From: Mobula hypostoma
Lineage: Eukaryota
Direction of reading: 5' to 3'
NCBI RefSeq assembly: GCF_963921235.1
Contig: NC_086108.1
Coordinates: forward strand, 68,326,001-68,390,000
DNA length: 64,000 nucleotides
Shown: positions 1-64,000 of the stretch, one piece after another
Position numbering within the stretch: the stretch's first letter is position 1
Layout of the letters: each line of letters begins with the position of its first letter
Made by a program: the position numbers and the translations under genes
The notes under the pieces: model-generated
Told to the model about the DNA's origin: nothing
The model's input: the letters and a program-made list of their open reading frames with translations, nothing else
Databases searched by the model: none

Positions 1-900
1 TTACACTCAAAGGAACAGCCAGAGAAAAACTCAAACCCAAACCCAATTTCTGACATCGGATCTTACTCAGTATCGTTAAAGTGTACTTCGGCATCCATCC
101 TGGTAATGATAGAATAGTTGTCTGTGTCTTTAAGGGAGACGGCGATGTCATTACGCATGGATGGGATAGTGAGGAGACCATTTTGCTTTCTGCTGAAGAC
201 GTGGTAGGGTGTTGGAATCGGGTTCCTCCTAGAGTGTGCTGGGCATGATGAGAAAAGGTGAGCATTAATTGACGATATCCATGTGAATTCGTTTATGGTT
301 GTTGGCAAATCGAGAATATCAGTAATTTGACATGTCTTACATGTGGATGCTTTAGATTTCCACGAGTAAAGGCATCGACGCTGGATCGCGTGGCTTATGC
401 AAAGTTCCTCACCATCCAAGTAGGTCAGTCTTCCTGTAATTTAACTACCAGGCAGTACCTTGTAAAAGTTGTGCCAACGTGTACCTTTTGTCTAACTTCA
501 TTGTATCGGGACTGATTGTGCATGTAACCGCGTAACGTGAATGTTTAGTCTCTGTTCGGAAGTTCAACACGTATGTACGTCTTAGATGAGAGGTATTCGC
601 TTACATTTTCCGCTGTTATGTATAAGATGCAGGGTGGGTGGGATTCTAATGTTGTTTTTATTGTGTTCCTTCAGGATTGCCACTACCGTATTAGTACCAT
701 ATTAGTTCTGGTATTTTTATACTGCATACGCAATTCTGTCCATACACAAGGGTGTGGATCGAAAGTTAAACTGAGATTGTAATGGCAAGAACTGGTTGTA
801 AGTTCGTTCATTTTGTTTTGCGACCCTCTTCTGGCACTTAAACATCTAAAACAGATAAAGGAATTAATACCCGAAAAAGTATTTGTCCTGAGCATGTACT
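1..900. promoter_or_regulatory. CpG-retaining, TE-free region; candidate promoter/5' UTR of the minus-strand gene
   Basis: Many CpGs by eye (e.g. catcgacgctggatcgcgtgg, taaccgcgtaacgtga, cacgtatgtacgtc) compared with the CpG-depleted unique DNA elsewhere in the window. Confidence 0.45.
67..98 (-). CDS. Candidate first coding exon of an unidentified host gene running off the left edge (MDAEVHFNDT[E/D]; alternative in-frame ATG at 158)
   Basis: The minus strand reads accaggATGG (strong Kozak context, ATG at 98-96) ... AAC GAT ACT GA|GTAAGA, a consensus splice donor at 66-61. It lies in non-repetitive CpG-rich DNA. Protein not recognised. Confidence 0.4.
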
Positions 901-1849
901 TTTCCCCAGGCTACAATTGTTACTCAGGTAAGTTGTGGAGACAAAAGCTTTGATATTTTGAAAATTAAATTGGATGTATTCACAAGAGGAAAAGCGATTA
1001 AAAGATAATAGAAATGGCACTGAAAATCTGAGATTGATTAAATTGGAGCAGATAGCAGGGCATTTGCCCTTTCTTGGAATGAATTCCCTATTTATGCATT
1101 CCACAGTGGAAAAAAGGTTTTTTTTTTATTACAACAGCTGGCATTAAAACTGGCAAACTCTCAACTACATCACAGAACTTAAAATTTACTTCTCAGACTA
1201 CTGATAAAGTGGAGCGTGTGCCAAATGTTCAAGATGTTGAAGTAATCTACCGGAAACGTCCCCTTTTTTTTAAAGTAGGCTGAAATAAGCTGTACAAGAG
1301 CATTTTGAAATACAGTACTCATTAAGTTTGGTTTTATAGTATAGTGTATCAATTATTGATCTTAAAGTGAGCAGTGTCACAACTGCCTTGCATGACTCAC
1401 AGTGAGTGCATTTTTGTCCTTTATACTAAAGGGGTCCCACGTAAATATTTCAGTCTTACATTTACACATAGTATATAAAAAATTATAACGCCCAATATTT
1501 CTAAGAGATTTGTTGGTCAATTTTCCTTAGCAACAACGTTGTCATAACAAAATGTGTATTGATTCTTTTCAGACAATGAGTGATTTATAGCAATGGGCTC
1601 TTATATTCAATTAAAATTGTAATGTTATCTTCTCTTTTACATTCCACCACCAGCTCCCACATCACATCCAAAGAATCTACACCCTGGAATGTTCATTGCC
1701 AATCCTACATAGCATTCAACCACATTCCATGAGCTCTCTAAGTTCATAAGGCTTGTATAGATTAGTTTGCAATGATATCGATGTCCAGCACTGCATTCCT
1801 CCCATATGCCTCATCAGGTCAATGTATACTGAACGAAGTTGGTTTTCTT

Positions 1850-2220
1850 TCTATATCTGACTGTTTTTTCACTCACTACTGTATTACTATTCTGTGTCTC
1901 ATCTGGGATGTTGTCAAAAGCTTTATTTTGGTCTATATACCTCACCAACCTCATCAACACACTTATTTACTTCTTCAAAAACCTCAGTCAAATTACTCAA
2001 AGAGAAACTTCCCTTAACAAAGACATGGCGCCTGTCTTTGATTATTTCATGTTTCTCCAAATGCCAAATGATCACAAAACACAGCGAAACATCAAGGATG
2101 CCTGCCACCCTGGTCATTCACTTTTATACTTCCTATCTTCTAGGAGAAGATGCAGGAACTTAAAAGCCTGGAGAACCAGATTCAAGAATAGTTTCTTACC
2201 CACCGCTTTCAGACTTCTTT
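1850..2220 (+). mobile_element. Old Rex1/Babar-type LINE, ORF C-terminal remnant
   Basis: IKDACHPGHSLLYFLSSRRRCRNLKAWRTRFKNSFLPTAFRLL matches the C-terminus of the better-preserved copies at 2400-3218 and 28897-29490. Its probable 3' tail resumes at about 3345-3405. Confidence 0.7.
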
Positions 2221-3340
2221 TCAGAATCAGAATCAGAATCAGGTTTATTATCACCAGCATGTGACGTGAAATTTGTTAACTTAGCAGCAGCAGTTCAATG
2301 CAACACATAATCCAGCAGAGAGAGAAAAAGTAATAATAATAAAATAAAACATAATAATAAATAAACAAGTAAATCAATTGCATATATTGAATAACTTTTT
2401 TAAATGTGCAAAAACAGAAACATTGTATATTTAAAAAAGTGAGGTCGTGTCCAAAGCTTCAATGTCCATTTAGGAATTGGATGGCAGAGGAAGAAGCTAT
2501 TCCTGAATCGCTGAGTGTGTGCCTTCAGGCTTCTGTATCTCCCACCTGATGGTAACAGTGAGAAAAGGGCATGCCCTGGGTGCTGGAAGTCCTTAATAAT
2601 GTACGATGTCTTTCTGAGACACCGCTCCCTAAAGATATCCTGGGTACTTTGTAGGCTAGTGCCCAAGATGGAGTTGACTAGATTTACAACCTTCTGCAGC
2701 TTCTTTCGGTCCTGTGCAGTAGCCCCTCCACACCAGACAGTGCTGCAGCCTGTCAGAATGCTCTCCATAGTCCAACTATAGAAATTTTTGAGTGTATTTG
2801 TTGACATGCCAAATCTCTTCAAATTCCTAATAAAGTATAGCCACTGTCTTGCCTTCTTTATGACTACATCAATGTGTTGGGACCAGGTTAGATCCTCAGA
2901 GGTCTTGACACCGAGGAACTTAAAGCTGCTCACTCTCTCCACTGCTGATCCCTCTATGAGGATTGGTATGTGTTCCTTCATCTTACCCTTCCTGAAGCCC
3001 ACAATCAGCTCTTTCGTCTTCCTGACATTGAGTGCCAGATTGTTACTGTGGCACCATTCCACTAGTTGGCATATTTCGCTCCTGTATACCCTCTCGTCAC
3101 CACCTGAGATCCTATCAACAACGGTTGTATCGTCAGCAAATTTGTAGATGGCATTTTGACCTATGCCTAGCCACACAGTCATGTGTATACAGAGAGTAGA
3201 GCAGTGGGCTAAGCACACACCCCTGAGGTGCGCCAGTGTTGAGCGTCAGTGAGGAGGATATGTTATCACCAATCCGCACAGATTGTGGTCTTCTGGTTAG
3301 GATGTCAAGGATCCAATTGCAGAGGGAGGTACAGAGGCCA
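2221..3340 (-). mobile_element. 5'-truncated Rex1/Babar-type LINE (RT C-terminal half plus DUF1891-like region)
   Basis: [28 protein letters not shown] and KKARQWLYF motifs; AATAAA followed by an (ATTCTG)n tail at 2221-2250. Confidence 0.9.
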
Positions 3341-3409
3341 GTTATAATGAGCTTCAAGCAAGCAAAGGAATTTCATTGCATCCTGGTGTATATGACGATG
3401 AACAATTCT

Positions 3410-4430
3410 GTTCCTACAGATATTGCAAGACTTGCTCAGTTCCTCTAGCATGTTGCTTGTTGCTCTAAATTTCAGCATCTATAGTCTTTTGTGCCTCTAA
3501 TCTAAATCTGAATCTGTATATGAATCAAAACCACAAAGAAATCATGTTCCGATCCGCTCGACACATTGTATCAGCTTGCAAATCTGCTAAAAAACTGGTC
3601 AAATGATTTCTGAATAATAAAGGTAAGCTTAGTGATCTCAAGCAATCAAGACAAGAAATGTGCAGCATATGCCGATTTGCACCTGGAAATCCTAACGTGT
3701 AACAGAAATCTAACGCCCTCCACTTCTATCAATAAATAACATAATTCACAGTGGAGAAGGTTGAGGACTGGCAGGCCACTATGGTGATGAAAAAGACAAT
3801 TGAAATAACTTGCAGAATGGCCACTTCAGGCAGAGCACAGATGCTTTACAAACCAGATATCTAATCTGCGCTTGATCTTGCAAATACGGTGGAGGCCACA
3901 CTGGGAGCACCAAATTCAGTAAACGTGGTTAGAAGAGGTAAATGTAAATCTTTGCCTCACCTAGAAAGTTGATCTAGGTCAACAGATGATGGTGAGAGAA
4001 GCAGTGTAGGAAAAATATTGCATCTATTGTAGCAGGGGAAGTGCCAAGGATCATGGAGGGGTGGGTGGGGAGGGATTAGCACACCAGGGAGTCACGGAAG
4101 GAGAAGACCCCACAACATGCAGGAAAAAATTGGGAGAAGAGATCCAGTTCGTACTGGGATCTAATTATAGCTGGCAGAAATGACTAAGGATGGTGTGCTG
4201 ATGCAGGGGCTGATACGGTGAAAATGGAACAATACAGTTCTCTAGTTCTCACTTCCCTCTTCACCATTATGGTGCTGGTTCCATCAACCTTTTACCTTTT
4301 ATCCTAATGGTTTCCATTATTACCTTTCTTACTTGACAAATTCCAGCACTTGTAAGCTTTATGTACTTTCTCATCACCCTCCGCTCTATCTTCGCTTTTA
4401 CCCTTACTTCCACCCTCCTGGCTCAATACT
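3410..4430. mobile_element. Highly decayed Penelope-like element remnants (terminal repeat tail +, GIY-YIG region -, pyrimidine-rich 3' region +)
   Basis: 3750-4200 aligns by eye with 43830-44270 (ggaggccacactgggagcacc, tgcctcacct); 3410-3500 resembles 46030-46110. Confidence 0.65.
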
Positions 4431-4861
4431 CTTTTTTTTTTGCATGCCTTGTAATTTTTTGCATCTTCAATATATTAAATACTTCATTGCCATACTCAAA
4501 AATAAGGGGAAAATTGAGCATTTATAAATGAACATCTAATCCTAATAACCACTGGTTTTCAGATTTCCTGTAAAATTTGAGTTACAGAATTGACTCAGAG
4601 AGGGGGGGAATGATACTATACTATTTGAACTCTTTACTTACAAATTTAGTAGCTGATAATAATACATGGTGTATAGCATACATTACCAATTATTTATTTT
4701 CTATCAAATCCTTTTAAAGCTGGATTGTATTAATCTGGATTATCAATACTGATTTCCAAGCATATAAAAATAAGAAAAGATTTAGAAACAAATGTCCACA
4801 AACCAACATGATAGTTATTTTAATTAAAATATATGAATTCTATTCAAGGATCTTGAAACAT

Positions 4862-5560
4862 TGAAGAACATAAGAAACTAAAGCAGCAGTAGGCTAATTA
4901 TCCCATGCTACATGCTCCATTTTTTACATCAACCTCAAATTTTCTGTACTGTACTAATCAAATGCTCTATGATTTCCTTAATATCCTAAGATTTATTAAT
5001 CTGTCTTGAGTATACTTAGTAAAAGTCTCCACAACCCTCTTGAAAAGTGAATTCAAAAGATTCACTAGCCTCTAGCTAAAGAAATATTTTTCTTACCTCT
5101 GTCCAGAATAACCAAATGCTTATTTTGGGACTGTGACTTCTGGTTCCAGGCACTTTCCCCAGGGAGATTATACTTGTGCACCAAAATAAAAATTCTGTAT
5201 ATTTCATGAGATCACCTCTCATTCTAACTACTCAAGAGAGTACAGACTCAGTTCTCCTAATCTCTCCTCAAAGGAATCCACAGCCAACTGCCTCCTGATC
5301 CTGTTTCCACCATCCCAGGAATCAAACTGGTAAACATTCAATGCACTCCCTTCAATGCAGGTATATTTTTCATTAGCTTAGGAAGATCAGACATACACAA
5401 TATTCTGGGTGCAGGCTCATCATGGCCTTCTATCATTGCACTTACTTCGATCATTGCCTCTACTCTTAAACTCAAACCTTTCGCACAAGAGTGCCAATAT
5501 AAAATTTATCTTCCCAATTGTCATACCTAGATATTAACTTTGTGACTTGTGTAAAAAAAT
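4862..5560 (-). mobile_element. Decayed CR1 LINE 3' fragment
   Basis: Reverse complement resembles the CR1 3' ends at 16800-17420 and 35300-35860 (gagatcacctctcattcta, catcccaggaatca, gaacataagaa tail). Confidence 0.75.
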
Positions 5561-5959
5561 ACTTCATTCTCTCATTATCTTTAAAAAAAACTGTTCTGTA
5601 TGGTACTGTGTTCTATTTTCCCTTCCCTTATCAAAATCTTGGTCGTTTTATGCAGATTTCTGATTTTTTCCCAATCCTCAGGCTTATTGTTGACTTTGAC
5701 ATCATCATAAGCTGTTTCCTTTGATCTAATATTATCTAAAGTCTCTCATGTTAGTGATGCATGTACCACATTTTCTATTAATGTTTTGTGCTTTAACGGG
5801 AAATATAATTGTTGTAAACTACATGTAAATTCTTCAAATGTTATTCACTGCTTGTTTACTGCAATTCTTCATATCTTCATACTTTGCCATTTAAATTTAA
5901 GACCATGGTTTTAAATAGAACTAAATATTTTTCTGTCTTTATATAAAAGGAGGAGGAAG

Positions 5960-6770
5960 AGTTTAGGAGGGTTAATGGCGCCTAACAGTGACTCTTCTGC
6001 TTGCATCTTCAGAAACAGCTCTATTTCCATCTTTAATATCTCTATTTTTTCCCTTTCAGGGTTCTTTTGAAGACCCTGACCTGATATTACACGCTGACTA
6101 CTGTTTTTTGCGGGAATGGGACCTGTTCTCGGGGTTTCACGAATAGCCGTTGTTCGGCACGCCAAGGGCTAAGCCTAAGAGCTTCGCTCGCCTTCAGAGG
6201 ACCAAGTTTTCGTGGCTCCGGAGATGGAGGAATCGGAGGTCGGTGTCTGAGCAGAAGACCTGTGTGTCCTGGGAGATGGAAGATCTAAGGCTGTGTGCGC
6301 AGAGACCCAAGATCTTTAGACAAAGAGCTCGCAATGGACTTTTAACATTGTAAACCAGCGAGTTGTTTGTTATACCTCCCCTCTCACTGTGAAACGGAGA
6401 CATCTCTTTCTCCCTTATTAGGAAGAGAGAGAGAGCCTGTGGTATGTCAAATGCCGGGTGAACAAGTAGTCTTTGGAGTACTGCAAGCCTGTGTCTTTGC
6501 TGTTGCCTTGCTCACGCTTGAGTGCTCAGTGGCAGGTGCCTTTACTTTCTTTTTGCCGGTGAGGGGAGGGGGGGATTGTTGCTTGCAGCCGCTTACGCAC
6601 GGTGGGAGGGGAGCTGGGGGGGCACTTTGGGGTTCTAGCATTTAACTGTCGTTCATTCTTTGGGGGCACTCCTCTGTGTTCGTGGATGGTTGTGAAGAAA
6701 AAGCATTTCAGGATGTATATTGTGTACGTTTCTCTGACATTAAATGTACCTTTGAAATCTTTGAAATACT
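5960..6770 (+). mobile_element. Putative non-autonomous retroelement with a CpG-rich body and a Rex1-like 3' tail
   Basis: GC/CpG-rich block starting near atggcgcc, no RT ORF, ending catttcaggatgtatattgtg...ATTAAA-tgtac-CTTTGAAA-t-CTTTGAAA, similar to the Rex tails at 40142 and 48138 (minus). Confidence 0.55.
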
Positions 6771-6964
6771 TTATGTCTCCTGTACTTGATTAACTTTTAG
6801 ATTCGGGAAAATGTGTATTCATCAAGTTTCTAACAATTCTAATCTCAATGAAAATAGTTATAAATAAAAACATGATAAAGCATTGCAGTAAAAGCATTGC
6901 TATTTTGTATAAAACAAAATACGTCATTAAAAGAGACTGGTGATTCTGTAGTACTAAAAGATTA

Positions 6965-7082
6965 AGCACAAAATACTCTGCAGATGCTGGGGTCAAAGCA
7001 AAACGCACAACACGCTGGATGTCGGGCAGCATCTGAGAAAATGAACAGTCAACATTTCGGGCCGAGACCCTTTGTCAGGACT
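6965..7082 (-). mobile_element. Penelope-like terminal repeat fragment with decayed hammerhead
   Basis: Minus strand 7082-7046 reads agtc-ctgacAa-agggtctcggccc-gaaaTgtT-gactg, followed by gatgctgcc...cagcatctgcaga. Confidence 0.8.
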
Positions 7083-7304
7083 TGCCTGTTATTTTTCTAC
7101 CATATCCTTCATATTTTCTACAATAAAATCTAACCAATCTCAGAAATTAAGGATTGCAAGTATCTGGTCTGATGAACAGATCATATTCAAATTCTGAGAT
7201 GTAATCTACACAACCTTGGAAAAGCATATTAAATTTATTCTGGATTTGTTAATTTTCTATATAATGACCCTAATATATAAGAATGCATATATAATCATAA
7301 GAAA

Positions 7305-7490
7305 ATTAGCTAGTACTGTTGCCTCACTGTCCCTGATTTGATCTTGACCTCGTATACTGTTGTATAGAATTTTCACATTGTCTCTGTTAAAATGTTAGTT
7401 TCCACTGGGTGCTCTTGTCTTCTCCCACATTCCAGAGATTCTAGCTGGTAGATTAATTGGCTACTAGAAAATGTCACTAGCATTGCTGGG
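7305..7490 (+). mobile_element. Decayed V-SINE (HE1-like)
   Basis: gtttccactgggtgctcttgtcttctcccacattccagaga...gattaattggct resembles the V-SINE central domain (gtttcctccgggtgctccggtttcctcccaca). Confidence 0.6.
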
Positions 7491-7639
7491 TGTTGAGAGA
7501 CTTAGGGTGACTTAAAAACTAACTTAAAGACTTTAAGGGACTTCAACTTCAAGTGCTGAAATTTATAAGAAAATTAGTACAGGGCAACATCTGTTTATTA
7601 AGTTTGAGAATAAAAGAAAATATCCTTATTATTCATAAA

Positions 7640-8120
7640 GAGAAGAGACTCGGCAGATGTTGGAAACCCTGAACAATCTATACAAAGTGCTGCAGGAACT
7701 CAGTGTGTCACACAGCATCTATGGAAGCAAATAAACAGTTGATATTTCAGGATGAGGCCCTGTATCAGGACTAAAAAGAAAAGGGGAAAAAAACAGAATA
7801 AGGTAGCTAGGGGAGGGGAAGCAGTACAAGCTGGCAAGTGATAGGTGTAAACAGGTGAGGGGAAAGGTGGGTAGGGGAGGAGGGGAATGAAGTAAGAAGC
7901 TAAATGGTGACAGGTAGAAGAGATAAAAACCAGAAGACAGTGATAGAGGACAGTGGGCCATGGAAGAAAGGGAAGGAAGAGGGACACTAGAGGGAGGTGA
8001 TGGGACGGGGAGAAGAGGTAAGAGGGCAACCAGAATTGGAAATGGGAAAAAAGACAAGGTGGGAGAGGGGAGGAATTATAGGAAGTTAGAGAAATTGATA
8101 TTCATGCCATCAGGTTGGAG
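7640..8120 (-). mobile_element. Penelope-like 3' end/terminal repeat with decayed hammerhead (7736-7772)
   Basis: Ends in ttcatgccatcaggttggag, as at 43751-43769; purine-rich 3' region; cagttgatatttcagg...atcaggact. Confidence 0.8.
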
Positions 8121-8179
8121 TCATGAGAAGAAACAGTACCAATGCTGAGCCCTGCAGAACACCATGAGTCACCCAAACC

Positions 8180-11100
8180 CCATGATACCATAACATTCCC
8201 CTTTTCACATAACTTTTCCATCTCCCATTCTAATTTGTACCACACATCCTGGCTATTGTTCGGAGGCCTGTATATAACTCCCATCGGGGTCTTTTTACCC
8301 TTGCAGTTTAACTCCAAACCACAAGGATTCTACATCTTGTGATCCTATGTCACCTCTTTAAGGACTTGACTTCATTTTTTACCAACAGCACAATCCCACT
8401 CCCTCATGCTTGGATCAGGTGTAACTGTCTTTTTTTAAACAGGTCTTGCCTTCCCCAGAAGGGATCCCAATGATCCAGAAATCCAAAATCCTGCCCCTTG
8501 CACCAATCCTCAGTCTCTCATTTATCTGCCAAATCATCCTATTCTTACCCTCACTGGCAGGGCCGGACTTTAGGCAGGGCTAGGCTGGGCTGCAGAGGGG
8601 CCCAAAATAGGTAGCTATCATCATGGCAGACAAAAAAAAATACGAGAGTGGAGCACAGAAAAGAAAAAAGAAACAAGAAAAAGAGGAACGTGAGAAAGAA
8701 GCACTAAAAAAGACATTGAAATTGACAGAATTTTTAAAATCTGTTCTCGATGATGCAGCAGTACCATTGGTCTGAGACCAGTGGACAAATGGAGACTTGT
8801 TCAACAGCTAGTGCTAGCACCATCGTTAGCATAGGACCACCGTCCTTGCCACAGTCAGCAGCTAACGTTGAAGAGGCAGAGGGCATGACTTTGGGATTCC
8901 CAACCACAGAGGCCTCTGAACAGCCAAGTCAGGCCACCATTAATGTTAACGTTACCGCTACTGAGGATCCTTACAGCACTGATCCTGCTCGCTGGGGAAA
9001 GGAAACGGTAGATGATTCAGTCTGAGCGTACTAGGCTAAGAAAGGGCCAGAGTCCTGCCAGAATAAGGATGTGGATATTAAAGCTTTGGAATGAGTATAC
9101 AAACAACAGAGGTGTTTTTTCTCCAAATTTCACTTCAATCGCAAGCTCGTACTGTAAATGGTGGGTACAATATCAAGGCAATGGCTCTTATATTCCCCTT
9201 CCACCGGCTGTGTGTTTTATTTTGCATGCCACATCTTCAGTGATGGTAACTGTCAGTCCATCTTCGAAACTGGCCTTAGTGACTGGAAACATGCCGCTGA
9301 GCACATAGGAGAGCATGAAAATAGCGAACACTACTGGAAAACGATACTGACCTACGTTACACTAGCATCTGACAGTGGAAGGATAGATACAGAACTGCAA
9401 AAAAAGTGTTGGTGGTTGTGAAATTTTTGGTCGAGAGGGGACTGGCTATCCAAGGCTCCAGTGACATATTTGGCAGGCCTGATAATGGCAACTACATAGG
9501 CTCAGATCCACAATGAGACAGGACAGGCTGAGTCATCTTACTCTGATGTCACTTGAAAGTAATCTTGTTCAGAAACTGGATTTTAGTGATCCGATCAAGG
9601 ACTTTGCTGCAAGAAATCCAGAAGAACTAGACTTTAATTTTGAAAAACAAGCATCTGACCTTGTAAATATCTAGGCTTGTGTGTCAGTGTTGTTCCTGTT
9701 TTTGTGGCAATAGGCTAATAGTTGACTGTTTACAAACTTAGTAAGTAATAAGTGGTCTTTACTGTGCAAGCCACACAGTACAGCAATAGGTTAGTATGTG
9801 CTAGATCTCATTTTTCAAAAAGATTGTTGGAGTATTGTCAAGTTTCCTAGTTTGCCATAGTGCCATCTCTCTTGGCCTTTTTGTCTCTCATTTCCATTTT
9901 ACTTTCTCAGAACACACAGTTGAGAAAAATACCAGATAAAAATGTTTTGGCATTGTTTGAGAGATAAGGCCTATGGTATGTGCAGCAATAGCTAAATAAA
10001 GATTTAAGATTGGGTACATCGTACTTCGTCTCTCTCATAACTTTACTAAGCCAATTAAGCCTAGGTCAATTTTGAGTGCATTAGATGCTGTCCTTCAAAC
10101 TAAGAATCTGCATTACTTTCTGTCCTTCCTCTTAAGGCCTGTAAGCTTATAGCCTACGTATTGTACAAAACCAATGTCTTGGTCCACAGCTTTGATATTT
10201 TGACCAGTACGACCTTTGCTCTTGTTCTTGCCTTTTTTTGCTTGGTACAGCTTCATTTTACGGTGTTGGCAGGGGCCCAGGGGCCCAGGGGCCCCGGCCC
10301 CACTAAATCCAGCCCTGCTCACTGACACATGACACAGGTAGCAATCCAGAGGTTACTACCCTGGACATCCTGCTTTTCAGAGAACTCCTTACATTATCTC
10401 TTCAGGACCTCCTACCTTTTCCTATCCATGTCATTGGTACCAATATGTACCACAACTTCTGGCTGCTCACTCTCCCCCTTTAGAACGCTGTGGACTCAAT
10501 CTGAGATATCCCAGCCCTGGCACCTTTTCGGTGTCTCTTTCAAATCTACAGAGTCTCCTGTCTGCTCCTCTAATTATGGAATTCATTATCACTACAGAAC
10601 TCCTCTTCTACCCCTTCCCTTCTGAGACACAGAGATCCAGTCGCCTGGTAAGCCATCTCCCCCCCACCGACCACCCCAGCCCCAAACCAATCCTTCTCCT
10701 GATTGTCACCCAGGTAGCTTCCTCCAGCAACATAGGGGTGACTACCTCTCTTTGGCTCCTATCTATCACCTCATTCTCTCGTATGAGCCGAAGATCATCG
10801 AGCTACAGCTCCAACTTGTTAACACTATCTCAAAGGAGCTGCAGTTCAATGCACTGTGTAGATGTAGTTTATCAGGGAGAATGGAGGTCTCCCAGAGATC
10901 CCACATCTCACACAAAAAATATACCATTAACCCTGGAGCAATTCTCACCATACTAACTTTGTACTAACAGACAAAGAAAGAGAGGAAAAAAACATTTTCT
11001 GAAAACTTACTTAGATCTTCCATCCCTTCTCGCCTAAGCTTGTTGAGCCAAAACCTGATCACTCTGACACTGTTCACTCCAATATAATTTCCAGCACTGG
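8180..11100 (-). mobile_element. CR1 LINE 5' portion (ORF1 esterase-like region plus endonuclease fragment), interrupted by a hAT element
   Basis: GKKTPMGVIYRPPNNSQDV endonuclease motif at 8200-8310; 8410-8557 and 10318-11100 resemble the CR1 ORF1 regions at 39150-40130 and 46750-47600. Confidence 0.75.
8558..10317 (+). mobile_element. Internally deleted hAT DNA transposon (Tip100-like, TTF zinc finger/DUF4371 transposase remnant)
   Basis: TIRs CAGGGCCGGACTTTAG / CTAAATCCAGCCCTG; 8-bp TSD ctcactgg (8550-8557) / ctcactga (10318-10325); MADKKKYESGAQKRKKK from ATG 8623; RQWLLYSPSTGCVFYFACHIF...DWK...HENSEH; C-terminal LRSTMRQDRLSHLTLMSLE. Confidence 0.9.
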
Positions 11101-13529
11101 CAAACAAGCCATCAGGCTTGTTCTTCTGAATTTGTGGTTCTGTGAGATACCAGATATTCTGACAAGAACCTAAAGATCCAGAAGCAAGAAAGAATTGAAG
11201 TTGGTGGTCTCCTTGATGTGAAGTGACCAGGCCCAAAAGGGAGCAAGTCACCTTCTGATAAGCTGCAGTCTTTCTGCCACCATTTGACATGAGAAATATA
11301 GCTTACCAAAGCATTGCTGTTCTTGTATTTCAAGAAAACTTAACCTTTACCAGTAAACCAGTGAGACAATTAATGCTTCCAGCTAGTGCACTCATTTCTG
11401 CTTCACAGCTCAAATTTCTCAATGTCAAGCTGCTTCACCTGTTTTAGCTCATAGTGCTGCACATATTAATCCTTATCCAGGCTTCAATTAAGGCAACTAA
11501 ACCTCTACCTCTCCGAAAAATGTTTCAGAAAAGTTAAAATATCCAGAAAGTAAATTATCAAAAGTATTGTCAACAAATCCTTTATTATTATTATTAGCTG
11601 TTTTGACAGTAGCTACGAATATTATTCATTGCAGTATTTCCATGAACTCTAAACATGTTTTGTATTTTCTGTTTGCCTTCTTTTCTGTTGTGACACATGC
11701 AAAACGCATGGATATTGACCAAAACGTAAATGGTATTGAAATGTAGATCCTGTTGAGTGAAGAACCTGTATCTTCTCAGGAAATTGCATCATAATATAAC
11801 ATGGAAGACAATGGGTTGGAACAAGTGTTCTGATGTTCTTGGATTTTTGCTTGATTTAATCAAGTCACCAGCACCAAAATTCATAATTTTCCAGGTTACA
11901 TTTTCTGGTCATTCACTGCACTGAAGAAGATTATCAAAATAAATTATTCTCTATAACAGGTGAATTTATTATTTATTTTGATACTGGCAATATGAGATAA
12001 AACATATTTGGCAAGCCAAGTGTCTCTCAAACACCATGTCTAAAATACTTCAAACTAAAGAATTTAAAAGCCTTTGAGTTTCTATTTGCCAGACTTGGAA
12101 ACCATAATTTCCACACACATGTGGTACTCACACCAGAGCAGACACATAAGTGTATGTTGACAACAGCCAACTTCAGTTTGAAGAATGATTTTTTTGGCAT
12201 TTAACCAAAGGAAATGTAAAATACTCATAAATCTCCCACTATTTGTCCAGCCTATATTTTATAATTCAAGTTTATAGGCAATGAGGAGCCAATCAGACAG
12301 AATCTCAAGGATACATTTAGAACTGGGGGGGAGAATTTAAGGGGTAAGTTTTTCACTTATGTCGACTATGCTGCAGTCACAGAACTTGATTATCTTGGAG
12401 AGTCCAGAGGTAGGCGACCCTAAGACAATGAGATCTCAATTCCCTTGCAACGTTAGTTTATTAGAATGTGGAATAAAAATTTGCAGAAAACTTAAATCAG
12501 ATATTGCCGGAAAACATGGATGATAAACTGGTGAAACAACATGCCATCTTTGCATTAAATCTGAGATTTTGCAACCTGTAGTATGATATATGGTTTAAAT
12601 GTTATTATTAAAATGACTTCACTCAAATTAACATACTTTTATAATTAGTAAGCCAACACCTTTCAATAGTCCACACCTAATATACAGTAGATACCAGACA
12701 CTGCTAGTACTGAACATAAATGCAACATTGTCCTAGCAAGCTATGGATTTGAAGGGGAATAACTTTCATAAGTTTAGATTTACCACGTTTAAAACATACA
12801 TCAAACATTAAGTGATCCTTCTTAGGAAGCTCACAATATGATAAATTTACTGACATCTGCTGCATTCTATCTTCACCCCCATTTTCACTACCTTCAGAGG
12901 TGAAAAATCCTTCAGTTAAAATACAAAATAAATATTTAATATTTCAGCACTATATCAAGATTTTCAATCTATAATTTTGTCATAAGCAACAAAAATACAG
13001 TTAAAAGTATTTCAACAACCCTTCAAATACAAACCAGAGCTTTTAATATCAAATTAATAAATTAGTTACTCTATCAATAGAAAGATTTTCTTCCTGATTA
13101 CATCAGGTTACATGGGCACATAAAGTTGTTTTATCAACTTTAAAAATATATGGCCATTTAAAAGTATTGTACCAATAATAGACAGATGCCAATTTGCTCT
13201 AACAGTAACTGCTATGAATGTCATCTAATCATTAATAACTGGTTCAAAGTTACCCATACAAAATGAATGCTGAGAAATGTTTCATCATAATTTTAAAGGA
13301 ACTCAACAGGAAGATTATTGCCACCACATAGCCTGTCGCATGATACAATGAAAAAAAGCCATTTGGCCCATATGCATGCACTACCTCTTATCAGAGTAAT
13401 ACACTGCCACCACTGTAACCAATCCCCTCCCCATCTCCACTAATGCCCCTTTTCAGAACCTTCCAAACTTTCCTCATCACATCCAATTCCTATTGAACCT
13501 GTCACCACCACAGCTTTTAGATTTTAATT

Positions 13530-14515
13530 TAGACCCCAAGTATCCAGGATGCACAACTGCTCCCCTATACTGATCATCTTCAACACTGGTGGCCCCACGG
13601 CTGTGAGCTATATACTCGTCTCCCACACGACTGCATGGCTGAACACCCAAGAAATCATAGTGTCAAGTTTGTCGATGCCATGACAGAGGTGGGGCTCATC
13701 ACCAACAACAAAGAGATGGACTAGAGAAAGTGAAAGAGCTTGAGGCCTGGTCCCAGGCAATTAACCTTTTCTTCAATGTCAACAAGACAAAGGAGATGGT
13801 TATCAACTTCAGGAGAACTCACACCCTCCTTACATTGGCAGCACAGAAGTGAAACTGCAAGCAATTCCAGACTCCTGGGAGTTCACATCTCACACAACCT
13901 TTCATGATTCTACAGCATATCCTCCACAATCAAGAAAGCTCACCAAAGCCTCTACTTCCTGAGAAGGTTAAAGAGACCTGAACAATGCACTTCAATACTC
14001 ACAACTTTCTGCACATGTGCAGTAGAGAACATCCAAACATGCTGCATTATTGCATGGTACAGAAACTATACTGCGGTGGACAGGAAAGTTCTACAATGGG
14101 TAGTCAAAACTGCTGAATACATCACCAGCACCAGCCTATCCACTATCATGGACGTAAATACAGAAAGGTGCCAAACAAAGTCTAGCAATATCATGAAGGA
14201 TCCCACCCACCCTGTTCATGGATTGTTTATCTCACTCCCATTAGGAAGGAGCCGAAGCAGCATCCACACCAGGACCACCAGACTCAAAACATTAGTTTAC
14301 CTGAAGCAATAAAGCTGATCAACACTTCAACCCACTAACCCATCCCACCACCATTACTTCAGCATTTCCTTTCAGTCACCTTTTCATAGACACTCCTGCA
14401 GCTAGCATCACTTTATGTACATATAATCAATAAGGTACCATATGTATTTACATTTATCATGTTTTAAATTATTGTATTCTTTATCTTATTGTGTTATTTT
14501 ATGCTGCATCAGATC
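13530..14515 (+). mobile_element. Decayed Rex1/Babar-type LINE
   Basis: gtcaagtttgtcgatgcc (degenerate KFADD), aatgtcaacaagacaaaggagatgg, and the ORF DRKVLQWVVKTAEYIT...IMKDPTHPVHGLF. Confidence 0.8.
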
Positions 14516-14518
14516 TAC

Positions 14519-16221
14519 ATAGAACAGTACAGCACAGTACAGGCCCTTCGGCCCACAATGTTGTGCCGACCATCAAACCCTGCCTCCCATATAACTCCCC
14601 ACCTTAAATTCCTCCATATGCCTGTCTAGTAGTCTCTTAAATTTCACTAGTGTACCTGCATCCACCACTGACTCAGACAGTGTATTCCACGCACCAACCA
14701 CTCTCTGAGTAAAAAACCTTCCTCTAATATCCCCCTTGAACTTCCCACCCCTTACCTTAAAGTCCTCTTGTATTGAGCAGTGATGCCCTGGGGAAGAGGC
14801 GCTGGCTGTCCACTCTATCTACTCTTCTTAATATCTTGTATACCTCTATCATCTCTCCTCTCATCCTCCTTCTCTCCAAAGAGTAAAGCCCTAGCTCCCT
14901 TAACCTCTGATCATAATGCATACTCTCTAACCCAGGCAGCATCCTGCTAAATCTCCTCTGTACCCTTTCCAATGCTTCCACATCCTTCCTATAGTGAGGC
15001 GACCAGAACTGGACATAGTACTCCAAGTGTGGCCTAACCAGAGTTTTCTTGAGCTGCATCATTACTTTGTGACTCTTAAACTCTATCCCTCAACTTATGA
15101 AAGCTAACACCCTATAAGATTTCTTAACTACCCTATCTACCTGTGAGGCAACTTTCAGGGATCTGTGGACATGTACCACCAGATCCCTCTGCTCCTCCAC
15201 ACTACCAAGTATCCTGCCATTTACTTTGTACTCTGCCTTGGAGTTTGTCCTTCCAAAGTGTACCACTTCACACTTCTCCGGATTGAACTCCATCTGCCAC
15301 TTCTCATCCCACTTCTGCATCCTATCAATGTCTCTCTGCAATCTTTGACATTCCTCTACACTATCTACAACACCACCAACCTTTGTGTCGTCTGCAAACT
15401 TTCCAACCCACCCTTCTACCCCAACATCCAGGTCGTTAATAAAAATCACGAAAAGTAGAGGTCCCAGAACCAATCCTTGTGGGACACCACTAGTCACAAC
15501 TCTCCAATCCGAATGTACTCCCTCCACCACGACCCTTTGCTTTCTGCAGGCAAGCCAATTCTGAATCCACCTGGCCAAACTTCCCTGGATCCCATGCCTT
15601 CTGACTTTCTGAATAAGCCTACCATGTGGAACCTTGTCAAATGCCTTACTAAAATCCATGTAGATCACATCCACTGCACTACCCTCATCTATATGCCTGG
15701 TCACCTCCTCAAAGAACTCTATCAGGCTTGTTAGACACGATCTGCCCTTCACAAAGCCATGCTGACTGCCCCTGATCAGACCATGATTCTCTAAATGCCC
15801 AGAGATCCTATCTCTAAGAATCTTTTCCAACAGCTTTCCCACCACAGACGTAAGGCTCACTGGTCTATAATTACTCGGACTATCCCTACTACCTTTTTTG
15901 AACAAGGGGACAACATTCGCCTCCCTCCAATCCTCCGGTACCATTCCCGTGGACAACGAGGTCATAAAGATCCTAGCCAGACGCTCAGCAATCTCTTCCC
16001 TCGCCTCGTGGAGCAGCCTGGGGAATATTCCGTCAGGCCCCGGGGACTTATCTGTCCTAATGTATTTTAACAACTCCAACACCTCCTCTCCCTTAATATC
16101 AACATGCTCCAGAACATTAACCTCATTCATATTGTCCTCACCGTCAAGTTCCCTCTCATTGGTGAATACCAAACAGAAGTATTCATTGAGGACCTCACTC
16201 ACTTCCACAGCCTCTAGGCAC
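14519..16221 (-). mobile_element. Young 5'-truncated CR1 LINE with a nearly intact RT domain
   Basis: KSPGPDG, NYRPVSLTS, QHGF, YMDFSKAFDKVPH, GVPQGLVLGP and KFADD motifs; a single in-frame TGA at 15090-15092; 3' tail catagaacagtacagc at 14519. Confidence 0.95.
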
Positions 16222-17425
16222 ATTTGGATTTTCAGGAGGCCTTTGACAATGTGCCACACAAGGCTGCTTACCAAGTTAAGAGCCTGAGGTCTTACAGAAA
16301 TGTTACTGGCATGGTTAGAGCATTAGCTGATTGGTAGGAGTAGCGAGTGGGAACAAAAGGATCCTTGTCTGGTTGGCTTCCAGTGAACAGTGGTGTTCCT
16401 CAGGGGTTGGTGTTGGGACTCTTCTTTTTATGCTGTATGTCAATGATTTAGATGATGAAATAGATGGCTTTGTTGCCCAATTTGCAGATAATAACAGGAT
16501 CGGTGGAGGGGCAGGTAGTGTTGAGGAAATAGGCAGACTGCAGGACTTAGACAGATTAGGAGAATGAGCAAGAAAGTGGCAATTGAAATACAATGTTGGA
16601 AAATCCATGGTCATGCACTTTGGTAGAAGAATAAATGTGCAGACTATTTTCTAAACAGGGAGAAAATCCAAAAATCTGAGATACAAAGGGACTTGGGAAT
16701 TCTTGTGCAGAATACCCTAAAGGTTAACTTGCGGGTTGAGTCAGTGGTGAGAAAGGCAAATGTAATGTTAGCATTCATTTCAAGAGGTCTAGAATCTAAG
16801 AACAGGGATGTAATGCTGAGACTTTGTAAGCACTGGTGAAGCCTCAGCTAGAGTATTCTGAACAGTTTTGGGCTCCTTATCTAAGAAAAGATGTGCAGGC
16901 ATTTGAGAGGATTCAAAGGAAGTTCACAAGGATGATTCCAGGAATGAAAGGGTTATCATATGAGGAACATTTGATGGCTCTGGGCCTGTACTCACCAGAA
17001 TTTAGAAGGATGAGGAGGGATCTCATTGAAACCTTTTGAATGTTGAAAGGCCTAGATAGAGTAGATGTGGAAAGTATGTTGCCCCTGGTGGGGGGGGGTC
17101 TAGGATAAGAGGGCACAGCCTCATGATAGAGGGGCATCCATTTAAAACAGAGATGCGGAGTAATTTCTTTAGCCAGAAAGCGGTGAATTCAGGGAATTTC
17201 TTACCACAGGCAGCTGTGGAGGCCAGGTCATTTGGTGTATTTAAGGTGGAGATTGATAGGTTCTTGATTGGCCATGGCATCAAAGGTTACAGGGAGAAGG
17301 CTAAGGAATGGGGCTGGTGGGGCGGGGGAGGGGGGGGAGGGGGGGGAGAGGATCAGCCATAGTTGAATGACCAAGCAGACTCTGTGGGCCAAATGGTCTA
17401 ATTCTGCTCCTATGTCTCATGGTTT
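16222..17425 (+). mobile_element. 5'-truncated CR1 LINE (second subfamily)
   Basis: LYVNDLDDEIDGFVAQFADN and LEYSEQFWAPYLRKD motifs; typical 3' end aattctgctcctatgtctcatggt. Confidence 0.9.
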
Positions 17426-17640
17426 GATGATGGATGCTATTTTCTTGTGGCAGTGCTCTTTGTAAATATGCTCAATGTGGGGAGGGCTTTGCCTGTGATG
17501 GACTGGGCTGTATCCACCACTTTCTGTAGACTTTTCTGTTCCTGGGCATTGGTGTTTCCATACAAGACCATGATGCAACCAGCTAGGATAATCTTCACTG
17601 TGCATCAATAAAAGTCTGTCACAGTTTTAGATGATATGCC
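17426..17640 (-). mobile_element. Rex1/Babar-type LINE fragment
   Basis: Similar to 40590-40800; encodes EHCHKKIASIIK. Confidence 0.7.
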
Positions 17641-18309
17641 TTTTCTTTAGGATCTGTAGAATCATCCTAATTGACTACCAGGTTCCTCAGACCTACTACT
17701 CCAATATCTTGGCCTAATTTATTCAGACTATATTAGCATTGTAAATTGGAAGAGTTCAAACAAGTCTAAGAAATAAAGTTAACCCAACATCATTGAATGA
17801 GCAAAACCTACCCATTTCTGTAGTAGAGGAAGAAAACAAAAAAGGCTCTGCAATAAAACTCAAAGCTAAGTAAATGTATGGAACTCAGAAATATTCCTAA
17901 GTGCGGCCTAAGACATTCTGATCTACATGGTGTGATAGAGCCAATGCAGAATATTAGAAAGATATAGAACATGAAATGGTTAATGCAGTACTCATCATTT
18001 GCCAAAATATCCCCAATTAACAAACTACACCTTTGGAAAGGAATAGTTTCATAATCCTAGAACTATATGAACTCACAAAGGAAATCTTATGGCAATTATT
18101 CTCGAGTACAGTGACTTTTCATGTTTCCATTCCATGGTTTAATTTTGAATGTAAAGTTAATCATGTCAATTCAGAGTAATTCCCTAAAATTAATTTAGAT
18201 AATTACAGCTTTTATTCATTCTTCTTCTATTACTGTTTCTATTTGCTCATTTATTCCTCTGATAACTTATAGTAGTAAATAATATTTTTTATTTCATTTT
18301 TAACTCAGA

Positions 18310-20110
18310 ATCATAGACTCAGAGAAAACTACAGCACAGAAACAGGCTCTTCAGCCCATCTCATCCATGCCGAACTATTATGCTGCCTAGTCCCATCAAT
18401 CTGAACCTAGACCATAGTCCTCCCATCCATGTACCAATCCAAATTTCTCTTAAATATTGAAGTCAAACACACATCTACCATATCCGCTGGCAGCTCATTC
18501 CACACTCGTATCACCTTCTAAGTGAAGAAGCTCCCTCTAACATTCTCCTTAAACATTTCACCCTTTACCTTCTACCCATGACCCCTAGCTCTAGTCTCAT
18601 CCAACCTCAGAGGAAAAAGCCTGCTTGCATTTACCTTATCTATACCATACCCCTCAAAATTTTTTTTGGACTTCTATAAAATCTTCCCTCATTCTCCTAC
18701 GCTCCAGAAAATTAAGTCTAACCTATTCAACCTTTCCTTATAACTCAGGTCCTCAGGTTTCCAGCAACATCCTTGTAAGTTTTCTCCAAACTCTTTCAAT
18801 CTTCTTGATATCTTTCCTATAGGTCAGTGCCCAGAACTGCACACAATACTCGCAAATTAGGCCTTACCAACATCTTATACAACTTCAACATAACATCCCA
18901 ACTACTGCACTTAATATTTTGATTTATGAAGGCCAGCATGCCAAAAGCTGTTTTATGACCCTCTCCACCCATGACGTCACTTTCCCAGATCCCTCTGTTC
19001 TACCATATTCCTCAGTGCCCTAACACTCACCATGTAAGACCTACCTTGGTTTGTTCTCCCAAAGTGCAACACTTTATACTCATCTGCAATAAATGCCATC
19101 TGCCATTTTTCAGCCAGTCCAGATCCCTCTACAAGCTTTCTTAGCTGTCCACTATGCCCCCAATCTTCAGACACCTCACTCGTGGATAAGGCCATTTTAA
19201 ATACCTCTGCTTGGGTCCCTGCAATTTCTGCACTAGCCTCCCAGAAGGTCTGAGGGAACACCTTATCAAGCCCTGGGGATTTATCTACCCTGATTTGTCT
19301 CAAGACAGCAAGCACCTCCTCCTCTGTAATCTGTATATAGTCCATGACCGCACTGTTGTATTGCCATATTTCTATAGTCTGTGTCCATCTATTGTGTAAA
19401 TACACATGCAAAAAATCCATTTAAGATCTCCCCCATCTCTTTTGGCTCCATGCATAGATGAGCATTCTGATGTCAAGAGACTAACTTTGTCTCTTGCTAT
19501 TCTTTTTCTCTTAATATATCTGTAGAAGCCCTTGGGATTCTCCTTCAACATTGTCTGCTAGAGCATCCTCATACATTCTTTTAGCCATGTTGATTTCCTT
19601 CTTCAGTGTTCTCTTGTATTTCTTATACTCAAGTACCTCATTTGTCCCTTCCTGCCTGTACCTGCTATGTACCTCCTTCTTCTTCTTAACCAGGACCTCA
19701 ATATCTCTCAAAAACCAAGGTTTCCTAAAGCTGGTACCATTGCCTTTAATTCTGACAGTAACATACAAACTCTGTATTCTCAAAATTACACTTTTGAAGG
19801 CCTCCTACTTACCAAGAACGCCTTTGCCAAAAAACAACCATCCCAATCCACACTTGCTAGATCCTTTCTGATAGCATTAAAATTGGCCTTTCTCTAATTT
19901 CGAGTCTCAACATGAGGACCAGACTATCCTTCTCCATAATTATCTTGAAACTAATAGCATCCTGATCACTGGATTCAAAGTGTTCCCCCACACACACTTC
20001 AGTCACATGCCCTGTCTCATTCCCCAACAGAAGATACAATATCATACTTTCTCTAGTTGGAACCTCTATATATTGATGGTGGAAACTTTCTTGAACACAT
20101 TTGACAAACT
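18310..20110 (-). mobile_element. CR1 LINE with internal deletions
   Basis: 3' tail catagactcagag...acagcacagaaacagg; IRVDKSPGLD, RKPWFLRDIE and EHFESSDQDAISF motifs. Confidence 0.9.
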
Positions 20111-20444
20111 CATAATTTAAAAAATTGCAAAATCCATTTTAAAGAATTTGAGGACATTTGAATACTGATAGAAGTGTATGATGGCAATATATTTAATTAA
20201 CTCAATCATACATTTTGATTTAACTGCAACTTTTAAAATGGAGATATTAAACAGATTAATCAAAAATAACATCTGTTGTGTACAGTTAAAAAATGCTAGC
20301 TTCTTAGTTTATGTTATGTGACTTAGTAACTGAGGGACAATTAGTAAAATTATGGGCAGCAATGAATTGGTGGTATTGTTTATTATTTCCAATTTAAATG
20401 CAATATCTTAGAGCAAACAAGATTAAATGTTTTGCATAAATGAT

Positions 20445-20785
20445 TTCTCCTTCTGGTAAAAAAAAATTCTTCCCCCTTCCCTTTTCTTCTATTCCCCACT
20501 CTGACTACTTACATCTTCTCAGCTGCATCCTCCTCCTTCTCTTTATCCTCTCCTCTCCTATTAAATTCCTTAATATCTAGCCCTTTACCTTTCCCACCCA
20601 CCTGACTTCACCTATCACCACACCCGGCTATCCTTCTTCCCTCCCCCTATCTTTTCATTCTGGCATTTTCCCTCTTCCTTTCAATCCTAAAGAAGGATCT
20701 CAGCCTGAAACATTGACTGTTCATTCATTTCCATGGATGCTGCCTGACCTGAAAATTTCCTTTAGCATTTTGTGTATGTTGTTTT
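20445..20785 (+). mobile_element. Penelope-like terminal repeat with decayed hammerhead (20683-20719)
   Basis: Pyrimidine-rich tract followed by aatc-ctaaaga-aggatctcagcct-gaaacatt-gactg and gatgctgcctgacctg. Confidence 0.75.
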
Positions 20786-20994
20786 GCATAATTTTTATAA
20801 AATCAAGAAGCACTCAATTTTACCAAATGACATTAACAACTACAAAAAAACAAAAACAATGCTGAAAAATTCAAGCCCTAACTATACAGTGCTCTGCATT
20901 GTAAAGTTTCCTTTTATCTCGGATACTTGGCCTCAACTATTATGGACATCAGACAATAATCTAATGCACATTGAAAATGAGCACTAACCCAGTA

Positions 20995-21210
20995 ATGATC
21001 CTGACCTCTAGTGCTATCTGCATCTCCATGACAAAGTGGTTTCCTCCGGGTGCTCTGGTTTTCTTCTATATCCCAATGATATGCTGTTAGGTTAATAAAC
21101 TACTATAAATTATATCTTAGTGTAAATTAATGGTCAACGAAATCGAGGAGAGTTGATGAGTACAGTATGTGTAGAAGAGAATGTTTCAAAGGTACAGGAA
21201 AATAAGGAGG
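20995..21210 (+). mobile_element. Decayed V-SINE (HE1-like)
   Basis: gtttcctccgggtgctctggttttcttctatatcccaa...taggttaat. Confidence 0.55.
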
Positions 21211-21379
21211 CAACAAATCAAACAAATAGGTTTGTTCCCAATGAACCAAACAGCTTCCTTCCATGTTGTTTTAAGTATAACGTATGTTACTTTAATAGGG
21301 AAATTTATAATACAGAACACCATATGGTTGGAGCCTGATTTTTTTCAGCTTTTTTTAAACAGGAAGATAAATTGCACAA

Positions 21380-22985
21380 GGGTGATGCTTTCCCAAGACT
21401 AAGGCTGAAAAATGCTAGCAAAGGATAACTAGGGATTAAGGAGGGAACATGTGCCTGGGAGCAGAAGATATGGGAGGGGTCCTAAATAGGGATATTGCAT
21501 CAGTATTTTCCAAAAATGTGATTGAGGATAGGGACATCAGCATGAAGTGTGCTAATTTGCTAGTGGTTTTTGAAGTAAAGGAGGTAGCATTGCGTCTCCT
21601 AAAGAACATTTATGATGACAAGTCCACAAAGCCTAATGGGATATATCCTAGGTTATTGAGATAGGCAAGGGCTGAGATTGCTGGGGCCTTGACCAATACA
21701 TTTGTGTCCACTCTAGGCACAGGAAAGATTCCAAACAACTGGAGAGTAGCTAATGTTGATCCATTATTCAAGAAGTCAAATAGGGATAATTCAGGAAACT
21801 AGACCAATAAGTCTCATGTCAGTGGCAGGGAAGTTACTGGAGAGGAATCTTCAGGATAGAAGTTATGAGTATCTGGAAAAGCATGGTCTAATTAGGGACA
21901 GCATAGCTTTGTGCAGAGCAAGTTGTGTCTTACTAACTTGATTTAATATTTCGTTGGGGTAATGAAGGTGATTGATAAAGATGGAGCGATAAATGTTATC
22001 TACATGGATTTTAGTAAGGCATTTAACAAAGTGCCTCATGGGAGGCTCATCTAGATCCCATGAGGTTTGGATTGTCTGTTTGGATTCAGAATGGGCAGAG
22101 AGCAGTAGTCAATGGGACTTACTCTGGTTGGAGGTCTGTGACTATTGGTGTTCCAAAGTGATCCATACTGGGACTCTGTAGTTGGTGATATATATATAAA
22201 TGACCTGGATAAAAATTTAGATAGGTAGGTTAGTAAGTTTACAAATAATATGAAAATTACTGGTGCTGTGGATAGTATAGAAGGCTGCCAAAGGATAGAG
22301 TTCTCTATGGATAACGCCAAGACCCATAACAGTGTTGATGTGGAGAGAGATCTTGGGGTCAAAATCTATAGCTTGATTGTACAATAAAGGAGGCATATGA
22401 CATGCTTTCCTATATTAGTCGAGGAATTGAATTCAAGAATTAGTAGGTTATAATGAAACGTTATAAAACTCTATTTAAGATGCATCTGGAGTCTTGCATT
22501 CAGTTTTGGCCATCACATTATAGAAAGGACATCAAAGCAGAAGTAGTTTATCAGGATGCTACTTGGATTCAAGAGCGTGTAAGGAGAAGTTAAACAAACT
22601 TGTGTTGTTTACTCTAGTGGCAGAAACTGAGGGGAGATCTGATCAAAATTTGATAATGAGAGGCATAGATAGAGTAGACAACTAATGTATTTTTCCCAGA
22701 TTTAGAATATCTAATAACAGAGGGCATGTTTTTTAGGTGAGTAGGAGTATGTTTAAAGGAGATGTGAGGGGCAAGTTTTTCCTCCCACACAATGGGGGAT
22801 TCTAGAATACCTGATGGAGGTCAGTGGTGGAGGCAGGTAGGACAGAGGTGTTCAAGAGCCTCATAGATGGCAAATGGAAGTAGATGGACATTGTGCAGAC
22901 AAAAGGGATTAACTTAGTTGGGTTTTTGATTACTATTTAGTTTGGCACAACATTGTGAAATGAAGGGCCTGGTCCTTAGCTGTTT
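21380..22985 (+). mobile_element. Decayed CR1 LINE (RT to 3' end)
   Basis: DKSTKPNGIYPRLLR and RPISLMSVAGKLLE motifs, tacatggattttagtaaggcattt; many stops and frameshifts. Confidence 0.9.
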
Positions 22986-23394
22986 AAATGTTTTGTTAAA
23001 TGAAAATGGCACATAAATTTATATCAGCCAAAATATACATACCAGCACACAAAACTGATGTATTGTCAATTTTAGATTCATTTAAAGAAGGCCACTTTCG
23101 TGTATTTAAAAACAATGCACACCAACACCGAGAACATAACAAGCTGAACAGAATAAGCTGTTAGATTGAATATGCACGAACTTGAGAAATACACTGGTAT
23201 GTAGATAAACATCTTTTTCAGTCTTAGGGACACTGATATCTCATCATAATAACAGAAGTGAACTATTTTTTGTTTACAATGCTTTTGTCATTTCTTTAAT
23301 TGGAAAATGTTACCAGACTGAACTGTTAAATATGGTTTCGCATTGATACTGTGCTAACCAACTAATTTTTTACATCTCGATAGCAGAGTCAAAC

Positions 23395-24950
23395 AAAATC
23401 GGCTGCTGTTTCCAAATTTTGCGGGAAAAGCACAGGAATACAGATCAGACACCGCACCAAGAATTAACAACCCGAGATAAGCAATTTTTACGGACCAGAA
23501 TCATTTCTCATGCCCACCATTTCAATCTCAGAATTCCCAGATTTATCCTTAACCACGCTGAGTTAAGTTGGTTACCCTGGTTACTGCGGCAGCAGTGAGG
23601 GGAGGTTGGGGTTAGGGAAAGAGTTAGTTTGTGTTGCAAGCGTTTGGCCTCAGGCATGGAACAGGCGACCGTTATAACCCGGCCAGACCCGCCAACCCCC
23701 ACCTCCCTTTCCGACCAGCACACTTAATGCCATTGCCCAGCAGAGTGCAAACCAATGCTCAGTTCCATAAGGCAGCAACCCCGGGAATCATCTTTATGCA
23801 AATTGCTAAAAAAAATTGATTGAACTTTTTTATATGTAAAAATATTTAAGTGGATAAAAACATGCCAGTGCGTTGTTACTTCCTTCTGCATCCGCGTGGC
23901 TGCAAGTAGCATTGCAGTTTAAATGATTGGTGGGGTGGGGCACCTGGTGTGCGAAGGCTCCAGCAAATTTTTGTTACATTTAATTTCGCTTAGTTTCCCG
24001 CTGCTTTAAACTAAAGCTATGCAAAGATAGTGAGAAGGATGCGTTAAAAAAGTCCGGTAAATTTAAACGATTAATAACCGTATTTTTGATATTTTAGGTG
24101 TATCTTTGAAACAAAGCATAGCAAAAGTGATTTGAGAGGTGTGCTAAAAGTTTGAGAAGTTTTAATTCAAGACCTGCAGGTACATCGCATCCATGCTTTA
24201 AAGAACCGTTTATATTAATTGTAGGTGCTTCGAAGTATTGATTCTTACAGAGAAAACATTAAAATTCAACGAGACTTAGTTTGCACCTGTCAACTAAGTT
24301 CGGTGTGTGGAATGGTAAACTGTTTACATTCTATCAAAATTGTTGAAGAACTGAGTAGCAATTGAAAAGTAAATTTAACCACTTTTATTGGCTTTTAAAG
24401 TTGTGTTTTATTAAAACTTAGAGTGTAGATGAGAGTTTTGAGGTGCATTTATTTAATGGAGTATTTTAGCTCAGTTCAGCCAGTTTTTTTATCAGTTATT
24501 TATGAATTTGCCTGGAAATAGTCGTAACATAAGGATAATTCATTTCCCTTTGTACAAAATGAAGTTGGTTCTTTCGGGATTAGTGCAAATTATTTTTCAC
24601 TTAAGTGGGGCAATGTGATTGAATGTAAAATGCCAAACGCTCCCACATCAATCATATATATGATCCCCCAATTACTTTTAGACCTATGAATTTGAATGGA
24701 TGAAAATCCCATCCTAATTAACTCGTTTTTGTCAATGCTTACCCGTAAATTACTACACAACCGCCAAAATTCCTGAGATTTGGCGCCAAATCTGAGAAAA
24801 CACGGGGCGAAATCGCCTCGATGGGGAATGTAGCAATAAGAATTTCGGATATGGTAATTGTTCACGTAAGGAATCTCAAGTTGCTGCATGTTACTTTGCG
24901 TTAATAATGTCTTTATTCCTTTAAATATGGCTTTGTGTAATTGCGTTTAG
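23395..24950. promoter_or_regulatory. Orphan CpG-retaining unique region; candidate promoter or enhancer
   Basis: Elevated CpG with no TE similarity noticed; E2F-type GCGGGAAA (23421-28), TTTCCCGC (23994-24001), CCGCCAAAA (24761-69) and TTTGGCGCCAAA (24779-90); octamer ATGCAAAT (23796-803); CCAAT (23752) and ATTGG (23926). Confidence 0.5.
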
Positions 24951-25254
24951 AAAAGGGGAAGTTTAATTAGGTTAAAATCTTATGAGTGCTATTCCATTTT
25001 CCGCTGGTCATGACGACCTATTAATTTATAGGCACAAAATATAGCCTGTCTTTGTATTTTGCTGTCTCAATAGCAACCTTTTCTGTCAAAGGTTTGGAAA
25101 TGTTTTATCACCACTGAAATTTGTATTTCTTTTATAAGTTATTTCATACTTTTCTTTCAAGTTCTTGCCCCGTGATATCCAATGGCCATTTATCAAAAGT
25201 TTTATTGATTGTGGTGTTATTATCTTCCTCAATAGTACATACAAATTGTACAAA

Positions 25255-25800
25255 TGCAGGAGTAGGGCTCTTGAGCCAAATGCATCAATTAAAAAGGTCA
25301 TGGTTAGGTCATTGTTAGCTTTAACCGGCATTCCTTTCTAACATAAAATTACACTACTGAATTATCTTTCTACCCCGGTTTTAAAATATTCAAAGGCTCA
25401 CTTCAACAGTCTGTTAAGGAAGAGAATGCCAAAGACTTATTACACTCAGAAGTAAATTTTGCTTCCTCCCTGCCTTAAAAGGGCAATCATTTCTATCTAA
25501 ACCATGACCACTAGTTCTATATTATACCATAAGAGGAAATATCCTGTCTTCATTTACCACTGAAAAAATATTAAACTGATTGACCTGTAGCTTTCTGCTT
25601 TTTACTTTTTTTTAATCTAAAGGAGTAACAAGATATTTCCAAAATAATGAACATGTTGAATCTAGAGAATGTTGAAAAATTAACACCAAAATTTTGCTAT
25701 CCACTTTTAAGACTCCAGACTGAAATCCATTATAACCTGGCCATTTGTCAGCCACACAACTTTAAAAAATATTGAATTGTATATTTTCCTGGTGATTGTT
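25255..25800 (-). mobile_element. Very old CR1 fragments
   Basis: Weak similarity to CR1 3' end (ctatctaaaccatgaccactagttct, agaggaaatatcc) and RT region (ccagactgaaatccattataacctgg). Confidence 0.5.
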
Positions 25801-26559
25801 TTCTGGAGTTTCTCCATTCTTTCCATTTCCTGATTTCCATTTTTTCAATCTTTTGCTGCCAAACCTTCTAGCATCAGATTTTCTAGTAACCTTTATTACC
25901 ATGAATTTTGCCATCTGTTACCTTCTGTAAAGTGATTGCAAATCATGAGAATCATCTGCATCTTGCCTCATCCCATTTGCTGATGAAACTCTCAAGTACC
26001 TTTTTGATTCCAAACTGCAATCCATGGGCAACATGCTCTTCACTTCAAATGTACAATTTCTTTTTGTCGGTGTCCTCTTGTTTTCCTTCAATGATAGCCC
26101 GGTCTTTAGAAGTCAATCTGCTCAATTCCCCTCTTGTGCCTTTACCGATTACGGTGGATTCTTGTTAATTGGGACCAATACACTTTGGCCCAATTAAGCA
26201 GCTGCCCAATTAGCTGAAGTTTCATGGAAATAGTTAAAAGGTATAACAAAGACAAACTATCGTTTAGGTGAGTAATAATTTGTATATTTAAATAAACTAT
26301 GAAACATTAGAATTCTACCAATTCTACTACAGTACTATAAAACTATTAACTCTTAGTAGTTATCAACAGAGGAATTCATCTGCCGTTGTCTTTTGACTAA
26401 ATCAATAAAATTGGCGCAAACACCAAATGCAGATAACGGACTACCTTCATACAATCATATGATTGCATTCTCCAAATCTTCATTTTCATTGTAGTATTCA
26501 GGATGATTGTCAATACCTTCGTAATTCCAAACTTGTTGAAGACTTCATTTTCACAATTG

Positions 26560-27453
26560 TGATGACACTAAATTGAGTGGAAAGCAAATTGTGCAGAGGG
26601 TATGGAGAGTACAGAGAGAGAGAGATAGGTTAAGTGAGTGGGCAAGGGTCTGGCAGATGGAGTATAACGTTGGTAAATATGAGGTCATCCACTTTGAAAG
26701 GAAATATGGAAAATTAGAATATTATTTAAATGGTAAAATATTGCAGAAAGACTTGGGAGTGCTTGTGAATGAATTGCAAAAAGTTGGTTTGCAGGTGCAG
26801 TGGGCTATCAGGAGGGCAAATGGAATGTGGGTCTTCAATGCTAGAGGAATTGAATTTAAGAGCAGGGAGGTACTGTATCTGTACAGGGTATCTGGAGTAC
26901 TCCACGCAGTTCTGGTCTCCTTACTTGAGGAAAGAATATACTGGCTTTGGAGGCGGTGTAGAGGAGGTTCACCGGGTTGATTCCAGACATGAAGGGGTTA
27001 GACTATGAGGAGAGAGTGAGTCGCCTGGGACTGTACTCACTGGAATTCAGAAGAAAGAGAGGAGATCTTATAGAAAGATAAAATTATAAAAGAGATAGAT
27101 AAGACAGGCAGGAAAGTTGTTTCTACTGGTAAGTGAGACTAGAACTAGGGACATAGCCTCAAGATTCGGGGGAGTACATTTAGGATGGCGTTGAGGAGAA
27201 ACTGTTATTCCCAAAGATTGGTGAATCTGTGGAATACTCTGCCCAATGAAGCAGTGGAGGGTACCTCAGTAAATATATTTAAGACAAGGTTGGTTAGATT
27301 TTTGCATAGTAGGGGAATTTAGGGTTACGGGGAAAAGGCCGGTAGGTGGAGATAAGTCCATTCTCAAATCAGGTATAATCTTATGGTATGGCAGAGCAGG
27401 CTTGACGGGCCAGATGGCCTACTCCTGCTCCTATTTCTGATGCTTTTATGTTC
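26560..27453 (+). mobile_element. 5'-truncated CR1 LINE
   Basis: Starts at DDTKLSG; WARVWQMEYNVGKYEVIHF and QFWSPYLRK motifs; 3' end cctactcctgctcctatttct. Confidence 0.9.
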
Positions 27454-27672
27454 TCTCCCAGCTGTTGCTGGCATCTCCAAGCCTGACTATGGTGGGCAAA
27501 ACATTTCATAATTGTCTTGCTGCCTGTTCCTTGCCAACTGTCAGTGACAAAAATCACTGGTTTTTGAACACATACAACTAATGCTATTTACACATTGATT
27601 GCTGTAAGCACAGTGTAGTGTCTAACGGCCATGCAAGTGCATGTAACTGGCGCTAGTTAGAAACTGTTTGGC

Positions 27673-30600
27673 TTACCTTCTATTATTTTTGATGATCAGA
27701 CTGGATTTATTAAAAATGGACATTCCCATTTTAATATACGCTGTGTATTAAACGTTACTTACTCTCCTTCTCAGGAGATATCAGAAGGTGTGATATCCTT
27801 AGATGCTGAGAAGGCCTTCGATTGGGTTGAATGGAATTATTTATTTAAAACCTTAGAAAAATTTAATTTTGGACCATGTTTTATTCAATGGATTAAATTA
27901 CTTATCTCCTGCTCAGGTTCTTACTAATTTTCAAAATTCCAAACCATTTAAACTTCACCGCAGAACTAGACAAGGCTGTCTGTTGAGTCCTTTACTTTTT
28001 GATTTAGCTTTAGAACACCTTGCCATTGCTTTTCGAAAATCTAATGATATCTGTGGTATTTTAAGGAGAGGTATCACCCACAAAATCTCGCTATACGCTG
28101 ATGATATATTGCTTTTTATCTCTAACGTTGAGACCTCATTACTTAGTGTACTTCCTTTACTCTCCCGTTTTAGCCAGTTTTCAGGATATAAATTGAACCT
28201 ACATAAGAGTGAATTATTTCCTTTAAATAATTTGGTATCAATTAATACTAATCTCCCTTTTAAAATTGTAAGGAATCGATTTACTTATTTGGGTGTAACA
28301 ATCACTAAGAATTACAAACACCTGTTTAAAAGAAAACTTTCTTACTTTATTGAACCATATAAAAAGATATTAAATTGGTCACCTCTTTCAATATCATTGA
28401 TTGGACGAATTAATTCTATTAAAATGAATATTCTACCTAAATTTATATATCTTTTTCAGGCTTTACCCATTTTTATTCCTAAATCCTTTTTTGACTCTCT
28501 TGAATCTATTTTATCCTCCTATATATGGAAAAATGAACATCCTCATTTCAATAAAGTTCATCTTCAAAAACCTAATAAGTCTGGAGATTTAGCCTTACCT
28601 AATTTTAGGTTTTATTACTGGGCAGTTATTATACGATATCTTGGACTTTCTGATTAACGGACCCCAATCAGTTAAGTTAGACAACCTTTCCTCCTCCACT
28701 CTCACCCTGAACACCGGCGTGCCTCAAGACTGTGTGCTGAACCTTCTTCTGTACTCCCTTTTCACCTATGAGTGTGTTCCTATACATGGTTCTAACTTCA
28801 TAATCAAGTTTGCAGACGACACCAGGGTGGTTGGCCTGATCAGAGGGGATGATGAGATGGCCTACAGGGACGAGGTCCAGCACCTGACCACGTGGTGTGC
28901 CGACAACAACCTGGCCCTTAACACCCAGAAGACCAAGGAGATCATTGTGGACTTCAGGCATGCTAGGAGCCACACTCTACGTCAACGGAGCTGTAGTGGA
29001 GCGTGTATCAAGCTTCAAATTCCTTGGTGTCCACATTTCAAAGGATCTCACGTGGTCCCTGAACTCTTCCATCCTGGTCAGAAAGGCTCAACAGCGCCTT
29101 TATTTCCTGTGGAGCATCAAGAAAGCTCTTCTCTGTCCCAGGATACTGATGGACTTTTACCGCTATACCATTGAGAGCATACTCACCAACTGCATCTCAG
29201 TGTGGTATGGTAATTGTCCCATATTGGACCGCAAATCACTCCAGCATGTGGTGAAAACTGCCCACCGGATTATCGGCACCCAATTGCCCACCGTTGAGAA
29301 CATCTACCATAAACGCTGCCTGGGCAGGGCAAAAAGCATTATCAAGGATGCATCTCACCCTAACCATGGACTTTTTACTCTCCTCCCATCTGGTAGGTGC
29401 TACAGGAGCCTCCGCTCCTGCACCAGCAGGCACAGGAAGAGCTTCTTCCCTGAGGCTGTGACCCTGCTGAACCTCACATCACAGCGCTAAGTAGTATTGC
29501 ACCCATATTGTACTGTTTCAGTACTTTTATATTTGTGTGCTGTAGCACTTAATTTTTATTCGTAGTTATTTTGTAAATAACACTATTCTTTGCATTTCTG
29601 GTTAGGTGCTAACTGCATTTTATTGGCTTTGTATCTGTACTCGGCACAATGACAATAAAGTTGAATCTAATCTAATCTAATCTTACGTTTTGGCTATATT
29701 GTATTAATCGTGTAGACTGTCCGGTATGGGTTTCTTTAGAAGCTAATTCTGTTAATAAATTTTCTATTATTTCTCTTCTTGGACCCTCACTTCCTTTATT
29801 TGTAAGTAAACTAACTGATAATTTAATAGTTAAACATACTCTGAGGATCTGGATACAATTTAGAAAACATTTTGGTTTATTGAGATTTTCCCATTTTAGT
29901 CCCATTTATTCTAATTTTTTAAACCCCCCATGACTGATTTAGTCTTTAAAGAATGGGACAGGTTGGGTATTAAATGTTTTTGGGATCTGTTTGTTGAAGA
30001 AAATCCTTTTTCATTTGAGCAATTGTCAACTAAATAAAGCCTATCCAAAACTCACTTCTTTAGATATCTACAAATCAGAGACTTTCTAAGATCTCAATTA
30101 TGCACATTTCCTATAAGCTCAGATAAGAACTTACTAGATGTAATTTTTAATCTGACAACTTTTTATAATGGTTCAATATCTAATATTTGTGGTATGTTAC
30201 TGGAGACTAGGAATGTTCCTTTTGACAAAATTAAGAATCTCGGAACAAGATTTACAGACATCAATATCTGAGGAAACTTGGAATGAAATTTTTAAACTGG
30301 TTAATACGTCATCGCTATGTGCTCGCCATTCCTTCATACAATTTAAGGTGGTATAGAGTCCATATGACTAAAGATAAGCTATCTCGTGTTTATTCGGATA
30401 TATCTCCCTACTGTGACAGATGCAATAATGGAGAAGCTTCATTAATTCATATGTTTTGGACTTGTCCATGTCTTGAAAAATATTGGAAGGAAGTTTTTCA
30501 AACTTTTTCTTTACTTTTCAAAGTCAATTTTAAGCCTAATCCTCTGATGGCCCTACTCGGTATTGTTGCAGGACAAGATATCAATCAAGTTGAAGACATC

Positions 30601-31111
30601 TGATTTACATATTTTGGCCTTTAGCTCTTTTATAGCTAGGAGGGCGCTTTTGTTTAAATGGAAAGGTGTTTCTCCTCCTACTCATGCTCAATAGTTATGC
30701 AACGTTATTTCATGCTTAGATTTAGAGAAGATTCATTGTTCAATTTCTGAATCTCGTCAAGACTTTCAAACATTGTGGGGACCCTTTCTGAATTATTTTC
30801 AAAACTTTCAAAACCCTCAATTCATTGTTTAAATTTAGATGCTGGCTATTATTGATTTTTATTATACGAGAAGGTATTTTACCTTTTTTTTTCTCCTTAA
30901 TAAACAGCTTCAGTCTTGGTAGGGGTTAGACTACCAAGTTAGTATATTTAGTATATTTCAATATTACTTTGACTAACCTACATGAATATGGGATAATGAG
31001 GTTGTTATTATGAATAGATATAATGTAATTGGTAATTTTTTTTTGACCTTTCTATATACTTTCTTGTACTCTGTATTCTTCTGTGGTAGAAACTAATAAA
31101 AATATTGAAAG
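27673..31111 (+). mobile_element. 5'-truncated L1-clade LINE (ORF2 RT plus C-terminal CCHC), interrupted by Rex1
   Basis: ISLDAEKAFD, TRQGCLLSPLLF, SLYADDILL, YLGV and CDRCNNGEASLIHMFWTC motifs; AATAAA near 31095; 14-bp TSD agaaactgtttggc at 27659-27672 and 31112-31125. Confidence 0.9.
28643..29679 (+). mobile_element. 5'-truncated Rex1/Babar-type LINE nested in L1
   Basis: GVPQDCVL, KFADDT, FKFLGVHIS and KAQQRLYFL motifs; AATAAA plus (AATCT)n tail; flanked by atctt (28638-42, 29680-84). Confidence 0.9.
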
Positions 31112-34100
31112 AGAAACTGTTTGGCAACAATTTCCTGCCCCAATTAAGTGGCATAGTGTTCCAAATAGACAAAGGGAATCCTATGTTCTCAATTTAGTTT
31201 TTGTTCTTTAAGAGTTGTCTCAAATAAATAGCTGCCCAAATTAACCGGAATCCATTTTTTAGAATCTATAATCTTTTATTATCAGTACACCTGAAAATCT
31301 TAAGACTGGTTACATTCTAATTGAATTTATTAGTGACCACTTTTGTTATGCCCTGAAGCAAATTTCCACATGTAGATCAAGTTAGCAATCATTTTTGTTT
31401 TTACAGCATTAACTGTGTTTGCAAAAATATCATTATTTGTACAATCTGGGTATACTCCTTTGTTGGCATAAATTAGAGCTTTTGGCTGCAATCTATGACA
31501 TCTGTTAAATGCTGTCAGTATAACTGGTGTAATTTTGAGACATTTGTGTCTTAAAGGGACACAGTATTGACATTTGGAAGATCTGACTCTATAGCTTGAA
31601 AACTAATTTCAGGATGTTCAAACATTTTCCAAAGTTCCTGGAGAGTGTTTAACCAAATGAGAAGATTTTTTTTTTCTGCATTTAGCCTCTGAAATATTCA
31701 GTGAATGTCTTAGTGGTGACACTGCTTATCATGCCAAGGAACAAAGTAAGGTGGGCAGGAAGGATTAAGTGACTGGGGAAGCAATGGCAAGTGTGATCTC
31801 TGCAGAAAGTAGAAAGGGATATAAGAAGGGAAGATATGAACTTTGAAAGTTAAATATGATACTTGATGAATGAAACAATACAATTTTTTGATCGTGAACT
31901 ATATTGGCTTTGCCTCAAAATGTTTTTCATGTAAAAAAAACTGCCCAAAACATGTCCTAGTTAGCCAAGAATCTGAATTCCTTCCTCCTACTCTTTGTGC
32001 TCCTACTCTTCTGTTCACAGACTGTTCGTGTTCCTGGCTTCACATTTCTGGATTTAGTCTTTCTACTAACAGTCTTTGGCTTTCACTTGGCTCCCCTCTG
32101 AATCTGTGCTTTATCTTTACACTCAGTTCCTGGAGCAGCTTTTCATGCTCTCAGTTTTGCTTAGTTTCTGCTCTTTGATTTTTCTTCTACTATATCTTTA
32201 TTTACCTTCCAAACATCTGCATCCATTACTTGGTTACAAAATCCATCATACCTGTTCTCCCTGTACAAGACAAAGCAGTGCCTTCTTGTAATTACTTCTG
32301 TGTTATTCTGTCTAATATCTACAGCCAAGCACTTCATACTTCAGTCCAACATTTCCTGAAATAAATTATTATCCTAAACTGATGCTTGTTTCATTTTATG
32401 CAGTGTATCCGTAATCTCAAAGCCTTTTGTTTGAAACGTAGCCGTGTTGGTTCTTTGCACTTAAATTTTCTTTGATATAATTCCTCCAAAACAGTGCGTG
32501 GATCATTTTCTTCACCTTGATCTTTCATTCAATTCATTTTGTGTGATACTTCAGTGATCTTTATTAATCTTCAGTAACTTTAGTAACCCAGTATAGTTTA
32601 AGGATCCTGATAGTTAGGCAAGTGGGCTGGTTATCACTCCAGCATCTGAAGTGCAAGCAGAATGTGAGACTAGAGCCAGAAGTCCAGATTATGGGCCAAC
32701 TGTATGGCTGGTTCGGGGTTTGGGTCCAGAACACCAGGGATAAGGTTTGTGGCTGGAGCAGCAAACTGGAATGATACGACATTTTCTACTCCCTCTCATC
32801 AGTAAATTTTTTATATTACTGTGTAGCATGTAATAAAAGTACTGTACTAAATGTACTTAAATGCACGCAGCATTACAAATAAAGTGGATGACCTTGTTGT
32901 ACAGCTACAGGTTAAAAGATAAAACATTGTGGCCAGCACCGAGTCATGGCTAAATGATGGATGTGATTGGGAGCTGAATGCCCAAGGATACACAGTGTAT
33001 AGGAAAGGTAGGAAGGTAGGTAAAGGGGGTGGTGTGGCCCTGATGGTAAGCAATGATATCAAATCACTAGAAAGAAGGGACATAGGATCAGAAGAGGTAG
33101 AATCCTTATGGGTTGAGTTCAGAAATGGCAAGGGTAAAAAGACACTAATAGCAGTTATATACAGGCCTCCAAACAGCAGCCGGGATGTGGACTACAAGTT
33201 ACAGCTGGAAATAGAAAAAGCGTGTCAGAAGGAAAATGTCAAGATAATTATAGGGGATTTTAATATGAAAGTGGATTGGGAAAGGCAGGAAGGTAATGGA
33301 TCTCAGGAGAGGGAGTTTGTAGAATGCCTACAGGATGGCTTTTTGGAGCAGCTTGTCCATAAGCCCACCAGAGGATCAGCTGTTTTGGAATAGGTGCTAA
33401 GTAAAGAACCTGAGGTGATTAGGGAGCTGGAGGTAATGGAACCCTTTGAAAGTCGTGATCATAGTATGACTGAGTTCAGTTTCAAATTTGAAAGGGAGAA
33501 GTTGGTATCAGGTGTATTAATATTTCAGTGGAACAAAGGAAATTACAGTGGTATGAGAGAGGAACTGGCCCAAGTAGATTGGAAAAGTAAGCTAGATGGA
33601 GGGACAGTAGAGCAGAATTGGATGAAGTTCCTACAAGAAATAAGGAAAGTGCAGGAAAAATATATTCCAAGAAAAAAAAATCATGAACGGAAAAATGGCA
33701 CAAATGTGGCTAACGAGAGAGGTTAAGGCTAAAATAAAAGCAAAAGAGACGGCATACAAGGAAGCAAAAATTAGTGGGAAAACTGAGGACTGGACAACTT
33801 CTGAAAACTTACAGAAGGAAACTAAGAAAGTCATTAAGAAAGAAAAGATGAATTATGAAAGGAAGTTGGCAATTAACATAAAGGATACTAAGAGTTTTAA
33901 ATATATGAAGAGTAAAAAAGAGTGACACTGGTAAATATAGGACCGATTGAAAATGATGCTGGAGAAACTATAATGGGTAACAAAGAGGTGGCAGAGGAAC
34001 TAAATGAGTATTTTGTATCAGTCTTCACAGTGGAAGACATTAGCAACATACCTGATAGCCAGAGGTCTCAAGGAATAGAATTAGATTCAGTCAGGATTAC

Positions 34101-34760
34101 TAGAGAGAAGGTGCTTGGGAAGCTAAATGGACTAAGAATAGATAAGTCGCCTGGACCAGATGAGGTGCACCCATGGGTTCTGAAGGAGGTGGCTTTGGAG
34201 ATTGTGGAGGCATTGGAAATGATCTTCCAGGAATCAATAGACTCTGGCATGGTTCTGGAGGACTGGAAAGTCACAAATGTAGTTCCACTGTTTAAGGCAG
34301 GAGGGAGACAGCAAAAAGAAAATTACAGACCTACTAGTCTGACATCAGTAGTTGGAAAGTTATTGGAGTCAATCCTCAAGGACAAAGTTACGAAATACCT
34401 CTAGGTACATGACAAGATAGGCCCAAGCCAGCATGGTTTTCATGAAGGGAAGATCCTGCCTCACCAACCGATTGGAATTTTTTGATGTAATCTCAAATAA
34501 TATTGATAAGAGAGAGGCTGTGGATGTTGTGTATTTGGATTTTCAAAAGGCCTTCAACAAGGTGCCGCATAAGAGGCTGCTTAGTAAGTTGAGAGCCTGT
34601 GGAATTACAGGAAAGATATTGGAATGGGTGGAGCATTGGCTGATAGGCAGAAAGCAAAGGGTGGGAATAAAGGGATCCTATTCTGATAGCTTACCAGTTA
34701 CTAGTGGTGTTCCGCAGGGGTCAGTGTTGGGGCCACTCCTTTTTGCAATGTATATCGATG

Positions 34761-34893
34761 CTTTCAAATCCCTTACTCACTCTTCCTTCAGTTAGTCCTG
34801 ACGAAGGGTCTCGGCCTGAAACGTCGACTGCGCCTCTTCCTATAGATGCTGCCTGGCCTGCTGCATTCACCAGCAACTTTGATGTATGTTGTT
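34761..34893 (+). mobile_element. 133-bp Penelope terminal-repeat insertion carrying a hammerhead ribozyme
   Basis: Near-identical to 45951-46083; 6-bp TSD tcgatg (34755-60, 34894-99); removing it restores the CR1 frame FAMYIDDLDYG. Confidence 0.9.
34793..34830 (+). ncRNA. Minimal type I hammerhead ribozyme motif (PLE-associated)
   Basis: tagtc-CTGACGA-agggtctcggcct-GAAAC-GTC-gactg: helix I tagtc/gactg, intact CUGANGA and GAAA boxes, short helix II, palindromic ACGT in place of helix III, predicted cut after GUC at 34825. Confidence 0.85.
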
Positions 34894-36944
34894 TCGATGA
34901 TTTAGATTATGGATTAAATGGTTTTGTGGCTAAGTTTGCGGATGACACCAAGATAGGTGGAGGAGCAGGAAGTGTTGAAGGAACGGAAAGGTTGCAGAGA
35001 GACTTGGTCAGTTTAGGAGAGTGGGCAAAGAAATGGCAGATGAGATACAATGTTGAGAAATGTACGGTTGTACATTTTGGAAACAAATAATAGGGGAGAT
35101 TATTATTTAGAAGGGGAGAAAATTCAAAAATCGGAAGTGCAAAGAGACTTGGGGGTCCTCGTGCAGGATACCCTAAAGGTTACCCACCAAGTTGGATCGG
35201 CAGTAAGGAAAACGAATGCTATGTTGGCATTCATTTCAAGAGGAATAGTGTATAAGAGTAAGGAGGTGTTGATGAGGCTCTATGGGGCACTGGTGAGACC
35301 TCATTTGGAATACTGTGTGCAGTTTTGGGCCCCCTATCTTAGAAGGGATTTTCTGATGTTGGAGAGAGTTCAGAGAAGATTTATGAGGATGATTCCTGGA
35401 ATGCAGGGGCTAACATATGAGGACCGTTTGTCGGCTCTTGGACTGTATTCATTAGAGTATAGAAGAATGAGAGGGGATCTCGTAGAAACATTTCGAATGT
35501 TGAAAGGGTTGGACAGAGTAGATGTGGAAAGGCTGTTTCCCTTGGTGGGTGAGTCCAGGACAAGAGGCCACAGTCTTAGAATTAGAGGGTACCCATTTAA
35601 AACTGAGATAAGGAGAAATTTTTTGAGCCAGAGGGTTGTGGATTTATGGAATTCGTTGCCACATACAGCTGTGGAGGCCCGATTATTGAGGGTGTTTAAG
35701 GAGGAGATTGATAGGTATCTAATTAGTCAGGGTATCAAGGGATATGGGGGAAAAAGCCGGAAATTGGAACTAGATGGGAAAATAGTTTAGCTTATGGTGG
35801 AGTGGCGGAGCAGACTCGATGGGCCAAATGGCCTACTTCTGCTCCTTTGTCTTGTGATTTTGTGAAAAGTGAAATAAAAGCATGTTACAGAGTTACAGCT
35901 AATAGTCTGGGGAAAAATTTGCTAGTTCAGCATGACCATAGTAACAAGGGTGCTGGATTAGCTGTTTTGTTATAATCTGCCTTGTGGGTGTTTATGCCTT
36001 TTAAGTAGCTTTCCGAAATAATGACATTTTTGCCATACAAAAGCAACAATTCAATCAATTTAGCATCGTATTTCACCATGATAAATTTAGACACAACTTG
36101 AATTCACATAATTCCAAAATATTGCACCATTTATTCTAGTAAATGTGCGTAAGCTATTACAGTTGCTTTGCAGAAAGGAGGCCAGTAAAAAGACAACTGT
36201 CATACTTATTTCAGATAGAATTATTATTTCAAATCAATTTCCAAAATAGCAAAATTTATCTCTTGAAACATCTATTTTATGAAGAACACCTGAATGCAAG
36301 AAAATCAATATACTCAGTTGTTGAAATTGTTATAATTTTCAGAACTTCGTTAAAGGATAAGTGATTTCAGAGAAGTCTCAAATACTTGGAACAACATGGG
36401 GAAATATTGAATATACAACAGTGCTCAGAATTCAGAAGAACATAGTGGAGGTGCTGTTCTGCTGAACCAAACTCTACCTTGACAAGCGAGTAAGATTTCA
36501 AGCAACTTGAAAATAATTCAACAAAAAATCTCCCTGAAAAACCCAGATAATTAATAACTTTACATAATAATTAACATTTGAACAATCGCTCAATTTGGTA
36601 AGGTTAAAATAGATTTGTGCCTAACAATCAAAATATGTAAGCAACTTTTAAAGTATGTAACATGCTTATTGAAAATGCCTAACTTACTAGCTCATCATAC
36701 TGCATCACCTGATTTTGCAAGTTTCTGTTCAAGTGGCATGTTCTGCTATTAATTTTCAGCTCCACAGTATGTTTGAGTATTACCCATTTTTGGCTCTATA
36801 GATTTACAGTCAATGAGTATTAGAGTACTGCCACTGTGTTCTATACTGTTGAGTTTTTCCAAACCAATTAATTGATAGCTTGTTTGATGCACAATGTTGT
36901 TCATGTACCATTACATTAAATGATATGAAGAACTGACTAAAATA

Positions 36945-39900
36945 CAGAACAGCACAGTACAGGTACTACGGCCTGCAATATTGTGTTGAACTTTTAACCT
37001 CAGATTAATTAACCCTTTTCTCCTACATAGACATCCATTTTTCTAATATCTTGTACCTATCTAAGTGCTTCTTAAATGTCCTTAGTTTATCTGCCTCTAC
37101 CACTGCCCCTGGCAGGGTATTACATGCACCCACCACACCCTGTGTAAAACATACCTCCCACCCCACATACTTTCCTTCAATCACCTTAAAATTATGCCCC
37201 CTCAGATTAGCCATAACATATCCTAGTGGAACACCACCAGTCACCAACTTCCAGGCAGAATATGCTCCACCTACAACCACCCTCTGCCTTCTATGGGCAA
37301 GCCACTTCTGAAGCCACAGAGCTAAGTTTCCCTGGATCCTATGCTGCTTGACTTTCTGAATGAGCGTACCATGGGGAACTTGATGTAAAACACCTTACTA
37401 AGATCCATATACACCACATCCAGTGCTCTACCTTCATCAAGGTGCTTTTGTCACGTCCTCAAAAAATTCATTCAGGCTCATAAGGCATGACCTGCACCTC
37501 ACAAAGCCATTCTGACAATCTTTAATTAAACTATGCCTCTCCAAATGCTGGTAAATCCTGTCTCTTAAGAATCTTCTCAAATAATTTGCCCACTGCTGAA
37601 GGAACACATTGGTCTATAATTCCTAGGGTTATGCCTACTCCCTTGCTTGAACAAAGAAATAAGATTTGCCAGCAATCACCAAGTCAATTCCTGTGGCAAA
37701 TGAGAGCACAAAGACATCACCAAAGGTGCAGCAATCTCTTCCCTCACTTCCTGCAGCAACCTGGGGTATATCCCATCGGGCTACAGGAACTTATCTATCC
37801 TAATTTTTTCAAAATTTCCAGCACATCCTCTTTCTTAAATTCAATATATTCTAGCATATCAACCTGTTCTACTCTGTCCTTACAAATGTGAAGGTCCCTC
37901 ACTAGTGAATACTGAAGCAACGTAGTCAGAAGGACCTACCCTACCTCCTCTGACTCCAGGCACATGTTTCCTCTTCTATCCCTGATTGGTCCTACCCTCA
38001 CTCTAGACATCCTCCTGTTCTTCACATATGCATAGAACTCCTTTGGTATTTGCCAAGGCCTTCTTACACCCTCTTCTTGCTCTCTTCAGTCCATCCTTCA
38101 GCTCCTTTCAAGGCTGGCTTCTAGAGCCCCGCCTGATCCTTGCTTCCTAAACCTTAAGGAAGTTTCTTTATTCCCCTTGACTAGATGGTCCACATCTCTT
38201 GTCAACCATGGTTCCGTCATCCTGCTATCCTTTCCCTGCGACAATGGACAAACCTATCCAGAACCCCAAGCAAATGCTCCCTAAACAACCTCCACATTTC
38301 TGTTGTGCAATTTCCTGAATACATCCATTCCCAATTTATGCTCCCTTGTTCCTGATTAATAGGATCAGAATTTTCCCTCCCCAATTAAATCTTTTACAAT
38401 GCCATCTGTTCTATCCCTCTCCGACACTATCATAAATGTCAGGCAGGATTGTCTCCAAAATGCTCACCCATAAAGAGATTCATTGCCCAGCACCAGATCC
38501 AGCATGATTTCTCTGGTCTGGGCTACATAGTATTTCAGGAGTCCTTCTTGAACTCCGTCCCATCTTGATCTTTTGCACTAAAGAGGTGCCAGTCAATATT
38601 AGGAAAGTTAAAGTCACCCTTGACATCTACCCTGACATTTTTATACCTTTCCAAAATCTGCCTCCTGATCCTGTTCCTCAGTGTCTCTGTTGTTATTGAG
38701 GGGTTAATGGAATTTTCCCAGTAGTGATTGTTCCCCTCCTGTTTCCTGTTGCACCAACACTGACTCAGTGGACAATCCTTCCTTGATGTCTTCCCTTTCA
38801 GTAGCTGTGATACTATACCTGATTAGCAATGCCACTCCCCCTACCTCTCTTACCTCCCTCCCTGTCACTTTTGAAACATCTAAGCACCAGGACATCCAAC
38901 ATCCATTCCTGCCTTGTGATGGCCGAATCTCCGTAATGGCTGAAATGTCATAGTTCCATGTACTGACCCATGCTCAAAGTTCATTTTCCTTGTTCCTGAT
39001 TCTTCCTGCATTAAAATAGATACACTTCAACTCATCCCACTGAATGCAATTCTGCCCCTGCAAAGGCCTAACCTTCCTCACAGTTTTCCTACGTGCTGTG
39101 TCTTCCTGTATACAAACTGTCCCATCCTCTGACCTAACACTCTTGATTCAATCACCCTGCTAAACTAAATTAAACCTTCCCCAACAGCTCTAGCAAACCT
39201 GATCACAAGGATTTTGGTCCCCTCAAGTTCAGATGTAACTTGTCCTTTTTGTAGAGGCCATATCACCCCCTGAAGAGACCCTAATGATCTAGAAATCTGA
39301 AACCCTGCCTGCTGCAACAATGCTTCTGCCACACATTCATCTAACAAATCATTCTATTCTTACCTACACTGGTCTCTCCTAGCTCTCTATTATCTCTCAT
39401 CAGAGCTTCATCCCTTTTTCCTACCTGTGTTGTTAGTACCAATATGTATCACGGCTTCTGGCTGTTCAATTTCCACCTCGAATGCTGACTACTCAATCTG
39501 AGACATCCCTGACCCCGGTACTTGAGAGGCAACAAATATACCATCTATAGAACTTCTTGTCTGCTCCCCTAATGATGGAATCTCTTATCACAATGCACTC
39601 CCCTTCTCTTCAGCAGCACAGAGTCTGACACAGTTCTAGAGACCTGGTTGCTGTGGCTTTTCCCGGTAGGTCATTTCCTTCCCCCTGCCCCCCTCCCCAA
39701 ACAGTATCCAAAGCAGTGTGCATATTCTTGAGGTGAATGGCGACAGGAGTACTCTGTATTTTTCCCTTTCACTCTCCTGACAGTCACTCAGCTACCTGTC
39801 TCCTACAGTCTAGTGGTGATTACCTCCCTGTAACTTTTTATCAAACATCTCCTCATTCTTACAAATAAGGCTTGGGTTATCCAGCTGCAGCTCTAGTTCC

Positions 39901-41175
39901 CTAACAGTCCATAAGGAGTTGCAGCTGATGCACTTCACACAGATTTAGTTATCAGGGAGACTGGAAGTCTCTCAGATTTCCCATATCTGAGCACGCACTT
40001 AACCTGAGTTTATTCCCATTAATCTAACTAGGCATAAGAGACAAAGAAAGAAATAAATTTAACAGAAATGAACTTTAGCCTCCTAGCCTCCACCTCTACT
40101 CATTGAAGCCTCTTGAGCCAAAGCCTCAAGCTCTCCACGATAGTTCAAAGTAAATTTATGATAAAAGTACTGTGCATATATATCACCATATACAACCCTG
40201 AGATTCATTTTCATCCAGGCATACTCAGTAAATCTAAGAACCATAATAGAATCAGTGGAAGACCACACTCAACAGGGCAGACGAGCAACCAATGTGAAGA
40301 AGGCAACAAACTATGCAAGTATAAAAGAAAAAAATAATAATAATAAATAAGCAATAAAGCAATAAATACTGAGAACATGAGATGAAGAGTCCTTGAAAGT
40401 GAGTCCATGGGTTGAGGAGCATTCAATGATGGGGCAAATGACGTTGTGAAGTTATCCCCTTTGGTTCAAGAGCCTGATGGTTGAGGGGTAATAAGTGTCC
40501 CTGAAACTGATGGCGTGAGTTCTCAGGCTCCTGTGCCTCCTTAATCACAGCAGCGAAAAGACAGCATGACCTAGTTGGCGGGGGTCCCTGATGATTGATG
40601 CTGCTTTCCTGCGGCAGCGCTCTGTATAGATGTGCTCAGTGGTGGGGAGCGCTTTACCCGTGATGGACTAGACTATATCCACTTCCTTTTGTAGGTTTTT
40701 CCATACAAGGGCATTGGAATTTCCGTGCCAGGCTGTGATGCAGCCAGTCCACCACACATCTATAGAAGTTTGGCAAAGTTTTAGACGTCAGGCTGAATCT
40801 TCGCAAACATCTAAGGAAGTAGAAGCGCTGCCATGCTTTCTTTGTAATTGCACTGTATGCTGAGCCCAGAGCAGATCCTCTGAAATGATAACACTGAGGA
40901 ATTTAAACTTGCAGATTCTGCCCACCTCTAATCCCCTGATGTGGACTGGCTCATGGACCTCTGGTTTTCTCCTGAAAACAAGTTATCAGCTCTTTGGTCT
41001 TCCTGATAGTGAGAGAGAGTTTGTTGTTTTGGCATCACTCAGCAAGATTTTCAATCTCCCTGCTATATGCAGATTCATCGCCACCTTTGATTCAGCCAAC
41101 GGCAGTGGAGCCGTTATGAGAGTGGAGTATAACCCTGACCATTCCCACAACGGTCGCCCCACTTGAACCTCACTT
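36945..41175 (-). mobile_element. Near full-length but deleted and decayed CR1 LINE (5' UTR, ORF1, endonuclease, RT, 3' end)
   Basis: 3' end at about 36945; RT region 37220-37950; endonuclease GGVALLIR...STESV at 38750-38850; ORF1-like 39150-40000; 5' UTR split by a Rex insertion. Confidence 0.85.
40142..41100 (-). mobile_element. Rex1/Babar-type LINE 3' part
   Basis: Tail agttcaaagtaaatttatg; coding region colinear with 2500-3120. Confidence 0.85.
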
Positions 41176-41717
41176 CTTTTTATAGCCTTTGCCAAGTGCA
41201 TAATAAACTATGATATCTCAAGCCTGCAGAAAAGCTCAGAAATTTAAAAGCTCATGTTTTAAATTCCCGCTCACTCACTTCCAAACAAGCAACTGCTCAC
41301 AGTATATCAGGCCCACAGAAAAGCCTAGGAAAAAATAAATAGTTTCAGTAATCTAAACTGACTACAAAAAAAAATCACTGTCCATCTCAAATTAATTGTA
41401 TCAACCCATGCTCTAATATTGCTAATCCATTGGCATTTCAGATATGTAACTGTAGATAAGTATCTACTGTTTGTTAGGGCTTGCTTAAAAAATTGGCTAT
41501 ATTAGAAACTATTTCTAATTAAGACAGCATTGTCCTTGCCATCCTCCATTTTAATCCATATTAACAAATGTAGAATAAGTAATGTTTGATTCTGTTGCAA
41601 ATCAATATTATTTGATAAACAAATAAGATAAATTGCTTCTCACTTGAATCACTTCTTATTAGAATTTTAGGATGTTAAGAATTAAAGTGTGTAAAGGATT
41701 ATGACATTTATGTTGTT

Positions 41718-41950
41718 AGGGTGGTGAATCTATGGAACTTTTTGCCACGGGCAGCAGTGGAGGCCAAGTCATTGTGTGTATTTAAGGCAGAGATTGATAG
41801 GTATCTGAGTAGCCAGGGCATCAAAGGTTATGGTGAGAAGGTGGGGGAGTGGGACTAAATGGGAGAATGGATCAGCTCATGATAAAATGGCGGAGCAGAC
41901 TCTATGGGCTGAATGGCCGACTTCTGCTCCTTTGTCTTATGGTCTTATGG
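41718..41950 (+). mobile_element. CR1 3'-end fragment
   Basis: agggtggtgaatctatggaa...tttaaggcagagattgatagg...ttctgctcctttgtcttatggtcttatgg. Confidence 0.85.
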
Positions 41951-43390
41951 AATTGAGGCACAGCATAGAGGATAATGATCAACAATATTCAATCTTTAGT
42001 TTTATCCATTTTAAAACATGCAGTTATGCGGCACAGATCACTGGGAGACGTTGGTTTGTGAGTAGCAGGAGAGAGATTTGAAAAGAAATGAGCAGGGGCA
42101 ATTAAAACATTCTGCATGCCACAGATCGCCTGATAATTAGGAACTTGGCATGAGCTAATTAAAAAAAAGTCAGTTTTAAGTGGAGTAGCCATTGTCGGAG
42201 TGACCATTGTTTGAGTGGGCCACTGTTATAGAGTTAAGTTGAGGCTTCAGCTCAGAGAATCTTCAGCAAGGAGAGGTGTAAGCTGTAGGTAGATTTACAG
42301 GTGTCCCCCGCTTTTTGATCGTTCGCTTTACGACACCTTGCTGTTACAAAAGACCTAAATTAGTGACCTGTTTTCGCTAACAGAAGGTGTTTTCACTGTT
42401 ACGAAAAAAGGCAGCGCGTGCCCCGAGCAGCCACTCCTCCCCCAGAACTGCATTCTAGCCGGCATTGCTTAAACACGTGCCTGTGAGCATCTGTGCTTTA
42501 TGTCGATTTATTTGGAGCATCTGTTTGCAAGATGAGTTCTAAGGTATCGGAAAAGCCTAAAAGAGCTCGTAAGTGTGTTACACTTAGCGTAAAACTAGAC
42601 GTAATTAAGCGTTTTGATCGTGGTGAATGAAGTAAGGACGAAGTGAGTTTGGCTTGTGGAAGTTGACGAAGATGATGTTGAAGAGGTTTTGGCATCCCAT
42701 GACCAAGAACTGATAGATGAAGAGCTGATGCAGTTGGAAGAGGAAAAGATAGCAATTGAAACTGAATGCAGTAGCGAACGGACCGAAAGTGAAGTCGTCC
42801 AGGAACTGAATATGAAGCAACTGTGTGAGGTTTTCGCTGTAATGATTGCAGAAAAGTACGACTTTAATTTTGAAAGGGTATGTAGGTTTAGGACATATTT
42901 GCATGATGGTTTGAGTGCTTACAAAGAACTGTATGATAGAAAAATGCGCAAGGCTAAGCAGTCAAGCATACTGTCATTTTTCAAGCCTTCCACATCAGCC
43001 ACAGCAGGCGATGAACCTCGACCTTCGATATCAAGGCAGGCAGACATAGAAGATGACCTGCCTGTCCTGATGGAAACAGACGACGATGAGGTGACACCCC
43101 AGTGTCCCACCACCCCAACCTCTGGGCCGCGGACCGATACATTGCCGCGGAGAATGCAACGGTAGCCGGGACACACCCAGCACATCTTCAAGAAAAAAGC
43201 CGAAATAAACAAGCTAATTAATTAAGTGCCGCCCGGCACGTAAATATCGCAGATCAGAGGCAATTGCCGATTGCGTCGCCTCTGATCTGGGCGGACATTT
43301 ACATGCCGGGCGGCACCTAATTAATTAGCTTGTTTATTTCAAAGTTGCTGGTGAATGCAGCAGGCCAGGCAGCATCTGTAGGAAGAGGTG

Positions 43391-43428
43391 CAGTCGACGT
43401 TTCAGGCCGAGACCCTTCGTCAGGACTA
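43391..43428 (-). ncRNA. Minimal type I hammerhead ribozyme motif
   Basis: Exact reverse complement of 34793-34830. Confidence 0.85.
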
Positions 43429-45982
43429 ACTGAAGGAAGAGTGAGTAAGGGATTTGAAAGTTGGAGGGGGAGGGGGAGATCCAAAATAATAGGAAAAGAC
43501 AGGAGGGGGAGGGATAGAGCCAAGAGCTGGGCAGGTGATAGGCAAAAGGGGATACGAGAGGATCATGGGACAGGAGGTCTGGGAAGAAAGACAAGGAGGG
43601 GGGCGGGACCCAGAGGATGGGCAAGAGGTATATTCAGAGGGACAGAGGGAGAAAAAGGAGAGTGAGAGAAAGAATGTGTGCATAAAAGTAAATAACAGAT
43701 GGGGTACGAGGGGGAGGTGGGGCCTTAGCGGAAGTTAGAGAGGTCGATGTTCATGCCATCAGGTTGGAGGCTACCCAGACGGAATATAAGGTGTTGTTCC
43801 TCCAACCTGAGTGTGGCTTCATCTTTACAGTAGAGGAAGGCCGTGGATAGACATGTCAGAATGGGAATGGGATGTGGAATTAAAATGTGTGGCCACTGGG
43901 AGATCCTGCTTTCTCTGGCGGACAGAGCGTAGATGTTCAGCAAAGTGGTCTCCCAGTCTGCGTTTGGTCTCGCCAATATATAAAAGGCCACATCGGGAGC
44001 ACCGGACGCAGTATATCACCCCAGTCGACTCACAGGTGAAGTGTTGCCTCACCTGGAAGGACTGTTTGGGGCCGTGAATGGTGGTAAGGGAGGAAGTGTA
44101 AGGGCATGTGTAGCACTTGTTCTGCTTACACAGATAAGTGCCAGGAGGGAGATCAGTGGGGAGGGATGGGGGGGACGAATGGACAAGGGAGTTGCGTAGG
44201 GAGCGATCCCTGCGGAATGCAGGGGGGGGGGAGGGAAAGATGTGCTTAGTGGTGGGATCCCGTTGGAGGTTAACACTTCTCACACTGATTTTAAGTTCCC
44301 TGGCCCCCACCGCTTTATTTTCACCATGGATGTCCAGTCCCTATATACTTCCATCCCCCATCAGGAAGGTCTCAAAGCTCTACGCTTCTTTTTGGATTCC
44401 AGACCTAATTAGTTCCCCTCTACCACCACTCTGCTCTGTCTAGCGGAATTAGTCCTTACTCTTAATAATTTCTCCTTTGGCTCCTCCTACTTCCTCCAAA
44501 CTAAAGGTGTAGCTATGGGCACCCGTATGGGTCCTAGCTATGCCTGCCTTTTTGTTGGCTTTGTGGAACAATCTATGTTCCGTGCCTATTCTGGTATCTG
44601 TCCCCCACTTTTCCTTCGCTACATCGATGACTGCATTGGCGCTGCTTCCTGCACGCATGCTGAGCTCGTTGACTTTATTATCTTTGCCTCCAACTTTCAC
44701 CCTGCCCTCAAGTTTACCTGGTCCATTTCCGACACCACCCTCCCCTTTCTAGATCTTTCTGTCTCTGTCTCTGGAGACAGTTGATCCACTGATGTCTACT
44801 ATAAGCCTACTGACTCTCACAGCTATCTGGACTATTCCTCTTCTCACCCTGTCTCTTGCAAAAACGCCATCCCCTTCTCGCAATTCCTCCGTCTCCGCCG
44901 CATCTGCTCAGGATGAGGCTTTTCATTCTAGGACGAGGGAGATGTCTTCCTTTTTTAAAGAAAGGGGCTTCCCTTCCTCCACTATCAACTCTGCTCTTAA
45001 ACGCATTCTCCCCCATTTCACGTACATCTGCTCTCACTCCATCCTCCCGCCACCCCACTAGGAATAGGGTTCCCCTGGTCCTCACCTACCACCCCACCAG
45101 CCTCCGGGTCCAACATATTATTCTCCGTAACTTCCGCCACCTCCAACGGGATCCCACCGCTAAGCACATCTTTCCCTCCCCCCCTCTCTCTGCATTCCGC
45201 AGGGATCGCTCCCTACGCAACTCCCTTGTCCATTCGTCCCCCCCATCCCTCCCCACTGATCTCCCTCCTGGCACTTATCCGTGTAAGCGGAACAAGTGCT
45301 ACACATGCCCTTACACTTCCTCCCTTACCACCATTCAGGGCCCCAAACAGTCCTTCCAGGTGAGGCAACACTTCACATGTGAGTCGACTGGGGTGATATA
45401 CTGCGTCCGGTGCTCCCGATGTGGCCTCATATATTGGCGAGACCCGACGCAGACTGGGAGACCACTTTGCTGAACATCTACACTCTGTCCGCCAGAGAAA
45501 GCAGGATCTCCCAGTGGCCACACATTTTAATTCCACATCCCATTCCCATTCTGACATGTCTATCCACGGCCTCCTCTACTGTAAAGATGAAGCCACACTC
45601 AGGTTGGAGGAACAACACCTTATATTCCGTCTGGGTAGCCTCCAACCTGATGGCATGAACATTGACTTCTTTAACTTCCGCTAGGCCCCACCTCCCCCTC
45701 GTACCCCATCTGGTTATTTATTTTTATGCACACATTCTTTCTCTCACTCTCCTTTTTCTCCCTCTGTCCCTCTGAATATACCTCTTGCCCATCCTCTGGG
45801 TTCCCCCCCCCCCACCTTGTCTTTCTTCCGGAACCTCCTGTCCCATGATCCTCTTGTATCCCCTTTAGCCTATCACCTGTCCAGCTCTCGGCTCCATCCC
45901 TCCCCCTCCTGTCTTCTCCTATCATTTTGCATCTCCCCCTCCCCCTCCAGCTTTCAAATCCCTTACTCACTCTTCCTTCAGT

Positions 45983-46020
45983 TAGTCCTGACGAAGGGTC
46001 TCGGCCTGAAACGTCGACTG
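45983..46020 (+). ncRNA. Minimal type I hammerhead ribozyme motif
   Basis: tagtcCTGACGAagggtctcggcctGAAACGTCgactg, identical to 34793-34830, downstream of the GIY-YIG stop. Confidence 0.85.
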
Positions 46021-48137
46021 CACCTCTTCCTATAGATGCTGCTTGGCCTGCTGCATTCACCAGCAACTTTGATGTGTGTTGCTTGAATTTCCAGCATCTG
46101 CAGAATTCCTGTTGTTAGCTTGTTTATTTCGGCTTTTTTCTTAAAGACGTGCTGGGTGCATCCCGGCTACCGTTGCACTGCTACATTCTTCGTGGATCGG
46201 TATCAGTTCACTGCCTGGAGGTTGGGGACCACTGCACCACCCCATCCTCCGACGACTCAGCCTAACACACCATCATCAGTGTGCTCGGCGCTGTCTTCCC
46301 GATTCCGGTAAGTGATACTACACTGTACATACATTATTTCTACTTTATATAGGCTGTTTATTTTTATGCGTTATTTGGTATGATTTGGCAGCTTCATAGC
46401 TTAAAGGTTACTGGAGAGAGTGTTTCTGCCGAGAGCGCTTGCGTGAGACTTTCGCTACGGTGGACAGTGCTGCAATGATATAGAAAAGTATTTCTACTTT
46501 ATATAGGCTGTGTATTTATCATATCATATCATTCTTGCTTTTACTATATGTTACTGTTATTTTAGGTTTTATGTGTTATTTGGCATGATTTGGTAGGTTA
46601 TTTTTTGGGTCTGTGAACGCTCACAAATTTTTTCCATATAAATAAATGGTAATTGTTTCTTCACTTTACGACATTCCGGCTTACGAACCGTTTCATAGGA
46701 ACGCTCTACCTTAAGATGGCAGAGGAAACCTGTAACTCTCTTTATTTCTTATTGCACAGTTAGAGCAGTGGAAATGCCAGGCAGGTTAGGGGAATGAGTC
46801 TCTTGTGTTATGTGGGAGGGTAGGGAGACCTCCAATGTCCATGACTACTGCACCTACCCCTACAAGAAGCTGCAACTTTTTATAGACTGTGTTAAGAAAT
46901 AGGCACTGGAGCTGGATGAACTCCGGATCATTTGGAATGCTGAGGGGTTGATTGACAGGTGATTTAGGGAGGTAGTTACACGGAAGGTGCAAGACGCAGA
47001 TAACTGAATGACCATCAGAAGGGAGAAAGGGGATAGGCAGACAGTACAGGGTAACCCTGTGGTTGCTTCCCCTCGATAACAGGTTTGGATATTATTGGAG
47101 AGGGTGACCTATCAGAGGAAAGCCAGAGCATTCTGGTCTCTGGCATGGGTCTGGTTCTATGGCTTAGAAGGGAAGGGGAGAAGAGGTGGGCTATAGTGAT
47201 AGGTGATTCAATAGTTAAAGAAATAGACAGGAGATTCTGTAGAAGAGAACAAGATTCCCAGATGGTATGTTGCCTCCCGGGTGCTAGAGTGAGGGACATC
47301 TTGGATGTGAGAGATGAGCAACCAGGGATCGTGGTCTATTTCAGTACCAATGTCATGGGTAGGAAAGGTGACGAGGTCCTGCAGAGTGAGTTCGGGGGAC
47401 TCAGTACAGGACCTCAAGGGTTGGGATTTCAGGATTGCTAACCCTGCCACTTGCTAGTGGGGCCAGAAATAGGAAGATAATACTGTTTAACAAATGGCTA
47501 AGGTGATGGTGCAGGCGGAAGAACTTCAGATTTTTAGATCATTCGGCATTCCTCCAGGGAATGTGAGACCTCTGCCTATGGGACAATTTGCACCGGAATT
47601 GATATCTTTGTGGAAATATTGCTGTTGCTGTACACAGGGGTTTAAACAAGAGTTGCAGGGGATGCTGCCCAAGCATAATAGTGAAGTGATTGTGGGGAAA
47701 GATGTTCAGCCTATATACAATGTCAGGAATAGAAAGGTTGAGCATGCTGGGATCAATGTTCTGAATTGTGTACATTTCAATGCAAAGAGTATTGTAGGAA
47801 TTGAGGATGAGCATAGGGCATGGATAAACACATGGAATTATGACATCGTAGTATTACTGAGATTTGGTAACTGGAGGGGCAGGATGTGCAACTCGGTATT
47901 CCAGGGTTCCATTGCTTTGGACTTGATAGAGTAGGCCGGGTGGCATTACTAGTTTGGAAATATATCACAACAGTGCTCAAACAGGATACTTTATAGAGCA
48001 CTCAGTAGTCAATGGGATTTAGGGAAGCGAATTTGTAGAGATTGAGACCATTCCAAGAACAATAAGGTTGTGATAGTAAGTGATTTTAACTTTCCTTATA
48101 TTGACTGAAAACTCCCATGCTGTAAAGGAGCTGGAAA

Positions 48138-48600
48138 AGTTCAAAGTAAATTTATTTCAAAATACATATATCTCACCGTATATAACCCTGAGATTCATCT
48201 TCTTGGAGGCATACTCAATAAATCCGTAAAAGGATAACCCAAATAGAATCAATGAAAGACCACACCAATTTTGGGCATTCAACCAGTGTACAAAAGACAA
48301 CAAACTGTGTAAATACAGAAAAAAAGAAATAATAATAAATAAACAAATGTTGAGAACATGAGATGAAGAGCCCTTGAAAGTGAGTCCCTAGACTGTGGGA
48401 ACATTTCAGTGATGGGGCAAGTGAAGTTATCCCCTTTGGCACCAGAGCCTGATGGTTGAGGGGTAATGATTGTTGCTGAACCTGGTGGTGTGAGTCCCAA
48501 GGCGCCTGTACAGTATTACCTTCTTCCTGATGGCAGCAGTGAGAAGAGAGCATGGCTTGGATGGTGGAGGTGCTTGATGATGGATGTGGCTTTCCTTGGA
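48138..48600 (-). mobile_element. Rex1/Babar-type LINE 3' end
   Basis: Colinear with 40142-40610, with the same aagttcaaagtaaattta tail. Confidence 0.85.
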
Positions 48601-49094
48601 ATTGAGGAAAATGTTGGAATCTGCTAGTTGAATAGTTAAATAATGACAAGAGTCCTCTTCAGTATTTGGTGATCTTAACTGAGCAGTGGATATGGTGAGA
48701 CAAAATTAATAATTGAAGTAATCTCATGCCAAAGTTCTGCCATTGAAATTTGGCCAGTATGGTAATCCAGTACATAATGGGATGAAGTACTGTTTTGTGC
48801 CTCAGATGTTGTGGGTGGTGAAAACATCAGGCCATTGTATGAAAAAAATTGTTTACTGTTCTTATTACTAGTTTAAGGTTTTCTTTTCAAATAAAGATGA
48901 AAGTAGGCTGTAAGATACAAAAAAACTACAGATTTATTTCCAGAAGGTAAACTAAATAGTTTAATAATTAAACTAATTATCAAGTGAATAAAAGTTCAAA
49001 AGAATAAATGCAATAATTTCTTTCGGGGTAGCAGAACTGGTGAGCTATCGCCACTTATGTGGAATGTTCTGTTACCATCATTCATGTAACAATA

Positions 49095-49215
49095 ACAGAA
49101 AACACTAGAAGCATTCAGAATAACAGGCAACATCTCTGGATGCTATCTGACTTGTTCAGTGTTTTCAGCATTTTCTGTTTTTAATACAAATGTTCAGCAT
49201 TTGTATTTTTTGAAT
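49095..49215. repeat. Old fold-back of PLE terminal sequence
   Basis: aacagaaaacactagaagcattcag...gcaacatc is followed by its imperfect inverted copy gatgcta...cagtgttttcagcattttctgtt. Confidence 0.5.
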
Positions 49216-49526
49216 TTTAGTTGTGTGATGAAGTTTAGCTTGGAGCTGTTGAGCAAATATCTGAAGTGAAGATATTGTGATGTATCAGAAAGGATAAGAA
49301 TTTATATCAGTTGACAGATTTACCCCTTACATTAAAATTTTGAAATTAGTCAGTAGTCAAATGTAAGGGTGTGACTGTGAGTCATCAGGTAGTATTTAAG
49401 CTTTATTTACTATAAAACTCAGTATTTTCATCAGCTAGGGAAAATAAAATGCTTCATATATTTGGTTTATTCCAGACTCCATTTATTTATTTTCTTTAAA
49501 CAAATGACTAAAACTATTCTGATGAG

Positions 49527-49590
49527 CCCATAGATGCTCCCTGGCCTGCTGGGTTCCTCCAGCATTTTGTGTGTGTTGCTTGGATTTTCT
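49527..49590 (+). mobile_element. PLE terminal-repeat tail fragment
   Basis: catagatgctccctggcctgctgggttcctccagcattttgtgtgtgttgct matches 58416-58464. Confidence 0.7.
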
Positions 49591-49611
49591 CGTCTTTCTA
49601 GTAAGATAATG

Positions 49612-49768
49612 TATATTAGATTCTGATTAATCGGGCCATTGGTTTATTGGGACAGCTGTTTATTTGGGACAATTCTTAAAGAACAAAAACTAAATCGAGA
49701 AGATAGCTGTGATTCCCTTAGTTTATTCGGGGCACTGAGCTGCTTAATTGGGGCAGGAGACCGTTACT
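49612..49768. mobile_element. Terminal fragment of the same Tigger-like family as 26152-31257
   Basis: Reverse complement resembles 31125-31255 (cttaaagaacaaaaactaaat). Confidence 0.65.
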
Positions 49769-49879
49769 CTCACTGGTGAGTGGCACAGACAGCAATCCAG
49801 AGATTGCTATCATTGAGGTTCTGCTTTACAGCTTTCTACCTGGCTCTCTAATTTCTTTCTTCAGGACTTCCTCCCTTTT

Positions 49880-51375
49880 CCAATTCTTTGAGGAAGTAAC
49901 AAGTAGAAGAGACAAAGGAGAATCAGTGGATGTTGTGTACTTGGATTTTCAGAAGGCCTTTGACAAGGTGCCACAAATGAGACTGCTTGACATGATAAAA
50001 GCCTGTAATATTACAGAAAATCGGGACCACCTCTTTTCATGTTACATGTCAGTGATTTGGATGACAGAATTGATGGCCTTGCGGTGATTCACGAAAATGA
50101 TTCTGGGTTTGAAAGGCTTATTTTATGAGGGCATTTGATGGCTCTGACCCTGTACTTACTGAATTCAGAAGAATGAGGGGGGATCTCATTGAAACCTATT
50201 GAATGTTGAAAGGCCTCAATAGAAAGGATGTGGAGAGAATATTGTCTATGGTAGTGGAGTCTAAGACCAGTGGACACAGCCTCAGATGAGAGGGATATCC
50301 ATTTAGAACAGAGATGAGGAGGAATTTCTTTAGCCAGAGGCTGGTGAATCCATGGAATCCATTGCCACAGGTGGCTGTGGAGGCCAAGTCATTGGGTATG
50401 TTTAAGGCAGAGTTTGATTAGTCAGGGAATGAAGGGATACAGGGAGAAGACAAAAGATTGAGGCTGAGCGGGAAATGGATCAGCCATGATGAAATGGCAG
50501 AGCTGACTTGATGAGCCAAGTGGCCTAATTCTGTCCTTGCATCTTATAGTCTTACAAAAAATACCAGCATAGATAAAGCATTGGCTGATTGGCAGGGGGC
50601 AAACAGTGGGAATAAAGTGAACCTTTTCTGATTGGCTGTCAGTTGCTAGTGGTGTTCTGCAGGGGTCGGTGTTGGGATTGCTTCTTGCGATGTATTTCGT
50701 TGATTTGGATAATGGAATTGATGACTTTGTGGCCAAGATTGCAAACAATAAGATGGTAGGTGGAGGGGCAGGTAGTGTTGAGGAAGCAGGGAGGCTGTAG
50801 AAGGACTTAGACAGATTAGGAGAATGGGCAAAGAATTAGTAGACGGAATACAGTGTTGGGAAGTATATGGTCATGCACTTTGGTAGAAAGAATAAAAGCA
50901 TAGGAAAGGAAAGGTACATAGCATCCAGAGTTTCTCCGGTTAGCAGACGATTTCCTTCGACGCCTCTCTGATGTAGTGGGGGATCACATACGAGGCAAGT
51001 TACAGCAGTGGTTTGCCATTGCCTTCTGCCGGGTGAGTTTGAACTCGGGACCTTCCGTCCCAAAGTCCAGCACTGATGCCACTAGAAAATTTAAAAATCC
51101 AAAGTGTAAAGATGTCCATTTAGAATGGAGATGAGGAAGAATTTCTTTAGCCAGAGGGTGATGAATCTGTGGAATTTGTTGCCACAGGTAGCTGGGGAGG
51201 CCAGGTCATTGGGTGTATTTAAGGCAGAAGTTGATAGGTTCTTTATTAGTCAGGGTGTGAAAGGTTAGGGGGTAGAAGGCAGGAGAATAGAGTTGAGAGG
51301 GAAATGGATCAGCCATGATGAAATGGCGGAGTAGACTGGATGGGCCGAATCGCCTGTTCTCCAATGGCTTATGGG
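49880..51375 (+). mobile_element. Cluster of nested CR1 fragments
   Basis: FFEEVTS...VYLDFQKAFDKVP; two separate CR1 3' ends at about 50550 and 51375. Confidence 0.85.
50903..51085 (-). mobile_element. tRNA-derived SINE with an RTE-like internal motif
   Basis: Minus strand: tagtggcatcagtgctggact...GAGTTCAAA (B-box-like), then gaaggcaatggcaaaccact, and a tacctttcctttcc tail. Confidence 0.6.
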
Positions 51376-51378
51376 ATT

Positions 51379-52930
51379 GTCGATGTTTCAGGTCAAAACT
51401 CTACCTCAGGACTATGAGTAGAGAGAAAATAGCTAGTATAAAGAGGATAGAAGGAGCAGTTAGATGAGGGCTAATAGTGGTTAGTGGATGGGGGGAGGGG
51501 AAGCAGGTGAAAGATGATGGGCAGATCAAGCCAAATGGGGAGAGGAAGGGGTGGAGATGTTTGACAGAGTCACATGGATAATAGATGCAGGCAGACAAAA
51601 ACAAGGGACAGCTGGATAGAGTCCATGGCCATCTCTACTGCGCAACAGACACAGGTGAAGGAGCAATGTGGAGGAAATATTCCATCTTGGTAGTCCCTAA
51701 CCTAATGGCATCAACTTTGATTTCTCTAACTTCCAGTAACTACTTCCCTTTGTTTTCTTTCTTCCCTTCCTTCCCCTTTTGTTTGCTCTCAGTCATATGG
51801 CCTCCACACCCCTTCCTCGTCCTTACCTCCTTCTGTTTCCCCACCTCCTTCACTTTATTCCACTGGCCTCCCCTATCAGATGGTTTTCTTCCTTAGCCCT
51901 TTGCCACTTTCATTACCTCCTGGCTTCAATCCCTTTCAGCTGCCTTCCTCGATCCATTACTCATCCGTTCCCCCCCTCACCTTGACTCACCTATTAACTG
52001 CCAATTTGTAATGCTTCCACTACCTTTTTATTCTGGTATCTGTCATTCTAGTTTCCAGTCTTGATGAAGGGTCTTAGCATGAAATGTCAACTGTTCATTA
52101 CACTTCCTAGTTTCTGCCTGACTTGCTGAGTTCCTTCTGCAATTTGTGGGTATTGAAGCAGGTGGAGCCAGATGCGAGAAGGAGAGAATGAAGGTAGAAA
52201 CTGTTCGGAGGATGATAAGACAGAACATGAAAATTACCAGTGCTGGAATCTGATGAGTAATGAAAATGATAATGGGAACTATTAGAAAAGGGATGAAGAA
52301 CGATGGAACCAGAACCATCTGTGTGAGAAATCTGCAGGAAATGCATCCATGGAACTGGGAGATAGGGACAAGGACATGTAAGGTGGGGCTGGAGGAAGGT
52401 TATGGGGAAAGTGGACAAAAATGGGATGACTGGAGTTGGATTGGAAAGAAAGGATGGAGGGAACACGCCGGAGGTGTGGGTTACCCGAAGTTGTAGGAAT
52501 TGTAAGATTTTGAAGTTGTAGGATTGGGCTGTAGACTACCCAAATATGAGTTGTTATTTCTTCAGTTTTATTTGGGCCTCAGCCTGTCAGTGGAGAAGGC
52601 CGAGGATTAACAAGTCAGTGTGAGAATGGGAAAAAGAATTGAAATACATGCAACTGGAAGCTTAGGATGACCAGTGCAGGTACAATGTAATTTGTTTGGC
52701 AAGTCTACAATTGGTCTTGTTGATATGGAGGAGGCCATGTTGGAAGCGTAGAATGCATTAATAAGGTTGTAACAGGTGCAAGTGAATCTTAGCCTCACCT
52801 GAAAAGACTATTAAGGACACTGGAAGGTGATTATGGAGGAGGTGTAAGAACAAGTGTTCCACTTCCTGTGATTGCAGGGTTAAGGCAGGGAGTGGTGAAT
52901 GGGAAGGGATGAGCAGACCAGAGAATGGTA
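51379..52930. mobile_element. Cluster of decayed PLE 3' ends in both orientations, with decayed hammerheads at 51379-51413 (-) and 52057-52093 (+)
   Basis: agtc-ttgatga-agggtcttagcat-gaaatgtc-aactg; 52500-52900 resembles 43740-44150. Confidence 0.75.
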
Positions 52931-52989
52931 CTGTGGAATCTCTTCGTCTCTGAGATAACTGCTACTTGAATGCAGGAAAACAAAGATTT

Positions 52990-53700
52990 CCTGAAGAATT
53001 AACTGTATATGACAGGACTTGTACAGTAAATGGCAGGAATCTTCGATGTACAGAAAGATCTAGGAGTGCAAGTCCATAACTCCCTGAAAGTGACAACATA
53101 CTGTAAGTAGATAGGTTAGTAAAGAAAACATTCAGCGTACTTGCCTTCACTAGTCAAGATGTTGAGTATACACATCAGGAGGTCATACTGAAGCTGTATA
53201 AAGCTTTAGTTTGGCCTCCTTTGAAGTATTGTGTATAGTTTTGGTAGCCACATTACAGGAATGAGAAGGAGGTTTTGAAAAGGGTGCTGAAGTTTATCGC
53301 CAGAATGTTGCCTAGATTAGATATTAGCTATAAGGAAGGGTTGGACAAACTTCAGTTGTTTTCTATGGAGGCTGAGGGGGCAACCTGATTCTCCCCCTGC
53401 CCCTCAAGGCATAGAAAGGGTAGATGGTCAGTCTTTCTCTTGGCTGGAAATGTCAAATACTAGTGGGCATGTCTTTGAGGGGGGATGTTTAAAGGGGAGG
53501 CTTTCTTTTTTTACTCAGACAAGTAAATGCCTGGAGCACGCTGCCAGTGGGCCAGTGGAAGTAGATACAATACCAGCATTTAAGAGGCATTTAGCAGTCA
53601 CATGAACATGCAGGGGATGGAGGGAGATATATTCAGGCAGATGGAATTAGACATCATGGTTAGCACAGACGTTGTAGGTCAAAGGATCTGTGCCTGTGAC
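52990..53700 (+). mobile_element. Decayed CR1 3' part
   Basis: gatctaggagtgcaagtccataactccctgaaagtg and tattgtgtatagttttggtagccacattacagga. Confidence 0.8.
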
Positions 53701-54049
53701 AACTGCCTTAAGCTCTATGAGGCCATAAAGTGGGAGGAGTTTAAAGAATGGAACAGAGAGAACTGTGAAAGGGATTGGTTCCTGTCTGCAGTATGATCAG
53801 GGACACAGTCAATGCCTTGTGCCAGGCTTAAGTATGTATTCTCAGAACTGAAAAAGAACATGAAGTGGGAGGGAAGAAACGTAGTCCGTAAAGAAACTTG
53901 TGATGAAAATTGAACTAAAAATGAAAGAATCTGACGATCTGTGGACCAAATAACAAAGCAGAATCTCAAAGCTTTGTCTGCATTAGTAGGGACATAATGC
54001 TCAATTATTTAGAACACTGGTGAAATGACATCTGCATTTAATAATTACA

Positions 54050-54180
54050 AGCACAAGAGATTCCGCAGATGCTAGAAGTCCAGAGTAACACACACAAAAT
54101 GCTGGAGGACCTCGGCAGATCTGGCAGGAATATGGCAAGGAATAAAGAGTCGACATTTAGACTGAGACCCTTCCATCAGT
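54050..54180 (-). mobile_element. PLE terminal-repeat fragment with decayed hammerhead (54148-54180)
   Basis: gcagatgctag...cacacacaaaatgctggagg...agtcgacatttagactgagacccttccatcag. Confidence 0.75.
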
Positions 54181-55349
54181 TTGCAAGCATCCAGATTGAG
54201 ATTTTCCTGTATTGACTGTAACTGCTTCGGATACATGTCTTTGATGTGCAAAATTATTTTTCCCTATAACAAATAGTGCGGCATTGGTGCACGTAGGAAT
54301 ACACCGTACTTGAATTTCCGAAAGTATTTCACCTCGCCTTTTGTTTTGCAAAATTTCACTTGATACAATGTTAACCAGAATGGTATGCCTTCCAGAGACT
54401 CCCTATCTAGCAGGATATACATGATTTTAAAATGCAGCAAAATTTCACCAATTGATTCCGACAATGGTAGGATTAAGCACACAGAGCCTATACTCTCTTG
54501 AGTTTAGAAGAAAAGTGATCTCATTGAACATTCTTATAACAGTTGACAGGTGGATGCAAAGCCAATGTCTTCCCTAGCTGGGGGGTCACTATAATTGCGG
54601 ATCACAGCCTCAAAATAAGTGTTTAGCCATTCAGAAGTGAAAAGAAATTTATCTACCCAGAGGGTAGTGATTTTTTTTTTGCCATTCTCTACCCAGGAGT
54701 GCTGTGGAGACTCCACTGCAGTGTATTGCAGGATAGATGTAAACAATTCTTTGATGTTATGAGATGTTTCTGATTCTTGTTATCCAAGTTATACAGAAAA
54801 TAGAATGGGAATATTCGGTTCAGAGAGTTAAACATATGATCAAAAACTGGTGGTGGAGATACAGTAGGTGTGAGGTGTCACAGAATGTAAACATCTAAAC
54901 CTGTAGAATGAGCTTTAAGTTAAAAGAGAGGCCATGGCTGGGGTAGGTTCTGGATAAGTGGACACTTAATAAAAGAAATATCATGGTAAAATCATAGTGC
55001 TGTGATAGATTTAGGGAAAAACGATCAGATTATTTTAGGATGGACAAAGAATTTAGTAATAACAATGTGTCAGCATAAACGATCGAAGCAGAGAAAAATG
55101 GTAAAAGGTCAGAGACGGAAGTACTTTATCTCAATGCAATTAGTATTCATGTCAAGATTGTAGAATTAGTGGCACGCATTGTGAAAAATGAATTCGAATT
55201 ACTAGCCCAAAGGATGAGTTCAAAACAGCTTCTTAGAACAATAAAAAAAAAGTGGAATCAGTCAATGAATAATTGCTACCATCAACTAGGAAGCATGGAA
55301 GCCTGAAGTCCCACACCACCCGGTTCAGGTTCAGGAATAACTATTTTCC

Positions 55350-55688
55350 CAGGTGAGCTAGCACATCAAAATGTCCGTAGGGAAATGCTGCAGACTGGCA
55401 TGTTCCAGGCTGCAGGAGCATGTGCTGAGGCTTAGTGGGGAAGGGCCATAATATCGGGTTCTTCTGCTACTGGACAGAGGAGCCAGGCTGAGTAGGGAAG
55501 ACCCTCATTTATTGTAGTAGTGTATCACCCCTGGGGGCCACATGAGTAACAACAGCCCTCTTGGGTTTTAAGGAATGTGATAGAACACAACTTAAAGACT
55601 TGACTATAAATGTGTGAATGAAAAGACATTGCAGTTTATTCTTATAAATATTTTTATTATGAATGAAGTTCATTTAGATATAAAAAGA
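55350..55688 (+). mobile_element. Short Tx1/L1-like 3' end inserted in a Rex remnant
   Basis: 11-bp TSD aactattttcc (55339-49, 55689-99); A-rich end; encodes MSVGKCCRLACSRLQEHVLR, reminiscent of Tx1-type ORF2 C-termini. Confidence 0.6.
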
Positions 55689-58248
55689 AACTATTTTCCT
55701 ACAACCATCAAGTTCTTGAAACAAACTGCACATCCTTAATTTATTTCTGATTGTGATTTTTTTTTGTCGCCATTGAGTATTGGGAGCAGATTTTTTGAGT
55801 AAAATCAAAAGATGACCAAAATACTGGTTTTTAAAAAGCGAAGTAATGAATACAAAACTAAGCTTGCAATATTTTTTTCAGAGTGTTGTTACTGCAAATA
55901 CCATAAAATGACATTGGTTCACAACAGCCAGATTGATTAGGGATAGACAATGAATGCAGGAATGGGTGAACAAGTATAAATAGTAGCAGTAGTGCTATCA
56001 TTAGTCTGTCGGAGAACCAGTAGAGTTTTCATTGTACAAGAATATGTATTTTCTAAGAGAGGACAACATGGCTTTTAATGAGGACTGATATTTGGAGGCT
56101 GAACCTCTTGAAAGCTGAATATTTACACAAGGAACCCGATCTTCCATGTTTTCCCCTTCTAATGCTGAGACAAACATGGCCTAAGAATAGACTGAAGAAG
56201 TCCTCTTAAATTAATCAGTTATATAACTGTCCACTTGTCAGGTGCACCTACACCCTTCCTCACTTCTGAGAGGCTTTGAGTTGGATTTACATTTGGCTGA
56301 AAACCAGTTGATCACTTTTAGACCTCCAGTACTTGTTTTAGCTTTATACCTTCCCTGTAATATCAGAATGTAAGGGCTGTGGGTCTGCATTTCCAGAGGA
56401 CGTACTCTGAAGAACTTGTGTTAGTTGGTTTTCATGATTAAAGAACAATAAAGCTAAAACTATTGGGCACTTTCTTCCCAATAGGTTTGCTTGCTTTGCT
56501 GAGCATGAAATAGGAAATGAAACACAGGTGCAGCCATCAAGATACCAGTATAAAGTCTGTTTTTGAGGGGTTTCATAATACTCTTGCACATGAAAGCTCT
56601 AGTGATTCGCTAATAGACTGAAAATGACACAGCCACTACTGTTTATTATACTGTAATAAGCACTGCTAAGCAGTACCACAGATGGTGGCACATCAATAAG
56701 TCAGTATTGATTGGATATATTTGCCTTAGGACAGCACCATTTTAAGTTGTTTTTAAATTTCTTTACAGTCTCCAGTTCAAGCAAAAATGAAAAGCTGTGA
56801 TTGAATTCTAAGAAATAATTAATTCCAATAGCAATTTAAAAAAATTTTTTTATTTTCTCTCTCATTAATGGCTTACAAATCTCTTGTATTTGTTTTATGG
56901 TTTGTGCCTTTCTCCAAAACAATTTTATATAGACAGTGTACTCATTTAAAGACCAGTCTTGTCTATATAAGAAACAACCATAAATTTAATAAATTGTACA
57001 AATATGCTGCATTAATATTCCTTAACCAATGACTGAATTGTTCTGTTACTTATTCCTCAGAGTACAAATGTTGAAATTATAATATGAAATTGCCACCCTA
57101 TTACAAGAATTTATAACCCATAGATGTGCAGTCTCTGTGGAGCAGTCAGAAAATAAATTCTGTTTTGCAATTCTGGGTGCAAGTAAAATTCTTTATGCCA
57201 CAAAATGATCAATATGTTTCATTAACTTGGGAAAAGTTAATGAAACCTGAATTGTAACCGGTATTGTATTAGGGCAACAGTGCCTTCTCAAGAATCGCAA
57301 TGTTTCTAAGTTCTGCTCTAGCAACCTGGTTGACCTCAGAATATCTTCATGTACATTGAATATAAAACGGTGAATTTGTCTGCCTGCCTCTCACCATTAT
57401 CTGCTTAACTGGGGCATTGGAACCAAATTGTATTGTTATTGGTGATGTGAGTGCGTGGATTTCCTGTTTGAGGCTATTTAAGGAGGCTGACAAAAATGCA
57501 CAAAACTGGTGATCCCTGTTACAGGGGAGCAGGTAGTGTTCCATAATGGACATCCATGTTACCTGCGCTTGCATTGAGAAATGCAAGTAGAAGAAATATA
57601 AATTAAATGTTTATTTAATTACTGTTTTTCAGATAAATTTCTTGAGAGTAAATTTTTATTACTATACCAGAATTTTTTTGGAAGTAATTTGTGAATTCCA
57701 TAAGGGCAAATTCCTGTTTCCCAAACTGCAATAACTCAGGCTTGTCTGTACCCTCAAGGGCAAGTTATCAGAAGCTTGCTCATTGTAGGAAGATATACCT
57801 TGCTAGGTTATTCTCAGAATTAGTCAATTACAGTTAATTTGTGTTTTTTATTGCTCCAGCATTTCACTTTGTGAATTGTTTTTGAGTGAAGAGAAACAGA
57901 ATATTCAAGAAAGTTGTCTATTAAATATGATACTTAGTGCATGATGATTGTTCAAGTAGAGAAATAAGATCCTTGCAGACCTAGATACAGTCTCCACAAA
58001 AATACTACTTTTGAGTTAATTTGGCAAAATAAACATAATTATTCTGAATTCTGAACTGAGAATAAATTAAAGCTTAATTTAGATTTTCTTTAGCTACCTT
58101 TTGAGAGTTACAGACTTGACTGGAGTAAAAAAAATTTGTACCTTAAATGCCCTCTCTTACCTATAATTGAATGGCGAGTGCTGAAAGATAGAATAAACGC
58201 ACAAAATGCTGGAAACGCTCAGGTCAGGAACAAGAAACAGAGTTAATG

Positions 58249-58464
58249 ACAAACATAAGAAAATCTGCAGATGCTGGAAATCCAAAGCAACACACACAAA
58301 ATGCTGGAGGAACTCCAGGCAGCATCTATGGAAAAGAGTGAACAGTCAACTTTTCAGGCTGAGACCCTTCTTGGATTTGGGTCTCAGCCCGAAATGTCGA
58401 CTATTTACTATTTTCCATAGATGCTGCCTGGCCTGCTGAGTTCCTCCAGTATTTTGTGTTTGTT
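58249..58464. mobile_element. 216-bp fold-back element made of two inverted PLE termini
   Basis: 15-bp TSD gaaacagagttaatg (58234-48, 58465-79); the arms meet at ggctgagaccc-ttcttggattt-gggtctcagcc. Confidence 0.85.
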
Positions 58465-58519
58465 GAAACAGAGTTAATGTTTTATGTTAATGGCTTTTCT
58501 CCAGAACTGAGGAAAAATT

Positions 58520-58980
58520 AGATAACAATCACAAAGGAGAGGGGTGTACTGTCTTGTGCAGTGTTGTGAAACTTTGAATGTGAAGGCAGTAGAAGGAAGA
58601 TTTCTTGAGACTGGGAGATAATGGTCTGATGTTCAGTGGTGGGTCCTATTATAGAGGAGTTGTCAGAAAGCTGATAATCTTTACCACAGAGCTTCTTTTG
58701 CCAAACAATAACAGCACTGTTCTTCTCAGGAGGTTTGATAAGAGTGTTCTGTTGGTCCTTTAATGCATGGAATGCTGTTGGTTCAGAGGGAGAAAGGTTA
58801 GGCTGAGTAAGGTCTGTGGAAAAAGCTGAAGTAATTATTGTCATAATGACAGTTGGTAATTACGTGATCTAGAGAGTGTAAAAGGCCAGGGAGACTGGTT
58901 CAAAGAAATAGGAATTCTGAAGACAGGAGAAACATCCGCAGTTTGTGGGTGAAGACTGCTGACCAAAGAAATGGGCTTGA
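58520..58980 (-). mobile_element. Old PLE N-terminal/RT-proximal remnant
   Basis: NLSPSEPTAFHALKDQQNTLIKPPEKNSAVIVW resembles the PLE NL...IKPADKG.AVV motif. Confidence 0.6.
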
Positions 58981-61900
58981 AAGATCATTTTATAAAGTGG
59001 TTTATGATATTAGCTGATTTTACTGTTTTTCACACATTTCTAAATGAATTGTGTTTAATTATGGGATCAACATCATCAATGAATTATTAAAAAGCCTCTT
59101 CTCATGATTTTCAAGTTTTTTGTTAAGATGTTGGTGTCACATCTGACAAATAAGTTTATGAATTCTTAATTTTAAATAGTAATTTTTTTCTCCTTTATCA
59201 ATATACACCTAAATTCATGTAATTGAAAAGAAGTATACTTTAAAAGATGTAGCAAAATATAAAAATCTTTGGTTTGTGCACACTGCTCACCTTGTGGTAA
59301 TTCAGAGAACTGTAACTGGAGAGGAATATTTGCTCAACAGCCATGTTGGAGTAACATAATCTGACTGAGCAATACGTCTAACACCGTCTTAATGTGAATT
59401 AGATAAGGGGAGAATTTGTACTGCTGTCTGTTAGGTTAGTGCAGAGTAAGACCAAAGAAGAAATAACCAAAACATCGCATAGTATAATCTCTTGAAAACA
59501 AGAAAGACTCTTGTGTAAATGTTTTAGTTAAATGTGCTTCAAAAGAAATCTTCTGATTGTGTAAAACTGAACTGTCAGTGAAATGTTTGAAATTGGCAGG
59601 ACGCTAAATGCTGCTTTATTGAGTAAGGAGGTATGGTATGCTTGTTTTTTGATAAATGTTTCCACATTTAGAGCATAGCTATTTTGAAATAAACAAAATA
59701 GTTTAAGTGGGTAATGTATTTAAAAAGTCATACATTAATGTGATGCGTAAAATCTTTATTCAGTAGATTCATTTATGGTCTATTTTGAAGCCTGAAGAAT
59801 GATTGAGTTTATTGCGTCAAAATGCAGAGGAACAGATGCTGATGAAAGCTAAAGTGGTTGGAATGTGGTCTATCATGAGCTTGACAGCTAATGATCCTAA
59901 GGTACCCATAACCTTAGGAATGAGCTGCTTGTTAATCAGAGACTATTAGGAGATTTTGGTGAATGTAGATAACTGTCATGAAGGCCTCTAAGTTTATCAT
60001 TACCTGATCATTTTTCATAGAAGGTGGTCTGCATCAACTTAATAAGTGGAAGTGATTGTTCTTTAAATTCAGGGAAAAGGTTTTAATGGCAAATCTATAT
60101 TCCACCGCCTAAGGCAGGGTACCAAGACAAAGTTTTCGTTTGACACAAATTGAAACTACCTTATATCATTTATACTGTTGCCAAAGCATGTTTGGGTTTC
60201 ACTTCTGGAAACATTTCATTGGCTTGACTACTTCAAATATGGCATTCTAGTGTGGTTTGCAAGCCAAACTCACACAGGGTCATAAATTTATCAGGGCTTA
60301 TTTCTTAATTAATGGGCTGAAAATGTATCTTTTAGATTTCATAAAGGTATGCTATGCTACGTTTTTTTCTCAGAAGTGGATTTCTGTTTATAAGTTATGT
60401 TCGTTCAACTGTTTGTATTAAGAGAAGTTAAATGTCTGGTCTATTTTACTCTTATAAATATTGCCTTAAAATCTGCAGCTACTGCTTCACATCATTTTTA
60501 CGTGAGTTTTATTGAGGATTTTTGTTAACCATTGATGGCTAGTGTTTTGAAGGACCTATGTATAATCCACATGGTTAAAAGCCAATTTAACTTGAAACAA
60601 TAGCACTTGAAAAAAAAATAGAATAAAAATTTGTTTCAAGTTAAACACAATGCCAGTGTATCCTTATTGGAATAGTTCTGAGAAAGTAACATGTCGGAGC
60701 ATTTTCATTTTGGATAATAAACAATACAAAATAATCGTTTCAGGGGAAGAAATCGATTGAAGGCACAGATTCCTAAAATAAATGTCAGTATCTGTGTAAT
60801 TTTTATATATAATACACACATACACACACAAAATAGTCTGCAAGCTGAAGATTTTGCATTAATTATGCACATCTTGAGAAGCAACTGTCAGAATAGATAA
60901 GATGGAAGAATTTTAAAAGCTCGGTTTGCCTGACAATGGATATGAGATGCAGGCATAGAAGCATGGTCGAAATATGACATCTTGACTTCTGCAGATTGCA
61001 AATTATTGATGTGACTTGCAAATTTATAGTAAGCAAAATTTGGTATTTGTGTGTGTGTTGGGTTTCTTAATTCTGGCCTAATTACCAGGGACATGTTGCA
61101 GTTCAAAAGCTTTTCTCTGTTATGGATAGAGGTCACTGCATCATTAACATCGTCAATCTTGTAAAAGCTAATTTCAATAGGAGCTGATGTCATGACAGCC
61201 TTTTATTTTTCTAGCCAATCGGATATGAACAGTCGTGACAGATGGTCCCATAAATGGGAGTAAAAGGGTAAAGCAGCCACCCAATTCTCTGTACTGGTTT
61301 GTTGTCTCCGGCAACTTCAATTCATTATTGCTTTATGATTTTATTTTGTGTAAATACTTCCACTGTTTCTTTTGGATCTTAACAAAGGAATTGCAATATC
61401 AAGAGTCTTCTGAAGATTTCAAGTTCAAAAAGACCTAATCCTTTGCAGTGAGAATGGTTATGGTAGGTACTAGGGCTTGGTTTAATTTTATTCTGCTTGG
61501 AAATATACCAGAATGGTTCATTTTATTGTGTATTTCATTATTTATGCAGTGATGAATATCTATTTGTAAGAAAATAACTAAATCTAAAAATCGTTTTTAA
61601 CATCAGGCTTGTGAGTGAGGGGCCGAAAGTACCCTAAAATGGTTAACAATGATTAAAGAATGTGATTTATGTGAGCACCCGTACAACTGCACATTGTATT
61701 TCAAAGAGTTTGCCATCGTGACCTCATCGGGGAGGAGGAGGCTTCTCTGCTGTTCTGTGTAGTATATGTTGAATTGTTGTCACTTGATTATATGAATGTT
61801 GTAGAGAGGGCATGCCTGCTTCTACGTAACGCCCTTTTGGTTTTGATTCACTGAAGACCAGAAATTTCTTGCTAATCAAAAATGGAGTGGGGTGGTTTAA

Positions 61901-64000
61901 AAATGGTAGGTCTCTATAATATGTGCTGTTTTCCTTGGTACCAGTAACATGTCTTTGTTTATTATGATGTTTGAAAACATAGGCCCTTTGTCTTTGTGGA
62001 GGAATGACATTTGGCTTTTTAACCATATTTTTGAGATCTGTGGATATCAAGCTTATATTCTATGTGACTATTTTAAGAGGTAAATAGAATTATTCATTTC
62101 TTTACTATTCATAGTGTTCTGCAGGCTTTTTTTCATCAGCTACTTGTTTTGATGGGTGTAATATAAATAAGATTAGATTGAACAGCTGAACTGAAAGTGA
62201 TAGCTAGAAGGAAAAGCCTGTGAAAGGTTGCCAGGGAAACAAGCTAAAGGAAGCTGAACTGAGAGCAGGTGGCAGTCATATGGGAATACCATGAAGCAAA
62301 CAGTAGAAAGGCACTGTGATTGTCTCCACCATTCTACAAGAGCCACAACTTTAATTGTTTCAAAAGGTGTTAATTATATTTCAGTTGGAGGCTACCTCAG
62401 TTCAAGCTATTATTAGACATCTGTGCTTTAAAAGTAAATAACATTTTATTGGGTTTTCTTTCTGTAGAAACCTACTTGTCAAAGGAACAGAAATTATATG
62501 AGCAAATGAGTAAATTTAATTTGGTATATAAAATCTAAACCAGTGAATCACTGCACTCCAATGAGACTACACTGATGATGGCTGCTTAAATTTTATACCA
62601 GAATATTCTGCATGGTCTACCAATACAATAATTTGGATTTGTTGAAGATTGTAATAGTTAACCCAATTATAATAATTGAGTGAATGTGTCTTAGCAAAAA
62701 TAAATTAATTAATTCCTGAATTGAAATCAAAAGCAATGATGCACTCCATTTGCAGAACTGGGGAGAGCACAGATGCCTGGCTAAACCTCTAGTATGAATG
62801 TTCCCAATTTGAGCTAATGGAAATTAAGCAGAATAATACTTTGCATCTACAAATTATGGGATGTGTTAAATTTTATCCTTTATGAATTAAGACATTAGCT
62901 TAAAAGAAAAACTAATTTAATGACCTGAAAAGATCATAGTACAAAATAATGTAAGGTCATGAACAACATTAATAAGGCCTGTGTCTTAGCAAATACATTG
63001 CACAACAAATTTTCACTGTGCAGAATATTATTTGAAGATACGAAGTGAAATGAAAATATGTGTTCCGGGTCACACATCTATACAGTGTATTGTAAGATAT
63101 TTATTTCTATACCTATTCAATATAATTGTTTCCTATAATGTAACATGTTCTTGAAATATCTAAAAATTATCCATTGCACACTAAACAATTCAATAATATA
63201 TTTCTAATACGATTCTAAATAAATCTACAATCAGGAAAATTTTCAGTGTTATTTTAACTAAAGCAGTTTTACAGCATATTAATAAATTGTTTAAGTTATT
63301 GTGTATATTACGTAAAAAGACATTTGTGAAGATTGAGTTTAAATTGTAAAGGTTTAAATGTAAGTTAAATATAAAAGTCATTAAGTACAATTGGAAAACC
63401 ACTACTTCACTAAGCAAACATCATAATTTTGCAGCTATTTTATTATTTTAATCCTTTAGCATTTATGATGACAAATCAGTAACAGCTAAAAAATTTAACA
63501 TGGCATTTAATAGTGTAGCTTACTGCATGAAAACATAAAAGCATACCAGAAATGAATTGTGTGATTCAGACATAATTGATCCAAAAATTACAAATATTTA
63601 CAGTTTATACCTGATAATCTTAACAATCATATTTTAACTGATGAATGTGAGAAGTAGTGTAGAACCTAATCTCTAGCAAACATAAATAAGTTAAACAGTT
63701 GTAGCCTTTTATCAGCTACACAAACCAACTTTTAAGTTTGCAGTTTCGGTTAATGCTGAACTTTATCTTTGTTACTATTTCAACTGGATTTCCCAGACCT
63801 TTTTTTAAGTCAGTGACTTCGTAGAGTACTGTAAAGAATTGTACAAATTATGATATTTTGGAATCCATTATGGTGATTTGATCAGTAACTTAAATATTGG
63901 CAGTTTAACATATCCAGTGCTGTTTAAAAGTAAGTCACATTTAAAAGCTCTAATCTAAATGATAATGGTAGCAGTACAACATTTGTTTAAAAAATGCAGC

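What the first reader, a model, noticed from the sequence alone, without database searches (positions are those of the whole stretch)
34755..34899. A 133-bp insertion that is little more than a hammerhead ribozyme, with its own TSD
Seen: 34761-34893 is almost identical to the PLE terminus at 45951-46083, is flanked by a 6-bp duplication (tcgatg) and splits a CR1 RT frame at YIDDL. It carries an intact CUGACGA/GAAAC-GUC core. Established: PLE pseudo-LTRs encode minimal hammerheads, and non-autonomous hammerhead retroelements (retrozymes) exist. Inference: this is either an extremely truncated PLE insertion or a member of a discrete ribozyme-centred mini-retroelement family spreading self-cleavage motifs through this genome.
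Basis: partly seen in the sequence, partly recalled or inferred. Interest (0 to 1): 0.75.

Follow-up and report, generated by a model that had tools for sequence, protein, structure and literature searches.

The report
Penelope retrotransposon stub carrying hammerhead motif
This 133-base insert is a real but ordinary clipped end of a very abundant Penelope-type jumping gene that carries a known, predicted self-cutting RNA motif; it is one of tens of thousands of such stubs, likely left when the copying enzyme stopped near the front of that motif, and not a separate mobile ribozyme family.

Summary
Observation confirmed: 131 of 135 bases match the Penelope-like element (PLE) end at 45950-46084, TCGATG is duplicated, the CR1 RT frame is split, and a minimal hammerhead core is present. 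It is a 5'-truncated PLE end, one of at least 70,498. It is not a discrete family: 0 of 170 sampled copies share both ends, and copies sharing its 5' end have mixed 3' ends and structures. Truncation is not random either. 3' ends fall at two fixed sites, the known PLE 'tail'. 39 of 99 5' ends pile up at 45956-45995, just before the hammerhead and not at its cut site. The likely cause is run-off at the RNA's 5' end; the finding's end lies on the shoulder of that peak. The scan found this pile-up before, in this and other genomes. Side result: two distant tandem arrays of a 310-nt hammerhead unit, from different sub-lineages, share a junction that joins a perfect U12-type donor to the AG before the hammerhead. 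They may be copies of a back-spliced circle. No discrete RNA was shown.

The parts
34755..34760 (+). Left copy of the 6-bp target-site duplication (its last base also matches PLE 45950)
   Evidence: empty CR1 paralogues
34761..34893 (+). 5'-truncated PLE terminal (pseudo-LTR) copy, equal to 45951-46083; young (nearest sampled copies differ at 1 of 131 bases)
34770..34791 (+). Pyrimidine tract ending in CAG, directly before the hammerhead; resembles a 3' splice site and overlaps an Inr-like TCAGT (both labels inferred; Inr consensus recalled). The family's 5'-end pile-up maps to 34766-34805
   Evidence: sequence
34794..34829 (+). Minimal type I hammerhead motif: core CUGACGA 34798-34804, stem II 34806-34817, GAAAC 34818-34822, predicted cut after 34825; no stem III loop
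   Evidence: definition in PMC4209133
34887..34894 (+). 3' end at the family's short (tail-less) end, window-equivalent about 46081-46084
34894..34899 (+). Right copy of the target-site duplication
34421..35865 (+). Host CR1-type LINE fragment (RT region to 3' end), with stops and a frameshift independent of the insert
44271..46116 (+). Longer truncated copy of the same PLE: RT, Cys-rich linker, GIY-YIG, 3' region, hammerhead (45984-46019) and tail (about 46084-46116)
43339..44270 (-). Inverted arm of that PLE insertion, with a third hammerhead; ends tail-less at 46072-equivalent. The whole insertion is flanked by a 14-16 bp duplication (43327-43340 / 46117-46130)

Best explanation
The insert is a short, 5'-truncated copy of the hammerhead-bearing end of an endonuclease-bearing Penelope-like element, likely made when the element's own protein cut a decayed CR1 copy, started reverse transcription at the shorter of its two fixed internal start points, and stopped 133 bases later near the likely 5' end of the RNA. 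Shown: identity to the PLE end, the duplication, two fixed 3' ends, and the 5'-end pile-up at a fixed position. Also shown: in full-length copies this same segment lies at the very start of the ORF. Inferred: target-primed internal initiation (by analogy with PMC11167929); that the pile-up marks the RNA's 5' end, so many stubs are run-off copies of the RNA leader; and that this stub, ending 5-45 nt upstream of the peak zone, is such a copy (about even odds against plain random truncation). The lone hammerhead is predicted to be inactive as a monomer and is a passenger; the stub is most likely dead.
For: Abundance: exact 40-nt core 21,399 times, 3' anchor 70,498, mid-ORF word 2,455, tail-to-ORF word 375. 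3' ends: 51 of 99 at 46077-46091, 46 of 99 at the tail end, 2 other, matching the optional 30-40 bp PLE tail and two RT start sites (PMC11167929, PMC8557442). 76 of 78 head-to-head pairs have one short and one tailed arm. 5' ends: 39 of 99 at 45956-45995, 1.54% per base against 0.12% upstream and 0.31% downstream. The excess holds for solo copies (11 of 38, p 1.5e-6) and in an independent set (15 of 71, p 3e-9). It sits at the same place for both 3' classes, so it is fixed by position, not length. Full-length copies have hammerhead plus tail in front of and in frame with the ORF start, and the parent ORF has RT, a Cys-rich linker and GIY-YIG. Of 10 copies that read a short way into the ORF, 8 restart in the pseudo-LTR, 5 of them at 45968-45984. 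Duplications of 8 bp or more in 52 of 109 solo arms (some loci counted twice across sets) against 3 of 400 shuffled pairings.
Against: No RNA 5' end was mapped: the RNA-guess runs are contigs only. The finding's own end lies in a bin only 2-3 times above background (0.35% and 0.21% per base). Upstream pseudo-LTRs of long copies rarely end in the peak (2 of 14 at risk vs 39 of 85, Fisher p 0.038); this fits neither a universal RNA end nor a universal stall without extra assumptions. The pile-up is stronger in inverted arms (2.8%) than in solos (1.1%), so junction microhomology contributes. Arms of one pair are not independent, which inflates the pooled p-values. Both samples come from the first 14 Mb of one contig. 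Both Pfam hits on the parent protein are below curated cut-offs.
Confidence: 0.85

Rival explanations
1. Same PLE origin, but the 5' pile-up is a roadblock and not an RNA end: RT stalls or is resolved at the 45970-45998 hairpin, at the pyrimidine tract and AG (bound splicing factors or a lariat branch), or by annealing of two cDNAs through hammerhead stem complementarity. This stub would then be a stall or a random truncation.
For: The predicted minimum-energy fold has a hairpin over 45970-45998. 20 of 30 junctions at 46016 are inverted joins, many through GACT microhomology. The excess is larger in inverted arms. A cluster of ends at 45965-45972 lies near a branch-like CTTAC (inference).
Against: A hairpin should stop RT at its 3' side (about 45998), where the rate is low (0.29%). 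Solo copies with an abutting duplication also begin at 45979-45985.
Confidence: 0.35
2. The insert belongs to a discrete non-autonomous hammerhead retroelement (retrozyme or SINE-like) with its own transcript.
For: Short stubs of about 100-170 bp are half of solo copies (19 of 38). Animal retrozymes derive from PLE pseudo-LTRs (bioRxiv 10.64898/2026.07.22.740005). Rare tandem hammerhead units of this PLE exist in the genome.
Against: 0 of 99 and 0 of 71 sampled copies match both ends within 3-4 bases. Only 48 places genome-wide show this exact 5' end with four mismatching flank bases, against 171 at 45982. Of the 29 others fetched, 14 are inverted arms, 2 direct repeats and 13 solos split 6 short, 7 tailed. 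The insert has one hammerhead, no tandem unit and no private variants. It lacks the ORF-start region that the related anole protein needs on its template (PMC11167929).
Confidence: 0.05
3. Hammerhead self-cleavage sets the template's 5' end, so short copies are ribozyme products.
For: 412 places have a junction at the cut site.
Against: That pattern is more degenerate (it matches 65 of 100 sample arms against 32 and 22 for the others). Of 30 fetched, 20 are inverted joins, 4 direct or deletion forms and 6 solos, none with a duplication of 6 bp or more. The peak lies 20-60 nt upstream of the cut, and this insert contains the whole motif, so its template was uncut.
Confidence: 0.03

Closest known systems
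Minimal hammerheads in pseudo-LTRs of metazoan PLEs (Cervera and De la Pena 2014, PMC4209133; parts 1-2 of 4 read)
   Same: Type I motif with no stem III loop, palindromic 15.2/16.2, an extra base after A9; thousands of single dispersed motifs ascribed to truncated PLEs; single motif showed no cleavage in vitro.
   Different: Stem II is only 3 bp and closes G-U or A-U in 64 of 75 sampled copies (C allele in 11). The passages read do not map copy ends or treat cartilaginous fish.
EN+ PLE insertions with 5' truncation, inverted arm and 30-40 bp tail (Craig 2021 PMC8557442, Arkhipova 2013 PMC3846280, Schostak 2008 PMC2377424; passages read), Neptune/Nematis-type linker
   Same: RT, Cys-rich linker and C-terminal GIY-YIG; partial tandems; head-to-head arms with a one-sided tail; tail at the ORF start; target duplications.
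   Different: A sharp excess of 5' ends just before the hammerhead was not found in the passages read or in searches. No tree was built, so the clade rests on the linker motif.
Poseidon of Anolis, internal RT initiation (Frangieh 2024, PMC11167929; parts 1-2 of 4 read)
   Same: Two adjacent internal RT start sites bounding the tail, downstream of the hammerhead; cleavage not needed for insertion.
   Different: Different clade; here the evidence is genomic only.
Non-LTR retrozymes of animals (Cervera 2020 PMC7229834, passages; Li 2026 bioRxiv 10.64898/2026.07.22.740005, parts 1-3 of 5, supplements not seen)
   Same: Non-coding, type I hammerhead, PLE-derived, dispersed monomers exist.
   Different: Defined by tandem units with two or more hammerheads and by circular RNA. 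This insert is a single stub with family-typical PLE ends. The rare 310-nt and 262-nt arrays elsewhere in the genome do meet the tandem criterion.

Membership tests
EN+ Penelope-like element (truncated copy) | Parent ORF with RT and C-terminal GIY-YIG | tested here: met
   770-aa open stretch in L171: RVT_1 E 2e-4, GIY-YIG E 0.0025, both below curated cut-offs; motifs visible
EN+ Penelope-like element (truncated copy) | Partial tandem forming pseudo-LTRs; inverted 5' arms | tested here: met
   L168-L170; 51 of 100 arms inverted
EN+ Penelope-like element (truncated copy) | Optional 30-40 bp tail, two 3' ends | tested here: met
   51 and 46 of 99; 76 of 78 pairs one-sided
EN+ Penelope-like element (truncated copy) | Target-site duplication | tested here: met
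   6 bp here; mostly 8-17 bp in the family
Neptune clade | Zn-finger-like linker between RT and EN | tested here: met
   CxxxxCxxC before GIY-YIG; shared with Nematis per PMC8557442
Neptune clade | RT phylogeny | not tested
   no named reference PLE proteins fetched; PDB search empty
Minimal hammerhead | Conserved core and stems I, II; no stem III loop | tested here: met
   closing pair of stem II departs from G-C
Minimal hammerhead | Self-cleavage (as dimer or protein-assisted) | not testable with these tools
   nearest same-strand motif is 11.2 kb away
Non-LTR retrozyme | Tandem units, at least two hammerheads | tested here: not met
   single motif; met only by arrays elsewhere
Non-LTR retrozyme | Discrete unit with shared ends across loci | tested here: not met
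Non-LTR retrozyme | Unit-length linear or circular RNA | tested here: inconclusive
   only contigs of runs guessed to be RNA

The most novel reading that the evidence does not exclude
The 133-bp stub is a run-off copy of the PLE RNA leader, a strong-stop-like product. The same leader is an exon, bounded by the AG before the hammerhead (45981) and a U12-type donor 176 nt past the tail, that can be back-spliced into a 310-nt hammerhead circle which the PLE protein copies by rolling circle. Retrozyme-like tandem arrays would then be born by splicing, not by ribozyme ligation. Support: the same junction occurs 4 times at C2 and twice at C50, each array inside one target duplication, from two sub-lineages that differ at 4 diagnostic bases; the donor is the only RTATCCTT in 3.7 kb of element on either strand. 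Against: only two loci; template-jump junctions cluster in the same zones anyway; a 262-nt junction with no splice signals also recurs at two loci; the acceptor looks U2-type.
Probability: 0.2. Interest if true: 0.65.

Novelty: new member of a known kind. Interest (0 to 1): 0.3.

Why it matters
The insert itself matters little: it is a dead stub in a dead LINE. The family statistics give a testable handle on an open question, how PLEs build pseudo-LTRs and what their hammerheads do. Copy ends point to uncut RNA as template and to a fixed stop just before the motif. If the 310-nt arrays are copies of a back-spliced circle, they would show a concrete route from PLE to retrozyme.

Tried and rejected
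DNA search of the genome with the 133-mer returned nothing because common words are skipped; patterns were used instead. Rfam: no hammerhead family hit. Folding z-scores were uninformative. PDB sequence search with the PLE protein: no hit. Empty-site orthologues: four DNA-type contig runs hold the uninterrupted paralogous CR1 form, but no listed contig bridges either junction, so presence or polymorphism of this insertion is undecided. RNA: four contig runs guessed to be RNA cover the terminus deeply, as expected from tens of thousands of passively transcribed copies. None of the 15 joints shown (46 not shown) ends at the 45981 AG. Loose ends at 45984-45985-equivalent in 3 of 4 runs may be genomic junctions or diverged families; this is no evidence of a discrete RNA. 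A shared upstream exon spliced to 45982: not seen in 30 of 171 loci, but that pattern excluded exon ends in AG. A genome-wide census of ORF-start-to-hammerhead junctions was not obtained; only two junction types were counted. Inverted arms from unrelated RNAs: arms mostly share diagnostic alleles (discordant 5-17% against 28-53% for random pairs, background 1.3%), so usually one source lineage; not pursued. Comparison is only roughly normalised, from sample match rates. One duplicate arm (L105) was dropped from set A (100 to 99). One of the 100 places was not fetched; the 71 independent arms are those beyond the region of set A.

Full report
Observation. The insert is there as described. 34760-34894 matches 45950-46084 at 131 of 135 bases, TCGATG flanks it, and the flanks translate as ...MYID and DDLDY...; both halves hit RVT_1. 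Other CR1 copies in the window run through the site uninterrupted. The hammerhead is the minimal type I form of PMC4209133. My descriptor finds three in the window and none in 100 shuffles. Rfam does not score it, the predicted fold prefers another hairpin, and stem II closes with a non-canonical pair. The insert is young: its nearest sampled relatives differ at 1 of 131 bases, while the host LINE carries stops and a frameshift of its own.

Parent element. The window's longer copy (43339-46116) has an inverted arm, RT and GIY-YIG remnants and a 14-16 bp duplication. Full-length copies show a partial tandem: 5'-truncated upstream copy, then ORF, then terminus. The hammerhead and tail stand directly before, and in frame with, the ORF start. 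An open 770-aa stretch hits RVT_1 and GIY-YIG weakly and has a Cys-rich linker, which points to Neptune or Nematis type (PMC8557442); no tree was made. Exact word counts fall from 70,498 at the 3' end to 2,455 mid-ORF and 375 at the ORF start, so strong 5' truncation is the rule.

I fetched the first 100 3'-anchored places (99 after dropping one duplicate) and 99 of the first 100 core-anchored places, of which 71 lie outside the first set's region. 3' ends fall at two sites: 51 of 99 at 46077-46091 and 46 of 99 at the tail end. The finding uses the short one. 76 of 78 head-to-head pairs combine one of each. This is the PLE tail, explained by two internal RT start sites in PMC11167929. 5' ends are scattered over 1.8 kb, but 39 of 99 fall at 45956-45995: 1.54% per base against 0.12% upstream and 0.31% downstream. 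The excess holds for solos (11 of 38) and in the independent set (15 of 71), and sits at the same place for both 3' classes. It is stronger in inverted arms than in solos.

Not a discrete family. No sampled copy (0 of 99, 0 of 71) shares both ends with the finding. Genome-wide, 48 places have its exact 5' end with four mismatching flank bases, against 171 at 45982. Of the 29 others fetched, 14 are inverted arms, 2 direct repeats and 13 solos with mixed 3' ends. The finding's end lies in a shoulder 2-3 times above background, so it may be a run-off product or a plain truncation. The 412 junctions at the ribozyme cut site come from a looser pattern and are mostly inverted joins (20 of 30); none of the 6 solos has a duplication of 6 bp or more. 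Cleavage therefore does not set the ends, and this insert was copied from uncut RNA.

Mechanism. Shown: origin, duplication, two 3' ends, a position-fixed 5' pile-up, and the segment's place at the ORF start. Inferred: the protein cuts the target and primes internally; priming at the 5'-most copy of the start site in a transcript leaves only 100-170 nt to copy, which gives stubs. Of 10 copies that read 75-313 nt into the ORF, 8 restart in the pseudo-LTR, 5 of them at 45968-45984, as expected if RT reaches an end there and jumps. Against a simple picture: upstream pseudo-LTRs of long copies seldom end in the peak (2 of 14, p 0.038), and a hairpin, a splice-acceptor-like tract and stem microhomology all lie in the zone. 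I put the RNA-end cause at about 0.55 and a roadblock at about 0.35. A lone minimal hammerhead showed no cleavage in PMC4209133, and the nearest same-strand partner here is 11.2 kb away, so 'spreading self-cleavage motifs' is true of the sequence only.

Side result. Among the 375 ORF-start places (100 listed) were tandem arrays. A 310-nt unit (45982 to tail plus about 176 nt) stands 4.1 times inside a 13-bp duplication on C2, and about 1.5 times with two junctions inside a short duplication on C50. These are the only two loci, even with 3 mismatches. They differ at 4 bases that mark different sub-lineages of full-length copies. In intact elements the left side of the junction continues as GTATCCTTT (18 of 28) or ATATCCTTT (9 of 28), with 1 other. 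This is the U12 donor consensus (PMC2846911) and the only such match in 3.7 kb on either strand; the right side follows a pyrimidine tract and CAG. A back-spliced circle copied by rolling circle fits. So do repeated jumps or a ribozyme-made circle: a 262-nt junction without splice signals also recurs, twice at C2 and once at C96. Searches listed no paper on this route (listings only), and scan search 80 found no note holding all the words.

What is known. Minimal hammerheads in PLE ends, single dispersed motifs, truncation, inverted arms and the tail are in print (PMC4209133, PMC11167929, PMC8557442, PMC3846280, PMC2377424). PLE-derived tandem retrozymes, including in one chondrichthyan, are in the 2026 preprint, whose supplements I did not see. 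I found no printed account of the 5' pile-up in searches (listings and the passages named). Earlier scan notes report it for this and other genomes; I reached it before opening them, and they are not independent support.

Not settled. RNA runs were contigs only and show no discrete transcript. The orthologous empty site could not be read. Verdict: a real feature and an ordinary member of a known kind, with a useful family-level regularity; interest 0.3.

Noticed in passing
L320 (G000:C2:157816.5-157817.8 kb) and L326 (G000:C50:58412.5-58412.9 kb): 310-nt tandem hammerhead arrays with an identical junction at a U12-type donor and an AG acceptor, from two sub-lineages, each inside a target duplication; possible back-spliced circle. 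One base alternates between units in the C2 array.
   Followed up: partly
L321 (C2:122542.5 kb), L357 (C96:1979.8 kb), L172: 262-nt unit with a microhomology junction, twice at C2 and once at C96; L172 also repeats its own junction. Hammerhead dimers that could release unit RNAs.
   Followed up: partly
L172-L201, L354: 10 of 30 ORF-start copies read only 75-313 nt into the ORF (median about 163) before switching; close to the 172 nt of ORF that the anole PLE needs on its template.
   Followed up: partly
set A inverted pairs: The two arms of a head-to-head pair often stop at nearly the same position, even far upstream (e.g. 45483/45483, 44942/44926).
   Followed up: no
window 7037-7082, 7630-7760, 20690-20787, 49528-49587, 52069-52161, 54042-54173, 58244-58471: Older, 70-85% similar PLE-terminus stubs, one a head-to-head pair (58244-58471); probably related families.
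   Followed up: no
window 43113-43340 and 46117-46227: The long PLE sits inside a small element with inverted repeats (43202-43248 / 43294-43340; 43155-43217 / 46115-46177), next to a decayed transposase-like stretch at about 42500-43090 (label from recall).
   Followed up: no
window 46076: A/G variant makes the in-frame start ATG or GTG just before the short 3' end, so the tail would encode the protein's first residues.
   Followed up: no
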